Origin: a virus
DNA: 64,000 nt
Direction: 5' to 3' (one strand)
IMG/VR virus record: IMGVR_UViG_3300035698_019747
Coordinates: 88,403 to 152,402 of that record
Shown here: positions 1 through 64,000 of the stretch, one piece after another
How the letters are laid out: the number at the start of each line of letters is the position of its first letter
Numbering within the stretch: the stretch's first letter is position 1
Notes under the pieces: model-generated
The model's database searches: none
What the model was told of the DNA's origin: nothing
What the model saw: the letters and a program-made list of their open reading frames with translations, nothing else
Program-made: the position numbers and the translations under genes

Positions 1-2
1 TT

Positions 3-200
3 TTAAGAACAGAAGGTGAAGAATATAATGTTTTTATTATTAAAAAAGATGATAAAAAATATGCTATTAAAGTAGCTAAACCATATAATATAATTAAGTG
101 TAAATTGCATTTTTTTAGAGATAAAGACAAAGAAGATATAGAAAAAATAATAGAAAAAGTTTATGAGAAATATGAAGAGTTACGACACCTCAAAAAATAA
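3..200 (+). CDS. 5'-truncated hypothetical protein running in from the window edge
   Basis: Open frame from position 3 (LRTEGEEYNVFIIKK...) to TAA at 198-200. Confidence 0.5.
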   Translation, partial: LRTEGEEYNVFIIKKDDKKYAIKVAKPYNIIKCKLHFFRDKDKEDIEKIIEKVYEKYEELRHLKK

Positions 201-573
201 ATCAATATTTGATAAAAATAAATGTTTATTTATAGTAAATGTCACATTTGATCAAAATACAAGCAGACGAAGATCAGATGAAACTTTAGCTAATATGAAC
301 GCTTATTTTAATGATGGACACGATAATAAAGATGCTATATTCATAATAACATCATCAACAGGGGAATATAATAAAACAGATATAAAATTATTGTACTCAC
401 CATTTAAAAACTATGCAATTGACTTAGAAAGTAGCCTAGAGAAAACCCTTGGTGAAATAATAGATGTGACTAATCATAAAATTGATAGTTTACCGATGAG
501 TGTTGATGCAAAACAAGAACTAAGGGCTGCTATAAGGCAAGTTAATATTGAATCTATACTTAATCAAGGTTAA
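163..573 (+). CDS. hypothetical protein
   Basis: 136-aa ORF; the start may lie further downstream because it overlaps the preceding partial ORF. Confidence 0.5.
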   Translation: MRNMKSYDTSKNKSIFDKNKCLFIVNVTFDQNTSRRRSDETLANMNAYFNDGHDNKDAIFIITSSTGEYNKTDIKLLYSPFKNYAIDLESSLEKTLGEIIDVTNHKIDSLPMSVDAKQELRAAIRQVNIESILNQG

Positions 574-1201
574 TATCATCTATATTACCAGACTTGAAAT
601 TTCTCTGCTTAATCACAGGTATCTCACCTGGTGTTAACTGTAATACCTTATCTGAATTTAATTCAAAGTCAATGTCCATAAAGTTATAATTGAAGGTCAA
701 CGTAAAAGTACTTTCCTCAAATGATTGTTGGTTATATGCGAATATAATTTCTGATAAATTGGTTAATATAATTTCCTTAAAACTTATTGTATAAATTGCG
801 TCCCTATGAATATCTAATGCAATTATTTGAAATGGACTTCCAAATATTTCTTTTACATCCAAATATGTATTTGTAAATATATCATATAATAATAAGTAAT
901 TTAAACTACTATCAACATTTCTAAATTGTACAGTTAATTCACGAGTACTGGCTATATCATTGATGTTAGTTACAGGCTTATAATTACGCTGTTTACCACG
1001 CATCAATGTTTGAGTAGGTGTTTGAAGTGAAAGACCAGGAAATGATATTTCCTTTATTGTTGAATTTATATAATCTAATATATTTTCATATTGTACCCAA
1101 TTCTTTTCTAATAATGGTGTATATCTATCTATTATGGACTCTGGAACAATATCTTGTGGTAAGTTAAATACAAACTGTGATCCTTGTGAATTAATTCTCA
1201 T
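560..1201 (-). CDS. tail tube / tail-completion-like protein (T4 gp19/gp3/gp54 fold)
   Basis: ISFPGLSL...LTVQFR...LSEI.F...FTLTFNYNFMDI pattern typical of tail-tube-fold proteins. Confidence 0.5.
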   Translation of the reverse strand: MRINSQGSQFVFNLPQDIVPESIIDRYTPLLEKNWVQYENILDYINSTIKEISFPGLSLQTPTQTLMRGKQRNYKPVTNINDIASTRELTVQFRNVDSSLNYLLLYDIFTNTYLDVKEIFGSPFQIIALDIHRDAIYTISFKEIILTNLSEIIFAYNQQSFEESTFTLTFNYNFMDIDFELNSDKVLQLTPGEIPVIKQRNFKSGNIDDINLD

Positions 1202-1241
1202 AGAGTTTTTTTAATATATATTATATATAAGAAGTGCTTAA

Positions 1242-2381
1242 ATGAAACCCACCCATATGAAATACAAACTGAAATACTATAATCAATTTATTAACGAATC
1301 TAAAATTTCTAAAACACTATATCATGGGTCACCATATATATTTAGTGAATTTAAAAAAGGGCACACATTTTTCTCAGATACACCAAGGTTTGCAGTTGAA
1401 TATTCAGAAACTAAGAGTCAAGATTATCAAATGGATAGAGAGTCTAATTTATACAAAGTTAGTGTTATTGGTAATATATTTGATATTAATGATGAAATAT
1501 GCGAGAACGATATTAGAAAAATATTACCAAATGAAATATCTTATATTTATAATGATTTTGGTTTTGATGCTTCTCTACCTATCGATGAATTTATATTAAA
1601 TATGAAAGGGTTTTTTACAAATGAACCAGTTGAAAATATAAATAATTATAAAGTAGGTGGATATTATGTAACAAATGATAACAGTAAATATTTATTTATC
1701 AAAAAGGATAAAGACTATATTTATGGTATACTATATTCAAGTATTGAGCGAGAAATAGATGTCTATTATATGATGGATAATTATAGTGAAATATATAAAG
1801 ATATAAAAAATTTCACTAAAGAATGGGGTAAAAAGCTACAAGAACCAACACATGGTGGTCACTTAAAAGCTCTTGCAACAGTACTATTTAAAAATAAAGA
1901 AATGTTTGGGATTGCTAAACCTAATGAAGAAGATCACGAAAAATTCATTGCTCTCAGAAATGATATTAGAACTCAATTAATAGATAATAATAAATATATT
2001 AAAAAGTTTTTATTGACCACTAAAGTAGATACACTCATTGATACATGGAGATTTTATGAGAATAAAACAATTTTAGAAGCAATTATTAAACTTGGTTATG
2101 AAGGATATGTTGCTAAAGAAGAAAATGAAAATACTTATAATATCTTTGATCCTAGTCAAAGTGTTAAAATATTAAAATATGAATTCCCATATGGTAGGGA
2201 GTTCAATGATATTAATGACTACCGAGCATTTGATGTTTATTCTTCAAATATTTATAAAGAAATGAAAAAGTTGAATATTAGTACGATTTTATATAATAGT
2301 TATGATATTTATAGTTATTATAAAGAACAACTAGACATTAAAGATGCTATCAAAAATATAATAAAGAAGTCAGAAGATTAA
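1242..2381 (+). CDS. ADP-ribosyltransferase-like domain protein with N-terminal capsid-targeting-like peptide
   Basis: LYHGS...F...FFSD...A.EY motif; MKYKLKYYNQFINES leader (probable start 1257); TTAATATATA at 1211-1220. Confidence 0.5.
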   Translation: MKPTHMKYKLKYYNQFINESKISKTLYHGSPYIFSEFKKGHTFFSDTPRFAVEYSETKSQDYQMDRESNLYKVSVIGNIFDINDEICENDIRKILPNEISYIYNDFGFDASLPIDEFILNMKGFFTNEPVENINNYKVGGYYVTNDNSKYLFIKKDKDYIYGILYSSIEREIDVYYMMDNYSEIYKDIKNFTKEWGKKLQEPTHGGHLKALATVLFKNKEMFGIAKPNEEDHEKFIALRNDIRTQLIDNNKYIKKFLLTTKVDTLIDTWRFYENKTILEAIIKLGYEGYVAKEENENTYNIFDPSQSVKILKYEFPYGREFNDINDYRAFDVYSSNIYKEMKKLNISTILYNSYDIYSYYKEQLDIKDAIKNIIKKSED

Positions 2382-4300
2382 AAATTTCTAAATATTGAAT
2401 TATTTAAGAAAGGGTCATTAATCAAAGAAAATGTAGTTGAACTATCACTTATAATATTCACATCACTTATAGTTTGAGTACTAACAGTAGTAGTTACATT
2501 AACATTAGTGTTTTCATCAGCTCTTCTTCTAGTAACAATGGCTAACTCTCTATTACTATCTCTTCGTATCTCAACATCACTATTTTCTCTTTGGAAATCC
2601 CTACCTAATTCATTTACATACTCTATACTATCACTCATAATAAATGTGCCCCCATATATAACTGAAGTCTCATTGGTTGACTCATTGGTTGAAGTAATAT
2701 AAAATACATTAACCCCACTCTGGTATATTCTTCGAACACTATTTACATTCTCTTTTTTTAATTTAAATACAACTGTTCCATTAGTCAAGTCGTTTTCTTC
2801 ACTACTTCTATATAAATCAGTACTTATTTCAGAATCGAAATTCTTGAACTTTAAACTTATCGTACCTAAATCAACCAAATTAAAATAACTTACTTTAGTT
2901 TCTACATTTTTAGCAATAGTGAATTTTATAATGTTATCAAATGGATTAATAATTAACTTTAACTTACCACTACCTTTCCATTCTCTACTATCTAATAATG
3001 ATGACTCACTTTTAACGACTACATTATTAGTACTTACTAAAACTGGCGTTGGTACCTTAACCACCTCAAAATTATTACTACTATTACTATCCCCTAACTG
3101 ATTATTAAGTTCAGCATAGTTTCTTTTATTAAGACCCTTTATAGCATCACTCAAACTAGCACCGCTTCTTAAATTATATATCTTAGCACTTTTTACATTC
3201 TTTGTATTGATACGCACAAGGCTTCTAGAGTACTTATTAATTTCTTTGGGTAAAATACCATATGATGCTGTTCTAAGTATCACAGAACCGTCTACTTGGT
3301 CTATTATACGCATAGACACATCTATTACAGCAGTAGTAGAACTATATTTTATAATTGGTCTATATTCTAATTTTTCATTGAAATCATCATATACTGAAAT
3401 ATTAATTGTTTTCCCCTTAATATTTTCCTCAAATAAAGTTATTGAATATTCAGCAAAATACCTCTTACCCATACTAACTGAATTAGTTATAAAACTATTG
3501 AATTCCGAAATATTACCATTATAAATTCCATATATATCAAACCAATCCCCCTCGGCACTTGGCTCAACTTTAATACCCATACTTTGGTAATCAGGAGTTT
3601 GTGGAAATGATGTTTGTAATGGACTTGATAAAATATAAGTAGTTATGTCATTTAATATAGTTTTTTTAGCAATAAATCCAAACTCAACCATAACAGGGGA
3701 CACCCTAGATAAACCGATATTAGATGTTAAATTATAATTTATAGTATTTGGTGAAACTATATTGTTTAATATCTGATTAGAAACCGCGTTAATAGATGGG
3801 AATGAAACTTCAATAAATTTACCCCATGTACTTCCATTTATACTTTGTGGTGGAGAAGAAATCTCTAATTCTCTATTAAACCTATTCTGATCTTGTTTAT
3901 CAAAGAAAAATTGTGATAAAGAAATTAACTTATCTTCATTACTATCAAGTGCAAGAACCTTTAAATAACAACCACCATATTCTGAGAAATTATAGTTAAC
4001 TGGAAAGTGTAATTTAATCCTATCATGTTTGATTGGTAGGTTTTGACTATATTCCTTGTCTTGTAAGAAATTATATATTGTACTATCTTTTACACCAACA
4101 CTATTTCTTATTGGATCAATGGTCACATATTGGTTAGAATACTTATTAGTTATATCAATAGTATTTTTAACTGAATAACTTTGAGTCAAATCGGTTAAGT
4201 TCTTACTGACAATATAGCTATCACCCCTTAGATAATTATCATCGTAAATGTACTCCATTAGTACATTTGAGTCAAGTTGTATAAATTTAGAATTTCTCAT
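2378..4300 (-). CDS. probable virion structural protein
   Basis: Long beta-rich ORF; start moved to ATG 4300 (MRNSKF), which follows an AATATATA motif. Confidence 0.5.
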   Translation of the reverse strand: MRNSKFIQLDSNVLMEYIYDDNYLRGDSYIVSKNLTDLTQSYSVKNTIDITNKYSNQYVTIDPIRNSVGVKDSTIYNFLQDKEYSQNLPIKHDRIKLHFPVNYNFSEYGGCYLKVLALDSNEDKLISLSQFFFDKQDQNRFNRELEISSPPQSINGSTWGKFIEVSFPSINAVSNQILNNIVSPNTINYNLTSNIGLSRVSPVMVEFGFIAKKTILNDITTYILSSPLQTSFPQTPDYQSMGIKVEPSAEGDWFDIYGIYNGNISEFNSFITNSVSMGKRYFAEYSITLFEENIKGKTINISVYDDFNEKLEYRPIIKYSSTTAVIDVSMRIIDQVDGSVILRTASYGILPKEINKYSRSLVRINTKNVKSAKIYNLRSGASLSDAIKGLNKRNYAELNNQLGDSNSSNNFEVVKVPTPVLVSTNNVVVKSESSLLDSREWKGSGKLKLIINPFDNIIKFTIAKNVETKVSYFNLVDLGTISLKFKNFDSEISTDLYRSSEENDLTNGTVVFKLKKENVNSVRRIYQSGVNVFYITSTNESTNETSVIYGGTFIMSDSIEYVNELGRDFQRENSDVEIRRDSNRELAIVTRRRADENTNVNVTTTVSTQTISDVNIISDSSTTFSLINDPFLNNSIFRNF

Positions 4301-4351
4301 ATCATATATATTTAATATTAAATTTTCATATCTAATATTAATTACATATCT

Positions 4352-4768
4352 TTGACAAAATGTTATGATATGATGACCGATAAACAACTAGGTATTGATA
4401 TTTTGGATAAACCAGAAAAATATGAGGGTATAAAGCTTTTTCTTATTGCTGAGAAATCTGAAAGTTTTTTACTAGATAGAGGTTTTACTATAATTGACTT
4501 TGAACACTATGATACTTATGTAAATAGACAAATAAACATTGATAAAGCATTAGGCAAAGAATCAGTTGTTAAAGATGATAGCAAAATCATATTAAAGATT
4601 GTGGATTATACACTTAATCTTAAATATATTAGAGAGAATTATCCTAATCAAACTTTTATAGCCACATCATTTATCAGTGATATGACTTATATTTCAGATT
4701 ATGTATTTGGATGTACATGCTCACCCATAAGTAATATTTATGAATTAAAAAATAGAAAAAATGCTTGA
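4352..4768 (+). CDS. hypothetical protein
   Basis: ORF downstream of TATCTTTG (4347-4354); the true start is probably an ATG near 4370. Confidence 0.55.
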   Translation: MTKCYDMMTDKQLGIDILDKPEKYEGIKLFLIAEKSESFLLDRGFTIIDFEHYDTYVNRQINIDKALGKESVVKDDSKIILKIVDYTLNLKYIRENYPNQTFIATSFISDMTYISDYVFGCTCSPISNIYELKNRKNA

Positions 4769-5537
4769 GATTAACACGTATGCCGACCTTAAAAAAGGTG
4801 CAGAAGAATGGAATCCTATTATGACAATTGTTACTAATATTGACACTTGTTGCGATAATATTAATTTTCCACATGAAGATTATCCAGAATATGTCCCTAC
4901 TACTAAAGATGCCATTGAATTCACATTAGAAATTCTAAATGAAAATGGGAAGTTAGTAGAAAGGGATATTAAGGAAATTCATAAAATCGCAATGAAAGGT
5001 AAACCCTATATTAGATTGGGGGATTGGCGAGATATATTAGTGACAGTTTCTGATGAATTAAGACCACCTAAACCATTTCTTATTGCATCAATGATGATGT
5101 CTATCTTACCTATTGAACCCAATATTAATAGAGATGAATTGTTTAGTTGGTATAAAACATTTGAAACTATTCACCCATTTGTAGATGGTAATGGTAGAGT
5201 TGGTGGTATTATACTAGCTGCTATGAGTAAATTTATGTTTGATGATTATATGGTGAATACCAAGATATATCATTATACTTTGGATAATATTATAAAAAGG
5301 TTAGTAAATAAAAATGATAGCCTTTTGAGTAACCCAAAATATTTTGACCAAGAAATATCTTTAGATGAAAAGCGTTTACTATTTTTGGATAAAAAATGCC
5401 ATGATACCAGTAAGATTAAAAATATACTTAAAACTGAAAATTTATTAGACATTTTCAACCAATTAATGAGCAAACGTGATATAAATTCAATTATTAAAAT
5501 GTTTAAAGCTATCAATGATGGAAAAAATTACCAATGA
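4761..5537 (+). CDS. Fic/Doc family protein
   Basis: IHPFVDGNGRVGG Fic motif. Confidence 0.85.
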   Translation: MLEINTYADLKKGAEEWNPIMTIVTNIDTCCDNINFPHEDYPEYVPTTKDAIEFTLEILNENGKLVERDIKEIHKIAMKGKPYIRLGDWRDILVTVSDELRPPKPFLIASMMMSILPIEPNINRDELFSWYKTFETIHPFVDGNGRVGGIILAAMSKFMFDDYMVNTKIYHYTLDNIIKRLVNKNDSLLSNPKYFDQEISLDEKRLLFLDKKCHDTSKIKNILKTENLLDIFNQLMSKRDINSIIKMFKAINDGKNYQ

Positions 5538-5742
5538 GTTACAAAAGATTAGGGTGCGGAAGTTATTATTACTCCCACCCCTCTCTCTTATAGTATTATG
5601 TGCTATAAATATACTAATGAATTATTATATAGGAATTCCAATATTTTTTTCTATATTTGTGTTCTTATTTAGTACAATATATTTTATACTCTCAGTTATG
5701 TTAGTATTATATAGTGATTTCAAAACAAACATTAAAAATTAA
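5515..5742 (+). CDS. small membrane protein
   Basis: Two hydrophobic segments; in operon context. Confidence 0.5.
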   Translation: MMEKITNELQKIRVRKLLLLPPLSLIVLCAINILMNYYIGIPIFFSIFVFLFSTIYFILSVMLVLYSDFKTNIKN

Positions 5743-6081
5743 ATGATAATGATAGACTTTACAGAAGTAAGTGCGGTGAAAAAGAATAAATCAGCCAAAA
5801 CAATTAGTAATTTTATAAACCCATCAGAGAATGTTTCGGTTATAGTTAATTTTGATGAGAATAACTGGGTATGTATTCTTAATTTCCAAGAACAATTGAA
5901 TAAAATATTCAACGATCATAACCCCCACATAGACAGTAAGATGTCATTGGAAGAATTGAAGGATTTAGTAAACTATACTGATTCTATGATATTAAGTGAA
6001 GACTCTTCTAAAATAAAATATATTGAGTTAACAGAAGAACAAGAAAATAAAGAGTATATTAAATATAAATTAATTAATTAA
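5743..6081 (+). CDS. hypothetical protein, tandem paralog A
   Basis: Shares INP...N.DE..W.C.NF..LNK.F...LEELK.LVN.TDSMILSED.SKIKYI with the next ORF. Confidence 0.75.
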   Translation: MIMIDFTEVSAVKKNKSAKTISNFINPSENVSVIVNFDENNWVCILNFQEQLNKIFNDHNPHIDSKMSLEELKDLVNYTDSMILSEDSSKIKYIELTEEQENKEYIKYKLIN

Positions 6082-6083
6082 TT

Positions 6084-6434
6084 ATGGCATCACAGTTAAA
6101 TATAAGCCCACAGGATAAAAATACAACAGCTAGAGCATTTAATGATCTTATAAACCCAAATAAAGCAGAATTCCTAAAGGGTAGAGGGATTATAATCAAT
6201 TTAGATGAAGAAGGATGGGCATGCTGCAACAACTTTTTACATGAATTGAATAAAGTTTTCCAAGGGGAAAATATTGATGTAGATCCTGATCTTGGAATAG
6301 ATTTAGAAGAATTAAAGGGTTTAGTAAACCATACTGATTCTATGATATTAAGTGAAGATTTTTCTAAAATTAAATATATCCAGTTAACTCAAAGACAAAA
6401 GTATAATGAGTTCTATAAATATAGAAATATGTAG
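6084..6434 (+). CDS. hypothetical protein, tandem paralog B
   Basis: Paralog of 5743-6081. Confidence 0.75.
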   Translation: MASQLNISPQDKNTTARAFNDLINPNKAEFLKGRGIIINLDEEGWACCNNFLHELNKVFQGENIDVDPDLGIDLEELKGLVNHTDSMILSEDFSKIKYIQLTQRQKYNEFYKYRNM

Positions 6435-6545
6435 CCATCAATATTAAATATTATTATATATTTAGTATATATCATGATGTTGCACCTTTTTTATGTATTT
6501 GAAAAAATTAATATATAATATATTTAAAAAATAACTTATTTTAAA

Positions 6546-6971
6546 ATGGCTATAATTAAAAAAGTGAAAGATTTCTTTAAAAAAGATACACCTAAGGATA
6601 TGTCAAATAAACATATCACTAAAATGGATAACAATTCTGTAAATGATCAAGCAATGCCTGTTGAGAACTTCAGTGGGGTTTTAGAATATATCACTGCTGA
6701 TATACATAGAATCATTAGGTTAACTTCTTACTTGAAAAATGAACTCACTGATATTTTTGGAAAACATAATGCAAGGTATAGAGGTGAATTTTTCTATTAC
6801 GTTTGGAATTTGGAATTTGATGGAGATACTTTTTGTATATTCACCGCAAATGGGAAAGGTACTACTTTTAATATTCACGCAAACCGTGAGGAAAATAAAT
6901 CAGAAAAATGTATAAACTTCCTACGTAAAATGGATGAATTATTAATAACAATAAATAAAGATGAAAAATAA
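6546..6971 (+). CDS. hypothetical protein
   Basis: 141-aa ORF after TTAATATATA (6508-6517). Confidence 0.65.
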   Translation: MAIIKKVKDFFKKDTPKDMSNKHITKMDNNSVNDQAMPVENFSGVLEYITADIHRIIRLTSYLKNELTDIFGKHNARYRGEFFYYVWNLEFDGDTFCIFTANGKGTTFNIHANREENKSEKCINFLRKMDELLITINKDEK

Positions 6972-7500
6972 TAAAAATACAAGCAGGTTTCTTAGCTTAG
7001 TGCTCAGACATAAACCAGAAGCTCTAGGAATCGTTTTAGATAGTAAGGGATATACTGATACCAAAATATTAATTGATGCTCTTAAAGAAGATGGTTTTGA
7101 TATTGACATAGATATCTTAAAGGACATAGTTGAAACAAATGATAAACAACGTTTTAAATTTAATGAAGATTTTTCAAAGATAAGAGCAAGCCAAGGACAT
7201 TCTGTCATTAAATTAGATTTTGTTAGAAAATTACCACCTGATATTTTATACCATGGGACAGCAAAAACTAATATGAAATCTATTATGAAATCTGGAATAT
7301 CTAAACAGAGAAGACATCACGTACATTTATCTACCAATAAAGATACTGCACTTGATGTTGGTGGACGTTACGGTAGACCCATTGTATTAGAAATTGATGC
7401 TAAAAAAATGAATGCAGATAATATTGAATTTTATTTATCTGATAATAACGTGTGGTTGACAGAGTATGTAGATAGTAAATATATTATAAATAATAAATAA
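6961..7500 (+). CDS. kptA: RNA 2'-phosphotransferase (KptA/Tpt1)
   Basis: SRFLSLVLRH, DKQRF, IRASQGHS, LYHGT, RHHVHLS, NNVWLT motifs. Confidence 0.95.
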   Translation: MKNNKNTSRFLSLVLRHKPEALGIVLDSKGYTDTKILIDALKEDGFDIDIDILKDIVETNDKQRFKFNEDFSKIRASQGHSVIKLDFVRKLPPDILYHGTAKTNMKSIMKSGISKQRRHHVHLSTNKDTALDVGGRYGRPIVLEIDAKKMNADNIEFYLSDNNVWLTEYVDSKYIINNK

Positions 7501-7502
7501 AT

Positions 7503-7694
7503 ATGCCAGAAGCAGTAACAGTAATAAGTAAAGCTAAAGAACTAATTGAAACAGTTGGTTCGGAGAAAGCCATTGAATTTTTTCAAGAAATAATTGATTC
7601 AATTGGTGAACCTAAAAGCTTTGATGATGTGTGCAATATTAGTGGAAATGAATGCGCAATAAAATATATTAAAGATGAAATGAGCACACAATAA
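7503..7694 (+). CDS. hypothetical protein
   Basis: 63-aa ORF immediately after kptA. Confidence 0.55.
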   Translation: MPEAVTVISKAKELIETVGSEKAIEFFQEIIDSIGEPKSFDDVCNISGNECAIKYIKDEMSTQ

Positions 7695-7865
7695 AATATA
7701 TGAAAAAGAATAAAGATGAAATAAGTGGTCAAATAAACGAAGAAATAATTAAATCTAGTGAATACTTGATGCCGAGTTAGAAGCAGAAGAGAAGGCAAAA
7801 TTAAATAAAATAAATTTACTCCGAAGTCAGTTTGGTTTATAATATTTAAATTAAAATAAAAAATT

Positions 7866-8135
7866 ATGAAAAATAACACAATTTCAACTACCACAGAATT
7901 ATCATTCCTTGATTTATGTAGTAGAGTAGATTATTGGAAAACTAGAGCGAATCATTTTGAAGAACTTTATAACGAGGAAAGACAAGAAAATGTTACTAAT
8001 TTAAATAATAGTATAGAATCTGCTAAAAAAGGTGTCGCTAATGCATTATTATTTTCATTGAGTGCCACTGATAACCCTGATGGTAGTATGACTATTGATA
8101 AGGATTCAAGAACAGTTTTAGCTAAATCTTACTGA
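7866..8135 (+). CDS. hypothetical protein
   Basis: 89-aa ORF with A-rich upstream region. Confidence 0.6.
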   Translation: MKNNTISTTTELSFLDLCSRVDYWKTRANHFEELYNEERQENVTNLNNSIESAKKGVANALLFSLSATDNPDGSMTIDKDSRTVLAKSY

Positions 8136-8534
8136 TGCAAAAAAAGGCGATTGATAATCTAAATAGATATGAAAAGAACGATCGGTCTAAATCTGGATTT
8201 CCTGATGAGGTTTCCACACAGAATTATATTATAAAAAACCGTTGCATAAATTGTAAATGCGATTTAGCATTTGGTGAAGTATTATGTGACTTAGAGTGGG
8301 AAATAATTTGATTAGTTAAAGGGAGTGTTTATTTTAATAAACACTTAAAATAAACAAGGATTAGTAGACATAAATATTAATCATTTTGATGATAACACTA
8401 TTCCAGAAACAAACTTAATAATGTTTTCATAATATATATAAGAAGAGGTATTTTTATGCAAGATAAAGACATAAAGACATACATAATGAACCATTTAATT
8501 GATGATGAAAATTATGATAAAAAATTAAATAAAT

Positions 8535-9761
8535 ATGACTACAGAAAAAGTAGATATTGTAATAACTTATTTTGGGGAAGACCTTTCTTGGATAACCAGT
8601 CTTAATCATACCGCTATAAATGAGATAATAATATATAATAAATTAGATGATACTAAATATATACCACTTCCAAATATTGGATTAGATACACACACTATTT
8701 TACATCACATAGTTAATAACTATAACGATTTCAACCCTACTATTTTCTTACAAGGAAACCCATTTGATTCAGGTATTAAACCATCTAATGTCTCTGATAT
8801 TCATAAAATGATAGATGAATTACAAGATGGTGGACATACATTAAACTACCATATAAGTCCTGTAGATTCGTCTTTGATTAATGGTATGATTAGTAATTGG
8901 AAAAATAGAGAGTTGACCCCTGTGGGTACAGACATTAAATCTTGGTGTGAATCAATAGGATTAGGTGTATTAGATAATTTACCAATATATTGGGGTTGTC
9001 AATTTGGAATAAATGATATCATATTATATAATAGAGATATAGATTTCTATAAAGAACTACTTGAATTACATAAAACTAAATATACAGAACTCAGTCATTT
9101 TTTAGAAAGAACTTGGGGGGCAATATTTAATATTTACCCATCAATTTTAAACAATAGAAATAATTTAGGTAATTACCTATCATCTTTGGGTTTAAATGGT
9201 AAGGGTGTAGAAGTGGGGGCATTCAAGGGGGAATTTTCCAAACAACTATTAGAAAATTGGAAAGGCACTCTTTATATGATTGATCCATGGAGAGTGTTAG
9301 ATACTAATGAATATGATAATTTTTATAATCAAAATAACACATATCAAGATACTACTGAAAATATTAAGGGATTTGAAAATAGAGCCTTTATGTTACGTGG
9401 ACTTTCTAATGATTTGGTTGAACTTTTTGAAGACAATAGCTTAGATTTTGTTTATATAGATGCTAATCATGCTTATGATTATGTGAAAGAAGATATTGAT
9501 ATATGGTATCCTAAAATAAAAAAAAATGGAGTTATATCTGGATATGGTTATTGTATGTTTAATAATAAAAAGGTTGGGTGGTATGAAGATAGCACATTCG
9601 CAGAGGATAAGGTAAATAAACATATATGGGACAATGAAGAGAAAATTTATTTGGGGTTATTTGGGGTCAATCCCGCAATAGATAAATTTAGTTTAAATAA
9701 TAGTTATGAGATTAAAGTAACTGATGAGTGGTATAGTACATGGTACTTTATTAAAAAATGA
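8535..9761 (+). CDS. DUF3431-like (glycosyltransferase-related) domain fused to class I SAM methyltransferase
   Basis: N-term LPNIG.D.HT.LHHIV.NY...FLQGNPF...LERTW; C-term GVEVGAFKG...IDPW...LDFVYIDANHAY. Confidence 0.75.
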   Translation: MTTEKVDIVITYFGEDLSWITSLNHTAINEIIIYNKLDDTKYIPLPNIGLDTHTILHHIVNNYNDFNPTIFLQGNPFDSGIKPSNVSDIHKMIDELQDGGHTLNYHISPVDSSLINGMISNWKNRELTPVGTDIKSWCESIGLGVLDNLPIYWGCQFGINDIILYNRDIDFYKELLELHKTKYTELSHFLERTWGAIFNIYPSILNNRNNLGNYLSSLGLNGKGVEVGAFKGEFSKQLLENWKGTLYMIDPWRVLDTNEYDNFYNQNNTYQDTTENIKGFENRAFMLRGLSNDLVELFEDNSLDFVYIDANHAYDYVKEDIDIWYPKIKKNGVISGYGYCMFNNKKVGWYEDSTFAEDKVNKHIWDNEEKIYLGLFGVNPAIDKFSLNNSYEIKVTDEWYSTWYFIKK

Positions 9762-9808
9762 TAAGGGATATTTATATTTTAATAAATACTTAAAAATAAA
9801 GCCTTTAA

Positions 9809-10363
9809 ATGGATTTTAATAGATACTCTAATAGTGACCTAAATAAAGAGATATGTAAAAGTTCAGATGGGTTATTTTATCACCCAAACTTTATCAGTTC
9901 AAGTAAGATAACATTTCTAGAAAAAGTTTTAAGTACAGTAGAGTATAAGATAATTAACGGAAAGCCAATTAAATATTTTGGATTAGAATATTCACATAAT
10001 AAAACTTTACACGATACTATTCAAACAGAACTTTGCGATTTCTTTAATTTAATGAAAGGGATAGATGATACTTTTGATCAAATTTCAATTGAGTTTTATA
10101 AACAAGATGAAGGACATACTTTTATAAAGGAAAGTAAACTATATGATGATACTGTTGTGATAATTAGTTTAGGCGATTTCAAGTATCATTTTAAAGGTGA
10201 GAAAAATTTTGAAATACTTATGGAAAAGGGTAGTCTATTAGTAATAAGTGGTGAATCTAGAAAACTTACTAGGAGAATACGATATATTAAAAATGAAAGG
10301 TTCAATACTATGGTTATACCTAGAGATGACTTCTACTTATTCACATTTAGAAAATTAAGATAA
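9809..10363 (+). CDS. AlkB-like 2OG-Fe(II) dioxygenase fold, apparently degenerate
   Basis: GLFYHPNFIS, FDQ..I.FY, VIISLG, GSLLVISGESR, C-terminal FTFR; no canonical HxD...H. Confidence 0.55.
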   Translation: MDFNRYSNSDLNKEICKSSDGLFYHPNFISSSKITFLEKVLSTVEYKIINGKPIKYFGLEYSHNKTLHDTIQTELCDFFNLMKGIDDTFDQISIEFYKQDEGHTFIKESKLYDDTVVIISLGDFKYHFKGEKNFEILMEKGSLLVISGESRKLTRRIRYIKNERFNTMVIPRDDFYLFTFRKLR

Positions 10364-11032
10364 ATGCTCCCTGTATATAGTTATTAATTGATCAGTTAAT
10401 AACTGGGATAATTGATTTATATTATCTACATCTTTCTCAATCACCTCATCTAATATATAGTAATATATTTTGAAAATATCACCTACTTTCTTAATAGACA
10501 TCTTCACTATATGTAAGCCATTATTAATCGATATTTCAAAATCAAATTTAGTTTCTTCACATGGGAACATTTTAAACTTGGGGTTATATTCAACATTAGT
10601 AATAGTGAATTCGGTTATATCTCTTTTATTTAGGTAATCATTCATACTACTCGCAGGTGCTTCTGATATGAAATCTGATATATTTCTTAAATTTTTTCCA
10701 AACTTATCCTCAGTTATGATTGACTTTAGCTTATATTCCAGGTCTTCTACGCTTTCAAAATCTACCTTATTATAAATACAGTTTATATCCTTTAAATACC
10801 AAAAACTATCTTCTACTAACTTCTGTTTCTTAGTATCAGTTCTAAATATGAATTTAGTATGCACAATAGTAGTCACACTCTCATCTTCCATTTCTACGTT
10901 TAGACCATGTATAGAGAACACTAATTTATAAAATTTATCATCCTCTGATAACTCATAAACATGTTCGAATTGCCTAGCTTTCTTTTCTTCTAAAATATTG
11001 CGTAATATTGTATCTACATTTTTAACATTCAT
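10355..11032 (-). CDS. hypothetical late protein
   Basis: 225-aa ORF starting 4 nt after TTAATATATA. Confidence 0.7.
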   Translation of the reverse strand: MNVKNVDTILRNILEEKKARQFEHVYELSEDDKFYKLVFSIHGLNVEMEDESVTTIVHTKFIFRTDTKKQKLVEDSFWYLKDINCIYNKVDFESVEDLEYKLKSIITEDKFGKNLRNISDFISEAPASSMNDYLNKRDITEFTITNVEYNPKFKMFPCEETKFDFEISINNGLHIVKMSIKKVGDIFKIYYYILDEVIEKDVDNINQLSQLLTDQLITIYREHLS

Positions 11033-11079
11033 GTGTTATATATTAAAATAATATCGTATATTTGTTTAAATAAAATATT

Positions 11080-12015
11080 ATGACAACTGACTCAGAAATG
11101 CATAACATAATTGATGAAATTCTGGAATTATTAGATGCCCCTGAATTACTACACAAACATATAAATAAAAATAACATTTTAACATTTGATAGGTACTTAA
11201 ACACTAATGATGTAAATGAACTTGTTACTACTGACTATATACATCGAAAAACTAGATTAAATATTGAAACTACTTTGACTAATATTTCCACTAGTAATAT
11301 CAGTGATGTGATAAGTTTCATCAAGGATAATTTAGACACTTCATACATAACAGATAAAGGATATATCTCACATGATATGACGGATTTTATATTAAAATAT
11401 ATTTCAGATGAAAGGGTAGGTGAATTAATTGCTATACTAAACGAACATAAAAATATATTTGATTATAATAATTCAATAATATTTGATAATGTTACACACC
11501 ACAAAGATTTTAAAACCATTTTACATAATATACACAATTCAGTTAAGATAGAACAAATTCAATTAACTGCCGATATATCACATTTAAATGATAAAAACCA
11601 CATAGCGTTTTCTAATTGGATGTATATTATTAAGGAGTATAGTCATATTATTTCTCATTTTACAGGGTCTGGGAATGTTTTATCTAAAATATATGATAAT
11701 TTAGATAAAACATCTACTAAACTAAAAATGATAATGCTAACCAAAATGGTTAAGTGGACTAGTTATAATATAGAATATATAATATCTAAATTATCTTTAT
11801 TCGATGATCCTTCCCTTATGGAATTATTAAGTGATAAATTAAAAGTATATTTGAAGACTAAAGACATATCCTACAAAGAAGGTGAGTGTCTTAAAACTAA
11901 TTATACAAGTGATAGTGAATATATTAAAATATTAAACAACAATCTCAGCTATACAAAAAATATTAATATAAATTTATTAAATGAATTTAAATCATTTGAA
12001 GACTATGAAAAATAA
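11080..12015 (+). CDS. hypothetical protein
   Basis: 311-aa ORF after TATATTTG (11057-11064). Confidence 0.7.
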   Translation: MTTDSEMHNIIDEILELLDAPELLHKHINKNNILTFDRYLNTNDVNELVTTDYIHRKTRLNIETTLTNISTSNISDVISFIKDNLDTSYITDKGYISHDMTDFILKYISDERVGELIAILNEHKNIFDYNNSIIFDNVTHHKDFKTILHNIHNSVKIEQIQLTADISHLNDKNHIAFSNWMYIIKEYSHIISHFTGSGNVLSKIYDNLDKTSTKLKMIMLTKMVKWTSYNIEYIISKLSLFDDPSLMELLSDKLKVYLKTKDISYKEGECLKTNYTSDSEYIKILNNNLSYTKNININLLNEFKSFEDYEK

Positions 12016-12877
12016 AATATTAGAAGATTTTAAAAAGGGTTTATTAAAGCCTGTGAATAAATATTTACATAATCAATATTCTAGTGTTGTAAATATGGCA
12101 TTTATTGATCCAGATATTAACGTACATAAGTTAAGTACATTTATTGACTTTATATTAAATAACTCACATATTAACTCAGTAAAAAATCTATCTTTTAATA
12201 TCTATGATATTATAAGAGCTAATAACTTGGACAAATTAAAATTCGCAGAATCTATTAGAAAAATTGATTATGATAGTATTCTATTATTTCTTATTAGATC
12301 ACAACATCCAGTAACTAATTATTTATCTACTATTAAGTATGTCCAATCTAGGGTGAGTATATATGGAGTCAAAGTAGGTGATATTTTTTCTATTAAAAAT
12401 GAAGAAAATTTTACATATATTACAGAAAATAAGCAATTTTTTTCAATTGATTTTATAAAAAGCCGAAATCATTTTTCTGCACTTAGTATTAGCATAGATG
12501 ATATTAATAATACTCTCACAAAACATAAATTATTAGAAACTATGTTATTTACCCGTGAGTCCTTTATAGAATATTGTGCTATCAACTACATAATTAAAGG
12601 GGATGTACAGAATTTAATTAAAGTTATATGGCAACTAGATATGAATGTCGATAATATATTAAAAAATCCTGATATTTTTAAATTGACACAATCTAATAAA
12701 TCCATTAAATATTTACTTATGAAACACACCATATCTGATGTGAAACTCAATGATAAACTTCTGATAAAAGAATTATCACCTAGGAATTTTCTTAAAGATT
12801 ATATGACTATCGATAATAGTTCTGTGGGTAATACGATGGATATATTTGAATCATTTACAGAGTGGGACTCTAATTAG
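11981..12877 (+). CDS. hypothetical protein
   Basis: 298-aa ORF; probable start 12005. Confidence 0.7.
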   Translation: MNLNHLKTMKNKILEDFKKGLLKPVNKYLHNQYSSVVNMAFIDPDINVHKLSTFIDFILNNSHINSVKNLSFNIYDIIRANNLDKLKFAESIRKIDYDSILLFLIRSQHPVTNYLSTIKYVQSRVSIYGVKVGDIFSIKNEENFTYITENKQFFSIDFIKSRNHFSALSISIDDINNTLTKHKLLETMLFTRESFIEYCAINYIIKGDVQNLIKVIWQLDMNVDNILKNPDIFKLTQSNKSIKYLLMKHTISDVKLNDKLLIKELSPRNFLKDYMTIDNSSVGNTMDIFESFTEWDSN

Positions 12878-12961
12878 GGATATGTGAATAATTTTGATAT
12901 GCATATAATGTAAGTTTTTAATATTCTTATATTAATATATACTTTAAAATAAAGAGTATAG

Positions 12962-14113
12962 ATGTCAGATTGTAATCCAAATATTAACCGTTTTTTCGGT
13001 GCACTTCAAACCCATATAAAACCATATAATGGATCTTTTGTAGCAGTAGAAGGACCTAACATGACACATAAGATAACATCTATGCCCTATTTAAAATTCC
13101 CCTATCAACAAGTATTAACAGGGAGGGTAACATTAAGGGCAGGACAAACCAACTACTTATTAAACCATTTGGGTCTAGGTGATAATGCCACATTTTTAGC
13201 TATTACTGCACAATATGATAACTCTAGTAAATTTGAAGCTGATAACTATGTTCAATATAGTTACTACAGTGATAAAAATAGAATATATTCGTTCGCACAG
13301 ATGCTTGTATTAACTGGTAACTCAGAGAATAGAGTGGAACAATTATATATACATAACCCTAACCAGAATGTACCAGTTGTACTTGAGATAATGGTAGCGG
13401 TCATTGATGATTTTTATAACTTTTTTGAAGAAAATTCTGATTCTTCATCTGTTTCCAATTCAGTCACTTTTGAAAATATTTCCAATTCTGATGTGGATAT
13501 ATGGGATAATGATGATTCTATGATGATCGTTAAAAATAGTTCTGGTCAGGCAATGTTATATTTAAATTTACAAGATATTAATGCACTTAACAGAGATGGT
13601 AAGATTTTAACTATTGATGAAAAAAGTGTAGGTATAATACTACTTATATTTGTTAGTGAATTTGAAGCAACACAAGCTAAATCTAAAATAAACCAATGGA
13701 TTAACGATTATAGTAATGGAGTATCATCTACTCCAATAGACGATTATGAACCTATTATAACTTTTTCAAATAGTGTAGTAGATGATCAAGTAGCAGCCGC
13801 ATATGGGTCTACTTTAACTAGCTTAGATGGCGATGGTTCATTTGTATATAATAGTTCTATTAGCCTAAGTGATTATAACACAGAAATAACAAAGGTAAAT
13901 TTGAAGGATTTATTGATTTCTAAAGTAGAGGATTTCGAATCAAGCATAATAGTATTAAATGCCACCAATGCATTATTATTGAAAACAGAGGGTAACATAA
14001 GTGTCAATAATATCGTTAACCCAGGTGAGTATTATGTGTTCTTTGATATAACTGATGCAATCGGTAATAAGGTTAATTCTGGGATTAATGTTAAAATAAA
14101 TATTGTTGGGTAA
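12962..14113 (+). CDS. probable virion structural protein
   Basis: Beta-rich acidic ORF with PH-like and Ig-like segments; TTAATATATA at 12932-12941. Confidence 0.5.
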
Positions 14114-14150
14114 CGGTTTAAACTTTTTTATTTATAACCTATATAATAGT

Positions 14151-15173
14151 ATGAAAAAAGCTTTAATATTTGGTATCACAGGACAAGATGGTTCTTATTT
14201 ATCTGAACTACTCTTACAAAAGGGATATGAAGTACATGGGGTTAAAAGACGGAGTTCTTCTTTTAATACTGAAAGGATCAATCACTTATATAATGACACG
14301 CACAATGAAACTGATTTTTATTTACATTATGGTGACTTAGCTGATACATCTAGTATTATAAATATATTACGGAAAGTGTCACCCGATGAAGTTTATAACC
14401 TAGCAGCTCAAAGCCATGTCAAAGTTTCGTTTGAAATACCTGAATATACTTCTGATATAGATGCAATAGGAACACTTAGAATATTAGAAGCAATAAGGTC
14501 ATTAGACCTTAACACACGCTTCTATCAAGCATCTAGCAGTGAAATGTACGGAGATGTATTAGAAAGTCCACAAACAGAGAAAACAGGGTTTAATCCACAA
14601 TCACCATATGCAGTGGCTAAGGTATATGCCCATTTTATTACTAAGAATTATAGAGAGAGTTATAAAATGTTTGCTTGCTCAGGTATACTATTTAATCACG
14701 AGTCACCCAGAAGAGGTGAAACGTTTGTTACAAGGAAAATAACTATGGCTGTTGCTAATATTTATACTGGCAGACAAGAGTGTTTATATTTAGGTAATTT
14801 GGATGCACATAGGGATTGGGGACATTCCAAAGATTATGTTAAAGCAATGTGGATGATGTTACAACAAGAAAATCCAGAAGATTATGTTATTTCTACGAAT
14901 GAAACACATAGTGTAAGACAGTTTTGTGAAATGGCATTTAATGAATTAGATATCAATATATCATGGGAAGGTGAAGGATTAGATGAGGTAGGGAAAGATG
15001 AAGATGATAATATCATAATTAGAATAGATCCTAACTATTTTAGACCTTCTGAGGTAGTGTACTTATTAGGGGATTCTAGTAAGGCAAGGGATAAATTGGG
15101 ATGGTTTCCTGAAATTAGCTTCAAAGAACTCGTTAAAGATATGGTACGTTTTGATTTAACAAATAATAATTAA
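14151..15173 (+). CDS. gmd: GDP-mannose 4,6-dehydratase
   Basis: [60 protein letters not shown]; start moved to ATG 14151. Confidence 0.97.
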
Positions 15174-15183
15174 AATAAATATT

Positions 15184-15429
15184 ATGAAAAAGTTATTTTT
15201 AATATTACTTAATAAATATACAGATACTAAAAGTGGGCGCATGGAAATACTTAAAATAGTTGATAAAGGGGTATATCGTGAATACTATGAACAAACCAAC
15301 TTTGGTAATCTATATAATGCATATATAGAGTTTTTAATGGCTAATGACCTTATTAAACGTATCACTAAAAATAAAGATTATAGAGAAATAGATATGATTA
15401 GAAAAGGTATGCATAAGGCATTTGATTAA
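15184..15429 (+). CDS. hypothetical protein
   Basis: 81-aa ORF. Confidence 0.5.
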   Translation: MKKLFLILLNKYTDTKSGRMEILKIVDKGVYREYYEQTNFGNLYNAYIEFLMANDLIKRITKNKDYREIDMIRKGMHKAFD

Positions 15430-15519
15430 ACTATAAGATTTTTAGAAAAACCCAACTAAGTTCTAAATATTATCCCTATATTTGTACTCTAATCTAACAA
15501 CAGCTAAATATTACATATT

Positions 15520-15708
15520 ATGAGACCGATGAGCGATGAACCAGAAAATATGACAAGAGTTCTTTTACTTGGTAAAAATGGTATAACATTATCATTTCAT
15601 TTTTATAAGGATGGTATGTTTCAGGAAGATAATAGTTCTAATTGGAATTTACCCAGTGAGTTTAAATCTTGGGTGTCTATTAAGGAGTTAAAAAGTATAA
15701 TTTTATAA
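15520..15708 (+). CDS. hypothetical protein
   Basis: 62-aa ORF after TATATTTG (15477-15484). Confidence 0.55.
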   Translation: MRPMSDEPENMTRVLLLGKNGITLSFHFYKDGMFQEDNSSNWNLPSEFKSWVSIKELKSIIL

Positions 15709-15738
15709 TAAATAAATTACCTAAGTAATTCAATTTAT

Positions 15739-16161
15739 ATGAAAGTTGACCAAACTATAGTTGTACTAAACGACCATATTTGGTATGATAATGGGAATGC
15801 TAAAACTGTTTGTGTTTCTTCTTGCCTAATGTATTTTGGCATTAGACCAAATAAGTATCATTATACTGGAACTACTAAAAATAGATTTGCATATAAGCAA
15901 ATACTTAGACGACTTGGATATAACGTTCGTTCTCGTAAAAGTGAGTTTAAAATAGGTAAATTTTCGAAAGATATGCCTACTATGACTGAACTAAAATCAA
16001 GGCTACGTAAGTCTAATTATACTGATAATGATAAGTTTTTAGTATGTGGTTTTCAGAAAGGAAGTGCACACCTTATGGTACTAGATGGTAAAGGGGATAT
16101 AATAGTAGATACTGCTCCCCAAAAGAAGTGGAGAATTGAGGATATTTGTTTAGTTTATTAA
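15739..16161 (+). CDS. hypothetical protein, possible papain-like (Cys-His-Asp) fold
   Basis: TVCVSSCL...AHLMVLDG...IVDT spacing. Confidence 0.4.
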   Translation: MKVDQTIVVLNDHIWYDNGNAKTVCVSSCLMYFGIRPNKYHYTGTTKNRFAYKQILRRLGYNVRSRKSEFKIGKFSKDMPTMTELKSRLRKSNYTDNDKFLVCGFQKGSAHLMVLDGKGDIIVDTAPQKKWRIEDICLVY

Positions 16162-16227
16162 TTAATTAACTAAACTTTATCCAAAAATATTAATATAAGA
16201 GAGAGAGAAATTTTATATATATACGTT

Positions 16228-16296
16228 ATGAGAAAAATGATTTTAAATACTACATTATTAAGCATCAGCATTATTTTATTATTAATGGTGTATTGA
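16228..16296 (+). CDS. attenuator leader peptide (Leu/Ile-rich, 22 aa: MRKMILNTTLLSISIILLLMVY)
   Basis: 6 TTA Leu and 4 ATT/ATC Ile codons; directly upstream of a terminator and the tRNA-Leu(TAA)/tRNA-Ile(GAT) pair. Confidence 0.85.
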   Translation: MRKMILNTTLLSISIILLLMVY

Positions 16297-16321
16297 GTCA
16301 GTATTGAAAAATTTTTCAACG

Positions 16322-16354
16322 CCCGACTCTTAATAAGTGTCGGGTTTATTTTTT
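16322..16354 (+). terminator. attenuator terminator upstream of tRNA-Leu/tRNA-Ile
   Basis: CCCGAC-N11-GTCGGG followed by TTTATTTTTT; the 5' arm can instead pair with TATTGAGTC (16291-16299). Confidence 0.85.
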
Positions 16355-16360
16355 ATATAT

Positions 16361-16446
16361 GGTTGAGTGGTGGAATTGGTAGACACGAGGGGTTTAAAAC
16401 CCCTTGGTCAGAAATGATCGTGCGGGTTCGAGTCCCGCCTCGACTA
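16361..16446 (+). tRNA. tRNA-Leu(TAA)
   Basis: Acceptor GGTTGAG/CTCGACT, anticodon arm AGGGG-TTTAAAA-CCCCT, long variable arm, GTTCGAGTC T loop; CCA not encoded. Confidence 0.95.
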
Positions 16447-16464
16447 CTAAAAATCACATATTTT

Positions 16465-16538
16465 AGTCTAGTAGCTCAGTTGGTTAGAGCGTTTCCCTGA
16501 TAAGGAAAAGGTCGCAGGTTCAAGTCCTACCTAGACTA
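16465..16538 (+). tRNA. tRNA-Ile(GAT)
   Basis: AGTCTAG/CTAGACT, GCTC/GAGC D stem, TTTCC-CTGATAA-GGAAA; CCA not encoded. Confidence 0.95.
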
Positions 16539-16557
16539 CTAATTAAATATAATTATT

Positions 16558-16932
16558 ATGACAAGTAGAGATTTTTGCTTTTGGTTACAAGGTATATTAG
16601 AAGTTACCGAGTTAGATAAATTTAATGAAAGACAAACACATATCATTAAAACCCATCTGTCTCTTGTATTTAAACACGAGATTAATACTGATTTATCAAT
16701 GATTAAACATTTTATGGCTAGGGATTTTTGTTTCTGGTTAGATGGGGTATTTAGTGGAACTGAGTTTCTATGTTTAAATAAACCCCAAATGGTGATGATT
16801 TCTGCTAAATTATCACCAGTATTTAAACATGATATTGATCCTAGTATGGGTGATATTGAACACCAGGAAGGACTAAATAATATACATAGCTGGGATAGTG
16901 ACCCCAATTCTGATGTTAATATGAGATGTTAA
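16558..16932 (+). CDS. hypothetical protein with internal duplication
   Basis: Two copies of M..RDFCFWL.G...TE....N..Q...I...LS.VFKH.I. Confidence 0.75.
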   Translation: MTSRDFCFWLQGILEVTELDKFNERQTHIIKTHLSLVFKHEINTDLSMIKHFMARDFCFWLDGVFSGTEFLCLNKPQMVMISAKLSPVFKHDIDPSMGDIEHQEGLNNIHSWDSDPNSDVNMRC

Positions 16933-16975
16933 TTCTACAAAGTAGTATATTTATTTTAAGATAAAACCTTCAATT

Positions 16976-17209
16976 ATGATGAAATATAATGAATTACCCA
17001 AAGAAATATTATCCCCTATATCTGGTGATAAAATGAGGTTAATGGACAAGTACTACCCAAATGAATGTTTTATGTCAATAGTTAATAACTATCAAGATTC
17101 TGCTGAGTTATATGAGAATTCCGCAGCAATGTATTTATCAGAAAATGGAGAAACGATATATGTCCCATTTGATAGTGGTGACATTCCCACTAATGAGAGT
17201 CCAAATTAG
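16976..17209 (+). CDS. hypothetical protein
   Basis: 77-aa ORF. Confidence 0.55.
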   Translation: MMKYNELPKEILSPISGDKMRLMDKYYPNECFMSIVNNYQDSAELYENSAAMYLSENGETIYVPFDSGDIPTNESPN

Positions 17210-17341
17210 ATAATGATAAAAGAAATAAAGGGACTTGTATTAGGTTTTTTTATCAAATTATATCGTATTAACCTTCATATAGTTTTGTAATATATATATA
17301 AATAGTTGTATATTTGCTGATATAATAACTAAAACCACATT

Positions 17342-17515
17342 ATGATGACAGCAAAATATTATAGCAAACCCGAAAACGTATTATTTTATGACCCGATTAC
17401 AAGATTGTTAGCAAGGATATTTGGGGCTAAACACTTTGTAATTAAATGTAGGGTTTGTGGAAAGATACCCACTGAAATATACGGAGATACTTGTTTAAGC
17501 CACAAAACTAAATGA
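17342..17515 (+). CDS. small Zn-finger-like protein (not in ORF track)
   Basis: MMTAKYY...CRVCG...TCLSH; follows TATATTTG at 17309-17316. Confidence 0.5.
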   Translation: MMTAKYYSKPENVLFYDPITRLLARIFGAKHFVIKCRVCGKIPTEIYGDTCLSHKTK

Positions 17516-17688
17516 GTGTATGTTTTAACATTAACATATAAGATGGATGTGAATGGTACTGTTATCGTGTCTACTGGTTGTTCTATAATGGAGTCAAGTT
17601 ACAAAAACTTAGAAATTATGAATACATATAGTAAAAACCAAAAAGCAATGTGATAAATAAACTTTTTTTTTTATTTTAATATAACAAT

Positions 17689-17958
17689 ATGGAAAACGAT
17701 TATTATATTAAACAAAAACATCTAGATAAACTAAAACATTGCTTAAAACTTATAAGTTATAGTGGTGATAGTTTAAAAGAATTATGTGCGGAGGAAAGGT
17801 CAGATATTGTTTATGGATTTGAAATAGGTAATGTAACATCTATGTTGAATAATTGTAAAATTATGATTATGAGTTTAGAAGAAGATATATCATTATATTT
17901 GAAGCATGTAGATAATGATAGTAATAAAACTAAGTACAATACTTCTGGTGATGATTAA
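17689..17958 (+). CDS. hypothetical protein
   Basis: 89-aa ORF after TAAAC-N16-ATATA. Confidence 0.6.
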   Translation: MENDYYIKQKHLDKLKHCLKLISYSGDSLKELCAEERSDIVYGFEIGNVTSMLNNCKIMIMSLEEDISLYLKHVDNDSNKTKYNTSGDD

Positions 17959-18007
17959 TATATGAAAAAATTTTTATATATTTGTAGTCTAACTTAATAA
18001 AACAAAA

Positions 18008-18205
18008 ATGAGTAATTTTTTAGATATAGATAACCTTCCAGATGACTTCAGTGGTGTTGTAATAGTTGATTATTCACCAGTAAGTGAAAGGATGTGGGAT
18101 AAAGGAGAACAAGCACTTGTCAGAGATGGTCAAATAAGACTAAGTGGGTGTTGGTTTAATTTTGATAATAGATATAAAGTTATTTCCAATAATTGGGTAC
18201 AGTGA
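18008..18205 (+). CDS. hypothetical protein
   Basis: 65-aa ORF after TATATTTG (17977-17984). Confidence 0.6.
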   Translation: MSNFLDIDNLPDDFSGVVIVDYSPVSERMWDKGEQALVRDGQIRLSGCWFNFDNRYKVISNNWVQ

Positions 18206-18228
18206 ACTAGATGTTATAGTAATTTATT

Positions 18229-18597
18229 ATGGATAAGGAAAGTATATTTGAATTACAAAAAATAGATTGTAATTGCAATGATTGTATATTTATGATACGT
18301 GATTTAGAAAAGTATAAAGCTTCTGTCAAATTTCATCACGCTATACAATTGGAATATTTTAACAGTGTTAAATCAAAGTTGATTAAAAGAGCTAACTGGT
18401 GGCGAGTTAAGAAGAATGATTTAGAAAATTTTAATGATATTATGACTGAGGCAGACTCAATGGTTTTTCAATTTGATAAAAATGTAGTGTCTATTAATTA
18501 TGGTGACTGTAGTAAGTTAAATAAGAAAGTTTCTTTTATACCTAATACAATACAATTAGAAACACAAGATTGCTTTAAGCATAGAAGAGAATTATAA
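18229..18597 (+). CDS. Cys-rich hypothetical protein
   Basis: DCNCNDC...GDC...CFKHR. Confidence 0.65.
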   Translation: MDKESIFELQKIDCNCNDCIFMIRDLEKYKASVKFHHAIQLEYFNSVKSKLIKRANWWRVKKNDLENFNDIMTEADSMVFQFDKNVVSINYGDCSKLNKKVSFIPNTIQLETQDCFKHRREL

Positions 18598-18601
18598 ATA
18601 C

Positions 18602-18679
18602 GGTGGGAGATTAGGCTATGTGGTAAGTAGCACAAGCCTTCTAAAAGCTTGGACAGGGGTTCGACTCCCCCTCTCACCA
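18602..18679 (+). tRNA. aberrant tRNA-like gene (Arg-TCT with 9-nt loop, or CTA suppressor-like)
   Basis: GGTGGGAG/CTCTCACC acceptor, GCTA/TAGC D stem, CAAGC-CTTCTAAAA-GCTTG, GGGG-TTCGACT-CCCC. Confidence 0.6.
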
Positions 18680-18815
18680 CTTATTTTTATATTTATATAA
18701 ACAAAAATACTTAAAATGATATAATGTTAAGTACCCGACTTTGGCGGTCTGGATAAGGGGACTTAAATTTTACCTTTTGAACTATCAGGATTAACAATTA
18801 AAATTAAAAATTATT

Positions 18816-19520
18816 ATGAAAGATGATTTAGGTAAAAGAATGAAAGAAAACTATGAAATAAGAACTCGTAGTTTTCTACCAAGAAGAACAAATGTCATTA
18901 TCCGTTTAGATGGTAAGGCATTTCACACTTATACAAAAGGATTGGATAAACCCTTTGACTATAAGTTAATGGATGATATGATGGAAACAACTAAATTTTT
19001 ATGTGAAAACATACAAGGTTGTAAAATTGGATACACCCAAAGCGATGAAATATCTTTACTCTTAACAGATTATGATAACATCAAAACTTCATCTTGGTAT
19101 GATGGTCAAGTTCAGAAAATCACAAGCGTGTCAGCTAGTTTAGCTACCGCTAAATTTAACCAACTTAGACCAGAGAAATTAGCATTTTTCGATAGCAGAG
19201 TTTTCGTAATTCCTGATAAAGAAGAAGTCGTGAATTATTTTATTTGGAGACAACAAGATGCAACAAGAAATTCACTTTCTATGGCATCTCAGAGTGTTTA
19301 TTCCGATAAACAGTTGTTCAAAAAGAATTCTTCTGATAAACAAGAAATGCTAATGGAAAAGGGTATTAACTGGAATGATTATCCAGTGAGTGCTAAAAGA
19401 GGTAGTAGCGTGATTAGAAAAACTTTTGATTACGAAGAAACCACAAGGAGTAAATGGGACTATACTGACATTCCTATCATAACCAAAGATAGGGATTTTA
19501 TACTCGATTTACTGCCTTAA
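18816..19520 (+). CDS. tRNA(His) guanylyltransferase Thg1-like protein
   Basis: IIRLDGKAFH, YTQSDEISL, FDSR, YFIWRQQDATRNS, KGINWN. Confidence 0.95.
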   Translation: MKDDLGKRMKENYEIRTRSFLPRRTNVIIRLDGKAFHTYTKGLDKPFDYKLMDDMMETTKFLCENIQGCKIGYTQSDEISLLLTDYDNIKTSSWYDGQVQKITSVSASLATAKFNQLRPEKLAFFDSRVFVIPDKEEVVNYFIWRQQDATRNSLSMASQSVYSDKQLFKKNSSDKQEMLMEKGINWNDYPVSAKRGSSVIRKTFDYEETTRSKWDYTDIPIITKDRDFILDLLP

Positions 19521-19523
19521 TTA

Positions 19524-19556
19524 AAAAGAGGACTAAATATATTTTAGTCCTCTTTT
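19524..19556. terminator. bidirectional intrinsic terminator
   Basis: AAAAGAGGACTAAA...TTTAGTCCTCTTTT between convergent genes. Confidence 0.85.
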
Positions 19557-19559
19557 GTT

Positions 19560-20205
19560 TTACTTCTTTTCTTTTTTATCAAATTCTCTTTCTATATAAA
19601 GATAAAGATATTTCAAATAACGTTTTTTTGTTTTATCATTTATATTTTTTTCAATATGCAACCATAAAGGATGTTCTTTTATACCTTTTATCGCCTCTTT
19701 TATATTTTTTGGTTTTCCACTCATTGCTATATCAGACAAACTCTGTGCAAATGCCATTATTTCATCTTTATTTGAGAAATATGCTTTCATATCATTTACA
19801 TCACCTAAGAACTCACCGTGTGTTTTAACTGTCTTATTCTTCATTTGTCCATGATGTACAAACTCATGTTTTAAAATATGCAGAAACAGAATTATATCAG
19901 AGATTATAATTTTGCTTCTTACCAATAACCATTCTTATGTTATTCGTCTTAGGGTTAGTTAATCCAAATATAGGATTTATTAGGATAGAATTTGCTTCCT
20001 TTCGTTTTTTATCACTATCTAAATCTGATAAAAATTCCTTTTGGTCAACTATTTCTACATTATATTTATCACATACTTCCTTTAATTCTAAAAAGCTTAT
20101 ATTTGGAACACCTTTTATTTTGGAGTGAAGCTCATTAGATAATGCTTTATAATCTCCTGTTTCCCATTCAACGATAGATTCGGTATATTTAACTAAATAT
20201 TTCAT
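19560..20205 (-). pseudogene. frameshifted HExxH (zincin-like) protein, split into ORFs 19897-20205 and 19560-19925
   Basis: Upstream part begins MKYLVKYTES; overlapping downstream frame has only a TTG start and carries LKHEFVH...EIMAFA. Confidence 0.55.
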
Positions 20206-20250
20206 ATATAACTTACATTTTTAATATATATTAAAAAAAACTCAACAATT

Positions 20251-20433
20251 ATGATACCAATAACAATACCATATGAATTATTAATTATAGTAATATTAAC
20301 AATGATGATTCTAGCAGCAGGAGTTGAGGATGTTGCGTGGAAGGCATTCTTTTTTTTTCTTTTCATATTATCATTTGTGTTCTTAATCACAAAAATATCT
20401 GGATTGAACTTAATTATATGGGGAGCATTTTAG
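20251..20433 (+). CDS. small membrane protein
   Basis: Two hydrophobic helices. Confidence 0.45.
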   Translation: MIPITIPYELLIIVILTMMILAAGVEDVAWKAFFFFLFILSFVFLITKISGLNLIIWGAF

Positions 20434-20595
20434 AAATTTTATGTTGATATATACAAGTATCAAAAATTAGACAACTTCGCCTACTGACTCTACATCAAAG
20501 TGTGGGTCTACACACCTATTTAAATTAGTATTTAACAAGGTTTGTCTTAAACTCACACCCCCCCACTATTTAAATATTCTAATGTTTTATTATTG

Positions 20596-21318
20596 TTATT
20601 TTGTGATATTTTTCTTTAAATCTAATAAGAACCTATATAATTTAATAATACGAGCATAAGGTGTGGAATTTCTAAAAGCATTTAAATCTTTCATTATGAA
20701 TATATTACTCTTATCAAATAATTTTTTCCAATCATTATAAACCCCCATATATTCTGTATTTTTTTTAGCAAAATTCTCAAAATTTGGATACGATATATTA
20801 CCACCTTTAAATATTTCAGAAGGGGTTATTTTACTCATATTTAGAGAACCATCACTGTCTATAATATTTTTAGCATCTCTAAATGCCCTTTCTAATTCTT
20901 CAATATCATTTAAATGTAGTACAGCTTGTTCTGCGAAAACTGATAAAGGTTGCACTAATACCTTATTATCTAATGCGGGTATTATCAATTCTTCAAAGTA
21001 TGATAAGGCTTTATCTGCATTTTCTCTCTTTTTTATATCAATTAAATCTCGTCTTGTTACTTGAATGAGTTTATCTAAGTTTTTTATGAATTCTTCTGTT
21101 TCATTATTCTTAATCCAAGCACTAAACCCCTCTCCATCTAAATTAAAGTCAGTGTCTAGGTATTCATCTTGCTTTGAATTCCAATCAAAATTAAATAGGA
21201 AAAAATGACCATATTCGTCTTTTAATGTGGATTTAACATCTTCTGGAAATGAATTTATGTCTATATTATTCACATTTCCCTCATTTATATGTTCTTGTTT
21301 TGATAATAAATATTTCAT
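20596..21318 (-). CDS. hypothetical protein with capsid-targeting-like N-terminus
   Basis: MKYLLSKQEHINE start. Confidence 0.7.
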   Translation of the reverse strand: MKYLLSKQEHINEGNVNNIDINSFPEDVKSTLKDEYGHFFLFNFDWNSKQDEYLDTDFNLDGEGFSAWIKNNETEEFIKNLDKLIQVTRRDLIDIKKRENADKALSYFEELIIPALDNKVLVQPLSVFAEQAVLHLNDIEELERAFRDAKNIIDSDGSLNMSKITPSEIFKGGNISYPNFENFAKKNTEYMGVYNDWKKLFDKSNIFIMKDLNAFRNSTPYARIIKLYRFLLDLKKNITK

Positions 21319-21825
21319 TTATTTTAATAGTTTTTTTATAATACTTTCCGAGTTATTTAAAAGGTATTCTAACCCAAAGTGTTTAGGCTCTATTTCTAAT
21401 AACTCATCATATGTTACCCATTTATAACTCTCTGTTTCCCAATTTAATACTGGTTCAAAATCATCCACTAGTGCTACAAAGTTATGATAAGCAAAAACCA
21501 CTTTTTCATTTTTCTTAACTTCAAATATAGCGGCAGGTATAATTTTATGGATTTCTCCTTTATATCCAGACTCTTCTACTAATTCATTTATAGCACCTTG
21601 TATAGGACTATTGGTTTCTTGGTCATCAAGCTTACCACCCCATATACCAAATGTATTTGGTTCATTTACATACTTACTTCTAAGAGCAATTAATATCTTT
21701 CCTGATGTTGATATGGGCAAAATTCCCGCGCCAATATTCCCCCAGAAATTATCTCCTTCATTATTATCAAATACTTCGTAATTTTCAAATTTTTTTATAT
21801 ATTTCATATTTAACCTTTTTTTCAC
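21319..21825 (-). CDS. Nudix hydrolase with capsid-targeting-like N-terminus
   Basis: WGGKLD...AINELVEESG Nudix box; MKYIKKFENY (probable start 21807). Confidence 0.85.
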   Translation of the reverse strand: MKKRLNMKYIKKFENYEVFDNNEGDNFWGNIGAGILPISTSGKILIALRSKYVNEPNTFGIWGGKLDDQETNSPIQGAINELVEESGYKGEIHKIIPAAIFEVKKNEKVVFAYHNFVALVDDFEPVLNWETESYKWVTYDELLEIEPKHFGLEYLLNNSESIIKKLLK

Positions 21826-21840
21826 TTTTTTTAATTATAT

Positions 21841-22038
21841 TTGTTTATGAAAAATTTCATAATAAAATATATTTACAAAAATAATAAAGCCTTTTTCACT
21901 TTAATCGGATTGTTAATCGGATCAGTAATTGGTTACTTTATGGGACAATTACATTTAGAGCATACTTACATTATCTCAATACCATCATCAATTATTGTAT
22001 TAGCATATTTAGATATAAACGGTGGGTTAGATTTATAA
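21841..22038 (+). CDS. small membrane protein
   Basis: Two hydrophobic segments; TATATTTG at 21836-21843 implies a start at ATG 21847 or later. Confidence 0.5.
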   Translation: MFMKNFIIKYIYKNNKAFFTLIGLLIGSVIGYFMGQLHLEHTYIISIPSSIIVLAYLDINGGLDL

Positions 22039-22049
22039 ATAAATTAAAA

Positions 22050-22538
22050 TTATACTTCTGCGCCAATAGACTTAGCAACAATTGATATCGCCATAAGAAC
22101 AGCAAATGCTATAAACCATGGCTGTGCATTATATGCTGATTGCTCTATTATTGTAATTGTAGCAGAAACAATAGCCGTTATAATACCAGAACCCAGTGCT
22201 ATATTACCTAATATATTAGAAATTTTTCTAGCTATTTTTTCTACTTTATTATCTTTATCCATAGATTCTTTTAATGATATATCAAATTCACTTTTCTTAA
22301 AATCACTCATATTTATTGATGCTAAGCTATCAATAACACCATTATCGTTATTAACACCCTTTAATATACTCATAACTTCAGTCTTCACTTTATTGATAAT
22401 ATCTACTAACATATTAGCATGCTCTCCTATAAATGGTATTCTTTTAATAACATTCATTATATTACCTTCTAGTAAAATTTCATAATTATTTTTTTTAAGT
22501 TCTCTTTCAAATATTTTATATGTTTTTAAATTATTCAT
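22050..22538 (-). CDS. membrane protein (two C-terminal TM helices) downstream of the amidase
   Basis: MNNLKTYKIFE N-terminus; hydrophobic C-terminus. Confidence 0.6.
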   Translation of the reverse strand: MNNLKTYKIFERELKKNNYEILLEGNIMNVIKRIPFIGEHANMLVDIINKVKTEVMSILKGVNNDNGVIDSLASINMSDFKKSEFDISLKESMDKDNKVEKIARKISNILGNIALGSGIITAIVSATITIIEQSAYNAQPWFIAFAVLMAISIVAKSIGAEV

Positions 22539-22550
22539 ATTAAGTTTTTT

Positions 22551-23300
22551 TTATCCAATTAGCTTTTGGTCATCAATCTGCTGTATAGCTTCATAGTGAT
22601 ATTTAGCAATCTTTTTTCTTCCCTCTTCACTCATTAATATTTCCTTACATTCCCTAGGATTAGTCATAAAGAAATTCTCTGTTAGAATAGCTGGCATAAC
22701 AGTTTTAGTTAATACCCAAAACTTTGCTTCCTTATCCACATCACCATCTCTTGCATCAGTTCTTAATTTACCTAGTGGAAATTCTTCTCTCCATGTTTTG
22801 GCGAATGTATCAGCTACCTTATCACTTAATGTTTGCCCTGGACTAGTATAAACACTCCAACCTCTAGCATTTTGTCTATTAAATGCATCACTGTGTATAG
22901 AAACATAAATCATTATTCTCTTTTTCTTTCCCTTTTTTTGTTCATTTACATTTAACATATTAGCCAAATCAGTTCTTATTTTAAGAGGTGTATCTAACTG
23001 ATTATCTATAAGATTCACATAAGATATGTTTCTCTCTTCTAATTCCTTTGTGATTCTTAAAACAAAATCTCTATTAGACTCACCTTCAAAAAGCTGAGTG
23101 CCATCAGGCCATATTGGGGAACGTTTCCCTTCGGTTTGGTAGATACCATCAATGACACCACCATGACCACTATCTAAAACCCATATATAATTTGAAGAAC
23201 CCTCAAAAACAGTGTATTGATTCCCCCTATATTCTTTTGAATATTTAGTTTGGTTTGATCTTATTATTTTTGGTATTCTTGGTATTTTCCACGTTTTCAT
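22551..23300 (-). CDS. N-acetylmuramoyl-L-alanine amidase (Amidase_3), probable endolysin
   Basis: VLDSGHGG, E.N, VSIHSDA, PAILTENFFMTN. Confidence 0.92.
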   Translation of the reverse strand: MKTWKIPRIPKIIRSNQTKYSKEYRGNQYTVFEGSSNYIWVLDSGHGGVIDGIYQTEGKRSPIWPDGTQLFEGESNRDFVLRITKELEERNISYVNLIDNQLDTPLKIRTDLANMLNVNEQKKGKKKRIMIYVSIHSDAFNRQNARGWSVYTSPGQTLSDKVADTFAKTWREEFPLGKLRTDARDGDVDKEAKFWVLTKTVMPAILTENFFMTNPRECKEILMSEEGRKKIAKYHYEAIQQIDDQKLIG

Positions 23301-23333
23301 ATCATATCATATTATTTTTATATTAAGTTATAC

Positions 23334-23714
23334 TTACTCCGAATCCGAAGTCATTTTTTTAAATAAGTCTTGAATTGCTATTTTAGTACTCATTACTATA
23401 TAATCATATAAACTATTCGTTGAACCTATTTCCTCTGGGGAAGAAGTGAAATGAACAATATCACTCAAAACACTATCTATATCATTCATATTCTTTAAAT
23501 AGAAATCATACACATCACTGTCGTTTACTAGTCCTATTATAGTAGTTTCACTATCACCTATATAACTTTTCATTGTTTTTAATTGTAAGCTACTATCACC
23601 ACTATTGGTACTCTTTTTTAAGATATCAATCAATTCATTCTGAACTTCTTCAAAGTCATCTGAAATTTTAACCTTAGTTGCTAAATCCTCTCTTATTATT
23701 GTGAACTTCTTCAT
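23334..23714 (-). CDS. hypothetical late protein
   Basis: MKKFTIIRE N-terminus. Confidence 0.65.
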   Translation of the reverse strand: MKKFTIIREDLATKVKISDDFEEVQNELIDILKKSTNSGDSSLQLKTMKSYIGDSETTIIGLVNDSDVYDFYLKNMNDIDSVLSDIVHFTSSPEEIGSTNSLYDYIVMSTKIAIQDLFKKMTSDSE

Positions 23715-23959
23715 GTGTATCTTATATTATAGTTATTTAATTTATATTTTTCTAACTTTGATATGATATAATCTATATCAGTATCAGACCAAGTTATATT
23801 GCCCCCTAATGGGTATCGTTCATTATCTAGAATTTTGATAAACCTATTAGCCACCTTCACTCTCTTTTCATTTAATTTATCCTTAAAAGATTTGTCTATT
23901 CCATCGATAGTTTCTTGGTTTATATTTAGTTCAAAAAATTTTTTTAATTTCTTGGGCAT
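23711..23959 (-). CDS. hypothetical late protein
   Basis: MPKKLKKFFE N-terminus; TTAATATATA at 23986-23977. Confidence 0.6.
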   Translation of the reverse strand: MPKKLKKFFELNINQETIDGIDKSFKDKLNEKRVKVANRFIKILDNERYPLGGNITWSDTDIDYIISKLEKYKLNNYNIRYT

Positions 23960-24011
23960 ATTTCTTTTCTTTCTTTTATATATTAAAAAAAAATTGTATA
24001 TTTGTATAAAA

Positions 24012-24209
24012 TAGCCAGAGGTTGTATCGCTCCACGGAGAGGAAATTCAGGACAACATTGCTCACGGAAGGAGGGTTAGACAAAAGCCCGTTTGCACTTC
24101 CCAGGTTGCAACACGAACAGACTTAGTAGGTGAGCAATACTTTTATAGTCGGGTTAGTGGCAAATAGGTAAATGATACATTAAAACAGGATTCTGATTAC
24201 GCTCAGCTA
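24012..24209 (+). ncRNA. rnpB: compact RNase P RNA (rnpB-like)
   Basis: CR-I GAGGAAATTCAGG, CR-IV AGGTAAATGA, CR-V AACAGGATTCTGATTA; P1 TAGC..GAG/CTC.GCTA, P2 TGTATC/GATACA, P4 with compensatory changes; TATATTTG promoter at 23997-24004. Confidence 0.8.
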
Positions 24210-24252
24210 TTTTTTATTTTTAAACAAAAAAATTAAATACTAATATATACAT

Positions 24253-24801
24253 ATGAACAATAAAACAATCGCCATTTTTGATTTTGATCAAACACTTTAC
24301 ATGTGTCCACTCCCAACACCTGAGAATCGAGAGAAGCTATCTAAAGCTATAGATTATACAAGAAGTGGGTGGTGGGGCAGAGGTGAAAGCCTTAACTTAG
24401 ATGTATTTGATATACTTCCCAACCCACACATTAAGAGTCAGTATGATATACATTCTGAAATTGGTAATAAACGATTTATGCTAACTGGTAGAATCTTTCG
24501 ACTTAAAGAAGCTGTTAGAAATGTGTTTAGAAAAGATGGTTTTAGTTTCGATGGGGAATATTATGCAGATGGTAGAAGAACTATAGATTATAAATTAGCT
24601 ATTATTGATGAATTAGTTGAAACACACAATCCATCAACTATATATTTCTATGATGATAGAGAAGAACATATTCAAGAATTTCGTACTAAAGGGGACGAGT
24701 TAAAGGATACTAAAGGAATTGACTTTTACCAGTACCAAGTTTTTATTGATGGTTCTGGTATTATTGAAGTTCCATATGGACAGAAAGGGGTGGTCGAATA
24801 G
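24253..24801 (+). CDS. HAD-family phosphatase (PNK 3'-phosphatase / RNA-repair-like)
   Basis: IFDFDQTL, MLTGR, K, FYDDREEH. Confidence 0.8.
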   Translation: MNNKTIAIFDFDQTLYMCPLPTPENREKLSKAIDYTRSGWWGRGESLNLDVFDILPNPHIKSQYDIHSEIGNKRFMLTGRIFRLKEAVRNVFRKDGFSFDGEYYADGRRTIDYKLAIIDELVETHNPSTIYFYDDREEHIQEFRTKGDELKDTKGIDFYQYQVFIDGSGIIEVPYGQKGVVE

Positions 24802-24852
24802 ACCCCCTTATTTTTCACCCCATGTTTTACCACAAGATCTACATCTCTCAAT

Positions 24853-25053
24853 TTAACCACCCATTAACTCATCTACGGAAGAGTGTTTACATATATATTG
24901 CGCTTCATATTCTTTCATTTTAATGTCATTTTTATCACCTACCATTATAATCTTGCGATAATCACTTGTCTCACAACCCTCTTTGTGTTCTTTCTTTAGT
25001 GTATCATATCTCTTTTTACTTATCATAATATCCAATCTAATTTCCTCATTCAT
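24853..25053 (-). CDS. hypothetical protein
   Basis: 66-aa ORF. Confidence 0.5.
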   Translation of the reverse strand: MNEEIRLDIMISKKRYDTLKKEHKEGCETSDYRKIIMVGDKNDIKMKEYEAQYICKHSSVDELMGG

Positions 25054-25391
25054 TTATCAACACTACTTGATAATATCTTATCAATATTAGCTTTCCTTGT
25101 CTCATATATATTTTTCTCAACATATCTTCCGAGTATTGAATTACATTCTTCACCAATACTGTTATAATAAAATTCTTCTATTATAATTAATTCATAATTT
25201 TCATTTACCCCCTTAGTTACTTTTTTAACAGTTAACTTATTCATATCTATGCCTTCTGGCCAGTCAAAATATGGATTAACTGATATAACTCTCCTAATGC
25301 TTATTATATCCCCCTTACATATTTCTCCTATGATAACATCACTATTTTCTTTCATGTGTATTATATTATTTTTTGATTGAATGTTTAACAC
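25050..25391 (-). CDS. hypothetical protein
   Basis: C-terminal RKANIDKIL motif similar to RQINIDKAL in 4352-4768. Confidence 0.55.
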   Translation of the reverse strand: MLNIQSKNNIIHMKENSDVIIGEICKGDIISIRRVISVNPYFDWPEGIDMNKLTVKKVTKGVNENYELIIIEEFYYNSIGEECNSILGRYVEKNIYETRKANIDKILSSSVDK

Positions 25392-26700
25392 GCACTTCCT
25401 TCAATCTATTTGGTGTTAAATATATAATATTCTCTAAATAATTTAATTTTTTACCTATTCTGTAAGTGAATATATAAGGAGTGAATTCTTCGCCTCTAAT
25501 CTGTTTATTGAAATCTATATTTATATCCAACACTTCACTCATAGTTTTTAAAGGTTTTTTATCAACTGCAATACCAACTACTAAATCACCTATTACATGT
25601 TCCCCATTACTATATAATACAGAATCCCTACTCCCCTTTTTATTTTTTATATATACATATCCTCTATAAACAAGTTCATATCTAAATTCCACTTTTTTAA
25701 GTTCAAAATTTATAAGTGATTGTATATAAACATCATCTTTTTTAATAACACTGCCGTCTTGCACATATACAGGATAAGGCGAATTATCTATGATATATTT
25801 CATCATACTTGGTATTGTGCCATTTATAGTTCCTTTAGTTGTGAAGTAATCACTTAAATTATTTTCAAATCTAACTGATTTTTTAAGATTTTCAATTTTA
25901 TTTTTATTTATTATTAATTTAGTGACATATCTGCTTATATTTTTTATAGGATTAGTCATCTCTTCCCATTCATCAAAATGTCCGTTATTATGTGATTTAT
26001 ATCTAAATGGACTTATTTTATAATTATTTGATAATTTAGATGCATCTATTTCTAATTTTAAGAAACTTGTTGGAGCATCCCCTAGATAAGAGTTCATCAT
26101 TTTATTTCTGGTAAAAGATATCTTACCACTATTTGAAGCTATATAAGGTGAAAGCTTATCATTATCTATAATAAACTTAAATTTATTATTATCTATAATA
26201 TGATATAAATTCCCATAATTCACACCTTCAGTTATATTTGTGTTTTCTATATTTGTTATAATTGATGTTCTACCCCTTAGTTGATAAGCATAATCACTTG
26301 GTATATCTCGTTCTAAGAAACGCTTGTTTATAATTGCTCTTTTATTTGTAGCACCAGTTCTCATATATTTCTTATCCTCAGCATCAGTATTCACATGAGT
26401 GATATATATTTTTGTTGGTTTTATATTCTTTAAGAAATCTACTGTTATATCTGTTACTGTTCTTAAAATACCTATTGCATCACTTGTCCCCAATTCTTCA
26501 TATTGAGTTTTATAATTTGTCACATCATAACTTCTAGCATACTCGCCTTCAATAGCATCACCTAAATTCTCAAAATTAACGATAAATTCTAAATCATCTT
26601 TACCCTTAAATGTATATGAATAATTACCCATATCATCTTTTATAAATGATGTGAAATCATACTTCTCATTTATTTGATCATATTTAAATAAGTATTTCAT
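25366..26700 (-). CDS. multidomain late protein, central ART-like motif
   Basis: MKYLFKYDQINE N-terminus; LYHI...ISFTRN...DEWEE; starts 4 nt after TTAATATATA. Confidence 0.55.
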   Translation of the reverse strand: MKYLFKYDQINEKYDFTSFIKDDMGNYSYTFKGKDDLEFIVNFENLGDAIEGEYARSYDVTNYKTQYEELGTSDAIGILRTVTDITVDFLKNIKPTKIYITHVNTDAEDKKYMRTGATNKRAIINKRFLERDIPSDYAYQLRGRTSIITNIENTNITEGVNYGNLYHIIDNNKFKFIIDNDKLSPYIASNSGKISFTRNKMMNSYLGDAPTSFLKLEIDASKLSNNYKISPFRYKSHNNGHFDEWEEMTNPIKNISRYVTKLIINKNKIENLKKSVRFENNLSDYFTTKGTINGTIPSMMKYIIDNSPYPVYVQDGSVIKKDDVYIQSLINFELKKVEFRYELVYRGYVYIKNKKGSRDSVLYSNGEHVIGDLVVGIAVDKKPLKTMSEVLDINIDFNKQIRGEEFTPYIFTYRIGKKLNYLENIIYLTPNRLKEVRVKHSIKK

Positions 26701-26737
26701 AACATATATATTAAAAATATATATTATTATTTATTTG

Positions 26738-26809
26738 CACGCATGGTGAGACTCGAACTCACATCAACGGTTTTGGAGACCGTTATCCTACCAATTGGAC
26801 GACACACAT
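26738..26809 (-). tRNA. tRNA-Trp(CCA)
   Basis: ACGGT-CTCCAAA-ACCGT anticodon arm; G:U-rich acceptor ATGTGTG/CATGCGT. Confidence 0.9.
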
Positions 26810-26817
26810 ATTTCTTG

Positions 26818-26911
26818 TCTAGAGAACGGGATTTGAACCCGTGGAGCATACTATCTGTGTACACTCAGCCGTTTCCAAGACGACTTGCTTAAACCACTCG
26901 CACATCTCTAG
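26818..26911 (-). tRNA. tRNA-Pro(TGG) with long class-II-type variable arm
   Basis: CTAGAGA/TCTCTAG+A, GTCGT-CTTGGAA-ACGGC, 8-bp variable stem GAGTGTAC/GTATGCTC. Confidence 0.8.
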
Positions 26912-26915
26912 TTTG

Positions 26916-26988
26916 TCGGGAAGGTAGGAATCGAACCTACTAACTGATGCTTCCAATGCACCCGTGCTTAAACCTTAGTCACTTCCCG
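26916..26988 (-). tRNA. tRNA-Pro(TGG), weak D arm
   Basis: CGGGAAG/CTTCCCG+A, GGTGC-ATTGGAA-GCATC, GTAGG-TTCGATT-CCTAC. Confidence 0.75.
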
Positions 26989-26996
26989 ATATTTTG

Positions 26997-27070
26997 TATA
27001 GTAGGTGGGATTCGAACCCACGTGCTCCACATCCCAAATGTGGCGAGATAAACCTCTCCTCTACTACTAT
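26997..27070 (-). tRNA. tRNA-Pro(TGG), A1-U72
   Basis: ATAGTAG/CTACTAT+A, CCACA-TTTGGGA-TGTGG, GTGGG-TTCGAAT-CCCAC. Confidence 0.88.
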
Positions 27071-27079
27071 ATGTATTTG

Positions 27080-27150
27080 TTGGGCTAACAGGACTCGAAC
27101 CTATAATCACTCCTTCAAAGGGAGCTGTTATGCCATTTAACTATAGCCCA
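27080..27150 (-). tRNA. tRNA-Gln(TTG)
   Basis: TGGGCTA/TAGCCCA (U1-A72), CTCC-CTTTGAA-GGAG. Confidence 0.92.
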
Positions 27151-27152
27151 AT

Positions 27153-27183
27153 AAAAAACCCACTCGGTTATGAGCGGGTTTTT
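27153..27183 (-). terminator. second attenuator terminator, immediately before tRNA-Gln
   Basis: Minus strand ACCCGCTC-ATAACC-GAGTGGGT followed by a T-run. Confidence 0.8.
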
Positions 27184-27202
27184 CTGTTATATATTGTATA
27201 TA

Positions 27203-27235
27203 ACAGAAAAGTCCTCTCATAAATGAGAGGACTTT
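27203..27235 (-). terminator. first attenuator terminator
   Basis: Minus strand AAAGTCCTCTCAT-TT-ATGAGAGGACTTT then TCTGTT. Confidence 0.8.
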
Positions 27236-27256
27236 GCTTTAAAAGTTTTAAAAATC

Positions 27257-27340
27257 TCAAGCAATAGTCTCCCATCCGAATAATCTCGGTTGCGGTTGCC
27301 ATTGCTGGTTGATAGTGATATTTAAAACTAAATTTTTCAT
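27257..27340 (-). CDS. attenuator leader peptide (Gln/Trp/Pro-rich, 27 aa: MKNLVLNITINQQWQPQPRLFGWETIA)
   Basis: CAG CAA TGG CAA CCG CAA CCG run; 3' end complementary to the terminator 5' arm; upstream of Gln/Pro/Pro/Pro/Trp tRNAs. Confidence 0.9.
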   Translation of the reverse strand: MKNLVLNITINQQWQPQPRLFGWETIA

Positions 27341-27408
27341 TACTGTATATATATTATTTTTGTTGTTCCTTTCTTAATTATAGTGCAAATATATGAAAAA
27401 GTTTTATA

Positions 27409-27780
27409 TTATCTGCTAATAAATCTAAAATTTTTGAAATTTATGTAATATGGTGCTTTTTGTGTCTTATATTCCCCATCTAAATCTAAAAAGTGATATA
27501 ACCCTGTCTTATTCATTACTTGACATACAGGGATGTTACTTGAAAAATTACCACCAAAAAAGAAATGTACACCACCCAATTTATCACTCATGTTAATTCT
27601 ATTTGATATGGAATATATGTTACCCAACTCACTGATGATAAAATCACCCACAGATATATTTTTAACCCATTCTTTCTGTATATTTTTATTAAATACACAT
27701 TCTATAATATGTTGTTTAGATAACCCTAAGAATTCCTCAGGTAAGTGTTTTATTAAATATTCCCTATTAAATGTTGTCAT
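27409..27780 (-). CDS. hypothetical protein
   Basis: 123-aa ORF. Confidence 0.55.
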   Translation of the reverse strand: MTTFNREYLIKHLPEEFLGLSKQHIIECVFNKNIQKEWVKNISVGDFIISELGNIYSISNRINMSDKLGGVHFFFGGNFSSNIPVCQVMNKTGLYHFLDLDGEYKTQKAPYYINFKNFRFISR

Positions 27781-27832
27781 AATATATGTAATTTTATTAT
27801 GTTATATATGTAATAAATATGTTAAAGTTTAC

Positions 27833-30589
27833 TTATTTGTATATAACATACATATTATCTAAATCATCATCTTCGTAATTATACTCTATAAAATCATTGA
27901 TACCTAATTGACCATAGTAATCTGAACCTATAATATATTCAGCTAACTCTTTTTCATATATATAATTAGTTAAAATGTTGGCTATTTCCACATCATCAAA
28001 ACCCTGATCACTAAGATGATATTTTGAATCAGTAGTGGCACTTTCTATTTCCTCATTATATAACTCCTCTGCCTTTTCATCAATATCACTATCTGAGTAT
28101 TCCATATATTCAGAATCATCATCCTCTATTTTCTCTATTTCCTCATCAATCTCTTCAATATTATTTAGTATTTCAGATATATGTTCTTTATATTTAGTTA
28201 CCTCAGAAGTTATATTATCTTCTAATTTTTTCAGAATAGTATTTAACCTATTCTTTCTATCTAAATCCTCACTATTTATTATAAGATTTTTTATTTTATC
28301 TTTTTTTGAATTTAAATCCATATTAAGTGAAGCAATAGTATCTTTAAGTGATTCATTATTTTTAACAAAATCACTTCTTCTTATATTTAAATCCCCACAC
28401 CTTTGCTCACCCTCTTCTGTTAGTGTTTTTTCTATATTATTATTACTTGGGTCTAATTTTATTTCTTCTACAAAATCCAATTCACTTCTCACATGTTCAT
28501 TAGCGAAACGTTCGCCATTAATACAATATTGAGGTATAAATTCTGGGAGGTGACCACTTTCTATTTGAGATAATACAGAATTCATAGCAGCCTCTTCTAT
28601 ATCATCATATAAAATAACATTCCATGTTTTACCTGCTTCATCAACTTCTATATGTATTCTATAAAAAAGTTCAAACTCATAGTCATTTTCAACAACATTT
28701 TTAAGTAATAAATACTTTCTATAATCACCACTTTCATAATCACCTTCATCTAATTCACCATTCTCATAGAGATACTTAAATAATGGTTTAGCATATTCAT
28801 CACCATTATACTTAGAATAATTATCATCACTATACTTATATTTTGATTGAACAACCCTATCTATTAGTTCCTGATAAGTCTTATTGGACATTGATCTTAA
28901 TAAATGTGAAATAGTTTTATATTCAGATGGTATATCCTCAATTGAATTACCTGTTATAAACCCATTACCATCAATATTATGCATATAGAAATCATTAAAA
29001 CCTGTTGATATTTTAATGTCTGATATTAAAAAAGGGTCAAAATAATCCCTAGAAGAGTCAAATATAATATAATAATAGAATTTGTTAATTTCTTGTGAAC
29101 CATTACTTGAAATAAAATATTCTGATAGATTATAAGTCTTGGTAGATATGTTTCTAAAAGCATCTACTCTTCTTGTATTATAATTAATTGGATCTTTAAT
29201 AATAAATTCAAATAGGTATATATCACCTACCTTACTAGAGGTTATATCTAAACCTTGTTGTTGTAGGTCTGAATTATATAATTCTTCAATTTCATTTTTT
29301 AAATCTACTTCTATTTTCATATATTTTTCAGTTATATCCTTAGCTTTTAATATATCCTTATTATTGACTATAATGTCTATAATATACTTATCAGGAATAG
29401 TAGTATCAAAATTTGTCAAATTCTGATCAGAAAACTCATTATATGACACACCATTATATATATACATCTTTATTTTATATTGAAATCCTTTCTGATTTAC
29501 ATTTTTGGAAAAATCATATATTATATAGAAATTATAATCACCCACTTCATCACCACCATAACTAAATGGGTTAACAGTATTGAATTTATGTATATTAAAC
29601 TGTTTTTCATTACTTACCCCTAAGCACATTATATCTGGATTATTAGAAACCTTTAATTGTTCCCCACTATCACCTTTTATTAACCCATTCTTAAACTCAA
29701 GTGTTGTCATACCAAAATTTAAGTCATCTAACATATTAATGACGTTATCTGGTAAATTATCAGATAAATTATCATCATTTTTATTATGTATATTAGTAAT
29801 CATACCCATATCATTTGTGGTAAAACCAACTAGGTGTAGGTTATCATATATTTCTAAGCTATAATCCCATATAAAAAATTGTCTTTTAAAACCACTTGTG
29901 TGATTATTGAATGAAGAATTACTTGTTACTATACACCATGATGAAGCACCTAATTTAACGGATGCATCATAGTCAGTTATCTCTGCTAATATGAGACCAT
30001 CATCAATGTTTTGATGCATAAGTTTAGCACCATCTAGTTCAGTTATATCCTTTATAGTTTTTGGATAAGACTTATCACTGTTCTTAGTGATAAAATCTTT
30101 GAGGTAATCTAATATACTACCCCTTGTTTTAAACTTTGATATTTTAACAGACAACTGTTTTAATAAACCCATTGAATGTAGTTCAATAGATATGTTTCTG
30201 AAATCATTATCCTTTATATCAATTAAATTCTTTTGTTCCCTAGGTAATATATTATAAACTTTTTTGATACGGTTGTTATTATCTATTGTATTTATTTCAT
30301 CCTTTAACAATTCAAAGCTATTATACTTTAATGGCTCTTTACTAAGTAATGAAGAATGTTCTTTTAACCATTTTAAGAGATCAACTATTTCGTCCATTGA
30401 CACTTCCTGAGTAAACATATACTTAGTCATTAAACCTAAGTAATTAATATTTTTAAATATTTTAATGTTGTTTTTTTTCAACTCTACATAAGAAGGGTTG
30501 TTTATACTAATACCATCTTTTTTTAAAATAGCTAAGGCTTGTTGCTTATTTTCTAATATCTTTTTACTAAATTTTCTGATGAATTGCAT
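27833..30589 (-). CDS. large late protein, 'WCI' paralog family, acidic coiled-coil C-terminus
   Basis: ASVKLGASSWCI...RQFFIWDYS...GFT...HNKNDD shared with 37071 and 54708. Confidence 0.75.
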   Translation of the reverse strand: MQFIRKFSKKILENKQQALAILKKDGISINNPSYVELKKNNIKIFKNINYLGLMTKYMFTQEVSMDEIVDLLKWLKEHSSLLSKEPLKYNSFELLKDEINTIDNNNRIKKVYNILPREQKNLIDIKDNDFRNISIELHSMGLLKQLSVKISKFKTRGSILDYLKDFITKNSDKSYPKTIKDITELDGAKLMHQNIDDGLILAEITDYDASVKLGASSWCIVTSNSSFNNHTSGFKRQFFIWDYSLEIYDNLHLVGFTTNDMGMITNIHNKNDDNLSDNLPDNVINMLDDLNFGMTTLEFKNGLIKGDSGEQLKVSNNPDIMCLGVSNEKQFNIHKFNTVNPFSYGGDEVGDYNFYIIYDFSKNVNQKGFQYKIKMYIYNGVSYNEFSDQNLTNFDTTIPDKYIIDIIVNNKDILKAKDITEKYMKIEVDLKNEIEELYNSDLQQQGLDITSSKVGDIYLFEFIIKDPINYNTRRVDAFRNISTKTYNLSEYFISSNGSQEINKFYYYIIFDSSRDYFDPFLISDIKISTGFNDFYMHNIDGNGFITGNSIEDIPSEYKTISHLLRSMSNKTYQELIDRVVQSKYKYSDDNYSKYNGDEYAKPLFKYLYENGELDEGDYESGDYRKYLLLKNVVENDYEFELFYRIHIEVDEAGKTWNVILYDDIEEAAMNSVLSQIESGHLPEFIPQYCINGERFANEHVRSELDFVEEIKLDPSNNNIEKTLTEEGEQRCGDLNIRRSDFVKNNESLKDTIASLNMDLNSKKDKIKNLIINSEDLDRKNRLNTILKKLEDNITSEVTKYKEHISEILNNIEEIDEEIEKIEDDDSEYMEYSDSDIDEKAEELYNEEIESATTDSKYHLSDQGFDDVEIANILTNYIYEKELAEYIIGSDYYGQLGINDFIEYNYEDDDLDNMYVIYK

Positions 30590-30661
30590 ATACAGATGTC
30601 TTTTATTTATAATATATTCTATATATTAAATAAATCTACATTTCTTTGGTAGTATTATAAT

Positions 30662-30907
30662 TTACTTTTTATACATAAATTTCTCAATATCAATAAAATC
30701 CCCTTCTGTCTCTATTCCGTTCATATCTTCACCATAATATAAACCATCTTCTATTTTATTTATTTTAATATATTCTCCATTTTTAAGGATAGCATTTACA
30801 TGTTTATTTTCACTATAGCTTGATAGATAAGTAGTTGCATCCTTATATGCCTTGTTATGACCATATATGCTTTTCGAAAATTCCCAGAATTCCAATAAAA
30901 TATTCAT
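30662..30907 (-). CDS. hypothetical protein
   Basis: 81-aa ORF. Confidence 0.55.
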   Translation of the reverse strand: MNILLEFWEFSKSIYGHNKAYKDATTYLSSYSENKHVNAILKNGEYIKINKIEDGLYYGEDMNGIETEGDFIDIEKFMYKK

Positions 30908-31070
30908 ATTTATTTAAACTTTTTAATTTACTATCTATATATAAAAAAGTTACTTGAAATGGATACGTTAAGCTAAATTATTTTAAACTTTTATCAAACC
31001 AAGTAATATAATAATAAGAATAGCTTAACAAACAAAAGTTAGCAAAAATAAAAATAAAAAAAGCAAAATT

Positions 31071-32177
31071 ATGATGAACAGAGAACTATTTAACGATGAA
31101 GCGTTAGAACAAAAATCAACTTACGAAAGTAACGCGAACGAAAGAGGTCTAGACGGTCTATACCGTGTTGACCTATCAAAAATAAAACCTGAACATAAAA
31201 AAAGAGGATATAAGGCTAGACTTAGACTATTATCTAATATTTCTTCAAATCGGGATTATTTCCAAGCATTTATGGGAGATAATTATAATGAAGATGCTGA
31301 GGTAGCAATGGGACCATCTTTTTATAGAAAAATTACTCACTTCTTAGATATTAAGAAAGATGAACTAAGTCACCTAAGAGGGTACTATGATGACCCAAGT
31401 AACATCAACCCATTAACTGGTACTAGATTTGGTTCTGCTAAATTTGGACCATTAGCAACTACTTACTTTAACTTAAATAAGTCCAAAAATGCTTTAGAGC
31501 AAAGTAGAGCAGCTATGATTAAGTATCAGAACAAATACTTCTCTTATGTTCTAGTAATAGAAGATGAACAACAACCAGAATTAGAAGGCAAAATTATGAT
31601 CTTCTCATATGGTAACCAAATTATGAGTATCATTGATGATGAGAAAGATGGGAATATCACTGGTGAAAAATGTATCGTTTTTAGCCCAGAAACTGGTAAA
31701 GATTTAATCTTACTAGCTAAAGAAAATTCATTTACTAATGATAATGGTAAAGATGTTATTGCACCAGAATATACGAAATCAACTTTTGTTGAAAGAAGTG
31801 CGATAAAAATTCGTAACAAGGATGGTGACCTTAAAGAATTACCACTTGATGAAAATGGTAAACTATCAGATGCACATTGGGAAAAATATGTCGCATTTCT
31901 ATTAGAAAGAGATGTTCAATTAGAGGATTGGGCCGGTAAAGCTTGGACTGAAGATCAACAAATTAAAGTGAGTGATGCAATTAACTACTTTACTGGAAAA
32001 ACACCAACAAGTTCAGTACCTACTTCTAGTGAAAGTGTAGTTGAAGACTTCTCTTTTGATAAAGGATCTAGTAATGATGGTTTTGATGACGAAGATTTCA
32101 GTGATAGTGACTCTAACGAAAAATCAAGTACCGCAGATGAATTTGATGACTTTGATGATATTGATGATGACTTTTAA
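31071..32177 (+). CDS. single-stranded DNA-binding protein, T4 gp32-like
   Basis: KYFSYVLVIED...PELEGKIMIFSYG..I, F.P.TGKD..L, PEYTKS.F, long acidic C-tail ending DDDF. Confidence 0.85.
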   Translation: MMNRELFNDEALEQKSTYESNANERGLDGLYRVDLSKIKPEHKKRGYKARLRLLSNISSNRDYFQAFMGDNYNEDAEVAMGPSFYRKITHFLDIKKDELSHLRGYYDDPSNINPLTGTRFGSAKFGPLATTYFNLNKSKNALEQSRAAMIKYQNKYFSYVLVIEDEQQPELEGKIMIFSYGNQIMSIIDDEKDGNITGEKCIVFSPETGKDLILLAKENSFTNDNGKDVIAPEYTKSTFVERSAIKIRNKDGDLKELPLDENGKLSDAHWEKYVAFLLERDVQLEDWAGKAWTEDQQIKVSDAINYFTGKTPTSSVPTSSESVVEDFSFDKGSSNDGFDDEDFSDSDSNEKSSTADEFDDFDDIDDDF

Positions 32178-32195
32178 TAAAGTAAAATATGAAAT

Positions 32196-32233
32196 AAAAA
32201 AGGAAATAGACAGTTTGTCTATTTCCTTTTTTT
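32196..32233 (+). terminator. intrinsic terminator after SSB
   Basis: AAAAAAGGAAATAGACA-GTT-TGTCTATTTCCTTTTTT. Confidence 0.85.
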
Positions 32234-32316
32234 GTTAAAAATGTAAAAAAAATATCATAATATTTTATATAACATGGAGATGGGTTTAGATTATATATAA
32301 AAAAACACAAGTAGAT

Positions 32317-33240
<924 letters not shown>

Positions 33241-33253
33241 TATTTTATATAAT

Positions 33254-33631
33254 ATGATAAATAAAAAGTACCTAGAACAAGCAGCTAGAATCCGAAAGGA
33301 TTTTATAAATATAAATAGTGATTTAGAAATAGTTTCTACTGAATTATTTTCCCTAAAAGATAGATTGGAAAAATATAAGACAGACCTTAAATCACTTACG
33401 GATGATCCTGATATAAGCAATGATGTTTTAAATTCTAACGCTATGGATATTTTAAATGATATGGCACGCGAACAAGATACTATAAACAATATTTATAAAC
33501 CCATTAATGAAAAGATGGAGAACCTTAAAAAAGAGGAAATTGAGTTATTTTCTAATTTGAAAAAAGAATATCCTAGCTTGTCTGACACAGAACTAGTAAA
33601 AAAAATTACTAATTTTATCGGGGGGATGTAA
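33254..33631 (+). CDS. coiled-coil hypothetical protein
   Basis: Probable start MINKKYL at 33254. Confidence 0.65.
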   Translation: MINKKYLEQAARIRKDFININSDLEIVSTELFSLKDRLEKYKTDLKSLTDDPDISNDVLNSNAMDILNDMAREQDTINNIYKPINEKMENLKKEEIELFSNLKKEYPSLSDTELVKKITNFIGGM

Positions 33632-33644
33632 ATATTCATTATAT

Positions 33645-34043
33645 TTGGAAAAAATTATTATGAACAATACCACATCATTGCACGGATATATAACTTATAA
33701 ATATGTAGGAAATCACTTAGTTCCTGTACTAGTAGATGCTAGTGGATACATAATAGTTATCGCATATAAGATACAAGAAATTATTTTAAATAATAGTGAC
33801 TCAAAATTATCATTTAAATACATGATAACCGATGGGATATCAACAGAATCTATTTTAAGTAAAGGTTCTACTCCAATGCTTTCTGATAGTAAAATAGATA
33901 TATATTTTGATAAATATGATATTGATTATGGGGAATATAATGATACTGATTATGTTAACACCATGGTTTTAGGTGATTTGGATTTATGTAAGGTACTTTC
34001 TGATAATAATGGACATTTTATGCATTTATGCATATCTCTTTGA
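33645..34043 (+). CDS. hypothetical protein
   Basis: 132-aa ORF. Confidence 0.55.
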   Translation: MEKIIMNNTTSLHGYITYKYVGNHLVPVLVDASGYIIVIAYKIQEIILNNSDSKLSFKYMITDGISTESILSKGSTPMLSDSKIDIYFDKYDIDYGEYNDTDYVNTMVLGDLDLCKVLSDNNGHFMHLCISL

Positions 34044-34051
34044 ATATTAAA

Positions 34052-34291
34052 TTAAAGTTTAATGCTTTCTGATAGACCTATCTTTGTTCTGATATTATCC
34101 TTAATAGAGTCTCTTATATTATTTAGTTCCCCCTCTGGTAAATCATATTTACTCATTATATCGTCTTGCTGACTAACAAAGTCTCTTATCTGATCTACAT
34201 CTGGTACGGTGTCTATTTCTTGCATGAATTCATCAAAGTTTTCTTTAATAACTTTATATACTGCGTAAGTTTCAAATTTAAAAGTTTTCAT
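34052..34291 (-). CDS. hypothetical late protein
   Basis: MKTFKFE N-terminus; TTAATATATA at 34321-34312. Confidence 0.65.
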   Translation of the reverse strand: MKTFKFETYAVYKVIKENFDEFMQEIDTVPDVDQIRDFVSQQDDIMSKYDLPEGELNNIRDSIKDNIRTKIGLSESIKL

Positions 34292-34346
34292 AAATTGGAC
34301 TATATTTTCTTTATATATTAAATATTTTTATTATATTTGCACTGTT

Positions 34347-34499
34347 ATGAAGGTAGAAAAAGCACAAATATATAAAACCATGCGCAAAGTTAGTAGAGAA
34401 ATCTACCTAGATAAACCATATATAAAGGGTGGTGCTCATGTTAATTATAAGAAGTATACTAGAAAATTAAAACATAAAATTGATCAAAATGAACGATAG
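34347..34499 (+). CDS. small basic protein (50 aa, not in ORF track)
   Basis: MKVEKAQIYKTMRKVSREIYLDKPYIKGGAHVNYKKYTRKLKHKIDQNER; TATATTTG at 34332-34339. Confidence 0.65.
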   Translation: MKVEKAQIYKTMRKVSREIYLDKPYIKGGAHVNYKKYTRKLKHKIDQNER

Positions 34500-34773
34500 A
34501 ATTAGAGATTTACAACGTGAAATTGAACGCGAACAATCAAATATAGATAATTGTAATCATAGTTGGGGAAAGCCATATAGCAACCCCGAAACAAAACGTG
34601 AACCATATGGATATAAGTTAGTTGGACATGGCAGTGACGTTTCGTATGAGTCAGAAGGATATAGGGATGTAAATGTCCCTAGATGGACAAGAGATTGTAC
34701 TATATGTGGTCACAGTGAACACACACATAGCACTGAAGCAGTTATTAAAGAACATCGCCCTAAATTCGGCTAG
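34480..34773 (+). CDS. hypothetical Zn-binding protein
   Basis: CNHSW...RDCTICGH; probable start 34489. Confidence 0.65.
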   Translation: MIKMNDRIRDLQREIEREQSNIDNCNHSWGKPYSNPETKREPYGYKLVGHGSDVSYESEGYRDVNVPRWTRDCTICGHSEHTHSTEAVIKEHRPKFG

Positions 34774-34775
34774 AT

Positions 34776-35249
34776 ATGAGAATAACTATACTGAACAGAA
34801 AGAAGTTTAAAGAGTTGATGATAAGTAGAAATATAACACCTTCCAATGTTAATGGTCAGGAAAATAAAAATACTTACCTTATATCAATTAACAATACACA
34901 CACTCAACATACATACTCTTATTTTGAAGAAGTATATGCCTCTAATCTACTCAAATTATATTTTGATGATGTAACATATAATGCATCAGGTAATGTCTTA
35001 TTTGACTCTAAAATGGCTAAAGAAGTACTTAGGTTTGCTAATTTTATTAAATTAAATGAAACAGATAATACAGAGATTATCATACACTGTAGTGCAGGTA
35101 TTAATAGAAGTGGTAGTATTGGTAAATTCTTATCCGATTTCTTCATTTATACATATGATCGGTTAATGTTAGAGAACCCTCAAATTATGGGTAACTCAGT
35201 AGTTAATAACCTACTATACAGAGAATGGGTTTATTATGATTATGATTAA
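34776..35249 (+). CDS. protein-tyrosine/dual-specificity phosphatase-like
   Basis: LYFDD and IIIHCSAGINRS (HCx5R) motifs. Confidence 0.85.
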   Translation: MRITILNRKKFKELMISRNITPSNVNGQENKNTYLISINNTHTQHTYSYFEEVYASNLLKLYFDDVTYNASGNVLFDSKMAKEVLRFANFIKLNETDNTEIIIHCSAGINRSGSIGKFLSDFFIYTYDRLMLENPQIMGNSVVNNLLYREWVYYDYD

Positions 35250-35487
35250 AATAAAATATGGAAAAATAAAAAGACGAACAATTAGATAAAAAACTATTTA
35301 AAAGTGGGTCACATCTTATGAGTAAATGTAAAGTATTTGATAACCAATCTTAGATGAAAAAAGGAGATATTGGTAATAATTAATGCTGTTACATTGAGTC
35401 TACCATACTAAAAATATATCAAAAGCATATAGGTCTATTGATTTAAGGGATGCTATTATGGTAAATAATCTAGAAAAAGTTGAAGAG

Positions 35488-35525
35488 ATATTAAGGGGTT
35501 AGTTATTTAACTAACCCCTTAATAT
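35488..35525. terminator. bidirectional terminator-like hairpin
   Basis: ATATTAAGGGGTTAGTTA-TT-TAACTAACCCCTTAATAT between convergent genes. Confidence 0.75.
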
Positions 35526-35533
35526 TTAATATA

Positions 35534-36616
35534 TTATTTTTTGAATCCAACTTTTGTTTCCTCTTTTTCCTCTTCCCCCTCGTTATATATATCTGATAAT
35601 CTCAAATTAAGCCCTCTACCATCCTTTCCTAAAGATTCTAATAGTCTATCTGCTTTGTCTGATTTCAACCCCTTAAACTCAAACTCATTTAATAACCTAC
35701 CCTTTCTAGTTAATGCTTTATCAATATTATTTCTGTTTGTATTAAATGTACAAATTATCTGAAATTTTAGACAATCACCCATTATACCATCGGTGATATT
35801 TAATAGGTTACTGACACCCTGATCACCACCACCTGTTCTCTCCATAATAACGTTCTCCGCATCTTCTATTATAATAACGCTATTCGGATACCTCATAAAG
35901 AATGGAATCATATCTGGTTCAGATATTCTGCTAGAAAGAGAGGGTGGTACAAATATTAACCTTTTATTAATATTTCTAATTAAGTGTCTTAAAAATGTGG
36001 TCTTACCTGTCCCATGTGTACCATGGAATAAATATAAACCTATTTTATCAGAATTTAGATTTTCAACTAACTTGTCATAACCATCCACTAAGTCTTGATT
36101 ATAATTTGTATCAATATTTAGTTCTTTATACTTATCATCAATTTTAAAATCGGTTAAGTAAAACCCATTTGAAAAAGATAAAATAAATACCGAATTATCA
36201 TTTACTTCATCAGTATACTTATCATAAATTTCCTTTATAATGTCTTTAAATTCATCACATATAGGGGTTTCCGAATATATATCAATACACCCTGAACTAG
36301 GACTACTGAAATTAATAACTATTTTATTTTTAATATCAACCATTATAGTTGATCCCTCCACCTCGGTCATAATCAAACTATCCTCAGTATCCATTTCCCC
36401 TTTATCTGTATAGTTACTATAACTAGACCTATTCTGTATTAGGGTTAAATCGAACTTTCCCATAAATGTTTCCACTAATACGTCATATGCAGTTTTGGGT
36501 ATATCAAATACTGTCCATTGGTATTTATTTATCACATTAAAATTATCATAGAAAGCAACCTCTGATAATGATTTCATATTCAATACATGTTCCTTATAAA
36601 TATCTTTTTCTTTCAT
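35534..36616 (-). CDS. AAA+ ATPase (BCS1-like)
   Basis: Walker A GTHGTGKT, Walker B IIIIEDAE, LLNITDG, IDKALTRKGR. Confidence 0.88.
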   Translation of the reverse strand: MKEKDIYKEHVLNMKSLSEVAFYDNFNVINKYQWTVFDIPKTAYDVLVETFMGKFDLTLIQNRSSYSNYTDKGEMDTEDSLIMTEVEGSTIMVDIKNKIVINFSSPSSGCIDIYSETPICDEFKDIIKEIYDKYTDEVNDNSVFILSFSNGFYLTDFKIDDKYKELNIDTNYNQDLVDGYDKLVENLNSDKIGLYLFHGTHGTGKTTFLRHLIRNINKRLIFVPPSLSSRISEPDMIPFFMRYPNSVIIIEDAENVIMERTGGGDQGVSNLLNITDGIMGDCLKFQIICTFNTNRNNIDKALTRKGRLLNEFEFKGLKSDKADRLLESLGKDGRGLNLRLSDIYNEGEEEKEETKVGFKK

Positions 36617-36689
36617 ATATAACTAATCTTTTTTATTTATACTAAACAAATTTATAAATGTTTTATATAAATAAAAAGTTTTTACATAT

Positions 36690-37061
36690 ATGAAAGGAAA
36701 AATTATACTAATTGATTGTGATGGAACTATTTGTGATGATATTAAAAATGAAGATTCACATTTATATGCTACTGCTGACCATTATCCAGATGCACTTAAA
36801 ACTATAAATGAGTGGTATGATAATGGTGCACATATTACCTTTTTCACAGCAAGGGAAGCAAAAGATAGAGAAGTCACTATTAAGTGGTTAGATGAAAATG
36901 GATTTAAATATAATGGTCTCATCACAGATAAACCCAGGTGTAATAACGATGATGATGAATATATTTGGATAGATAATAGAAAGGTTAGAGGTATAACATA
37001 TAAGACTAAATGGGGAAACCTAGAAAAAACAACTAAAGAGATATTTACTTTTGGGGATTAA
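36690..37061 (+). CDS. HAD-family phosphatase
   Basis: LIDCDGTI, FFTAR, KP, WIDN. Confidence 0.8.
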   Translation: MKGKIILIDCDGTICDDIKNEDSHLYATADHYPDALKTINEWYDNGAHITFFTAREAKDREVTIKWLDENGFKYNGLITDKPRCNNDDDEYIWIDNRKVRGITYKTKWGNLEKTTKEIFTFGD

Positions 37062-37070
37062 ATTCCAATA

Positions 37071-38807
37071 CTATATATCCATTTTGATAGAATTACTTGT
37101 AATGTACGCAAGTAATTCTTTATCATTTACTATAACATCTTTACTTATATCCATTTCCTTAAACCCCTCTTTACTTTTGGGTATAGATACTTTATATATG
37201 TCTATACCTAGCATTTTAGACATAGTATAAATCGTAACTAACTCATCAGGTGTATTGAATAAACTTTTATAAATAAAGTCACTTTCTATCACATCATTAT
37301 CTGATAAGTATATATACTTATAATACTTATCATAATTACTAATTGCCTCATCAGAGTAAGATAAGTATTTGAACACTACATTTATTGGGGTGTGTAAATT
37401 TACAATTCCCTGAGATTGTACCCTAAATCGCTCAGTATCTAATAATTCTCTATCCTTAAAGTATTCCCTTATGGGATTATATATTTTCTTATCATAAAAT
37501 ATATCAGTATTCTTTTCAAAGCATAATATTTCTGGGACGTGTTTAATAACTTCTATATTAGCCTCTGTACTATGATCCTTATAGTTATAATTACTTGAGT
37601 CATGTCTGATTATTTTCACTTTATCTAATGCACCCATTAAGTTATATAACCTATTATCATATTCTTCTTTATATTCTAAATATAACTCTCTGGATATAGT
37701 TAATAATTTTATTTTTAAATCATCATTAACTATTTTAAATATGTGGGATTTTATGAACCTATCTGAGTCTTCCATTGCTGCTCTAATTATAACATCTTCG
37801 CCAATATTCTTTATATCATCTTTATTCGTTAAATAAAATATCAAGCTAGGCATAACATTATACGCATATTCTCTATCTTTACCACCATTTAAAACATCTG
37901 CCAATAAAGTATACTCAGTTCTTAAACTCTTATTATATTTGGCATATTTTAATATCTGTTTAGGTAATATATTACTTATATTTTTAAATATTTTATTGTG
38001 TGGTATGTCCTTAATTACTACCTTATCATCTACCTTATCATGGGCATCATATGTGCTATCAGGATATATGGTTATTCCTAATTTCGAATTGCTATTGAAC
38101 TGCTCTTTTGAAAAATCCCATATAAAATATTGAACACCTCTACGCTTTCCTATATAGTTATCAAAGTTAGTACTACTCGTATATGATATACACCATTGAG
38201 TTGAACCCATTTCTATTGATGCCTTATGACTATATACCATAGCTATCAGTGTTTCTTTATCGCGGAATATTAAATCAATTCCCTCAGTATTATTTATATC
38301 ATCAAAAGTTTCTTTCATTTGAGCTGTCATAGATACCATATAGTTCTCAAATGATTTAAAAAATGCCGATAAATCATTATCTTTTAATGATGCCACTTTA
38401 GACATAAACCCACTTTTATATAAATCAAAGTCTAATTCCAATACGATGCTTTTAAACTTTTTGTAATTTTCTGGAGTGTTTTTTATCTCACTTCTGAATG
38501 GATTAGGTACGAGTTTTAAAAACTTGTTAGCCTTTTCAATAAGAGTCATCTCATCTAATTTATCAGTTATCTGTTCAACTGTATCTAGTTTAGTTAAGTC
38601 AACCTTATTTTGTTTTAGGGTATTCCTATGCTTTACCATCCTATCATATAAATTCTCTAATTGATGAATTGGTATATCTGCCGAGAATTCAGAAAACTGC
38701 TTTATGAATTTTGGCTCTTTCCTCAAAAATTTAAAAATATCTTGTGAGTTATTATTATTCTCACTATCTTTGCTCTCGTTGAATACATCGAAATATTTGA
38801 TGAACAT
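37071..38807 (-). CDS. late protein, 'WCI' paralog family
   Basis: ASIEMGSTQWCI...GVQYFIWDFS...GIT...HDKVDD; MFIKYFDVFNES N-terminus. Confidence 0.75.
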   Translation of the reverse strand: MFIKYFDVFNESKDSENNNNSQDIFKFLRKEPKFIKQFSEFSADIPIHQLENLYDRMVKHRNTLKQNKVDLTKLDTVEQITDKLDEMTLIEKANKFLKLVPNPFRSEIKNTPENYKKFKSIVLELDFDLYKSGFMSKVASLKDNDLSAFFKSFENYMVSMTAQMKETFDDINNTEGIDLIFRDKETLIAMVYSHKASIEMGSTQWCISYTSSTNFDNYIGKRRGVQYFIWDFSKEQFNSNSKLGITIYPDSTYDAHDKVDDKVVIKDIPHNKIFKNISNILPKQILKYAKYNKSLRTEYTLLADVLNGGKDREYAYNVMPSLIFYLTNKDDIKNIGEDVIIRAAMEDSDRFIKSHIFKIVNDDLKIKLLTISRELYLEYKEEYDNRLYNLMGALDKVKIIRHDSSNYNYKDHSTEANIEVIKHVPEILCFEKNTDIFYDKKIYNPIREYFKDRELLDTERFRVQSQGIVNLHTPINVVFKYLSYSDEAISNYDKYYKYIYLSDNDVIESDFIYKSLFNTPDELVTIYTMSKMLGIDIYKVSIPKSKEGFKEMDISKDVIVNDKELLAYITSNSIKMDI

Positions 38808-38840
38808 AGTAAATTTAGTAACTTTAACTATATATTAAAA

Positions 38841-39308
38841 ATGAAAGATTCATATAAAAAAATGCTATCCCCTATTTATTTAGGTGGTAAAAAAGAACCT
38901 TATTTACTCTTGATTGTTCTAGTACTATCTATTAACGTTGGACTAATGTGCCCAGAGGTTTGGTTAGAATATTTTATTTATGGACTACTAACGATTGGTT
39001 CTATTAAATCACCAGATATCATTTACTATTTATTTTTACAAAAAGAGAGTCTTGAAAAATATGATCACTGGATTGAGTATATGAAAGGACAAGAGTATAA
39101 ATCTATTTTATCAATTGGTACAATAGTTTGTTGGTTTTTCTACTTATCCACGTTAATATTATTATATAAAAGCATAATATCTATTGAATTTATAGATGGC
39201 GATGGTGATGGCGTTAATACAATACTATTTATCATTAATATTACATTCATCCTAATAAACATACTATCTATTCGTGATTACTTTAAAACAATGATTAAGA
39301 TATTTTAA
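38841..39308 (+). CDS. membrane protein
   Basis: About four hydrophobic segments. Confidence 0.6.
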   Translation: MKDSYKKMLSPIYLGGKKEPYLLLIVLVLSINVGLMCPEVWLEYFIYGLLTIGSIKSPDIIYYLFLQKESLEKYDHWIEYMKGQEYKSILSIGTIVCWFFYLSTLILLYKSIISIEFIDGDGDGVNTILFIINITFILINILSIRDYFKTMIKIF

Positions 39309-39619
39309 ATAAATGACACACGATTAGATATCATAACCTTAACACTCCAATTAGGCTTCTCTTTCTTTATATATTCAACGAAATTTTTAGCACTTTCTAA
39401 ATACCTCGCATCAGATAACATATAAACTACTTCATATATCTCTTTGTCGTTTTCTACACCGTAATTAAACGAATATAGTTTGGCATACTCAATACCTTCT
39501 AAATATACAACATCACTCTTCATAGTGAAGTCATAATCGTAGCTTATTACTGTGGTTGTGACACAAGAACTTAAAAACACTATCGCGAACACCAATAAAA
39601 AATTCTTTAATTTTCTCAT
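39305..39619 (-). CDS. lipoprotein
   Basis: Signal peptide II with LSSC lipobox; TTAATATATA upstream. Confidence 0.65.
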   Translation of the reverse strand: MRKLKNFLLVFAIVFLSSCVTTTVISYDYDFTMKSDVVYLEGIEYAKLYSFNYGVENDKEIYEVVYMLSDARYLESAKNFVEYIKKEKPNWSVKVMISNRVSFI

Positions 39620-39746
39620 AACTTTCTTTCTTTTTCTTTATATATTAAATTATTTCACCTTTGTTTAACATTAAAGTAACATTAAGGTAACATTAGACTA
39701 CTATATATGAATAATTTTTCATATATTTGCATAAATAAACATAAAT

Positions 39747-39986
39747 ATGGATTTATCAGAACTATTAAAAGGCAGGAAAGTTAGAGTTATGACTGATGTT
39801 AAGGTTGAGGTTGAACTCGAAATTTCAGAAGTTATAGAGTCTAAACACAGTAGGGATTTAGAAGAAGCAACCAGAGAAAACGATTACTGGCCTAAATCAC
39901 AAGATTGGACTACAATTGATGTGAAGTTCACTAACGGATATAAAAAATCATATCAAAACTTTTCCGAAATTAAATTAGCAGACTAA
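39747..39986 (+). CDS. hypothetical protein
   Basis: Follows TATATTTG (39722-39729). Confidence 0.65.
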   Translation: MDLSELLKGRKVRVMTDVKVEVELEISEVIESKHSRDLEEATRENDYWPKSQDWTTIDVKFTNGYKKSYQNFSEIKLAD

Positions 39987-40161
39987 ATAAAAATATAATG
40001 AAATTATTTGATGAAATTGTTAATGAACTATCAGAAACCAATAAGTGGTTAGATTCTACTTATAAAAACAGTAAGTATTATAGAGACTATATAGATAAAG
40101 TGTGTAGTGATCTTAAAGTAACAACAACTAAAAATAAATGATAATATAAAAACTGGAAATT

Positions 40162-40416
40162 ATGAAAAAATTAAAAATGTTAACAATATTCTTACTAGGA
40201 TATTTATTATTAAGCTCATGTGCAGGTGATGCGCTAGAAGTATCTAATATAGGTGACTATACGGTAGATGAACTATTCACTAAAAATGGATGCACGATGT
40301 ATAGATTCAGTGATGCAGGGAGGTATATATATTGGTCTGATTGTTCAGGTAAAACTCAATACAGTTCTACTAATAATAATATCACTACATGTGTTGAAAG
40401 TTTAACAACTTTATAG
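40162..40416 (+). CDS. small lipoprotein (DUF4884-like)
   Basis: LSSC lipobox; V..LF...GC..YRF.D.G.Y.Y pattern. Confidence 0.65.
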   Translation: MKKLKMLTIFLLGYLLLSSCAGDALEVSNIGDYTVDELFTKNGCTMYRFSDAGRYIYWSDCSGKTQYSSTNNNITTCVESLTTL

Positions 40417-40426
40417 AATATAACTT

Positions 40427-41143
40427 ATGGATAATAAACCAAAATATTTAGTAAGACCAACTGACTCTCAAATATTTGACCTAGATCAAAGTAATGGGTG
40501 CTATAGATTATGGAACAAACCCCAAATTACTTACAGTGATGGCACAAGAGCGTCAGCAATGCTGCATTTCACATTAGAGAACTTAACATCAGGGTATGGC
40601 TTCTTTCCAATAGAAGAAAGTGAAATTGATAAATATCTAAAAAAGAGTGAACAATACCTAAATTATATTAATTGGTACAATCGTTCCGATGGACATGGTA
40701 GTATAAAGGGCGGCTCTTATGAAAAATACTTAGCATATAAAGCAAAAACAAATAAGTATAAAATTAAACAACCTCTAGAAATACCTATTAATATTTGGGA
40801 TGATTTTTATGATGATGGGTATGTCCCAGAAGGTGGGAAAACTGAGTCATATATTTATGTTGAGGATAGCAATATATCACATGGAAAAAGGAAAGAGTGT
40901 CTAGAGTTACTTAAAAATTATATTACTGATAATTTAGATGTAAGTGGTGTTAATATGTGGATGGAATTCTTCGTATCTAAAAATAAGTATCCTGAATTAG
41001 ATGCTGAGAAAATAGGGTTCGATAGATGGGAGATAAGATTGGAAAATGTAACACATAAAATGTTATATAAATGGTTACAAGATTTAAAACATTCTGGATT
41101 AACTATTGATAATATCCCATTTGTTATTTACTCAGAATCATAA
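40427..41143 (+). CDS. hypothetical two-domain protein
   Basis: 238-aa ORF. Confidence 0.65.
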   Translation: MDNKPKYLVRPTDSQIFDLDQSNGCYRLWNKPQITYSDGTRASAMLHFTLENLTSGYGFFPIEESEIDKYLKKSEQYLNYINWYNRSDGHGSIKGGSYEKYLAYKAKTNKYKIKQPLEIPINIWDDFYDDGYVPEGGKTESYIYVEDSNISHGKRKECLELLKNYITDNLDVSGVNMWMEFFVSKNKYPELDAEKIGFDRWEIRLENVTHKMLYKWLQDLKHSGLTIDNIPFVIYSES

Positions 41144-41152
41144 ATATTTAAA

Positions 41153-41551
41153 ATGTATAATTATAATTTACATAATACATCAATTAATAAACCTAAAAAA
41201 TTACTTATATATGCCTTTTTAACCAAACCGAAAGTAATAAATACATATTCTTATATTGGCGATCTTCACTTATCAAAATATATACCAATGCCCTTTTTTA
41301 AGTTTAATAAATACTCATATGGGTTTCATAGGTTTTATAAGAACCGAGAAGCCTTATATAAAAATGAAAAATATTTAGGAAAATCTGAAAATATATATTT
41401 TGCATTTTGTGAATGCCCCAATGAAATTAATGTTACAGAAGAACCAGGTAGTGGAACAGGGGTGGTTATTATAAATGGTAAAATGTTCAATAAGATATTA
41501 GTCAAAAGAATATTAAGTGAAAAAATAGAAGATATTTATAAAATAAAATAA
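41153..41551 (+). CDS. hypothetical protein
   Basis: 132-aa ORF. Confidence 0.5.
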   Translation: MYNYNLHNTSINKPKKLLIYAFLTKPKVINTYSYIGDLHLSKYIPMPFFKFNKYSYGFHRFYKNREALYKNEKYLGKSENIYFAFCECPNEINVTEEPGSGTGVVIINGKMFNKILVKRILSEKIEDIYKIK

Positions 41552-41558
41552 GAAACCA

Positions 41559-42116
41559 TTAACTTCTTTTGGATAATTTAGTATCCTTAATCATATAATT
41601 AGGTATGTTACCCTTGACTCTGAGACCACTACCATACACTAAACTATCACCTAATGTGATACCCACTAAATTACCAATTGCCCTTCTTTTATTAAATAAT
41701 TGGTCTTTATCTGGTTTTAAATTACTTATAGCTATTTCTATTTTAACCACCTTTGTATCAGTAAATGGACTCCCAATCCTACCAAAAGTTTTGGCACTAT
41801 CTTCATAAGCAGATAAATAGACATAACCAACTTCTGATTGAATAGATTTTTTAGTGCTTTTTTTAGTGGTTAATAAACCATCATCCTCTAAATTCACATC
41901 ACTTGATGTTCCATGATATAAATATACTAAATTGCCTTTATTATCTCTTAGGAATTTATTGACTTTTTTAACCTTGATAGAATCATCAATATCTAAATAT
42001 ATAATAGTCAATAATTCTTTCGTGACATTAATGGGCACTTGGTAAAACCCCAATGTTACGTTATTTACGAATGCCGCCTCTTTTATAAAACTAGTATAAT
42101 TGTGTATTTTACCCAT
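41559..42116 (-). CDS. ADP-ribosyltransferase-like late protein
   Basis: LYHGTS...GL...VYLS...A..F motif; MGKIHNYTSFIKE N-terminus; starts 4 nt after TTAATATATA. Confidence 0.6.
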   Translation of the reverse strand: MGKIHNYTSFIKEAAFVNNVTLGFYQVPINVTKELLTIIYLDIDDSIKVKKVNKFLRDNKGNLVYLYHGTSSDVNLEDDGLLTTKKSTKKSIQSEVGYVYLSAYEDSAKTFGRIGSPFTDTKVVKIEIAISNLKPDKDQLFNKRRAIGNLVGITLGDSLVYGSGLRVKGNIPNYMIKDTKLSKRS

Positions 42117-42193
42117 GTCTTATATATTAAATTTGGTATTGTAGATTATAATTAGTATATTTGCAATCTAATTTAATAAAAACACAATTAACT

Positions 42194-43099
42194 ATGAAAC
42201 GATTATTCACAATTTTATTTTTTCTCGTAATGAGTATCGGCAATGCACAAGTAGATACCTTGTTTGTATATGGTAGTGATACTACTATAGTTGAAGATAC
42301 TAACCCACATTTAACATATGTTGATAATTTAGTATCTGATACACTTCTAGATACTAATATCTTATCTGAAACACTATGTTTGTTTTCAACGAAGCCATCA
42401 TCAACCCTCAATTTTTTAAACTTTTGGTCAATTGAAAGAAATGGTGATTCATTAATTGTTATTAATCGTTATTGGAATGGTGCAACTGATACCAGTTCTG
42501 TAAGTAAAACATATAACTTTGACACATTAACAAATAACCTAATTATCAATTTTTACATTGATAATCTGTGCACTGGGAGATTTAGAGAGGGGGATTCTAT
42601 AAAAATGAAAGTTTTTGAATTGAATTCAGCATCAAATGAGATTTTAATAGACTCTGTTAACATTGTAGCACCCCCTAACATGATTAATACATTAATACCA
42701 TCTGATTCTCTTAGATTTACAATAAATGATGGTGATGTTTTTCATATAAGGGTCGCTTCTGCTATCGAGGTAGTTGATGATTTTGGGGTAGGTATAAATA
42801 CAATTATGTTAACTGATGATAACTTATTTAGAACGGTGAATAATATATCAACCAAGGAACTCTCTAAAGTTTCTGAAGTTAACGTTTACCCTAACCCATT
42901 TAAAGATATTATCACTTTTGATATCAACACTAATATCATTGATCATACTTTCAAAGTAGTTAATATTTATGGACAAATTTTATCACAAGGGGATATTGAA
43001 AACAATCGCGTGAACTTATCAAATTTACCATCAGGTACATATATTCTCATAGTAAGTGGACTTGAACACAACTTCACGAAACAGGTTGTGAAATATTAA
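42194..43099 (+). CDS. secreted protein with type IX secretion (type A) C-terminal sorting domain
   Basis: Sec signal MKRLFTILFFLVMSIGNAQ; C-terminal VYPNPF...NIYGQ...NLSNLPSGTYIL...KQVVKY. Confidence 0.88.
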   Translation: MKRLFTILFFLVMSIGNAQVDTLFVYGSDTTIVEDTNPHLTYVDNLVSDTLLDTNILSETLCLFSTKPSSTLNFLNFWSIERNGDSLIVINRYWNGATDTSSVSKTYNFDTLTNNLIINFYIDNLCTGRFREGDSIKMKVFELNSASNEILIDSVNIVAPPNMINTLIPSDSLRFTINDGDVFHIRVASAIEVVDDFGVGINTIMLTDDNLFRTVNNISTKELSKVSEVNVYPNPFKDIITFDINTNIIDHTFKVVNIYGQILSQGDIENNRVNLSNLPSGTYILIVSGLEHNFTKQVVKY

Positions 43100-43158
43100 A
43101 CACATTTTATAAAAATAGTATATATTATGCTATTTTTATTTTTTTATATCAATGTTAA

Positions 43159-43169
43159 GTTCTTTGAAA
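43159..43169 (+). promoter_or_regulatory. boxA-like antitermination element in the CRISPR leader
   Basis: GTTCTTTGAAA versus boxA consensus GYTCTTTAANA, 22 nt before repeat 1. Confidence 0.45.
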
Positions 43170-43191
43170 TCATATACTTATATAAGCCTCT

Positions 43192-44943
43192 ACTGTTTAT
43201 CACATTGTTCTGCAAGGGAATCACAACCCCGACTTGCTCAGGCAGAACAGCAATAATACTGTTTATCACATTGTTCTGCAAGGGAATCACAACTATTATG
43301 TTGTTATTGCTTCAAGTTCAGATACTGTTTATCACATTGTTCTGCAAGGGAATCACAACTAGTCAGACTTGTAGGGCAACACAATTAATACTGTTTATCA
43401 CATTGTTCTGCAAGGGAATCACAACAGATGAATGTCATCGTACCCAGTCAGGCAAACTGTTTATCACATTGTTCTGCAAGGGAATCACAACAGTGGGGAT
43501 TCATCTTCCATCCAAGACTTACTGTTTATCACATTGTTCTGCAAGGGAATCACAACTAGTTTAAGAGCCAATAATAAAGAAGATAGACTGTTTATCACAT
43601 TGTTCTGCAAGGGAATCACAACATGTTCAATTCAGAGAGTGCTTGTCTAACTACTGTTTATCACATTGTTCTGCAAGGGAATCACAACTGCCTGATGATG
43701 ATAACATCATACCAGTTCACTGTTTATCACATTGTTCTGCAAGGGAATCACAACTCTACCTTACATTGGAAGAATTAAAAAAAAACTGTTTATCACATTG
43801 TTCTGCAAGGGAATCACAACGTATTATAGTGTCGCCTGTTTATTTTGTTTACTGTTTATCACATTGTTCTGCAAGGGAATCACAACTAATAGAAACCTTG
43901 GGTAGATTCGTTAAGAACTGTTTATCACATTGTTCTGCAAGGGAATCACAACTAGAAATCGAACACACTTAGAACCTGATGAACTGTTTATCACATTGTT
44001 CTGCAAGGGAATCACAACGCTGTAAGTTTTCACCTGATTTAGTTGAAACTGTTTATCACATTGTTCTGCAAGGGAATCACAACGGATTTGCTTTCCTAAA
44101 GAACGGAATAGCAACTGTTTATCACATTGTTCTGCAAGGGAATCACAACGATGTTTCTGAACTGTGTTTATATATTCCCACTGTTTATCACATTGTTCTG
44201 CAAGGGAATCACAACGCTGTAGTTGAGGTGTAATTTTTGAAAATAACTGTTTATCACATTGTTCTGCAAGGGAATCACAACAAAGTGATTCATTTCTGAT
44301 AAGGTAAAAGCACTGTTTATCACATTGTTCTGCAAGGGAATCACAACACCCGCACGTTCATTGATAGTAGAATATTGACTGTTTATCACATTGTTCTGCA
44401 AGGGAATCACAACAGTCACTTTATTCACTTTGTAGTTTTCTACACTGTTTATCACATTGTTCTGCAAGGGAATCACAACTATCTACCCTATACTCGTCCA
44501 GAAAATGATACTGTTTATCACATTGTTCTGCAAGGGAATCACAACTAATGTAAAGGATTATGAAGAGATTACGAGATTGTTTATCACATTGTTCTGCAAG
44601 GGAATCACAACGAAAAATCATCTGACAATTTATAATTAACCACTGTTTATCACATTGTTCTGCAAGGGAATCACAACAACGGTTTGAATACCCCAACAAA
44701 ACTCGATACTGTTTATCACATTGTTCTACAAGGGAATCACAACATATAATACTGATCACAAACTACTTTAAGCACTGTTTATCACATTGTCCTGCAAGGG
44801 AATCACAACCGCTTCCATGCTATTAGTATATAACACAGTACTGTTTATCACATTGTTCCGAAAGGGAATCACAACTAATATTTAAATGATTGATTTTCCC
44901 TAAACACTGTTTATCACATTGTTCATATAGAGAAAATTACAAC
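43192..44943 (+). CRISPR. CRISPR array: 27 repeats (36 bp ACTGTTTATCACATTGTTCTGCAAGGGAATCACAAC), 26 spacers of 29-30 bp, no adjacent cas genes
   Basis: 66-bp periodicity; variant repeats cluster at the right end (last one degenerate), so the AT-rich leader is on the left. Confidence 0.98.
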
Positions 44944-44957
44944 GACTACAATAGCCA

Positions 44958-47900
44958 TTAATCACTCAATAAGTTATTATTTGAAGCTAGTGTTGCGTTA
45001 TTTGCAATGAATGTAGTACCAATAGTACTTTGGAATACTGATTCATCTACCACAATATTAGTATCCACAATATTAGTACCACCAATAAAATTAATATTAT
45101 CTGTCAATATGAAGTTTGAATCATCATAATCAATAGGTATAGAGGTGGCATAAAAAGGTATCTTAACCCTACTATCAACTACCCTAGTCTGAGTTTGATT
45201 AGCACTGCCCATATCAAATATATTCCACTGATACTCATTAGCCGTAATTGGATCGATATAATCCTTATAATTAAAGAATGGTATCTTATCTACCTCATAG
45301 TGCTTCATAGAGTAATATATAGGTGAATTTATATCATAAGTATTACTACTAGTTACACCAGTTGTGACGTTATTAAAATCTTTGGCGATAATTTTAACAG
45401 CATCTCTATATCCACCAAAGTTATTATACATAAAACTTCTCATAGTTAAACGCTGATCTATATTCTTACCAAAGTTGTTTATTTCACCACTTTTTCTACC
45501 ATCAAAGAAAGGAATAAAATCATTATCATATGAAGATATATATCCAGATGTAGAACTAGTTTCATATAATTCATTATAACCTTGACCAATTGTCAATTTA
45601 GGTAATTGAGTTGAACTGTAACTATATGTAGCTAAAATACTAATAGCGTTAGACCTATCATATGGGTTTATATAATTTATCTCATTCTTTTTCAATTCAG
45701 TATCTACCTCAACTAAATGATACCTATCTCTTGTCTTGAAAGTATTATGCCCAGATATTAAACTGCTACTTGCTCCATAGACATACATAAAGTTTTCATG
45801 TATAAACTGATCAGTAGCTACTTTAAATGTAACACCATCTGTACCAAACTCTCTTTTATATAAGCTATATGAACCAGAATTTAATATGTTAAATGTGGAT
45901 GGTCTATCAATATCACTATCGTTATTAGGTGACTTACTGAAATCAACATCATATAAAGTATTGAACTTTTTATATTTTGAGCCAAGTTCTAAACTATAAT
46001 CGATAAAACTATTTATATCATCTGGCTTAGTTACATATTTAAACCTACTCTTAGATGATAGTATATCATAACTTATATAACCAGCAGGGATATTGTACAT
46101 CTCAGTAGCAGTAGTACTTATTATAGATTTTCCAGATATGTGACTATCTACTATATTTTGGTTAAATAAACTACTAAAGTATTCAGGTTCATAAACGATA
46201 TCCATATCACTATTATAAATATACTGAACCACATTTCCTGAGGATGATATTGTACCACCTGTTCCCATTGATATGTTTTTATCACCATTCACACCCTGTA
46301 CTTCTAACTCAGTAGGACTGGTCATATCAAATGTAGTTAATGTAACATCATCAAAAAATCTCATATCTTGAATAACCCCTGAATGATATAAATCATTATA
46401 TTTCTCACCAAATTGTGGGGATATACTACTCGCATTTGAACTACGTGTATCAAAAGCACTCGCAATAGTATATTTTTTACTGATATATTTACCACCCTCA
46501 AACCTAGCCTGAATTATATGAGTATTTTCTATCTCAGTAGTTTTTCTATTACCCCTAATATAGGCATTATTCATAACCCCTTCAAAATAACCATTTAAAA
46601 ATGCACCATTTAACCAAATGTTTTTGGTAACATATATTAAGTGACGGTCACTATCTATTTCAATATTATCAATAGGGAAACTCTCTGTGTATTCTAATAC
46701 AATTCTATTGTTCTGTGGGACACGTTTAACTGAAAATACATCCTTAATTAGCTTTCTATCACCATTGATATCAATAGCAATTATATTACCAACTGTTACT
46801 TGGTCACCAACTTTTAGTTTGTTATAAGAATCACTAGAAGTCCCCTCAATATTGAAAGCACTCTCTAATACTATCTCCCATATATTCGCAGCTATTTTAA
46901 ATGATCTCTGTACATTATTGAAATGTATAACTGGTTCAGTTCTATATTTAGTCTTAACATTATCTGTATATAATGAATTTACCTGTACACTTGCAGTATT
47001 ACCACTCCCATAAGTAAATATTGTAATATTATTAGCATTATCATCTTCAATAAATGTACCCAAATCAGTACCTCTATATCCATTATTCCAAACCCCATTC
47101 TCAAAAATTCCCTTCATAAATGCCCCATTTCCAAATTGAGTATAAACACCACTCACATCTTGATAATCAGAAGGAACACTAACTGTCACATAACTATATG
47201 CGATACTATTATAACTCTCTTCTACATCTATTATATTACTATATGTTCCACCCACACTTGCTGTACCAATAGTTGAATTTAAATAATCACCACTCCAATT
47301 ATTCTTAATATGACCACCTAATGTATTATTATCAGTTTTGTAATTAACATCTACTGTCGCCTCATTAACATTTAATTGATATATATCAGTGAAATCATCC
47401 CCATTACTTGTGCCTGTAAATTCAACCTTTAAAACATATTCTAGGTTAACATCCACTTTAAAAGTATTTGTGACTGTTTGGTTATATGAGCTACTGTTTG
47501 CATTAAATAATAAATTATTACTAGATGTTCTAACACTATTAGTATATATATCATACTTAACTCTTAACACATAATTAGAAAGTGCAGCTGAAGGCTTCCA
47601 TTTTGAACTATTACTACTTGATAGTATCAATTGATACGTACCAGAACTATATTTCTTAACATCTGTTAATAATAGGTTAAAGTTATATGGGGATCTAACT
47701 TGATTGATATTTAAATTATCAGATATAAAAGTTAAATCATATCTATTACTAGCAGTTGCACTATTTACTAATGATGCTCTATATTCTTCAATAGGTGAAT
47801 TAATAATCACATTATCAAAATCTGAACCTAAGTCATGTCCAATAAAATCATAACCTGTTATTGAACTACTACCCTCTAATAAGTTCCAAACATATAATCT

Positions 47901-50900
47901 ATCGTCTTGTAAACGAGAAGCATTATTTGATAAAATGTCAGTTACAAAAGGTGTATACATATAATCACTAAAATAATCACTAATATATTCAAATGGATTT
48001 GGTGTAGAATCATTATTATAAACATTTGATATTGTGAAATTAGCACCATACCAGTTACCATTTCTAAATCTACCATTTTCCCAAATAACTGAAAATGCTG
48101 ATATATAGTTAGCGATTCCTTTTTTAAATTTAGAACCAATCATTGTACCATTATTAAACACTCCATTATTCCAATCTGAGTAGAAGAACATACCATTATT
48201 AAACACCCCATTTTCCCAAACAGTGTTTGTAGTATTTCTATCAAATTCAAAATTCATAGATGATAAATCACCAAGTTCAAAATCACCTCTTTTTACATAT
48301 GGGTTAAATATAGAGTTATCAAAGCTACCATTACTAAATGTACCTGATAACCACACACTCTGATCAAAAACACCATCAGAATCGTTATATGAACCATTCA
48401 ACCACAGTACTTTACTAAACTTAGAACCCCTCGATACTTGTCTACCATATTTATCTTGGTTAAAGAAACCAATTTGTAAATTTTCCACTGCTACTGAGCT
48501 ATCTAAATTACTTATACTAGGTGATACCTCACCATCTACCCACAAACCGAACCAATTATTATTAGAAGTAGTTTTCTTATAACCTAATTGACTTGAAGAC
48601 TGTGTAGCGACTAACCCCACTTCTATATCACTTATATAATTATCGATTGTTAGTTGGGCATTAAATCCCTTATAAATATTAGTTAGGCTAGTCTGAGATT
48701 GAGTCATACCAGAACCATTAAATTCACCAGATATAAATACACCATTCTTCCATACTTTACCGTAGAACTTACCCCCATTAAATGTACCTGTTTTCCATGA
48801 GGGATTAGCGTTACCGACATTTTTACTATCTCCAAATTCACCCCTATTAAATACCCCATCTTCCCAAGCATATAATGAAGTATATGTGTGATTAGTTCCA
48901 GATATAGTTGCTCCTATAAATATACTCTGGGTCACATAGGTTGAACCATCATATACTTTAGACACTTGTGTATCTTGTATGAATATTTGAGCACCAATTA
49001 CGTTTGATTTTTTAAGAGGGTGTTCTTTTGTTTTATCAACATTTTCAATATCTATTGGTTTAAGTTGAATATATAAATCACTAATATCACCATCAGTAAA
49101 CTCCTTTATTATCCTTTCCCCGAACCCATGTGCAGATCCATTATCACTAAATGTATCTACTACCGAACTTTCAGTACTGGGGAATAAATATTTAACCTGA
49201 CCATCATTAGTATCAAGTACTAACGTCCCAATGTTATTAAAACTATTATCACCATATATATCACGGAAAGATGATATAGTATTATTATTTAAAAAAGAAT
49301 CATATACGTTATTGCCATAATCAAAAACTAATTCTTCACCACTTTGGGTACCTGCAATACTAGAAAAATCATATTCCCCCCATATTATACCTAAATGTCT
49401 ACCATAAGTAGATGCAAAAATACCATTATTAAATATACCATTTTTCCATATAACTGATCCAATAATCTTCCCATTATTAAATGTACCATTTTCCCATATA
49501 GTCACATGATTATTTATAGAGCTGAATATACCACTATCAAATGTACCATTTTTCCACACGATATTTCCTGTATTCACATACTTATTGGTAGTTAAAATAT
49601 AATCACTTGCATATATACTATTCACTGTGGATAATTGATCTGAATTATCGCCAAAGACACCATTTCTAAAAGTACCATCTTTCCACACACCATTTCTAAA
49701 TACATTATTTATATTAGAAGAGGTGATATCACCAAATACTCCACCATCCCATACACCACCTAGAAATTCACTATTGCTAAACTGACCACCACTATGCGTT
49801 CCAGATAACCAAACAGATTTACCTATATATCCATCAGTAAACGTACCATCATGCCAAGCAGGTATTATTGCCTTATTACCTACTGTATAGAAAATATTAT
49901 TAATTGGTATTAAGTTATCTTCTGTATCATATTTACCATTAATAAATTTACCTGAGATATGGTTTCCACTTAAAACAGCAGACCTTTCAATATATGAATT
50001 AATAATATTAACATTCTGAAATGTTTGTTTATATGCGTTACCAGTGAAATTCATATTAGAGGTTGTCACATAATCACCTGTTAAGTGACCATGTAATAGG
50101 TGACCATTATATATCTCCACATTATCATTAATACTTATCTCAGATCGAATAAGTGATAACCTTCTAAGGTTTTTATGGTTCAAATCATTTAAACTAAACC
50201 CTTGGTTATTTACTTCTACATTTTTAAAGGATTGGTTTTTAAAGACACCACCATTTACCTTTAATGTATTATTTATTCCATCAATTCTATTACTGTTCAA
50301 AAAGGTCTTATCACTTATTAAGTTAACAAAACTCTGACTATATGTGAAATTTAAATTATATGGAATTAATTCATTTGATGCTCCTATGTGATAGTTACCA
50401 CTTATATCATTTGATAAAGTAGTATCCCATGTATTATTTAACCAATATACCTCATCCGTTTTTAATATTTCATTTAATAGTTCATAATTTCCATAGTTCA
50501 TACTAATTGACATCGTTCCTGATGTAGATGAACTAGCAGTTCCTGATAAAAATGTATTTGCTAATTGATCAGCATTAAATATAGAACCATTAACCCAAGT
50601 ACCACCATTTATCCAAGAGTTATTAAAGTGTCTTATTTGAATAGTAGAATCGCTATTTAAAGCAGTTATTTTAAGCGAATTGTCACTTTTAAGTGCATTA
50701 TTATATATAGAACTATCTGATCCATATTCAATAGTATCTGAAACAATTTCTAAATCTATTGAAAAATTTGATATAAAACTAGTATTATCAATGACAAGGT
50801 TTGAACCATCATATTTTATTGTAGTTTTTGTAGAATTTTCTAATTTATTTTTTCTAGTTATTATAACTTTGAAGCTAGTTTCCTTAAAATTATTACTCAC

Positions 50901-53900
50901 AATTTCATTAAAGTTTTCATAAACATCTTGATAAAACCCATCTACACCACTCATAACATAGAATAATTTATCTAATATATTTGTGTAATAAGGGCTACTA
51001 GTTTTAACTGAATTAAATATTACTTTATCTTTAAATTTTAATTTCATAAAGTCTTTTTCTGATATGAAGAATTTATGAATATGTATTATATCTTGATCAG
51101 ATACATTATTCCTGATATTATACCACTTATCATAGTCTAGTACTTTAATATCACCTTTATTCTCAACTATACCATTGGTCATTTTACTATCATAAACATC
51201 AGTGTTCACAATAGTAGTATTTTCATTTATATTTGAACTATAAATTTCAGATTCTTCAATAAATGTGTTATTTATTAAATTACTTCTAAATATTGAATTA
51301 TAAGCATGTAAGTTAGATATATCAATCTCACTATAACTATAAGTGCCTGAATTACTATAAATATTATTCAAAAGAGAACCCTCATCAGATCCTATTTGAG
51401 AATTAATAGCATTTGCATTTATAATAATTGCCTTTTCAATAACACTATCTATAATATAGTTATATCCATAACTAGCGTTATTATCCAAGTTCATTATAGT
51501 TGATACTCTATTACCTATCAATTCCGAATAATAGTTTTTACTTAAAATAATATCACTTTTTGAATCCATTTTACCAGACACCCACGTAGAATTATAAAAT
51601 ATACCATTTCTCCAATTAACATTATCTCCATCCCATATACCATTTGTGTCTTTATCCCCAAATATTCCATCATTAAATGTTGAATTATTAAAAGAACCCT
51701 GATTAACTTTAGCCTTTGTTAAATAAGCATTTTCATAACTTGAATCTTTAGACCATATTTTAGTAGTGTCATTAAACTTATATACTTTCCCCTTATCATA
51801 TGATATACCATCATATGATAAATCGTCCATTATTAACAATCTATTATTCTTGAAAATATCACTATTTAATGGTATATTATTATTATCTACATTAACAGTA
51901 TAATAAATATTATTAATTATATCAAAGCTATATTCAAACATGAAAATACCATTCTCAGTTGCTGCCCATATTCTGTTCACATCACCAATCTTTTCAAATA
52001 TTGTTTTCTTAACACTATTAGATGGTAAATCATCTCCAAAAATTGATGTAGTTGTTTTTAATTGAATACTAGTATAATTTTCTATAAATTTTTGTAAAAG
52101 GTAAATTCCATTATTAGTAGAACCCCCCAGTACATTAAACCTGGGAGAGCTATCACTAGAAGATATTGCCCATGTATTATCCTTTACACTTATATGAGAT
52201 GGACTTTCTACTTGATTTAACTCTTTATTAAATGTATATACCACATTATTTAAAACATTTAAGCTATAAATATAATCACCACTCATGCTTATAATAGGAT
52301 ATTTTCCATCTATAATATTAGAATTGGTTTCCATATCAAACGTTCTATCCTCACCTATATTACTAAGTTGTACCGGTGAATCTTGTGTTAGTTTTTTTAT
52401 TACTATATGTGCTTGTGGAAACCCATTTTGCATTTGGTTTAAAAATGTAGTATTATTAGCCAATAATTGGTGGTTAAAGTTAGCATATAAATAATATATA
52501 TTACCTGATGAAGATGTTATTAGATATTTTGAATAATATATACCACCATTTGATTGTATTATTTGTGAACCACCTGTATTTACAGCATATCCAATACCAA
52601 GACCCAAATTTATTTTCTCTGTTCCTAATAGCTTTATATCCGTAAAATTTAGAACTTCGTTATATGTTATATCTATAAAAGGGTTAAAACTAGTAGCCGC
52701 CCAAACACCACTTGTATATTTATCATATACCTCTTTAGATATACTAAAACCATTACCCATATATGATAAATCATTATTATAATCATACCAAGTTCCACTA
52801 TAACTATATAAATATATACCACCATATTCACTATCTGATGATGGATCAGTTGCAGAAAAGTTCCTGCCCAATATAGCTACCTCAATGTTATTTGATATAT
52901 CCTCAACATTCTCGAAATAATTAACATTAATACTAGAAGCCCTACCAATTCCATTGAAACTAGCATAACTGGGAACAATAAAACACTCATCATTACTTTT
53001 AGGAAAATGTAAATTGCTTAGTGGGTATGAGAGTGAGCCTTCGGAACTAGATAAAACGAAGTATGGACTAGTTAATGCATTACTATTATTATAACCCAGT
53101 GATGCTATACTAAAAGTTGCGCCCTCATTATTAGGCATTGGCATTTGATTAGAATTTGTTCTGTTATAAAAACCAATTGTTGAAAAGTTATCAGCGGTTA
53201 TTGGTTCATCAAATCCTACTATAAAAGTATCAGACATATCTACGCTATAGGTGAGTCCACTTTCTACAATAATACCTATATTATTCATATAGTTAAATTG
53301 ACCAGAAACATTACTTGGTAATTTAATAGTCGTATTTATACCTCGCCTGTTTCCCAGAAATCCTTTGAATATTGACCCAATAACATCATTCTGATCAGTA
53401 TCAGTTAATGGAGTAGATATATTTGCTAAGGTTCTTTTATTAAATTCCCATATATTAGTTGGTTGATCTTCAGCATTTGCAGTAATAGCATAAATAAAAT
53501 CATTAGTACTATTATAAATATGCTCAATGTCAGTAATATAATCACCATTACTATTACCAATAGTAGTACTTCCAGTATTACCATTAGTTCCTGATATAGA
53601 ATAAACATCAACTTCGGCTAACTTAAATTTAAGCGCACTACTAGAAAAAACTTGTCCTCTATTTACACTAAATGTGAGCCCAGGGGCTTGATCATAATAA
53701 GACTTAAAGAACTTCCCATTTGTGTTATTTTCAATAGTATGTGGCATATTCTCAATCGTAGAAAATAAGATATTGTTATTATTAGTACTGTATTTGTAAC
53801 CAGATTTTTCTGATAAGTTATAATTATTACTAGTGTTTTCATATCTAAATTTAGATAAACTATCCACTAAATATACCTTAGTATAATCCTCATAATCACC

Positions 53901-54176
53901 TATCTCCCAAACTGTTTCTTCTCTATAAGGTATATCTAATACAATACTATTATTTGTTATCTCTAATATCTTATATCCAGTTGTTCCATATTGGTATTCA
54001 TCTATATTTAATAAATCTGTATTATCATAATTCCCATTTGTTATATAAACATAATTACCCACTAATAATTCAGTATTTATTTCTGTGTAAAACTTTGTAT
54101 AAGCCACACCATTTAAGGTATAACTCTCAGTCTTATTAATTAATTTAGATGAATATGTTTCCTGAATAACAGACAT
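44958..54176 (-). CDS. giant (3072 aa) probable virion protein with W.NG.F.NG-type repeats
   Basis: S/T/N/G-rich; many WxxGxFxxGxF 5-residue-periodic units; TTAATATATA at 54205-54196. Confidence 0.7.
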   Translation of the reverse strand: MSVIQETYSSKLINKTESYTLNGVAYTKFYTEINTELLVGNYVYITNGNYDNTDLLNIDEYQYGTTGYKILEITNNSIVLDIPYREETVWEIGDYEDYTKVYLVDSLSKFRYENTSNNYNLSEKSGYKYSTNNNNILFSTIENMPHTIENNTNGKFFKSYYDQAPGLTFSVNRGQVFSSSALKFKLAEVDVYSISGTNGNTGSTTIGNSNGDYITDIEHIYNSTNDFIYAITANAEDQPTNIWEFNKRTLANISTPLTDTDQNDVIGSIFKGFLGNRRGINTTIKLPSNVSGQFNYMNNIGIIVESGLTYSVDMSDTFIVGFDEPITADNFSTIGFYNRTNSNQMPMPNNEGATFSIASLGYNNSNALTSPYFVLSSSEGSLSYPLSNLHFPKSNDECFIVPSYASFNGIGRASSINVNYFENVEDISNNIEVAILGRNFSATDPSSDSEYGGIYLYSYSGTWYDYNNDLSYMGNGFSISKEVYDKYTSGVWAATSFNPFIDITYNEVLNFTDIKLLGTEKINLGLGIGYAVNTGGSQIIQSNGGIYYSKYLITSSSGNIYYLYANFNHQLLANNTTFLNQMQNGFPQAHIVIKKLTQDSPVQLSNIGEDRTFDMETNSNIIDGKYPIISMSGDYIYSLNVLNNVVYTFNKELNQVESPSHISVKDNTWAISSSDSSPRFNVLGGSTNNGIYLLQKFIENYTSIQLKTTTSIFGDDLPSNSVKKTIFEKIGDVNRIWAATENGIFMFEYSFDIINNIYYTVNVDNNNIPLNSDIFKNNRLLIMDDLSYDGISYDKGKVYKFNDTTKIWSKDSSYENAYLTKAKVNQGSFNNSTFNDGIFGDKDTNGIWDGDNVNWRNGIFYNSTWVSGKMDSKSDIILSKNYYSELIGNRVSTIMNLDNNASYGYNYIIDSVIEKAIIINANAINSQIGSDEGSLLNNIYSNSGTYSYSEIDISNLHAYNSIFRSNLINNTFIEESEIYSSNINENTTIVNTDVYDSKMTNGIVENKGDIKVLDYDKWYNIRNNVSDQDIIHIHKFFISEKDFMKLKFKDKVIFNSVKTSSPYYTNILDKLFYVMSGVDGFYQDVYENFNEIVSNNFKETSFKVIITRKNKLENSTKTTIKYDGSNLVIDNTSFISNFSIDLEIVSDTIEYGSDSSIYNNALKSDNSLKITALNSDSTIQIRHFNNSWINGGTWVNGSIFNADQLANTFLSGTASSSTSGTMSISMNYGNYELLNEILKTDEVYWLNNTWDTTLSNDISGNYHIGASNELIPYNLNFTYSQSFVNLISDKTFLNSNRIDGINNTLKVNGGVFKNQSFKNVEVNNQGFSLNDLNHKNLRRLSLIRSEISINDNVEIYNGHLLHGHLTGDYVTTSNMNFTGNAYKQTFQNVNIINSYIERSAVLSGNHISGKFINGKYDTEDNLIPINNIFYTVGNKAIIPAWHDGTFTDGYIGKSVWLSGTHSGGQFSNSEFLGGVWDGGVFGDITSSNINNVFRNGVWKDGTFRNGVFGDNSDQLSTVNSIYASDYILTTNKYVNTGNIVWKNGTFDSGIFSSINNHVTIWENGTFNNGKIIGSVIWKNGIFNNGIFASTYGRHLGIIWGEYDFSSIAGTQSGEELVFDYGNNVYDSFLNNNTISSFRDIYGDNSFNNIGTLVLDTNDGQVKYLFPSTESSVVDTFSDNGSAHGFGERIIKEFTDGDISDLYIQLKPIDIENVDKTKEHPLKKSNVIGAQIFIQDTQVSKVYDGSTYVTQSIFIGATISGTNHTYTSLYAWEDGVFNRGEFGDSKNVGNANPSWKTGTFNGGKFYGKVWKNGVFISGEFNGSGMTQSQTSLTNIYKGFNAQLTIDNYISDIEVGLVATQSSSQLGYKKTTSNNNWFGLWVDGEVSPSISNLDSSVAVENLQIGFFNQDKYGRQVSRGSKFSKVLWLNGSYNDSDGVFDQSVWLSGTFSNGSFDNSIFNPYVKRGDFELGDLSSMNFEFDRNTTNTVWENGVFNNGMFFYSDWNNGVFNNGTMIGSKFKKGIANYISAFSVIWENGRFRNGNWYGANFTISNVYNNDSTPNPFEYISDYFSDYMYTPFVTDILSNNASRLQDDRLYVWNLLEGSSSITGYDFIGHDLGSDFDNVIINSPIEEYRASLVNSATASNRYDLTFISDNLNINQVRSPYNFNLLLTDVKKYSSGTYQLILSSSNSSKWKPSAALSNYVLRVKYDIYTNSVRTSSNNLLFNANSSSYNQTVTNTFKVDVNLEYVLKVEFTGTSNGDDFTDIYQLNVNEATVDVNYKTDNNTLGGHIKNNWSGDYLNSTIGTASVGGTYSNIIDVEESYNSIAYSYVTVSVPSDYQDVSGVYTQFGNGAFMKGIFENGVWNNGYRGTDLGTFIEDDNANNITIFTYGSGNTASVQVNSLYTDNVKTKYRTEPVIHFNNVQRSFKIAANIWEIVLESAFNIEGTSSDSYNKLKVGDQVTVGNIIAIDINGDRKLIKDVFSVKRVPQNNRIVLEYTESFPIDNIEIDSDRHLIYVTKNIWLNGAFLNGYFEGVMNNAYIRGNRKTTEIENTHIIQARFEGGKYISKKYTIASAFDTRSSNASSISPQFGEKYNDLYHSGVIQDMRFFDDVTLTTFDMTSPTELEVQGVNGDKNISMGTGGTISSSGNVVQYIYNSDMDIVYEPEYFSSLFNQNIVDSHISGKSIISTTATEMYNIPAGYISYDILSSKSRFKYVTKPDDINSFIDYSLELGSKYKKFNTLYDVDFSKSPNNDSDIDRPSTFNILNSGSYSLYKREFGTDGVTFKVATDQFIHENFMYVYGASSSLISGHNTFKTRDRYHLVEVDTELKKNEINYINPYDRSNAISILATYSYSSTQLPKLTIGQGYNELYETSSTSGYISSYDNDFIPFFDGRKSGEINNFGKNIDQRLTMRSFMYNNFGGYRDAVKIIAKDFNNVTTGVTSSNTYDINSPIYYSMKHYEVDKIPFFNYKDYIDPITANEYQWNIFDMGSANQTQTRVVDSRVKIPFYATSIPIDYDDSNFILTDNINFIGGTNIVDTNIVVDESVFQSTIGTTFIANNATLASNNNLLSD

Positions 54177-54260
54177 TAAGTTACTTAATTTTCATTATAT
54201 ATTAAATTAAAACCTATATCAACCACGATTTTTAATATATAATGAAAAAACTTACTAATA

Positions 54261-54686
54261 ATGCCAGATGTTAAAAAAATAAATGAATTCTACATCTCAG
54301 AAGAATTAACACATATTTCAGATGGAGAACCAAATATATTAGAATTATCAGATTTGATTATTACAGATATAGTTACTGATAAATTAGGAATATCCTATGA
54401 GGTTAAAGATATAAGTAATACTGAAATTGTTTTAGCACCAATTAGTGGTGGTAAACATATAAGTTTTCCTGAGTTAGCAGATCATGTTTTAGGGCAGTTC
54501 TGGGAATTCTTTATACCATCTGATATTATTAAACATAAAGGTAATGCTGTTAAATTAAACACCCCATTTACTAACACTGAGGGTGAAAGTATGTATAGTG
54601 TATTTACGATGACTAATAATAAAGTTAAACGCATAAATTTCAATGGTGATATCAAATCATTTTCTAAAATAAATAGAAAAAAATAA
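54261..54686 (+). CDS. hypothetical late protein
   Basis: MPDVKKINEFYISE N-terminus; TTAATATATA at 54232-54241. Confidence 0.65.
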   Translation: MPDVKKINEFYISEELTHISDGEPNILELSDLIITDIVTDKLGISYEVKDISNTEIVLAPISGGKHISFPELADHVLGQFWEFFIPSDIIKHKGNAVKLNTPFTNTEGESMYSVFTMTNNKVKRINFNGDIKSFSKINRKK

Positions 54687-54707
54687 TATGAAATTAATAT
54701 ATAACCT

Positions 54708-56450
54708 ATGAACTATATCCTAATATCAGAGAGTTTTAATGAACTTAATAAAGAATTTTCATTTCTTAAAAGGAATCCTAATCTTTTACCACTATTCAAA
54801 AAAATAAGAGAAGATGAGAATGTTGATATATCTGAATTAAGACAAATATATTATGATTTAGTAAAACATAAAAATACTATAAAAAGTCTTCGTATTATAT
54901 TATTAGACGCAGTAACTAAAGAAGACTTAATTGATATATTGGGTAGAGTAAAATCAGTTGAGAAGTTCAATAAATTTGTTAAACTATTACCAAATAACCT
55001 AAGAAATGAAATAAAAGATAGTGAGAGTTTATCCACTGAGTATATAAATATAATTATGGACTTCTCGTATAATGAATACAAAAATATATTTCTTAAAAAG
55101 GTAGCTAAATATAAAACACCTATTGAACTTTTTGTAGCAATAAAAAATTACATAAAGGTAAATTCAAAATCAAAAAGAGAAATAATACAAGAAATAGAGG
55201 AATTAGATGATATTGAAAATGTATTTATGGATGATACTTATTTAGTAGCACGTATATATTCAAAATCAGCATCTTGTGCATTGGGTTCAAATGTTTGGTG
55301 TATAAGTGGCGCAAGGGGTGAGTCATGGGAACATTATGTACCTAATAAAAAAGGTGTTCAATATTTTGTGTGGGATTTTTCAGAAGAACCAACAAGCAAT
55401 CTATATCAAATAGGAATAACCGCCACTAATACTGATGATTTTACTGCTTTTGATAAATTTGATGATTCAATTAAGTATTATAGAATATATAAAATGCCAT
55501 ATACCAGTTATTTAAAGCCTATTGATAAATTAGATACCAAAGAAATACAGAAATATTTAACATATAATCCAACGACAAAGGGTGAATATTTATGGAATAA
55601 ATTCCCTAAAGAAGATCGTAAGCAAATGTTATTAGATATCTCAACAGATTCCATAAGCCTAGATTATGGCAACTTAGTAGTGGGATTTACTATACATGAT
55701 ATGAAAGAAGTATTAAAGAAAAATCCTATATTACTACTAGATAAAACAGGTAATATGTTAGAAGTTCTTTTTACTATGAACTTTAAAAAAGCATATGAAA
55801 TTCTCCGAACAAGTGAAAAATACTTTAATGACACATTATTTACTGAATTATCTGATAATTATCACAAACGTTATTTTTCATTTGATAGTGATTTTTATAA
55901 AAATATGGCTGATAAATTTTTAATAATGTTAATTATAATTGATACAGATATGTTTTTAAAATATTTTAGCTTCACACTAAATAGCATCAATACAGATGAT
56001 AGTATCATATTTGATGAATTAGAAAAGGAATACCATAAGGATTGGAAAAGGGTTTCTAAGTTAATAGGTAAATATTCTGATAAAATACACAATATCCCTA
56101 TTAGGCAATATTTAGATGGTGGTTTAGCACATAAAATAAAAAATGGTGAAAATTTATATATATTTATAGGAGCTAAAGATCATATAAAAGTAGGAATGTC
56201 GGAGAGGGGGAAGGACATTTATGAGGAAACTATTAAGATAGAGAATCTTATAAAATACAATCCTATAAAAAATTATAATGATTTACAAGGAATTAAAATA
56301 AGAAGTAAATACACTAATCAAAAAGTGTATGGTATTTGGGTAAATAATTCACTGTTGGATGAACCCCGATATTACCACGATGATATAGTTGATAATTATG
56401 GACAAGAGATGGTCGATTTAATTCAAGATAATATGTTCATTATTAAATAA
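54708..56450 (+). CDS. late protein, 'WCI' paralog family
   Basis: ASCALGSNVWCI...GVQYFVWDFS...GIT...FDKFDD; starts 4 nt after TTAATATATA. Confidence 0.75.
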   Translation: MNYILISESFNELNKEFSFLKRNPNLLPLFKKIREDENVDISELRQIYYDLVKHKNTIKSLRIILLDAVTKEDLIDILGRVKSVEKFNKFVKLLPNNLRNEIKDSESLSTEYINIIMDFSYNEYKNIFLKKVAKYKTPIELFVAIKNYIKVNSKSKREIIQEIEELDDIENVFMDDTYLVARIYSKSASCALGSNVWCISGARGESWEHYVPNKKGVQYFVWDFSEEPTSNLYQIGITATNTDDFTAFDKFDDSIKYYRIYKMPYTSYLKPIDKLDTKEIQKYLTYNPTTKGEYLWNKFPKEDRKQMLLDISTDSISLDYGNLVVGFTIHDMKEVLKKNPILLLDKTGNMLEVLFTMNFKKAYEILRTSEKYFNDTLFTELSDNYHKRYFSFDSDFYKNMADKFLIMLIIIDTDMFLKYFSFTLNSINTDDSIIFDELEKEYHKDWKRVSKLIGKYSDKIHNIPIRQYLDGGLAHKIKNGENLYIFIGAKDHIKVGMSERGKDIYEETIKIENLIKYNPIKNYNDLQGIKIRSKYTNQKVYGIWVNNSLLDEPRYYHDDIVDNYGQEMVDLIQDNMFIIK

Positions 56451-56532
56451 TGGTGTAATTTTATATGATAAGAATATGAATATCGATAAATGGTGGGAGA
56501 AATTAGACTTATAATAAATTTTATTTATTTAT

Positions 56533-57471
56533 TTATAACTCTTTATAAGTGTTATTCTTACCATCAATAATAAATGATTTACATTCATTATTAGCTGCAT
56601 AATCATATCCTTCTTGCCACCACTTAGCCATAAGCTCTTGGTCAAATAAAAGAGAATTATTAGTCAATCGCCTTTTAAGATAATGCATATTAACCTTAAC
56701 TTTTTTAGTTGCGTAATGTGATAAATAATCCAAATCTATTTGCTGTTCCCTGATTCCACGCATCATAAGTAATAATACACGTATCTGATAATGAAAATAG
56801 TTTCTGATGTGCTCAATTACCCAATTATCATCTTCTTTCTCTAGTATGATAACATCAATCTCATCACACCCATCCATTATAGCTTGTTTAAGGGGTACTT
56901 GAACCAAAATACCACCATCAGTATAATGTGACCCTTCTATAACTGCTATACTCATAAAGGGAGGGGCACATGTTGATGCCCATAACCAATCTGAAAATTG
57001 CTCATAAGTATAATCATTAATATCCTTTTCCTCTGATTCCCCCGTAGAAATATTAGTGACCATTATCTTCACTATTTTACCACTTTCTAATATTTTTAGA
57101 TAATCCCTTTCTGGGAAGAATTTAGGTATTAAATCTGTTCTGACTTTAGTTGTATCACCTAGTGAAGATTGTTTTTTAAAAAATAAGTTTTTTGCTACGT
57201 TCTTAAAATTAATAGTGTATTTAAAAATTCCATTATTATGACTCTGTATTTTAAAGGGGTTTAATGTGAATACATCTTCTGTAGATACACTCATCATAGC
57301 TGTTTTCAACTTATTATAATTGTTAGTAGCCGCGAATGGGACAACTAGTGACCCTGTTGATGATCCATATAGATTGTCATAGCTTATACCATTTTGTATG
57401 TAATATTCAACTATACCACCAGCATATGCCCCCTTGCTACCACCAACACTAACTACTAGCCCTCTTTTCAT
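56533..57471 (-). CDS. patatin-like phospholipase
   Basis: GGSKG, GSSTG (catalytic Ser), DGG. Confidence 0.9.
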   Translation of the reverse strand: MKRGLVVSVGGSKGAYAGGIVEYYIQNGISYDNLYGSSTGSLVVPFAATNNYNKLKTAMMSVSTEDVFTLNPFKIQSHNNGIFKYTINFKNVAKNLFFKKQSSLGDTTKVRTDLIPKFFPERDYLKILESGKIVKIMVTNISTGESEEKDINDYTYEQFSDWLWASTCAPPFMSIAVIEGSHYTDGGILVQVPLKQAIMDGCDEIDVIILEKEDDNWVIEHIRNYFHYQIRVLLLMMRGIREQQIDLDYLSHYATKKVKVNMHYLKRRLTNNSLLFDQELMAKWWQEGYDYAANNECKSFIIDGKNNTYKEL

Positions 57472-57510
57472 TTAACATATTCCATTTATTTATATAGTAA
57501 ATGTTCAATA

Positions 57511-58026
57511 TCAGATTATATTTTCACGAACTTTCATTAAAACATTTCCTAGTCTATTTTCACCTAACCACTTATATTCAAAAAGTATATTATCATCTAG
57601 CTTGGATAGTCCAACCCCCCATCTTCTGTCAAAGGGGGATGCTTCAACTAAATTTTTAGGAAATGATTCTATAAGCACTTTTTTAAGGTATTCATTCTTT
57701 GTAAACTTCTGATAGCATATATCATACATTTTATCAAAACTCACATAATCCCATTTTTCTTGATTAAAATTAGTAATTTTTTTTCCTATATTTTTAGATT
57801 CAATTGGAGTTTTTGCTAAAGTTATATTATTTGCCGATTTAATATCATTAAAAAATAATGCCTTTTCATACATATAGGCTTGCTCAGAAGTGCTAACATC
57901 TATTGAATCTATAACTCTTCCAAATAAACTTTTAACGATTCTTGTATAGCTAAAGCTAACAGGGTAGAAATTTGAAAATGGATCACTTTCAGTAAAGAAA
58001 TATATGTGTGTATCTGTTACTCTCAT
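57511..58026 (-). CDS. NADAR family (YbiA-like) protein
   Basis: FSNFY, TSEQAYMYEKA, KF, LVEASPFDRRWGVG, GENRLG..LM.VR. Confidence 0.93.
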   Translation of the reverse strand: MRVTDTHIYFFTESDPFSNFYPVSFSYTRIVKSLFGRVIDSIDVSTSEQAYMYEKALFFNDIKSANNITLAKTPIESKNIGKKITNFNQEKWDYVSFDKMYDICYQKFTKNEYLKKVLIESFPKNLVEASPFDRRWGVGLSKLDDNILFEYKWLGENRLGNVLMKVRENII

Positions 58027-58688
58027 ATATCAGCAGGACTATTATATTTTTTAAGTATAAAGGCTACATAGTCTATAGTTTCTTTAAACCTAGGAATATT
58101 ATATTTATATTTTATAACATTCCCAAGTCCTGCATTATACGCTGATAATGCGAGTTCCCACGCCCTTTTATCGTTAAACCCCTTATTAGTGAATCTATCA
58201 TGGTGCTCTCTCAATATATAAGTACCCACTCTGATGTTATTCTTATAATCTTTTTGATTATAAGTAGCCAATGCTCTATCTTTATAATGATTAAATGTAG
58301 CTGGCATTACTTGCATATAACCAAACGCACCAGATTTTTTATTCTCTACCATTCTGAAAGAAGATTCTTTATAAATTAATCTCCAAAAAATATGATCTGG
58401 TATATTATATAGGTTCTTTTGAGATTCCATGAACTCAAAAACAGAGTCTTTAAGTGTACTTGGCAAATTAATACCAGATTCTTTATAAACAATAAACTCT
58501 TTCCATTTCCTAGTCTTAGTATAAACCACTAAGCTATCATACTTAAATGCGATACTTGATAAACTATCATTCATTCTATTCACATTTTTATTATCATCTA
58601 TAAGTCCCTTGGTATATGGATCAGATAAAATCACACCTAGCAACATACCAAATAACACCGTGATTAAAATACTCAAAACTTTCTTCAT
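58023..58688 (-). CDS. lytic transglycosylase (SLT domain) with N-terminal membrane anchor
   Basis: KESSF, GAFGYMQVMPAT, ALSAYNAG, ETIDYV; start moved to MKKVLS at 58688. Confidence 0.9.
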   Translation of the reverse strand: MKKVLSILITVLFGMLLGVILSDPYTKGLIDDNKNVNRMNDSLSSIAFKYDSLVVYTKTRKWKEFIVYKESGINLPSTLKDSVFEFMESQKNLYNIPDHIFWRLIYKESSFRMVENKKSGAFGYMQVMPATFNHYKDRALATYNQKDYKNNIRVGTYILREHHDRFTNKGFNDKRAWELALSAYNAGLGNVIKYKYNIPRFKETIDYVAFILKKYNSPADI

Positions 58689-58743
58689 AACCATTAATTT
58701 CAATTGTAAAAATTTTATATATAACAAAAAGACTATATTTAAC

Positions 58744-59286
58744 ATGAAAAAGTTTTCTCATATTAAAAATAATAACGGTAAATATACAGCTAAAAGTGGT
58801 AATATACAAGATATTTTAAGAAATATTGTCAGTATGACACTTAATGTGTCTGTTAATGGTTCTATAGATGAACATTTAAGCAGTGATATTAAGATAGATG
58901 GTATAGATGACTTAACTCTTAAATTAGAGGAACTTTTAACCCAAAAGATTGCAGAAAACGCCCAATTTATAGCAGACAAGTTCACTTATCAAGGAATAAA
59001 CGAAGTAAATAACTACATCAAAGTATTACTAGTAGAGTCACAGCAAGGTACTTATCAAATTAAAAAACATAAGGAAAGGATTGAAAGCCTCTTAATTTTA
59101 AGTAATAATGATTTAGAAACTACTTGTAATCGCCAAGCGAAAACCATCAAAAGTGGAGAAATGGCTTATCATAAATCAATTGCAGCACAGCAGCTAATGG
59201 ATGAACACCCAGAAAAAAAGAAAGAACTTAAAAAAATACATGATATATTTTTATTTAGGTCAAAACAATTAGGATATAAGAAATGA
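58744..59286 (+). CDS. hypothetical protein
   Basis: Start moved to MKKFSHIK at 58744. Confidence 0.65.
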   Translation: MKKFSHIKNNNGKYTAKSGNIQDILRNIVSMTLNVSVNGSIDEHLSSDIKIDGIDDLTLKLEELLTQKIAENAQFIADKFTYQGINEVNNYIKVLLVESQQGTYQIKKHKERIESLLILSNNDLETTCNRQAKTIKSGEMAYHKSIAAQQLMDEHPEKKKELKKIHDIFLFRSKQLGYKK

Positions 59287-59990
59287 AAATAAACAGAGAT
59301 AATATAGATGAACTATATGAAAGAGTCAATAAACTTATAGATAAGTATTTTGAACACGATATAAACCCCCAGTCACTTGATAGGTATTTAAAATTAGGTG
59401 GTTATGGTATAAATAAGTTTATTCATAGAAATGAATTAGATGATATAGACAGTATTGAAAAATTAATAAGAGATGTAGTAGAAGACAGACTAGCTAGTTC
59501 AGAAAAGAAAATAAAGAAATTTGAGAGTTTTATAAATGAGTCTTATGTTGAATATACAGATAACCAATTTAATTTTGAATATGAAATATCTGTTGAAGAG
59601 AGAAAAATAGTAGCTGATAAATATAGAGTTTCATTTGGTTTAGTTCAAAGTGAAAATTATAATAGTAATATATTAAATGTCAGAACAATTGCTAAGGATA
59701 TAACAGTTGTTATTATTAACACAAAAAAAGCAAAAAGTATAATAAAAGAAGTAGCTGAGAGTTTATTTAGAGAAATTAGTACAACCACACATAGTAGTAG
59801 GTTTATTGATATAGAGGTAGATATGCACCATAAAGTACATAAAGGGAATTTTATAAATAAAACAGTTATGGATTTATCAAACAGAGTTATTGATATAATA
59901 ATATCTATATTGACTCTATATACTAGCGATAATTATAAATTTGTTGGTGATAATAAATCAGATAAATTACTACTTTTTGAGAAAATATAA
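59283..59990 (+). CDS. hypothetical protein
   Basis: Internal KKIKKFESFINES motif. Confidence 0.7.
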   Translation: MKINRDNIDELYERVNKLIDKYFEHDINPQSLDRYLKLGGYGINKFIHRNELDDIDSIEKLIRDVVEDRLASSEKKIKKFESFINESYVEYTDNQFNFEYEISVEERKIVADKYRVSFGLVQSENYNSNILNVRTIAKDITVVIINTKKAKSIIKEVAESLFREISTTTHSSRFIDIEVDMHHKVHKGNFINKTVMDLSNRVIDIIISILTLYTSDNYKFVGDNKSDKLLLFEKI

Positions 59991-59998
59991 TATATACG

Positions 59999-60265
59999 AT
60001 GATAAGCCTGGAAAAATCACATATCAAAAAGTTACTAGAAATAACTGAAGATAATATTAGATGGTTTCAGATATATCACCCTTCCGTAAATATCGATTTC
60101 AAATACTTACTTAAACGAAATTATCAAAATTTACATTATTATTTAATAGTTACTATGTTAGGTGAATATGATAATGAAATAATAAATAATAAATTAGAAA
60201 AAACACATAGGGTATTTAAAACGCTATATAACATCAGTGAGATGAATAAGAATATTAAAATTTAA
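59999..60265 (+). CDS. hypothetical protein
   Basis: 88-aa ORF. Confidence 0.5.
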   Translation: MISLEKSHIKKLLEITEDNIRWFQIYHPSVNIDFKYLLKRNYQNLHYYLIVTMLGEYDNEIINNKLEKTHRVFKTLYNISEMNKNIKI

Positions 60266-60275
60266 TATATAAGTA

Positions 60276-61187
60276 GTGAAAGTATTGAAAATAAAAGACC
60301 ATAACAAAGAAGTTGAATTCCTAGTCAACCAAGGTAGTATATTAGAATCTCTATTAAATGAGAGTGATTATGTTCCTAGGTTTAGTCTAAATGATTTAGA
60401 AATATTTAATGATTTACCTGTTAATGAACCTATTAAATTTTCAGATGATTTAGCCATTAAAGCCATTAAATATGGACTTATTATGTTAATCAATTATAAG
60501 GGCGCAGAAGATAAGAATTTCAGTGGCCATGAAAGAGTTATATATTTTATGGTACTTGGTCGCAGTGCCAAGGGAAAGCAACTACTAAGAGGTTACCATT
60601 TATCTGGATGGTCTGTTTCTAAAAACACAACTATTGATAAAGAATGGAGAATGTTTAGAACCGACCGTATATTATCTATGACATTCACAGGATCATTTTT
60701 CAGACTTGCACCTGAGGGTTACCAACCAAACGATAAAGGAATGGTTGGTGGTATAATAGCCAAAGCAGATTTTGATGAAATACGTAAGAATCAACAAAAG
60801 CTAATTAATACTCAACAAATTCAAGATAGAGATGATGTTAGTATAGAACAAAAAGAAAAAAGTAAATTACCAACTATTATAATAGAAAATACTGATACTG
60901 AATTAGACCTAAATGATTTTATGTCTAATTCAATAGTGAGTAATATAGATGATTTAGATAACCTTAGAGTATCCTTCCTAAAGAGTGTTTATGGTAACAC
61001 ATATATTGCAGTGCTTGGAGCACTTGGTAAAGCTGGTAATATTATCAAAGTTAAGACCAATGATTCTAAATCATTAGGTAATTTCAAAGTTCTTGATAGT
61101 GCAATAGGTAGAGACCTTAAAAAGATAAAAAAAGTAAAAGGTAATCCAATATTTACCCTATTTAAATTTATAGAAAAAAGAGATTAA
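60276..61187 (+). CDS. WYL-like domain protein
   Basis: I.Y......R.I....LG......LRGY...WRMFRTDRI; GTG start 4 nt after TTAATATATA. Confidence 0.7.
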   Translation: MKVLKIKDHNKEVEFLVNQGSILESLLNESDYVPRFSLNDLEIFNDLPVNEPIKFSDDLAIKAIKYGLIMLINYKGAEDKNFSGHERVIYFMVLGRSAKGKQLLRGYHLSGWSVSKNTTIDKEWRMFRTDRILSMTFTGSFFRLAPEGYQPNDKGMVGGIIAKADFDEIRKNQQKLINTQQIQDRDDVSIEQKEKSKLPTIIIENTDTELDLNDFMSNSIVSNIDDLDNLRVSFLKSVYGNTYIAVLGALGKAGNIIKVKTNDSKSLGNFKVLDSAIGRDLKKIKKVKGNPIFTLFKFIEKRD

Positions 61188-61189
61188 TT

Positions 61190-61549
61190 ATGAAATATCT
61201 AAGAAGTTGGATTTTGTTTGAAAATACTGAAAGTGTTAAAAAATATGAAATAGTTACCTTTAAACAAGATTATATATTTGAAAATGTATTCGCAGGTGAG
61301 AAAAAAACGATAGATATAACTTTCAAAAAAGGAGAAAAAGCTAAAGTATTTTTTGATATGGGAAGCACGGATGAAGATGATTCTAATTATTATATAAAGG
61401 CAGTTCGACCCATATCTATGAGCAAAAATGAAAAAGTTGGCATCACCAGATTTGATTCAACTCAACTCTGGGAAGCCAACTTTTTACTAAATGATATACT
61501 AAATATAAAAAAAAGTGATGCACCCTTTGATATAGATAAGTATATTTAA
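61190..61549 (+). CDS. hypothetical late protein
   Basis: MKYLRSWILFE N-terminus. Confidence 0.6.
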   Translation: MKYLRSWILFENTESVKKYEIVTFKQDYIFENVFAGEKKTIDITFKKGEKAKVFFDMGSTDEDDSNYYIKAVRPISMSKNEKVGITRFDSTQLWEANFLLNDILNIKKSDAPFDIDKYI

Positions 61550-61564
61550 TTAGTTTAACTTGAT

Positions 61565-61813
61565 CTAAAACTTGTTTATGACCTTATACATCATATCATT
61601 TTTTATGATAAAATCTACATCTATATTTACCTTAGAAAAGTTTATAACCTCTACTTTTGATGTTTTACCATTGAAAATTGTAACACTCTCATTAAAGTAC
61701 TGATTTAACTCATCTAATAGGGTATTATTTATTATTATATTTCTATTATAGTCGATGTTAGTTATTGGAGTGACAACTAGATTTATTTTTTTAACACTAA
61801 TTGTATTGCACAT
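61565..61813 (-). CDS. hypothetical protein
   Basis: 82-aa ORF after clpP. Confidence 0.45.
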   Translation of the reverse strand: MCNTISVKKINLVVTPITNIDYNRNIIINNTLLDELNQYFNESVTIFNGKTSKVEVINFSKVNIDVDFIIKNDMMYKVINKF

Positions 61814-61815
61814 AG

Positions 61816-62541
61816 TTAAAAATTATTTACCAACTTCTTATACTTATTGAAATCCTTATTTAGTTCAGTAACACTTTCCACACCATTTGACAAGATAACA
61901 CTATCTATTAGACCATAGTCCTTAGCCTCATCAGATGTGTACCACTTATCACGCTCAGAATCTTTTAAAACTTGTTCCCAACCCTTACCAGTATCTTCAC
62001 CAAGGCGTTTGAATAGTAAGAAGTTATATTTCTCTGACTCTAATTGGTTTATACGCATATTCTGAATTGCTCCACTATTACCAGAAGATACTTGGTGAGT
62101 CATTACCTTTGAATATCGAAGAGCATGACGCTTACCTTTAGTACCAGCCGCTAATAAAACAGCTCCCATAGATGCACACATTCCAGTATTAACAGTAGAA
62201 ATTTCAGAGGTAACATAATCCATGACATCTACTATACCTAGACCATGTAAAACACTACCACCTGGTGTATTTAGATATAAAGTAATGTCTTTTGTTTTAT
62301 CAACAGAGTCTAGAAATAAAAGTTGAGCTTGAATAATATCACACATATTATCATCAACTACACCAGATCCCCATATGATTCTATCCATCATAAGTCTACT
62401 GAATACATCTATTTGGGTAACCCGCATTTCACGTTCCTCTAAGATATAAGGTGTCATGGATTTAGTGATATCAAAATCATCATTATTTAAGCCGAATTCA
62501 CTTTTAGCAAATTTCTTAAAATTAGCAGAATTATTTTTCAT
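61816..62541 (-). CDS. clpP: ATP-dependent Clp protease proteolytic subunit
   Basis: DVFSRLMMDRII, AQLLFL, YLNTPGGSV, GMCASMG, MTHQ, ERD, EAKDYGLID. Confidence 0.95.
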   Translation of the reverse strand: MKNNSANFKKFAKSEFGLNNDDFDITKSMTPYILEEREMRVTQIDVFSRLMMDRIIWGSGVVDDNMCDIIQAQLLFLDSVDKTKDITLYLNTPGGSVLHGLGIVDVMDYVTSEISTVNTGMCASMGAVLLAAGTKGKRHALRYSKVMTHQVSSGNSGAIQNMRINQLESEKYNFLLFKRLGEDTGKGWEQVLKDSERDKWYTSDEAKDYGLIDSVILSNGVESVTELNKDFNKYKKLVNNF

Positions 62542-62749
62542 TTATTTTAAATTTAATATTTATATAATATATATATGAATATTTGATTAAAAAGTTTATA
62601 AATTTAGTTCGGAAATTTTAATTTTTTATATACCAACCCTAAGCTGAAATTCTGTCGAATATCAACATACGATTCATAAATACATATTATTGTGAATGGT
62701 GAAGATCCCAATTTGACTACCGATCCAATATTAATTTTATTTATTATTA

Positions 62750-63322
62750 TTATTGTATATTCATATATTTTTTAACTTCAAGTATCATCAATCTTGTAAT
62801 TACATCAGAAGGTGATAACCTATCTATATTTTTAATATCTACTGATACTGTCTTAGATAACGCTTCTGTTTCTGAACCATCACCAGAAGCTATTACCTCA
62901 TCATAGTCATATAATGAAAGAGGTAATATACATAAATGGAATCTTGATGTATGTCCCTTACTTTTATAAAATGTATCGAAAATTTCAATTTTAACACTAT
63001 CTCGTAATAAAAGACCAGCCTCTTCTCGTAATTCCCTTATAACACAGTTTTCTGGCTTCTCGCCTTCTTCAATAGTTCCACTTATACATGTTAAATGAAA
63101 CTCTTGCCCATCTTTATATTCAAATGGTGGAATAACCTCCATACGAAGAAATATTTTATTCTCCTTAACAAAAATTGGAATAATACACACACTATCATTT
63201 TCATCAATAAACTCCCAACTATTATAAGATATAGATTTCCAAAAGTTAGTTTCATAAGTTACCTTACCCTTAGTGTCTTCACTACTCTCTTTTTTATTCT
63301 GTATTTTACTAAATTTTTCCAT
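62750..63322 (-). CDS. Nudix hydrolase
   Basis: GTIEEGEKPENCVIRELREEAGL Nudix box. Confidence 0.9.
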   Translation of the reverse strand: MEKFSKIQNKKESSEDTKGKVTYETNFWKSISYNSWEFIDENDSVCIIPIFVKENKIFLRMEVIPPFEYKDGQEFHLTCISGTIEEGEKPENCVIRELREEAGLLLRDSVKIEIFDTFYKSKGHTSRFHLCILPLSLYDYDEVIASGDGSETEALSKTVSVDIKNIDRLSPSDVITRLMILEVKKYMNIQ

Positions 63323-63328
63323 TATTTA

Positions 63329-63733
63329 TTATTTTAATTTTGCTAAATTATTAATATTAGCTGATATGTTATCAAAGCTATCAATTGTTTGACTCATATA
63401 TGTTAAAGATAGATTACATAAATTCATCATTCCCTGATTCTCAATCATGTGGTCATCCATTACTTCTAGGTAATCACCTTCAATAGTTTCCATAAATGTG
63501 CGTATTTTCTCATCTTTAATGAGTAATTTTTCTAATATTATATTAATTTCCCCCATAGAAGTTTCAATATCAGATATAATAGATATAAACTCACTTGTTT
63601 CACTTATCTTTTCAGCTACTATACGTGATATCTGTTTTATATCGAGTTCGTAGTCGTGACCATTTAAATTTATTTCATCTTCTTGGAATTTATCATCCTC
63701 AAATAACTGTTTGAATTTCTTTATTTTCTTCAT
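63329..63733 (-). CDS. hypothetical late protein
   Basis: MKKIKKFKQLFE N-terminus; starts 4 nt after TTAATATATA. Confidence 0.65.
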   Translation of the reverse strand: MKKIKKFKQLFEDDKFQEDEINLNGHDYELDIKQISRIVAEKISETSEFISIISDIETSMGEINIILEKLLIKDEKIRTFMETIEGDYLEVMDDHMIENQGMMNLCNLSLTYMSQTIDSFDNISANINNLAKLK

Positions 63734-63743
63734 ATAGTATATA

Positions 63744-63998
63744 TTAAATCATTGATTTGTATTTATCATAATCTTCTTTAGATAAAGAAGATTTAACTCT
63801 TTTATCTTGTAATAACAGTTTAACTATTTCAATGTGTCTATGAAGAGATGCCCATTTAAGAGCATAATTATCCTTAGCACTAGGGTCAACTCTATTATCC
63901 TTTAATAATAGTTTAACTGTTTCAATATGTCCCTTATCAGATGCCCATCTAATAGCATAATTATTATCAATACTTGGGTCAACTCTATTATCCTTTAA
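63744..63998 (-). CDS. ankyrin-repeat protein, C-terminal part (runs off the window)
   Basis: LKDNRVDPSIDNNYAIRWASDKGHIETVKLLLKDNRVDPSAKDNYALKWASLHRHIEIVKLLL. Confidence 0.85.
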   Translation of the reverse strand, partial: LKDNRVDPSIDNNYAIRWASDKGHIETVKLLLKDNRVDPSAKDNYALKWASLHRHIEIVKLLLQDKRVKSSLSKEDYDKYKSMI

Positions 63999-64000
63999 TA

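Follow-up and report, generated by a model that had tools for sequence, protein, structure and literature searches.

The reason for the presence of tRNA genes in phages has long been unsettled, with codon bias, host tRNA decay and anti-tRNA immunity all proposed as answers. The window analysed here, a stretch of 64,000 nucleotides from a viral genome (IMG/VR record IMGVR_UViG_3300035698_019747), carries two tRNA operons, one on each strand, and raises the question of what decides when such genes are transcribed.

Layout of the tRNA units

A preliminary description of the window had claimed for both operons the order promoter motif, short leader ORF, terminator and tRNAs, together with leader codons that match the tRNAs downstream (Leu/Ile in one, Gln/Trp/Pro in the other), and both claims held when the parts were mapped (Table 1). 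In leader 1, all six Leu codons are TTA and all four Ile codons are ATT or ATC, and its Leu/Ile count has a chance probability of 1e-5 given the codon use of the genome; for the seven-codon run QQWQPQP of leader 2, ahead of five tRNA genes at 27150-26737 (one Gln(UUG), three Pro(UGG) and one Trp(CCA)), the corresponding figure is ~1e-8, both values being post hoc. The tRNA-Pro at 26988-26916 was detected by Rfam only; extra tRNAs from low-threshold ARAGORN were noise and were discarded.

A third unit, lying outside the window (genome C1:53831-54452), was located as an out-of-sample test and showed the leader/tRNA match as predicted: a Ser/Arg leader, in which both Arg codons are CGT/CGC while the genome favours AGA, is followed by a terminator and then by tRNA-Arg(ACG) and four tRNA-Ser. 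All three units consist of a promoter motif, a leader of 22-27 codons, an intrinsic terminator and then tRNAs, with a stop-to-terminator gap of 24-25 nt. This conserved geometry fits the earlier suggestion of one reusable module; the similar N-termini of leaders 1 and 2, cited for it, could also reflect AT-rich initiation preferences. Leaders are absent before CUA-anticodon tRNAs, including a lone one at 18605-18678, and before lone Met tRNAs.

The ATATATA motif lies upstream of all three units and is enriched genome-wide (11.6-fold 5' of this genome's ORFs), and TAnnTTTG, the Bacteroidota-type -7 promoter element, sits upstream of units 2 and 3, the leaders of which are preceded by an identical 21-nt context with an ATATATA-type motif. 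Scanning for sigma-70 promoters was uninformative, the 115 sites being no excess over the 114 expected from shuffles.

Table 1. Features of the two tRNA units in the window
Feature	Position	Strand	Basis
Unit 1: candidate phage promoter, two ATATATA-type motifs 5' of leader 1	16188..16224	+	motif enrichment; function inferred
Leader ORF 1, 22 codons	16228..16296	+	sequence
Control stretch of leader 1, Leu(TTA)/Ile(ATT, ATC)	16255-16284	+	sequence
Antiterminator arm, overlapping stop codon; partner 16325-16333	16293..16299	+	duplex -10.2 kcal/mol; snapshot fold
Intrinsic terminator (hairpin and U-tract)	16322..16354	+	folding
tRNA-Leu(UAA)	16361..16447	+	ARAGORN; Rfam 55.7 bits
tRNA-Ile(GAU)	16465..16539	+	ARAGORN; Rfam 71.1 bits
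Unit 2: Bacteroidota-type -7 promoter element TAnnTTTG	27386..27393	-	motif match
ATATATA-type motif adjoining leader 2 start	27345..27355	-	motif match
Leader ORF 2, 27 codons	27257..27340	-	sequence
Control run of leader 2, QQWQPQP (Gln/Trp/Pro)	27307-27287	-	sequence
Antiterminator arm; partner 27239-27223	27259..27275	-	duplex -16.5 kcal/mol; folds
Terminator T1	27208..27235	-	folding
Spacer hairpin between T1 and T2, juxtaposing T1 3' arm and T2 5' arm (domino antitermination)	27182..27208	-	folding
Terminator T2	27151..27179	-	fold -18.7 kcal/mol, z -7.2
tRNA-Gln(UUG)	27079..27150	-	ARAGORN; Rfam
tRNA-Pro(UGG), G37, A1-U72	26996..27070	-	ARAGORN; Rfam
Non-canonical tRNA-Pro(UGG), A37, C1-G72	26916..26988	-	Rfam 37.1 bits; fold; missed by ARAGORN
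Non-canonical tRNA-Pro(UGG), A37, C1-G72/A73, long variable arm	26817..26911	-	ARAGORN
tRNA-Trp(CCA)	26737..26809	-	ARAGORN; Rfam

Leaders and tRNA blocks in other phages

The same layout was found in ~80 further units from other phages. Set 1 comprised 26 units from 10 other phage genomes, with leaders chosen by start context alone and blind to codons; since the automatic picker demanded an A at -3, it missed the leaders of the present genome, and the set is therefore independent of them. The amino-acid match between leader and own operon was 0.70 vs. 0.29 permuted (z 11.6) and the codon match 0.61 vs. 0.24; the observed value was reached in 0 of 20000 permutations, within-genome permutation included, and the own operon ranked first or second for 25 of the 26 leaders. 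Set 2 came from a codon-blind DNA pattern scan, which gave 47 viral matches and 42 distinct new leaders. All 47 matches had a closed ORF of 16-40 codons ending 43-72 nt ahead of the terminator end, vs. 11 of 47 that passed the equivalent test in frame +2 (frame +1 is uninformative as a control, a stop codon being built into it by the search pattern). The 42 new leaders matched their operons at 0.61 vs. 0.22 permuted (z 13.5), and 95% of operon amino acids were present in the own leader vs. 36%, units from related phages not being mutually independent. It could be held that AT-rich composition and after-the-fact pattern picking produced the window cases by coincidence, both having been spotted post hoc in a genome rich in Leu, Ile and Ser codons; the out-of-sample third unit, the z values above 11 in two blind sets and the open frames in 47 of 47 matches refute this, and we give it next to no probability.

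At the level of isoacceptors, the codons chosen agreed with the available anticodon for Ile (p 0.02), Arg (p 0.007) and Leu (p 0.018); in set 2, significance was reached for Ile alone, and Ser codons showed no discrimination between boxes. These data bear on the explanation that the units are true attenuators but ordinary amino-acid starvation sensors, taken from host biosynthetic operons, with the tRNAs as part of the starvation response. Stall-type attenuators are established to respond to uncharged tRNA as well (PMC3082878), and the occurrence of Ser codons of both boxes even where the operon shows just one box would suit such a sensor. We nevertheless consider starvation sensing improbable, since the Ile, Arg and Leu choices follow the anticodon, groupings such as Pro/Gln/His, Lys/Tyr and Leu/Gln mirror tRNA blocks rather than biosynthetic pathways, long leaders sample many synonymous codons, and a lack of amino acid would not be relieved by more tRNA. 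The partition of amino acids among units varies from phage to phage; the cultured Cellulophaga phage phi4:1 (KC821632) divides all 20 over three units, whose leaders lie at 87065-87133, 88025-88108 and 89771-89869, and Maribacter phage Panino also has three.

The exact leader-start pattern gave 0 matches in IMG/VR, Thg1-centred loci mostly had no leader unit in the surrounding 10 kb, the tRNA clusters of phages pT24 and PAU are not preceded by leaders, and no tRNA match was obtained for phages MaF61, PTm1 and MA9V-2. In GTDB, the set 2 pattern gave four matches, none convincing: three were spurious, and an Omnitrophica locus with a single tRNA-Gly, a weak match and no clear terminator was left uncounted. 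A looser pattern had matches in 5 of the 401 Bacteroidota genomes scanned, but in no case was a tRNA combined with a matched leader. Because the scan patterns recover only a minority of true units, these searches show enrichment in phages and not absence from bacteria.

A predicted ribosome-coupled switch

Very probably, the tRNA blocks are operons controlled by ribosome-coupled (trp-type) transcription attenuation, in which the sensor would read what the operon itself produces. The control codons in mid-leader are those read by the downstream tRNAs, the predicted antiterminator arm lies in the last ~10 leader codons, and the stop falls ~25 nt before the intrinsic terminator. With ample functional charged tRNA, the ribosome would reach the stop and cover the antiterminator arm, allowing the terminator to form and leaving the tRNAs untranscribed; slow decoding of any sampled codon would leave the ribosome lagging in the control stretch, the antiterminator would form first, and the block would be transcribed. 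In unit 2, the freed T1 arm would additionally disable T2. Fresh tRNAs would then speed leader translation and close the operon, a negative feedback.

Folding calculations are consistent with such a switch. In 37 units, the antiterminator duplex with the own terminator had -13.8 kcal/mol, against -8.9 kcal/mol on permutation and -9.3 kcal/mol after synonymous recoding, and in set 2 it had -14.4 vs. -9.4 kcal/mol; the pairing was unit-specific (z -12.5 and -13.4), and the antiterminators were computed to be correctly positioned relative to the stop codon, which in the 37 units lies mostly 22-35 nt from the terminator. In co-transcriptional snapshot folds, the sequestered fraction of the terminator 5' arm was 0.72 with the ribosome stalled vs. 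0.14 with the ribosome at the stop, and the domino fold of unit 2 was recovered. Equilibrium folding with the whole hairpin present mostly favoured the terminator, which had P 0.77 when the ribosome sat on the control codons and fell below 0.5 in only 8 of 37 units, none of them among the three of this genome; switching would therefore rely on the order of folding. A protector (1:2) hairpin is predicted in units 2 and 3 (sequestered fraction of the arm in the absence of a ribosome, 0.19 and 0.08), in unit 2 through an alternative pairing of the antiterminator arm with the control codons when the leader is untranslated; unit 1 has no strong protector (0.63), and in most units it is weak, the arm being sequestered >0.5 without ribosome in 27 of 37. 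The attenuator reading of the preliminary description hence gains in silico support from unit 3, covariation in two blind sets, antiterminators, snapshot switching and isoacceptor choice.

The hydrophobic leader 1 resembles a small membrane peptide, and in units 1 and 3 AT-rich near-matches to the phage motif stand in the spacer just before the first tRNA, as might be expected if the short ORFs encoded small proteins in their own right, each gene ending at its own terminator, and the tRNAs came from separate phage promoters just downstream. We regard this as very unlikely, because the peptide sequence is unconserved and tracks the tRNA block, the antiterminators are unit-specific, and the terminator-tRNA spacers are often just 7-25 nt, with either motif rare there; of 37 units, 31 have promoter motifs 5' of the leader and 3 have them in the spacer.

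Under attenuation, a tRNA set would probably be made only when ribosomes slow on the matching codons, since the leader is spelled in the codons of its tRNAs and joined to a stop/go RNA switch. Most likely, the quantity sensed is the decoding capacity of each isoacceptor, with host tRNA being destroyed, modified or outpaced by the demand of the phage, since added tRNA would be no remedy for missing amino acid. We give host tRNA-targeting defence about an even chance of being the main selective trigger; general balancing of supply and demand is quite possible in that role, if short of probable. The odds seem evenly balanced that many Bacteroidota-type phages possess a complete tRNA surveillance panel, in which a few leaders jointly sample all sense codons and each would induce only the replacement block (A37 and long-arm variants included) for host tRNAs that anti-phage immunity has destroyed or disabled; if true, this would be an RNA-only, codon-resolved and self-closing counter-defence.

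Relation to known systems

Attenuators of amino-acid operons include trpL, hisL and leuL, with thrL and ilvL as multivalent cases; E. coli pheST are attenuated aminoacyl-tRNA synthetase genes, and T-box riboswitches recognise uncharged tRNA by direct binding and lack a translated leader. Leader-peptide attenuators also control pheA through pheL in E. coli (PMC3082878) and, through the ilvB uORF, an amino-acid operon in Corynebacterium (PMC11109978). The phage units resemble the amino-acid operon attenuators in the short leader with control codons, the 2:3 antiterminator opposed to a 3:4 intrinsic terminator, the sign of control that would be set by ribosome position, and multivalent leaders sampling several amino acids. 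Unlike them, the units would control tRNAs, the product being the sensed molecule; they are phage-borne, the tRNA set of the genome is split among several leaders, and the codons track isoacceptors. Biosynthesis, transport or synthetase genes are not the controlled genes, tRNAs lying downstream, and Rfam leader families (Trp, Leu, Thr, Phe) scored 19.5-30.2 bits, below their cut-offs of 41-55. With synthetase attenuators such as the cysS uORFC-8-2 motif (PMC8632094), the units would share the sensing of charged tRNA via ribosome stalling and the boosting of a translation component, but those attenuators control a charging enzyme encoded in a bacterial chromosome, and the phage units would control viral tRNA genes. 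As in T-box riboswitches, tRNA status would decide transcription termination; no Rfam T-box match was found at the units. Arrest peptides (TnaC, ErmCL, SecM) were considered as well; inspection found no common C-terminal motif, and the leaders vary with the tRNA block.

In Anabaena, the silent trn tRNA operon is induced by impaired translation (PMC8421152, PMC10272220), a likeness to the phage units; that tRNA L-array is controlled as one block, with no codon specificity, by the protein repressor TrcR acting at initiation, whereas the phage blocks are short, with a separate leader for each. The terms attenuation and leader are absent from PMC8421152. Phage T5 tRNAs counter tRNA cleavage by PARIS AriB (PMC12409363), and replacement of host tRNAs lost to immunity is the likely purpose of the present units too; the text consulted on T5 mentions no sensing or conditional expression of its tRNAs. 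The preliminary description was aware of no account of attenuators on tRNA genes, and our literature search, which covered few subscription papers, likewise yielded no description of them.

The units would bring tRNA genes and viruses within the range of attenuation, with feedback coming directly from the product, and the regulatory sequence of the phage would reveal which tRNAs are expected to run short. Each leader could serve, as it stands, to report on the supply of functional tRNA in the course of infection, and since cultured phages (phi4:1, Panino) carry units, the question is directly testable. Leaders may also help to predict the limits of operons and tRNA genes that are atypical or have been missed.

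The tRNA units of the genome and their source record

Both tRNA clusters of the window were found to have the layout given in the preliminary description, namely a leader, a terminator and codon-matched tRNA genes. Unit 1 carries tRNA-Leu(UAA) and tRNA-Ile(GAU), and in unit 2 two terminators separated by a hairpin (T1 nearer the leader, T2 nearer the tRNAs) are followed by five tRNA genes (Gln, Trp and three Pro(UGG)). The post-hoc chance of such leader codon content was 1e-5 for unit 1 and about 1e-8 for unit 2. Unit 3 served as an out-of-sample test: its 25-codon leader contains the run SSSRSSR, with both Arg codons CGT/CGC whereas the genome prefers AGA, and its stop lies 25 nt ahead of the terminator. 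The Ser tRNAs of unit 3 form two near-duplicate pairs (GCU/GGA and UGA/CGA) that differ mainly in the anticodon. The sole leaderless tRNA of the genome is a lone one with a CUA anticodon; it is amber suppressor-like, its anticodon stem is closed by a C-A mismatch, and it is located just upstream of the Thg1 gene. There was no indication of TAG recoding, since 9 of 106 long ORFs end in TAG.

Features of the tRNA units and associated loci (window positions unless prefixed; C1, genome coordinates of the record; L003, L007 and L193, other examined sequences)
Feature	Position	Strand	Remark
Unit 1 leader	16228-16296	+	22 codons: six TTA, four ATT/ATC, zero ATA
Unit 1 terminator	16322-16354	+	
tRNA with CUA anticodon	18605-18678	+	
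Thg1 (tRNA-His guanylyltransferase) gene	18816-19520	+	
Structured intergenic RNA	24008-24213	+	
HAD domain	24253-24801	+	Swiss Army Knife RNA-repair family; unit 2 lies 2 kb away
Two tRNA-Pro(UGG) with A37	26817-26988	-	
Unit 2 leader	27340-27257	-	27 codons, contains run QQWQPQP
tRNA nucleotidyltransferase gene	C1:33508-34632	+	
Unit 3 (Ser/Arg)	C1:53778-54452 = L003:13778-14452		outside window
Unit 3 tRNA cluster	C1:53980-54452		Arg-ACG and four Ser
Gln-only leader locus	L007, ~6350-6790		
Omnitrophica contig locus	L193:1930-2146		

The virus record is linear, 152,402 nt long and of 56% estimated completeness, the window being its final 64 kb. Its genes include those for a tail sheath, a large terminase, a gp32-like protein and two tRNA maturation or repair enzymes, Thg1 and tRNA nucleotidyltransferase. 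Neither a capsid gene nor a polymerase B gene was found in the record, so the missing part of the genome may hold more tRNA units. The best relatives of the tail sheath are in two huge phages, LR756502 and LR745206, at about 45%, followed mostly by phages of Bacteroidota hosts, and from these relatives together with TAnnTTTG motifs we infer that the host is probably a member of the Bacteroidota. Despite the Thg1 gene, the assembled part of the genome contains no tRNA-His. Some stretches of the structured intergenic RNA look by eye like conserved regions of RNase P RNA; no Rfam match was obtained for it at E up to 10.

Recurrence of the units in other phages

Three huge phages were reached through a blastn search with unit 2; in them the majority of tRNA genes fall into blocks whose leader codes for the same amino acids, grouped for example as Pro/Gln/Asp, His/Phe/Trp/Lys, Arg/Ser, Glu/Tyr and Ile/Gly/Ala; phages of IMG/VR showed other partitions (Pro/Gln/His, Lys/Tyr, Leu/Gln, Met/Lys/Arg). 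In set 1, leaders were picked by start context, blind to tRNA identity, yielding 26 units from 10 genomes, and leader codons 8-20 were scored against their own operon with 20,000 permutations. The amino-acid match was 0.70 vs 0.29 permuted and the codon match 0.61 vs 0.24, and none of the 20,000 permutations attained the observed match, whether across or within genomes. In set 2, leaders came from a search with a DNA pattern without any codon information. Each of the 47 viral hits had a closed frame of 16-40 codons ending 43-72 nt ahead of the terminator end, whereas in frame +2 an equivalent test was passed by 11 of 47; the leader-operon match was 0.61 vs 0.22, and leaders contained 95% of the operon's amino acids vs 36%. 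The matching of leaders to anticodons, proposed for the two operons of the window, extends beyond it against permuted controls in both sets, and a chance origin of the match is excluded by the set 1 permutations and by the match and open frames of set 2. The leader-terminator-tRNA module is real and widespread.

Two cultured phages have the system: Cellulophaga phage phi4:1, where all 20 amino acids are split over three leaders that use CGT where the block has Arg(ACG) and AGA where it has Arg(UCU), and Maribacter phage Panino, with a near-identical arrangement. The system is absent from phages pT24 and PAU. The set 2 pattern gave four hits in GTDB, none convincing, and a looser pattern gave no matched units in 401 Bacteroidota genomes; because the sensitivity of these patterns is low, we claim only that the units are enriched in phages. 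A possible bacterial look-alike was seen on an Omnitrophica contig, where a short ORF and a complementary arm accompany one tRNA-Gly without a clear terminator hairpin. Short Gln-only leaders of 5-7 Gln codons precede pure tRNA-Gln blocks in L007 and L159, one of those in L007 being nested behind a Pro/Gln/Asp unit.

Predicted anatomy of the switch

Across 37 units, the duplex between the 3' part of the leader and the 5' arm of its own terminator was predicted at -13.8 kcal/mol, compared with -8.9 for terminators of other units and -9.3 when codons were replaced by synonymous ones (set 2 replicate: -14.4 vs -9.4). In these units the antiterminator arm lies mostly 5-36 nt upstream of the stop, though in unit 1 the two overlap, and the distance from stop to terminator is mostly 22-35 nt. 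At equilibrium the completed terminator is usually favoured, also in the units of this genome. Folding was also considered as a snapshot before the terminator 3' arm emerges, and the probability that the 5' arm is sequestered was 0.72 with the ribosome on the control codons vs 0.14 with it at the stop (unit 1, 0.66/0.01; unit 2, 0.80/0.17; unit 3, 0.80/0.03). Units 2 and 3 are also predicted to form a protector pairing by which an untranslated leader would still allow termination; folding showed none in unit 1. In the stalled fold of unit 2, the antiterminator and a pairing of the T1 3' arm with the T2 5' arm disable both terminators, while T1 forms when the RNA is free or the ribosome has finished; these predicted folds fit the 1:2 / 2:3 / 3:4 pairing logic of pheL (PMC3082878).

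The arrangement could also be read as short ORFs that are independent small-protein genes, with the tRNAs transcribed from separate promoters downstream of the terminators. An ATATATA-type motif, a candidate phage promoter, is enriched 11.6-fold upstream of ORFs genome-wide, roughly 11 and 27 nt ahead of the start, and near-matches to it occur in the terminator-tRNA spacers of units 1 and 3; across the units, however, a promoter motif stands upstream of the leader in 31 of 37 and lies in the spacer in 3 of 37, and the leader peptides are unconserved in sequence, following the tRNA block instead. Taken jointly, these two readings are highly improbable. The computational data argue strongly that the units are ribosome-coupled transcription attenuators of the trp/pheL type, whose short leader ORF, terminator and antiterminator they share in silico and whose working would be the same. 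They differ from biosynthetic and synthetase leader families in targeting tRNAs, and membership of these families was rejected on that ground and on Rfam scores under the cut-off; T-box identity was likewise rejected. Among tRNA genes the closest precedent is the Anabaena trn operon, which is under repressor control, and no published description of such tRNA-gene attenuators was found in the literature searched, including RNA-motif surveys.

Proposed sensed quantity and possible purpose

In operons with one codon box only, leader codons track the operon's box for Ile (14:3 vs 4:7), Arg (8:0 vs 2:6) and Leu (5:0 vs 0:3), counts that include related, non-independent units; Ser codons do not follow the box, and in set 2 the test was significant for Ile only. 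Since leader codons track isoacceptors and leader groupings disregard biosynthetic pathways, the sequences suggest that decoding capacity, and not the supply of amino acids, is the quantity that would be sensed. Phage tRNAs are known to give rescue from tRNA-cleaving immunity (PMC12409363), which makes counter-defence plausible; we would give it an even chance of being the purpose.

Two tRNA-Pro(UGG) of unit 2 carry A37 in place of G37, and such copies next to a G37 copy recur in many related phage operons; these tRNAs may be independent of m1G37 modification or may escape nucleases. One of the two has a long variable arm, a form with A37 also present in L136 and L168.

Follow-up and report, generated by a model that had tools for sequence, protein, structure and literature searches.

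A putative leader-peptide attenuator upstream of tRNA-Leu and tRNA-Ile genes in a large phage

The tRNA-Leu/tRNA-Ile locus and its surroundings

The window analysed here, a stretch of 64,000 nucleotides, spans positions 88403-152402 of an IMG/VR virus record (IMGVR_UViG_3300035698_019747; linear, 152 kb, estimated completeness 56 %), which we treated as a large tailed phage. The GC content of the phage DNA is 27-31 %. The locus of interest comprises two tRNA genes on the plus strand preceded by a small leader ORF. The first gene encodes tRNA-Leu with anticodon UAA (16361-16447), which decodes TTA and TTG, and the second tRNA-Ile with anticodon GAU (16465-16539), which decodes ATT and ATC but not ATA. 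An earlier note on this DNA had placed both tRNAs downstream of the leader, and both were recovered by ARAGORN and Rfam; CCA is not encoded in the tRNA genes here. The leader ORF (16228-16296, +) consists of 22 codons and a stop, with ATG at 16228 and TGA at 16294-16296. Its Leu codons (positions 6, 10, 11, 17, 18 and 19) are TTA in all six cases, whilst its four Ile codons (positions 5, 13, 15 and 16) read ATT, ATC, ATT and ATT with ATA absent, as the earlier note had described. That note had also called ATA common in the genome, and it indeed accounted for 52.6 % of Ile codons in window ORFs of at least 100 aa; in the same ORFs, TTA made up 58.8 % of Leu codons and ATT plus ATC 47 % of Ile codons.

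Codons cognate to tRNA-Leu(UAA) and tRNA-Ile(GAU) accounted for 10 of 21 codons in the leader, against 2.15 expected (P = 1.5e-5). As a control for AT bias, 745 ATG-started ORFs of 16-36 codons, taken from all six frames of the record, were ranked by their fraction of such codons. The leader ranked first of the 745; the runner-up, a chance ORF, reached 8/18 (0.44) and the mean cognate fraction was 0.15. Given this runner-up the margin is narrow, and composition alone is not overwhelming for the Leu/Ile leader. The abundance in AT-rich DNA of small ORFs full of TTA and ATT codons, and a leader peptide hydrophobic enough to resemble a membrane helix, would suit a different reading of the locus, in which the hairpin before the tRNAs is a constitutive terminator or a processing or stability element, the ORF is a chance occurrence or encodes a membrane peptide, and the tRNAs are expressed from an unrecognized promoter or by leaky readthrough. 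We consider this reading improbable, for reasons of spacing, structure and recurrence given below.

Upstream of the ORF is a promoter-like element (16172-16199, +) composed of AAACTTT, a 15-nt spacer and TATAAG. The corresponding motif class (AAACTTT, a spacer of 14-16 nt and TATAAT or TATAAG) had 12 matches in the record, mostly just 5' of genes; among them are sites before all three leaders of this genome and before several ordinary genes, and examples besides 16172-16199 are those at 27404 (-) and 30985 (+). A terminator and promoter scan of 15000-19000 flagged no terminator and returned sigma-70-like sites at chance frequency, and was uninformative here. As a generic sigma-70 scan performs at chance level in such AT-rich DNA, the promoter assignment is one that we infer. 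A TATA-like run before tRNA-Leu was considered as that gene's own promoter and rejected, since it abuts tRNA position 1 and a start 6-8 nt further on would fall inside the acceptor stem.

No Shine-Dalgarno signal was detected anywhere in the genome, and the sequence 5' of start codons is A-rich and G-poor. The start context of the leader is instead a TATATATATAC run located 3 nt 5' of its ATG (16214-16227, +). TATATA-type motifs of this kind (often AATATATA), located 1-8 nt and most commonly 4 nt before ATG, gave 43 motif matches for ORFs of at least 60 aa, corresponding to approximately 35-40 distinct genes, the three leaders and some very large genes among them. The Leu/Ile leader ORF therefore has the same start context as these real genes, and its translation is predicted. 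The motif may act in translation initiation, or it may be a late promoter whose mRNAs would be nearly leaderless. Separately, the promoter-motif spacer of the two sister leaders described below contains TATATTTG, a sequence similar to the -7 element of Bacteroidota (TAnnTTTG); together, the absent Shine-Dalgarno signals and TAnnTTTG-like motifs hint at a Bacteroidota host.

Most large proteins in the window had no PHROG or Pfam match. Matches included a DNA methyltransferase, an SSB-like protein, a Thg1-like tRNA-His guanylyltransferase (18816-19520, +; Pfam Thg1, E = 9e-29) and a patatin-like lipase (phospholipase, 56533-57471, -; Pfam, E = 7e-18), among others. A 3072-aa ORF (44958-54176, -) has no function assigned. 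The Thg1-like gene is situated 2.3 kb 3' of the Leu/Ile tRNAs, such that tRNA-maturation or repair functions adjoin the phage's tRNA genes. A tRNA with a CUA anticodon, of the amber-suppressor type and labelled 'Pyl' by ARAGORN, was found at 18605-18678 (+), directly 3' of an ORF at 18229-18597 and with no leader in front. Genome-wide recoding of TAG as an explanation for this tRNA was not supported, with TAG read as sense raising coding coverage only from 0.835 to 0.847. Another promoter-like element (TATATTTGC...TATAAT; 17290-17345, +) is present upstream of an ORF at 17342, so the small genes 3' of the tRNAs are probably not all under the attenuator and have a promoter of their own.

Terminator, antiterminator and the predicted ribosome-position switch

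An intrinsic terminator (16321-16354, +) separates the leader ORF from tRNA-Leu. Its hairpin (16321-16346) has a GC-rich stem of 7 bp that continues, past a 1x1 mismatch, into three additional pairs, and a U-tract occupies 16345-16354. Folding predicted -13.4 kcal/mol for the hairpin (z = -5.2); its internal mismatch is why the simple scan passed over it. Only 6 nt lie between the end of the U-tract and the tRNA, too few to accommodate a separate tRNA promoter, which counts against a constitutive terminator with independently expressed tRNAs.

An antiterminator (16295-16329, +) was predicted to form by pairing of GAGUC (16295-16299) with GACUC (16325-16329) and of GU (16301-16302) with GC (16321-16322). 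It overlaps the stop codon and encloses a 16-nt palindromic AU hairpin (16304-16319). The minimum free energy (MFE) of 16291-16335 was -10.7 kcal/mol (z = -4.9), a value matched by none of 200 shuffles, and the pairs around the hairpin in this structure were the GAGUC/GACUC helix, G16301-C16322 and U16302-G16321, a core of only 5 + 2 bp. Formation of the GAGUC/GACUC helix ties up five nucleotides of the 7-nt main 5' arm of the terminator, rendering the two structures mutually exclusive in prediction. In the earlier note, TATTGAGTC (16291-16299) was proposed to pair with GACTC-TT-AATA (16325-16335). Both motifs lie at exactly these positions and the GAGUC/GACUC core of the pairing was present in the MFE structure, whereas the UAUU/AAUA extension was absent. 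This antiterminator had also been described as weaker than that of the second cluster, correctly so (-10.7 versus about -17 kcal/mol).

Equilibrium folding of the full leader gave a terminator probability of about 0.87 at every ribosome position and hence no discrimination between positions. Such thermodynamic dominance would be expected of a constitutive terminator. If there is a switch, it must be kinetic, as the terminator always wins at equilibrium and only folding of the nascent RNA discriminates; in the classical trp attenuator the terminator is likewise favoured at equilibrium. We folded the RNA as it stands just before the terminator 3' arm emerges, with positions -15 to +12 relative to the A-site codon masked as ribosome-covered. 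For every A-site position as far as Leu19, the terminator 5' arm was sequestered (about 0.65-0.69 paired), and with the A site at codons 20-22 or the stop its pairing fell to 0.04-0.27. The boundary was unchanged at downstream footprints of +9 to +14 and moved two codons upstream at +16. That the antiterminator is positioned to switch as soon as the final regulatory codon has been passed argues against a merely constitutive element. The Leu/Ile leader is missing the anti-antiterminator (1:2 protector hairpin) that its sister leaders have, and its antiterminator forms without a ribosome, so the untranslated transcript is predicted to read through. An anti-antiterminator is common to classical attenuators, and we treated it as non-essential to the mechanism.

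Alternative terminator and antiterminator structures with isoacceptor specificity are also found in T-boxes, and an RNA-only switch of the T-box or riboswitch type, binding uncharged tRNA or another ligand with no need for translation, was accordingly weighed. The leader measures approximately 130 nt in all, too short for a T-box, and displays no specifier-loop or T-box motif architecture; moreover, the signal that tracks the tRNAs resides in in-frame codons. The T-box covariance model had no match in the window at gathering score, nor in 16100-16400 at E up to 10. No Rfam family, leader families included, matched the Leu/Ile leader at gathering score, and nothing meaningful appeared at E up to 10, with only the tRNAs matching at gathering and permissive thresholds. 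We regard an RNA-only switch as highly improbable.

Sister leaders, homologous leaders and codon choice

The record has three multi-tRNA clusters, and each of the three is preceded by a promoter-class motif, a TATATA-type start context, a leader with a similar start and one or two terminators. The second attenuator in the window (27153-27340, -) has a Gln/Trp/Pro codon run in a leader ORF at 27340-27257, followed by two terminators and a cluster of tRNA-Gln(UUG), three tRNAs with UGG anticodons and tRNA-Trp (27150-26737, -). The third leader, with a Ser/Arg run, is found at record positions 53831-53908 before tRNA-Arg(ACG) and four tRNA-Ser genes. In the Gln/Trp/Pro leader 8 of 26 codons were cognate to the cluster (P = 1.5e-5; rank 2 of 745 for its own codon set), as were 9 of 24 in the Ser/Arg leader (P = 1.2e-4; rank 1 of 745). 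Comparison of leaders with the wrong clusters gave much lower or no enrichment, the best being 6/26 (P = 0.04). A sister leader could be aligned with the Leu/Ile leader through the TATATATATAC region and first codons. Both sister peptides are hydrophilic, with similar 5' regions and first residues and a composition that tracks their own tRNA cluster, which is difficult to reconcile with a chance ORF or membrane peptide at the Leu/Ile locus. In both sister leaders the antiterminator was predicted only whilst the ribosome is on the regulatory run and disappeared once the ribosome had moved past the final regulatory codon; for RNA with no ribosome, a protector hairpin was predicted. The earlier note's identification of an attenuator is thus well supported in silico by the promoter-class motif, leader ORF, terminator, position-dependent antiterminator and recurring layout. 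The three UGG tRNAs (26817-27070, -) displayed architectures unusual for tRNA-Pro, including a 95-nt species with a long variable arm (26817-26911, -) and one detected by Rfam only, at 37 bits (26916-26988, -).

No orthologue of the Leu/Ile leader was found in IMG/VR or INPHARED, nor any close relative of the phage. The upstream 140-aa protein had no IMG/VR relatives, a pattern search based on tRNA-Leu returned 0 matches, and blastn against INPHARED matched the gene for a nearby GDP-mannose dehydratase only. This dehydratase and the downstream 124-aa protein led only to distant phages (≤66 % identity), mostly without the leader design, and a DNA pattern derived from the common 5' UTR and leader start returned 85 mostly unrelated loci. 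Use of the Thg1-like protein as an anchor yielded 80 jumbo-phage loci. For 31 parent records the tRNA clusters were mapped, and each cluster was screened for leaders, which were chosen at the amino-acid level with a terminator required.

Leaders of the same design were identified in six further jumbo-phage records (L168, L170, L175/L176, L177, L183 and L186). L168 carried three, all on the minus strand: one with a Leu/Gln/Arg core (12735-12655) ahead of tRNAs Arg(ACG), Leu(UAG), Leu(UAA) and Gln; one with an Ile/Lys/Ser/Val core (3274-3197) ahead of Lys, Val, Ile(GAU) and Ser(UGA); and one with a Trp/Pro/Tyr/Cys core (1218-1120) ahead of Tyr, Pro, Pro, Trp and Cys. L170 carried a leader with the core LLQQLQLLQL (3681-3601, -) before three Gln and four Leu tRNAs, and another (13233-13129, -) before Tyr, Thr, Tyr, Pro, Pro and Ala. 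A Tyr/Lys core in L175 (1508-1443, -) was followed by Tyr, Lys, Lys and Lys, and a Pro/Gln/His core in L176 (7215-7298, +) by Pro(UGG) and Pro(CGG). The remaining leaders were found in L177 (1803-1705, -) before Pro(UGG), in L183 (533-670, +; core Asn/Ile) before Cys and two Ile(GAU), and in L186 (5856-5984, +) before Phe, Lys, Pro, Pro, Ala, Trp and Gln. An N-terminal pattern of Met, Lys/Arg, x, x, Val/Ile, x, Asn, Ile/Val was common to six leaders, that of the window included. An automated ribosome-mask test gave a clean switch in roughly 4-5 of the 10 homologous leaders, the others being ambiguous.

No such leaders were present in the tRNA-rich, Thg1-carrying jumbo phages L112, L119, L138 and L153 or in the G018 and G021 records. 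Approximately 60 tRNA clusters from cyanophage-like and other unrelated lineages were mostly without the design, with two weak candidates. Presence in six further jumbo-phage records and absence from most others indicate that the design is clade-specific rather than a by-product of tRNA neighbourhoods, and its recurrence in other phages is a further argument against a constitutive terminator. Small ORFs were also observed on unrelated phage contigs, one Tyr-rich before tRNA-Tyr (L222, ~1083, +) and one Ser/Arg-rich before tRNA-Arg(UCU) and tRNA-Ser(UGA) (L236, ~975, +); these may be independent instances of the leader idea or chance. Short ORFs (16-21 codons) that contain Thr runs and have an 'LWMV' motif in common were seen on other IMG/VR contigs, namely L004 (2087, +), L031 (5168, +), L048 (-) and L054 (-), after a ATATATATAC start context and with no tRNA within 700 nt downstream, and may be leaders of another kind.

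Codon choice was tested conditional on the amino acid under strict wobble rules (U34 = A/G, G34 = C/U, A34 = U/C/A). Across the three leaders of this genome, all 14 informative codons were ones that the downstream anticodons read, where 7.4 would be expected (P = 4.8e-5), comprising Leu 6/6, Ile 4/4, Arg CGT and CGC, and Pro CCG twice. The Arg codons were used though AGA dominates and CGN forms just 18 % of Arg codons, and CCG though it constitutes 0.07 % of all codons. In leaders of the other phages 43 of 57 codons were cognate (33.7 expected, P = 0.005), and CTA appeared in Leu leaders only where tRNA-Leu(UAG) follows; for Leu, Ile, Arg and Ser codons alone the count was 20/28 (16.8 expected, P = 0.12). 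For the Leu/Ile leader by itself the evidence from synonymous choice is modest (P about 0.68^6 x 0.47^4 = 0.005), in keeping with a caveat of the earlier note that TTA and ATT are favoured by AT bias, TTA being the commonest Leu codon.

These figures bear on the alternative that the element is a true leader-peptide attenuator that senses Leu/Ile supply or general translation speed, its TTA, ATT and ATC codons merely following AT bias. The background frequencies of these codons, the modest value for the single leader and the lack of significant cognate bias for Leu, Ile, Arg and Ser codons in other phages are compatible with it, as is the Gln/Trp/Pro sister leader, whose three non-regulatory Ile codons also avoid ATA though no Ile tRNA follows. 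The complete codon match in this genome weighs the other way, since it includes the very rare CGT, CGC and CCG that AT bias disfavours; furthermore, the targets are tRNAs and not biosynthetic enzymes, and extra tRNA would bring no relief of amino-acid starvation. We judge this alternative unlikely. Codon-level matching is, on these statistics, real in the leader family and probable in the Leu/Ile leader itself. The earlier note had proposed a sensor specific for the isoacceptor rather than the amino acid: the codon-level match is favoured statistically within this genome and among the other phages, but the 'rather than' is beyond the reach of sequence, because what a ribosome stalled on TTA reflects is the level of charged tRNA-Leu(UAA), and this level drops when either the tRNA or leucine is short. 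With the decoding tRNAs as products, feedback on tRNA supply would be the more coherent function.

Proposed mechanism and comparison with known systems

Taken together, the favoured reading is that a ribosome-mediated (leader-peptide) transcription attenuator controls the phage's tRNA-Leu(UAA) and tRNA-Ile(GAU) genes, to which we assign a probability of roughly 75 %. The sequence and computations above show which elements are present, that terminator and antiterminator exclude one another in prediction, how the codons are distributed and that the layout recurs. Beyond this, the model supposes that the leader is translated, that termination and readthrough take place in vivo and that what is limiting is the amount of tRNA and not the supply of amino acids. 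Transcripts would start from the phage promoter (near 16172-16199), and ribosomes would translate the 22 leader codons. Where TTA, ATT and ATC are decoded quickly, the ribosome would reach codons 20-22 or the stop and its footprint would lie over GAGUC (16295-16299). With GAGUC covered, the terminator hairpin (16321-16346) would form and RNA polymerase would halt in the U-tract, 6 nt before the tRNA. Where charged tRNAs are limiting, the ribosome would stall within the Ile/Leu run, which ends in three TTA codons, leaving GAGUC free to pair with GACUC in the terminator 5' arm; the terminator would then be unable to form, and polymerase would transcribe on into the tRNA genes. Because the sensing codons are read by the very tRNAs under control, the circuit would be a negative feedback loop on the supply of both isoacceptors, whilst exclusion of ATA and CTN from the leader would insulate the signal from other tRNAs. 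The phage would probably make its Leu/Ile tRNAs only when ribosomes run short of them.

We place at somewhat better than even the broader proposal that this jumbo-phage clade employs a codon-resolved, demand-driven tRNA supply, in which each cluster is autoregulated by its own leader peptide, composed of codons read by the tRNAs of that cluster, and the leaders form one homologous family, recognizable by a common N-terminal motif, in at least seven records. If so, the supply of each isoacceptor set could be raised on its own whenever it became limiting through phage translation or through loss of host tRNAs (e.g. to anticodon nucleases). Decoding speed at given codons would feed back directly on synthesis of the tRNAs that read them, providing a testable account of how a virus fits tRNA supply to its own codon demand, and a natural, compact, codon-specific sensor usable to report individual tRNA pools. 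The leader family is readily recognized and offers many natural variants for dissecting the codons that matter.

In bacteria, the control of tRNA genes is attributed chiefly to their promoters, through growth-rate and stringent control, and phage tRNA genes are usually regarded as constitutive cargo that offsets codon-usage differences or host tRNA loss. Our full-text literature search, which was of incomplete coverage, returned no report of leader-peptide or other attenuation control of tRNA genes, either phage or cellular. Clustering is shared with known phage tRNA genes, such as the T4 tRNA region and huge-phage arrays, whose polycistronic transcripts depend on RNase P and on the addition of CCA. 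T-box riboswitches resemble the present leader in isoacceptor-specific sensing and in a terminator/antiterminator choice upstream of translation-related genes, but they bind uncharged tRNA directly via a specifier codon and T-box bulge without translation, whereas here the sensing element is an in-frame codon run. The pheM leader of pheST provides a precedent for leader-peptide attenuation of a component of the translation apparatus, and its attenuator responds to charged tRNA levels; it controls phenylalanyl-tRNA synthetase in the host, in contrast to phage tRNA genes here.

The nearest counterparts are the leaders of amino-acid biosynthesis operons, including ilvL (ilvGMEDA), ivbL (ilvBN) and leuL, which conform to the trpL/hisL model of a short ORF, an intrinsic terminator and a choice dictated by ribosome position. 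The multivalent ilv leaders and the leu leaders are closest, sharing Ile/Leu codon runs and an antiterminator hairpin that shares the terminator 5' arm. The Leu/Ile leader differs from these in having neither a 1:2 protector hairpin nor a Shine-Dalgarno sequence, and it has no sequence similarity to them, as judged by the Rfam leader families. In leuL, codon choice (rare CUA codons) tunes sensitivity, whereas the Leu/Ile leader uses the commonest Leu codon of its genome. Phage tRNA genes, rather than biosynthetic enzymes, would be the regulated genes, and the loop would close on the decoding tRNA. In sum, our computational results point to a classical leader-peptide attenuator mechanism, in which the new features would be tRNA genes as the target and the closed loop that results.

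Follow-up and report, generated by a model that had tools for sequence, protein, structure and literature searches.

A stretch of 64,000 nucleotides of DNA from a huge uncultured phage, hereafter the window, carries at 24008-24213 (+) a mini RNase P RNA gene of 206 nt, closed by helix P1. By its sequence, this is an RNase P RNA whose catalytic domain is of type A. Its reduced size is due to the deletion of the specificity domain and of P18. We regard it as almost certain that the element is a genuine RNase P RNA homolog, and as probable that it acts as a pre-tRNA-processing ribozyme using the RnpA protein of the host. An earlier note on this DNA had announced a minimised, phage-encoded RNase P RNA, and the conserved core, a hold-out covariance model and covariation bear it out. 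The note was also right that the RNA is short, while its size of about 198 nt needs correction, the position of P1 giving about 206 nt.

The virus record that contains the window measures 152 kb, with 28% GC and an estimated completeness of 56%. It encodes an amidase, an SSB of the gp32 type and a protein that weakly matches a tail sheath, and its nearest GenBank relatives are uncultured huge phages of 635-735 kb; Gp23 was not found in a search run without a positive control.

Detection of the element

No RNase P match reached the Rfam gathering thresholds over 64 kb or 1.3 kb, and E-value scans gave the same outcome; RF00010 matched neither the window nor the whole record, and RF02357 gave nothing on the whole record at E values up to 10. 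A narrow scan of 221 bases aligned RF00373 to 24010-24211 at 15.2 bits (E 0.012), and a covariance model built from 19 homologs, with the window excluded, scored the window at 132.8 bits, the next best match reaching 16.9. The Rfam check proposed in the earlier note was therefore negative at the gathering thresholds, with the RF00373 match appearing in the narrow scan only, and it is the hold-out family model that recognizes the element. Other members of the family match RF00010, scoring 45-83 bits (E 1e-11 to 1e-24; gathering threshold 100 bits), and thereby link it to RNase P RNA of class A. The signatures of the catalytic core had been reported to occur here in order; they do so in the canonical order, and an ordered motif descriptor found 0 matches in 100 Markov-simulated 64-kb windows.

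Scanning with a single 15-mer was dominated by chance matches, with 2 real ones among 118. L123, L129 and L135 were rejected as homologs, being chance matches in coding DNA, and L120 and many GTDB matches were rejected as mini forms, being ordinary rnpB genes with assembly gaps.

A type-A core with a remnant specificity domain

Twelve helices fit without conflict across the element, namely P1 in two parts (24008-24015 with 24206-24213 and 24018-24020 with 24202-24204), P2 to P7, one stub hairpin, P15, P16 and P17, all on the plus strand. The 5' strand of P2 (24023-24028, pairing with 24174-24179) is followed by a P3 hairpin of 3 bp (24030-24039), CR-I with the 5' strand of P4 (24039-24052), the 5' strand of P5 (24053-24056, pairing with 24105-24108) and that of the P6 pseudoknot (24058-24065, pairing with 24130-24137). 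The remnant specificity domain occupies 36 nt (24066-24101) and consists of P7 (24066-24070 with 24097-24101), a conserved internal loop with GA opposite G-N5-A (24090-24096) and the capped stub hairpin (24073-24089). The segment 24105-24159 holds the 3' strand of P5, J5/15 with the equivalents of A248/A249 (24110-24111), a 3-bp P15, L15 with its GGU motif (24152-24154), P16, P17 and the 3' strand of P6, and the segment 24160-24199 holds a short J15/2, CR-IV (24166-24174), the 3' strand of P2, and CR-V with the 3' strand of P4 (24185-24199). The canonical order is thus kept for CR-I, CR-IV, CR-V, the bulged U, the J5/15 adenines and the L15 GGU, and also for CR-IV, P2, P1 and P3. P8-P14, CR-II and CR-III are absent, so that P7 and one hairpin make up the whole specificity domain; P18 is absent as well, and 6 nt separate P15 from CR-IV.

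P4 (24044-24052 with 24191-24198) forms eight of eight pairs around a bulged U at 24047, which we take to be the equivalent of U69 in E. coli. Two compensatory changes had been counted in this helix. Compensation stands, at a higher count: relative to E. coli, there are three two-sided changes (G68-C358 to U-A, C71-G356 to A-U and G74-C353 to A-U) plus one wobble. The perfect helix that had been pointed out is likewise real in its complementarity, ATTGCTCAC (24057) to GTGAGCAAT (24130), and corresponds to P6, which has at most 8 bp rather than 9, as the outer pair of the 9-bp complementarity competes with P17. The stretch GCAACACGAACAG, by contrast, had been misread as CR-II-like; it comprises the 3' strand of P5, J5/15 (C-A-A), P15 and L15, and we reject the CR-II reading because, in 99% of cells, the bases at the start of the motif pair with P5. 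The window agrees with 34 of 36 near-invariant columns of the family, the exceptions being the P4 wobble and the A351 equivalent in CR-V, which is a G at 24189, as it also is in the homolog L233. The minimum free energy (z = -0.13) is no better than that of shuffled sequences, with the pseudoknots unrecovered, and taken alone is uninformative for this element.

Covariation and conservation among homologs

About 50 distinct homologs with this architecture came from pattern scans. Large phages hold most of them, and the majority of the loci lie in or near tRNA arrays. These homologs share the end-points of the deletions, and the nearest homolog is at most 80% identical to the window. Among 21 homologs found with a pattern that leaves P4 unconstrained, this helix is 99.4% paired against 81% after shuffling (0/2000), with A-U, G-C, C-G and U-G swapped for one another; P5, P16 and P2 (the last from 45 homologs) are paired at 99, 98 and 96% against 76, 71 and 62% after shuffling, where the controls ignore relatedness and the percentages are not probabilities. 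Of the 34 pairs in an unfitted MAFFT alignment, 25 have changed on both sides, every one of the five in P6 among them, and with slid controls pairing falls to about 40%. The bulged U, A248/A249 and GGU are near-invariant across the family, and the initial G and final A of the G-N5-A loop are present in all 12 loops of seven bases. At the level of aligned sequences, these data show that purifying selection acts on helix pairing.

The mini RNA also occurs in related phages that have genes in common with this genome, and in the 600-kb genomes of the GenBank huge phages LR745206 and LR756511 (112 and 111 bits); blastn found no cultured phage that carries it.

Some relatives have inserts in the stub hairpin. 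These are a weak match to RF00023, tmRNA-like, in L247 (5563-5693, +; E 0.0035), a G3:U70-type acceptor ending in ACCA in L222 (about 4115-4205, -), an acceptor plus T-arm in L248 (within 765-976, -) and about 400 nt inserted at that site in L223. If the nested tRNA- or tmRNA-like inserts are cut out, the ribozyme would be a two-piece one. A viral contig (L103:5855-6107, +) carries a longer RNase P RNA that has the unusual P4 of the window, part of the specificity domain and a P18-like hairpin, and is possibly an intermediate form.

Genomic context and transcription signals

The RNA element is an island of 43% GC between flanks of 8-19% GC. It is non-coding, has a divergent gene on one side and a HAD_SAK_1 gene on the other, and is flanked by phage genes including gp32 and the amidase; no ORF of at least 45 aa covers 24015-24252. 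A Bacteroidota-type -7 element, TAnnTTTG, is present at 23997-24004 (+), 4 nt upstream of P1, where the earlier note had placed a host-type promoter, and may serve as one; with 0.88 sites per kb genome-wide, the motif is weak evidence taken alone. No -33 TTG box was seen upstream of it, and a scan for sigma-70 promoters and terminators gave nothing exceeding chance. A U-tract directly after P1 (24210-24222, +), unscored by the terminator scan, is the probable end of the transcript. At its ORF starts the record has no Shine-Dalgarno sites, and A is enriched at -3 and at -11 to -13, a pattern that we take to be Bacteroidota-type and from which we infer a host of that type.

Genome-wide, a motif, AATATATA, stands upstream of 26% of ORFs compared with 4% of random stretches, for example at 23977-23985 (-) and 24240-24249 (+), and is likely a phage promoter. 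The HAD_SAK_1 gene directly downstream of the RNA (24253-24801, +) encodes an RNA-repair-type HAD phosphatase with a weak PHROG match to polynucleotide kinase. We rejected it as part of the system because it was not found beside the RNA at 18 related loci and has its own upstream motif.

The record has 12 tRNA genes in tight clusters. Candidate substrates are a tRNA-Leu/tRNA-Ile pair (16361-16539, +) and a Gln-Pro-Pro-Trp cluster with short spacers (26737-27150, -); the nearest tRNA genes lie 2.5 kb from the RNase P RNA on the opposite strand, so that here the gene is outside any tRNA cluster. The -1 base is U in 10 of the 12 tRNAs and R73-C74 is encoded in all of them, which is compatible with pairing to A248 and partial pairing to GGU, and does not show which RNase P processes the phage tRNAs. 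C75-A76 is unencoded in 12 of 12 genes (16361-16539, 18605-18678, 26737-27150) of this 28% GC genome, and the same record contains a gene of the PolyA_pol/CCA-adding family (G000:C1:33508-34632) and a Thg1 gene. A tRNA with a CUA (amber) anticodon (18605-18678, +) adjoins Thg1; since code 11 translates the genome well and TAG closes 9 of 106 long ORFs, it possibly serves readthrough rather than recoding. Also present are a tRNA-Arg with a 1:72 mismatch and a tRNA (26817-26911, -) whose UGG (Pro) anticodon sits on a Ser/Leu-like body with a long variable arm.

Relation to known RNase P RNAs

With bacterial type A RNA (E. coli M1 RNA, rnpB; RF00010) the phage RNA shares CR-I, CR-IV, CR-V, P1-P7, the bulged U of P4, the 3-nt J5/15, the GGU of L15, P16/P17 and the P6 pseudoknot. 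Unlike type A, which averages about 374 nt, it has no P8-P14, CR-II/III or P18, its P15 is 3 bp long, its P4 sequence is divergent and it is virus-encoded; the window is without an RF00010 match and its relatives stay under the gathering threshold.

In size, the RNA is like archaeal type T (RF02357; model of 208 positions), as it is in the loss of most of the S-domain and of CR-II/III, P11-P12 and P18; P15 is one pair short. Type T RNAs without most of the S-domain are active (PMC7191817). The stub is, as in type T, a stem with an internal loop, and a single T-loop has been proposed for type T (PMC3579882, PMC13462272), whose RNA was modelled with it (PMC13462272); by analogy, the G-N5-A loop recalls that T-loop. 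The phage RNA differs from type T in its P2 (6 bp instead of 3), its J5/15 (3 nt instead of 2), the missing RF02357 match and a bacterial-type core, presumably with bacterial RnpA in place of Pop5/Rpp29/Rpp30. The likeness is probably convergent.

Reduced RNase P RNAs of CPR bacteria (PMC8172020) and the short forms of Elusimicrobia and Shapirobacteria are similarly short, have lost several helices and fall under the Rfam cut-offs, but keep CR-II/CR-III and score at most 65 bits with the mini model. The short cellular RNase P RNAs at L150, L151, L197, L208 and the Shapirobacteria loci (L158, L194, L200), which lack P8/P9 and have kept CR-II/III, are a separate route of reduction. The isolated C-domains of E. 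coli and Pyrococcus cut without the S-domain or P18 and require P6 (PMC5839562). The mini RNA resembles such an engineered C-domain in lacking both elements and in having the P6 on which the C-domain depends, and differs from it in being natural and in having a conserved remnant S-domain loop. The RNase P-like RNA of camelpox virus, the only earlier viral one tested, was inactive (PMC3001073); this orthopoxvirus RNA is likewise a virus-encoded candidate, but has only partial structural similarity, whereas the phage RNA has the full conserved core with covariation.

The mini form is the only detectable RNase P RNA in several Gemmataceae

A GTDB scan found the mini family in ten MAG contigs, mostly of Gemmataceae/Planctomycetia. 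A new observation is that in seven Gemmataceae/Planctomycetia MAGs (G001, G002, G004, G005, G014, G070 and G084, with loci L165, L193, L187, L211, L168, L191 and L275, respectively) the mini form is the only detectable RNase P RNA. RF00010 matches in G001, G002, G004 and G005 are to the mini form only, and in one genus (G001/G002/G084) all 3 species have the mini form alone. G003, in turn, has a canonical rnpB and a mini copy (L153, L249), the latter in a 16-tRNA array. Across 81 Gemmataceae genomes drawn with an 85% completeness filter, canonical rnpB was found in 0 of 5 mini-bearing and 69 of 76 other genomes (hypergeometric about 3e-5, a value that ignores kinship); the sole-copy genomes are mutually related MAGs, in which assembly gaps could explain a missing rnpB. 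RnpA is present in the five sole-mini genomes tested, and no HARP scored over the cut-off in these five.

The cellular mini RNAs have the phage-type P4 and the 3-bp P15, unlike canonical Gemmataceae rnpB, and nest among phage sequences as sister to one from a 343-kb provirus record (FastTree support 0.94 in a short tree of 136 columns). Because they look phage-type and nest in this way, the data suggest that rnpB was displaced by a phage-type RNA in these cells, with both the direction and the sole-copy status inferred. Sole-copy status in several bacterial genomes also suggests that the mini form is functional, and these cases are comparative evidence that a mini RNA would work with bacterial RnpA.

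Protein partner and proposed function

RnpA was not found in this record (PF00825, TIGR00188 and motif searches; record 56% complete) or in 37 related viral records with the mini RNA, 7 of which are at least 90% complete. For this reason, the best reading is that the phage RNA borrows host RnpA. In our model, a stand-alone RNA would be transcribed from TAnnTTTG at 23997, end at the U-tract after P1 and assemble with the host protein. Metal-dependent cleavage at P4 is the established chemistry of RNase P, and here it would remove the 5' leaders of tightly clustered phage pre-tRNAs. A248 would read the -1 base and the L15 GGU the tRNA 3' end; as no phage tRNA encodes the full CCA, only prior addition of CCA would allow complete pairing to GGU. 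Recognition would be mainly of the acceptor end, with the elbow-reading domain cut to the P7 stem and the conserved loop, and the G-N5-A loop may supply one T-loop-like elbow contact. The RNA would thus allow phage tRNA maturation while the host RNA subunit is limiting or under attack, alongside the CCA-adding-type enzyme and Thg1.

An active ribozyme could instead be devoted mainly to substrates that host RNase P handles poorly, such as tRNAs with odd elbows, tmRNA- or tRNA-like RNAs and polycistronic transcripts of the phage, the loss of the S-domain relaxing elbow recognition. The near-complete deletion of that domain, the atypical tRNAs of this genome (long-arm UGG, amber, the mismatched tRNA-Arg) and the inserts in the stub of some relatives fit such a role, which we nevertheless consider unlikely, since an RNA that serves some Gemmataceae as their sole RNase P RNA should process pre-tRNAs in general, and the linkage to ordinary tRNA arrays is strong. 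Less likely still is a decoy role, in which the RNA would titrate host RnpA or exploit host RNase P in some other way, with no need for cutting. It would account for the retained RnpA-binding region (P2/P3/P4, J15/2) in phages in which no RnpA was found, and was earlier proposed as the role of the camelpox RNA; however, the bulged U, A248/A249 and GGU would hardly be so constant in a decoy, which moreover could not replace rnpB in a cell, and a phage that encodes tRNAs requires RNase P activity.

That the element is a decaying remnant of a host rnpB acquired by the phage appears very improbable. Large deletions, low Rfam scores and the A-to-G change in CR-V might be read as decay, yet the 12 modelled helices all remain intact and carry compensatory changes, although identity to the nearest homolog is at most 80%, about 50 homologs share the same deletion end-points and the GC island is maintained within a 28% GC genome; covariation largely refutes this reading. 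A chance arrangement of motifs, or host DNA mis-assembled into the contig, is scarcely credible. The unremarkable folding energy and the missing Rfam gathering match would be expected of it, but the simulated windows gave no matches, the hold-out model separates the window widely from the next best score, the flanks are phage genes and the mini RNA recurs in gene-sharing relatives and in the two GenBank huge phages. An active pre-tRNA-processing ribozyme run with host RnpA remains the preferred reading. A wider proposition, namely that large phages keep an undescribed class of active RNase P RNAs of about 200 nt, without canonical specificity domain, run by host RnpA, mobile with tRNA arrays and displacing the essential rnpB in some Gemmataceae, we judge to have an even chance of being correct.

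Novelty and significance

Our literature search, from whose coverage subscription journals were largely absent, found no report of a phage RNase P RNA and no working viral RNase P RNA; papers on annotation tools did not mention a phage RNase P RNA, and a survey of huge phages is without any mention of RNase P (PMC7162821). The novelty of a phage RNase P RNA is therefore provisional.

To our knowledge, only two trans-acting ribozymes are universal; RNase P RNA is one of them, and it is regarded as cellular. The mini family points to a gap in Rfam and provides compact scaffolds for gene-targeting tools based on RNase P. A natural bacterial-type form of 200 nt is a direct test of whether cells can dispense with the specificity domain in vivo when the small RnpA is the only protein, a standing question on the ancestral minimal ribozyme. 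The translation toolkit of phages would be extended to tRNA 5' maturation and, if the displacement of rnpB is true, a phage-type ribozyme would have taken over a universal housekeeping function in a cell.

Follow-up and report, generated by a model that had tools for sequence, protein, structure and literature searches.

The tRNA block and its leader region

The DNA analysed here (the window) forms the final 64 kb of a 152-kb virus contig, with a G+C content of 28%. Among annotated phage records, the closest matches to the contig's gp32-like SSB (33-39% identity) came from four uncultured huge-phage genomes of 634-735 kb, which we take to be those of the huge-phage survey (PMC7162821). From sequence alone, a Bacteroidota host was inferred, based on TAnnTTTG boxes before leaders and the absence of Shine-Dalgarno sequences.

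Five phage tRNA genes (Gln, three Pro and Trp) lie directly downstream of an intrinsic terminator (terminator 2). These and the other features described here are on the minus strand unless indicated otherwise. The first gene of the block encodes tRNA-Gln (UUG; 27079-27150). It is followed by tRNA-Pro (UGG) with a standard body (26996-27070), an atypical Pro-like tRNA with a UGG anticodon (26916-26988), which scored 37 bits in Rfam and was missed by ARAGORN at default settings, a tRNA-Pro (UGG) with a long variable arm (26817-26911), and tRNA-Trp (CCA; 26737-26809). The three UGG tRNAs (26817-27070) differ in body, being standard, poorly paired in the D-arm (the one missed by ARAGORN) and long in the variable arm, respectively. 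The corresponding block of a metagenome contig, L160, likewise includes an odd tRNA-like gene.

Some other features of the contig were noted. At 18605-18678 (plus strand) there is an isolated tRNA with a CUA (amber) anticodon, which no leader precedes, and coding density gave no hint of TAG recoding. Two CUA-anticodon tRNAs are found in LR756501 (L316). Just 3' of the amber tRNA is a gene for a Thg1-like tRNA-His guanylyltransferase (18816-19520, plus strand; PHROG 4717, E 2e-90). A recoded genetic code was ruled out, as coding density barely shifted (85% versus 87%). The window also contains an ORF of 3072 aa (44958-54176, minus strand), and the longest perfect hairpin of the contig is an AT-rich one of 29 bp (G000:C1:47559-47622).

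Upstream of the tRNA block, a Bacteroidota-type -7 promoter box matching the TAnnTTTG consensus (PMC6847099) was found at 27386-27393, with a start predicted near 27381. Its function is inferred. Matching boxes also precede the L160 leader and the leader of a Ser/Arg tRNA block on the same contig. An AT-rich phage motif at 27348-27355 is a candidate late-promoter box, a role that is also inferred; of 106 ORFs, 29% have this motif in the 70 nt before them, compared with 1.9% of coding 70-mers that contain it.

The leader ORF (27257-27340) encodes a peptide of 27 aa, without a Shine-Dalgarno sequence and with G at -3 instead of the preferred A. Its codons 12-18 (27287-27307) specify Gln Gln Trp Gln Pro Gln Pro. 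With Gln, Pro and Trp together at 5.8% in the genome, a run of seven such codons is expected by chance at about 5e-8 over 20 positions. These amino acids are the same as those of the tRNA block behind the leader. In our model, the regulated genes are predicted to be these tRNA genes and not genes for amino-acid synthesis.

Both Pro codons of the leader are CCG, which is rare (2% of the Pro codons of the genome). In the leaders of Pro-tRNA blocks (L001, L002, L060, L160 and the window), CCG made up 7 of 19 Pro codons, versus 2% in genome genes, and these blocks supply mostly UGG tRNAs. It is possible that such leaders test wobble reading or U34 modification.

The region between the control codons and tRNA-Gln can form a series of alternative helices. 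A protector (1:2) hairpin (27260-27306; core 27306-27299 with 27267-27260) lies between the control codons and the antiterminator strand. Antiterminator 1 (AT1, 27223-27275) is formed by 27275-27259 and 27239-27223, with 16 pairs, including one G-U, and two single-base bulges. Pairing this good was found in only 7 of 4000 random genome segments. Terminator 1 (27201-27235) consists of a hairpin of 13 Watson-Crick pairs (27235-27208) and an interrupted U tail (27210-27201). Next is a perfect 14-bp middle hairpin (27180-27210), one of only seven perfect hairpins of at least 14 bp across the 152-kb contig. This hairpin is proposed to absorb the U tail of terminator 1 and to bring together the two strands of antiterminator 2 (AT2, 27168-27222; 27222-27213 with 27177-27168). 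AT2 has 9 of 10 possible pairs, with one A-G mismatch, and was equalled by 7 of 4000 random segments. In the window it is lengthened by pairing of the loop of terminator 2 with the loop and arm of terminator 1. Terminator 2 itself (27151-27182; hairpin 27182-27155; -17.7 kcal/mol) has a tail of 6 U that abuts tRNA-Gln.

A possible third locking helix (27160-27283; 27283-27276 with 27167-27160) is weak. It was equalled by 89 of 4000 random segments, its strand is free only at stalls up to about codon 16, and no counterpart was seen in L160. The fold of the whole region was strongly stabilized against shuffles (z = -10).

Terminators 1 and 2 resemble each other and can be aligned along their length, both in the window and in L160. 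Terminator 2 is thus likely to be a duplicate of terminator 1, as judged from sequence alone, and such a duplication would by itself create the cross-pairing in AT2. Terminator 2 is unlikely to act as a plus-strand stop, as no long gene on that strand leads up to it. Matches to miRNA in the region were merely the hairpins. Apart from a chance frame inside terminator 1, the same strand has no ORF start between the terminators that would give 20 aa or more.

A first-pass annotation, made without database searches, had described this region as an attenuator with two terminators in series linked by a relay of pairings. Its QQWQPQP run, hairpins and pairings held, with every base confirmed. These included the near-full AT1 pairing and the perfect middle hairpin. 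The pairing of the freed 3' arm of terminator 1 with the 5' arm of terminator 2 also held, with the A-G mismatch not having been mentioned. The annotation did not include the tRNA genes as the target, the interrupted U tail of terminator 1 or the protector hairpin.

Folding and kinetic models of the leader RNA

The leader was modelled with nearest-neighbour energies, a fixed 13-nt ribosome mask and direct-path barriers. Such models provide support, not proof. The first-pass annotation had suggested constrained folding with the ribosome masked at the control codons versus the stop codon. When this was done by equilibrium folding of the full-length RNA, both terminators were favoured at every ribosome position. 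Such masked equilibrium folding is not suited to testing a switch that acts during transcription, and this result indicated that the ON state, if it exists, is a kinetic one.

Co-transcriptional intermediates, on the other hand, distinguished the two ribosome positions, giving the AT1 plus AT2 fold for the control codons versus terminator 1 for the stop codon. Before the 3' arm of terminator 1 emerges, the probability of AT1 was about 1 for ribosomes stalled on codons 12-19. In the absence of a ribosome it was 0 in the window and 0.91 in L160, which lacks the protector hairpin. The model thus predicted that, in the window, a leader without translation should be OFF as well, with the protector hairpin hiding the antiterminator strand. 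The barrier from AT1 to terminator 1 was 10.4-11.6 kcal/mol for stalls at codons 14-18 and 8.0-9.7 kcal/mol for stalls at codons 12, 13 and 19. It rose to 18-19 kcal/mol once AT2 had formed. The modelled switch point was between codons 19 and 20.

When the 5' arm of terminator 2 is out, the combination of AT1, the middle hairpin and AT2 was the unconstrained minimum in both phages, but only with a stalled ribosome (-41.8 versus -38.3 kcal/mol for the alternative in the window, and -32.7 versus -28.6 kcal/mol in L160). A ribosome placed on the stop codon gave terminator 1 in place of the AT1 fold. When foreign terminator arms were swapped in for that of terminator 2, this minimum was lost in nearly all cases: the RNA's own arm outdid 76 of 77 foreign arms in the window and 78 of 79 in L160, one being as good in each case. 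The ON fold, at 0.98 when intact, dropped to at most 0.14 when AT1, the middle hairpin or the loop of terminator 2 was broken in silico.

In the kinetic model for the window with AT1 locked, 86-100% of molecules had terminator 2 blocked across five parameter sets. In the isolated kinetic model of L160, terminator 2 displaced AT2 in about 80% of molecules, leaving about 20% blocked. In a rough full-length simulation, stalls at codons 12-18 gave terminator 1 in 0-8% of molecules, as against 100% for ribosomes at codons 20 and 28. Terminator 2 was blocked in 0% at codon 12, 9-11% at codons 14 and 16, and 100% at codon 18. This simulation was coarse, under-sampled and unstable for terminator 2.

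The earlier proposal that one stall at the Gln/Trp/Pro run disables both terminators was thus supported by computation only, for an ON state that is kinetic, with the relay only partly effective in the L160 model. The proposal that a ribosome at the stop codon lets both terminators form was supported in the folding models.

The homologue L160 and sister units

One true homologue of the leader was found, in L160. It shares the promoter layout, a homologous leader ORF with an identical 20-nt control stretch, the Trp/Gln/Pro block and the two serial terminators. At least this one homologue exists, and more are likely. AT1 of L160 keeps its outer 7 bp unchanged, and the inner stem is rebuilt with a different sequence. 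Terminator 1 carries a G-C to A-U change. Terminator 2 has changes at four paired positions or, alternatively, a shift in register. The middle hairpin is at the same place with a different sequence, and is weaker. Where AT2 of the window is interrupted by the A-G mismatch, the L160 sequence forms a G-C pair, through a change that also leaves its terminator 1 with a weaker U-G pair.

When viral contigs were scanned for the pattern, no close homologue emerged; the only hit was L060, with a Trp-Gln-Pro leader, a conserved open frame and a single terminator. Among bacterial genomes 36 matches were obtained, none of them ahead of a tRNA, so the leader was not found in host chromosomes at that sensitivity. 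In 41 related phage records, further single-terminator units were found and no tandem. Overall, tandem terminators were present in only 2 (the window and L160) of about 42 units. Since the other 40 or so, including L060, have one terminator, we interpreted the tandem arrangement as a lineage-specific elaboration. Two sequences are too few for covariation statistics, and selection on AT2 could therefore not be demonstrated statistically.

Codon-matched leaders, on the other hand, were common. All three multi-tRNA blocks of the contig have one. The Leu/Ile unit (16228-16539, plus strand) consists of a leader (16228-16296) and a single terminator (16322-16354), followed by tRNA-Leu(UAA) and tRNA-Ile(GAU). 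This leader uses only TTA for Leu and only ATT or ATC for Ile, never the common ATA, so that all of these codons can be read by the tRNAs of the block. The Ser/Arg unit (contig positions G000:C1:53831-54452, plus strand) has a Ser/Arg-rich leader and a terminator, followed by tRNA-Arg(ACG) and four tRNA-Ser. Upstream of its leader, the sequence is almost the same as that before the Gln/Pro/Trp leader.

Units were collected blind to codons, by taking a terminator ahead of a tRNA gene and the longest ORF of 10-50 codons before that terminator. Over 30 units from 10 phage contigs, the match between leader codons and the block had a mean z of 3.8, versus 0.28 +/- 0.31 when permuted (maximum 1.7; 0 of 20,000 permutations), even with three mis-picked or irrelevant ORFs in the set. 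The 3' end of the leader also paired with the 5' arm of its own terminator at a mean of -11.1 kcal/mol, versus -7.5 +/- 0.4 kcal/mol when permuted (0 of 20,000). This set contained 28 units, two wrong ORFs having been dropped and the L160 ORF corrected. Some units in the panel are orthologous, and the permutation counts overstate their independence; the effect sizes are large. On other contigs, outside this sample, some 14 additional leaders matched their blocks, as judged by eye. The match extended, imperfectly, to isoacceptors: 53 of 82 informative codons were read by the block versus 37 expected, which is significant.

Two other arrangements were observed. Within some tRNA arrays (L001:3316, L002:3471, L305:1948), a tRNA gene is immediately followed by a second leader and terminator, as with poly-Gln leaders ahead of runs of Gln tRNA, which would give nested checkpoints. 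In L084 and L120, the leader of a Lys/Arg/Asn/Met block also lists Gly, Glu, Asp and Ile, which are the tRNAs of later blocks, with inserted ORFs in between.

Interpretation of the double-terminator leader

The region has the hallmarks of a leader-peptide attenuator, namely a short ORF with clustered codons and intrinsic terminators before the first gene, both known only as sequence, and a mutually exclusive antiterminator, known from the models. In the absence of RNA, ribosome or reporter data, we consider it very likely that a ribosome-mediated attenuator of the phage tRNA-Gln/Pro/Trp operon is real. We are less certain of the two-terminator relay, which is predicted by the models with no RNA data; we lean modestly towards its being functional. 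The same slight preference applies to the full account, of interlocked terminators gating the tRNA operon of a giant phage in a Bacteroidota-type host.

In the proposed mechanism, RNA polymerase would transcribe the leader with a ribosome behind it. When Gln, Trp and Pro codons are decoded quickly, the folding models predict that the ribosome passes codons 19-20 and covers the antiterminator strand, and terminator 1 forms. A polymerase leaking past the imperfect U tail of terminator 1 would then meet terminator 2, which can form because terminator 1 holds its own 3' arm. This is the OFF state. When the tRNAs are scarce, cleaved or uncharged, the ribosome would stall at codons 12-18, and AT1 would capture the 5' arm of terminator 1. 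The middle hairpin would take the U tail, and the freed 3' arm would capture the 5' arm and loop of terminator 2 as AT2. In the kinetic models AT2 would also lock AT1, letting the polymerase enter the tRNA genes (ON). The new tRNAs may relieve the stall, closing a feedback loop.

The ON fold must last for about 50 nt past terminator 1, and terminator 2 would therefore re-test the same stall 1-2 s later. We infer that this would cut leak and filter out brief pauses. A ribosome resuming once terminator 1 is behind the polymerase would melt AT1, so that terminator 1 regains its 3' arm and terminator 2 forms.

Because tRNA is the product, the signal is inferred most likely to be a loss of functional tRNA in the infected cell, for instance to host anticodon nucleases or to tRNA decay. 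The strict use of block-readable codons by the Leu/Ile leader supports functional tRNA as the signal.

Three other explanations were considered. It is possible that the attenuator is real and only one terminator acts, terminator 2 being a duplicate and AT2 a by-product of the duplication. Terminator 2 would then serve as a leaky cap without regulation, as an element for processing or pausing, or as the true switch, terminator 1 being in decay. The alignment of the two terminators over their length in both phages agrees with this, as do the some 40 units (the Trp-Gln-Pro leader of L060 included) that manage with a single terminator, the interrupted tail of terminator 1 in the window and the weak relay in the L160 model. 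Against it, an unregulated terminator 2 of such stability, with its 6 U before the first tRNA, would silence the block despite a stall, so that relief is needed. Moreover, AT2 reaches bases in the loop of terminator 2 that were not copied from terminator 1, and L160 retains a middle hairpin in the corresponding position, with a different sequence.

It is less likely that the relay works as described and responds to amino-acid starvation or slow elongation (such as EF-P-type pausing in Pro-rich sequences) instead of tRNA loss. Classical attenuators do sense charging. The rare CCG at both Pro codons, its excess in Pro-block leaders (7 of 19 versus 2%) and the imperfect isoacceptor match (53 of 82 versus 37 expected) also favour this alternative. 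On the other hand, a shortage of amino acids is not cured by extra tRNA, each leader tracks its own block over many amino-acid sets, and the Leu/Ile leader uses only codons that its tRNAs read and shuns the common ATA. Finally, the ORF might be untranslated or non-regulatory and the hairpins constitutive terminators or processing sites, the tRNAs being reached through a phage antitermination factor or by leak. Translation of the leader is indeed only inferred, G occupies -3 in place of the favoured A, and a related phage encodes a NusG-family protein. We consider this alternative very unlikely, as it accounts neither for the block-specific codon match nor for the own-terminator pairing in 28-30 units, and the open frame is conserved in L160 and L060.

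The ribosome-mediated relay that we prefer can be compared with known systems. Attenuators controlled by leader peptides include trpL, hisL, pheL and leuL of E. coli, the multivalent thrL and ilvGMEDA leaders, and pheM-pheST; pheL is a documented example (PMC3082878). Like the amino-acid operon leaders, the present one has a short ORF, a run of control codons and antiterminator and terminator elements, with a stall predicted to give ON and run-through OFF. A protector hairpin, as in those leaders, is present in the window and absent in L160. Several amino acids are read by a single leader, as in thrL and ilvGMEDA. Unlike in those operons, the leader is phage-encoded, antitermination would be relayed to a second terminator, and what follows is five tRNA genes, not biosynthesis, transport or synthetase genes, so that the products are the very molecules inferred to be sensed. 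The Rfam models Trp_leader, Thr_leader and Phe_leader scored 21-30 bits against cut-offs of 41-55, on the terminator hairpins only. These scores, far below cut-off, indicated no sequence homology with the Trp, Thr and Phe leaders.

The mgtCBR leader of Salmonella also has two attenuation points and uses Pro codons as a sensor. Its attenuators, mgtM and mgtP, have two ORFs and two signals, which are independent and additive (PMC3641672), whereas here there is one codon-matched ORF and one inferred signal, and the second terminator would depend on the first through direct pairing between them. Tandem T-box and riboswitch leaders, such as B. subtilis thrZ and the tandem TPP riboswitch of B. anthracis, have a sensor domain for each terminator and involve no ribosome. 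They resemble the present system in that serial terminators sharpen the response to one signal, and T-boxes sense tRNA. An Rfam search of the window gave no T-box and no riboswitch.

The tRNA-Tyr of phage T5 counters retron-Eco7, and its expression has been attributed to a strong promoter (PMC11555353). That phage tRNAs act against host tRNA-cutting defences has been put forward as a hypothesis (PMC10264068). In the present case, too, the phage tRNA blocks are a likely answer to tRNA depletion. Text searches of these two papers found no mention of attenuation or leaders. Attenuation of tRNA genes or phage tRNA blocks, or a relay of this kind, was not described in the literature searched, which left out most subscription papers. 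If functional, the relay is a new wiring of attenuation, with one sensor and two terminators.

A bolder reading is that giant phages audit the functional tRNA pool of the host codon by codon and transcribe only the depleted block, as an inducible counter-defence against anticodon nucleases, with a single stall read twice by interlocked terminators as kinetic proofreading of its duration. We offer this reading tentatively, and would not yet count on all of its parts holding together.

Why phages carry tRNA genes has been an open question for decades (PMC10264068). A leader that names the codons it monitors predicts which tRNA shortage turns on which block, and such leaders would separate codon compensation from counter-defence. 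If the mechanism is true, the relay would be a compact, low-leak in vivo reporter of Gln, Pro and Trp decoding.
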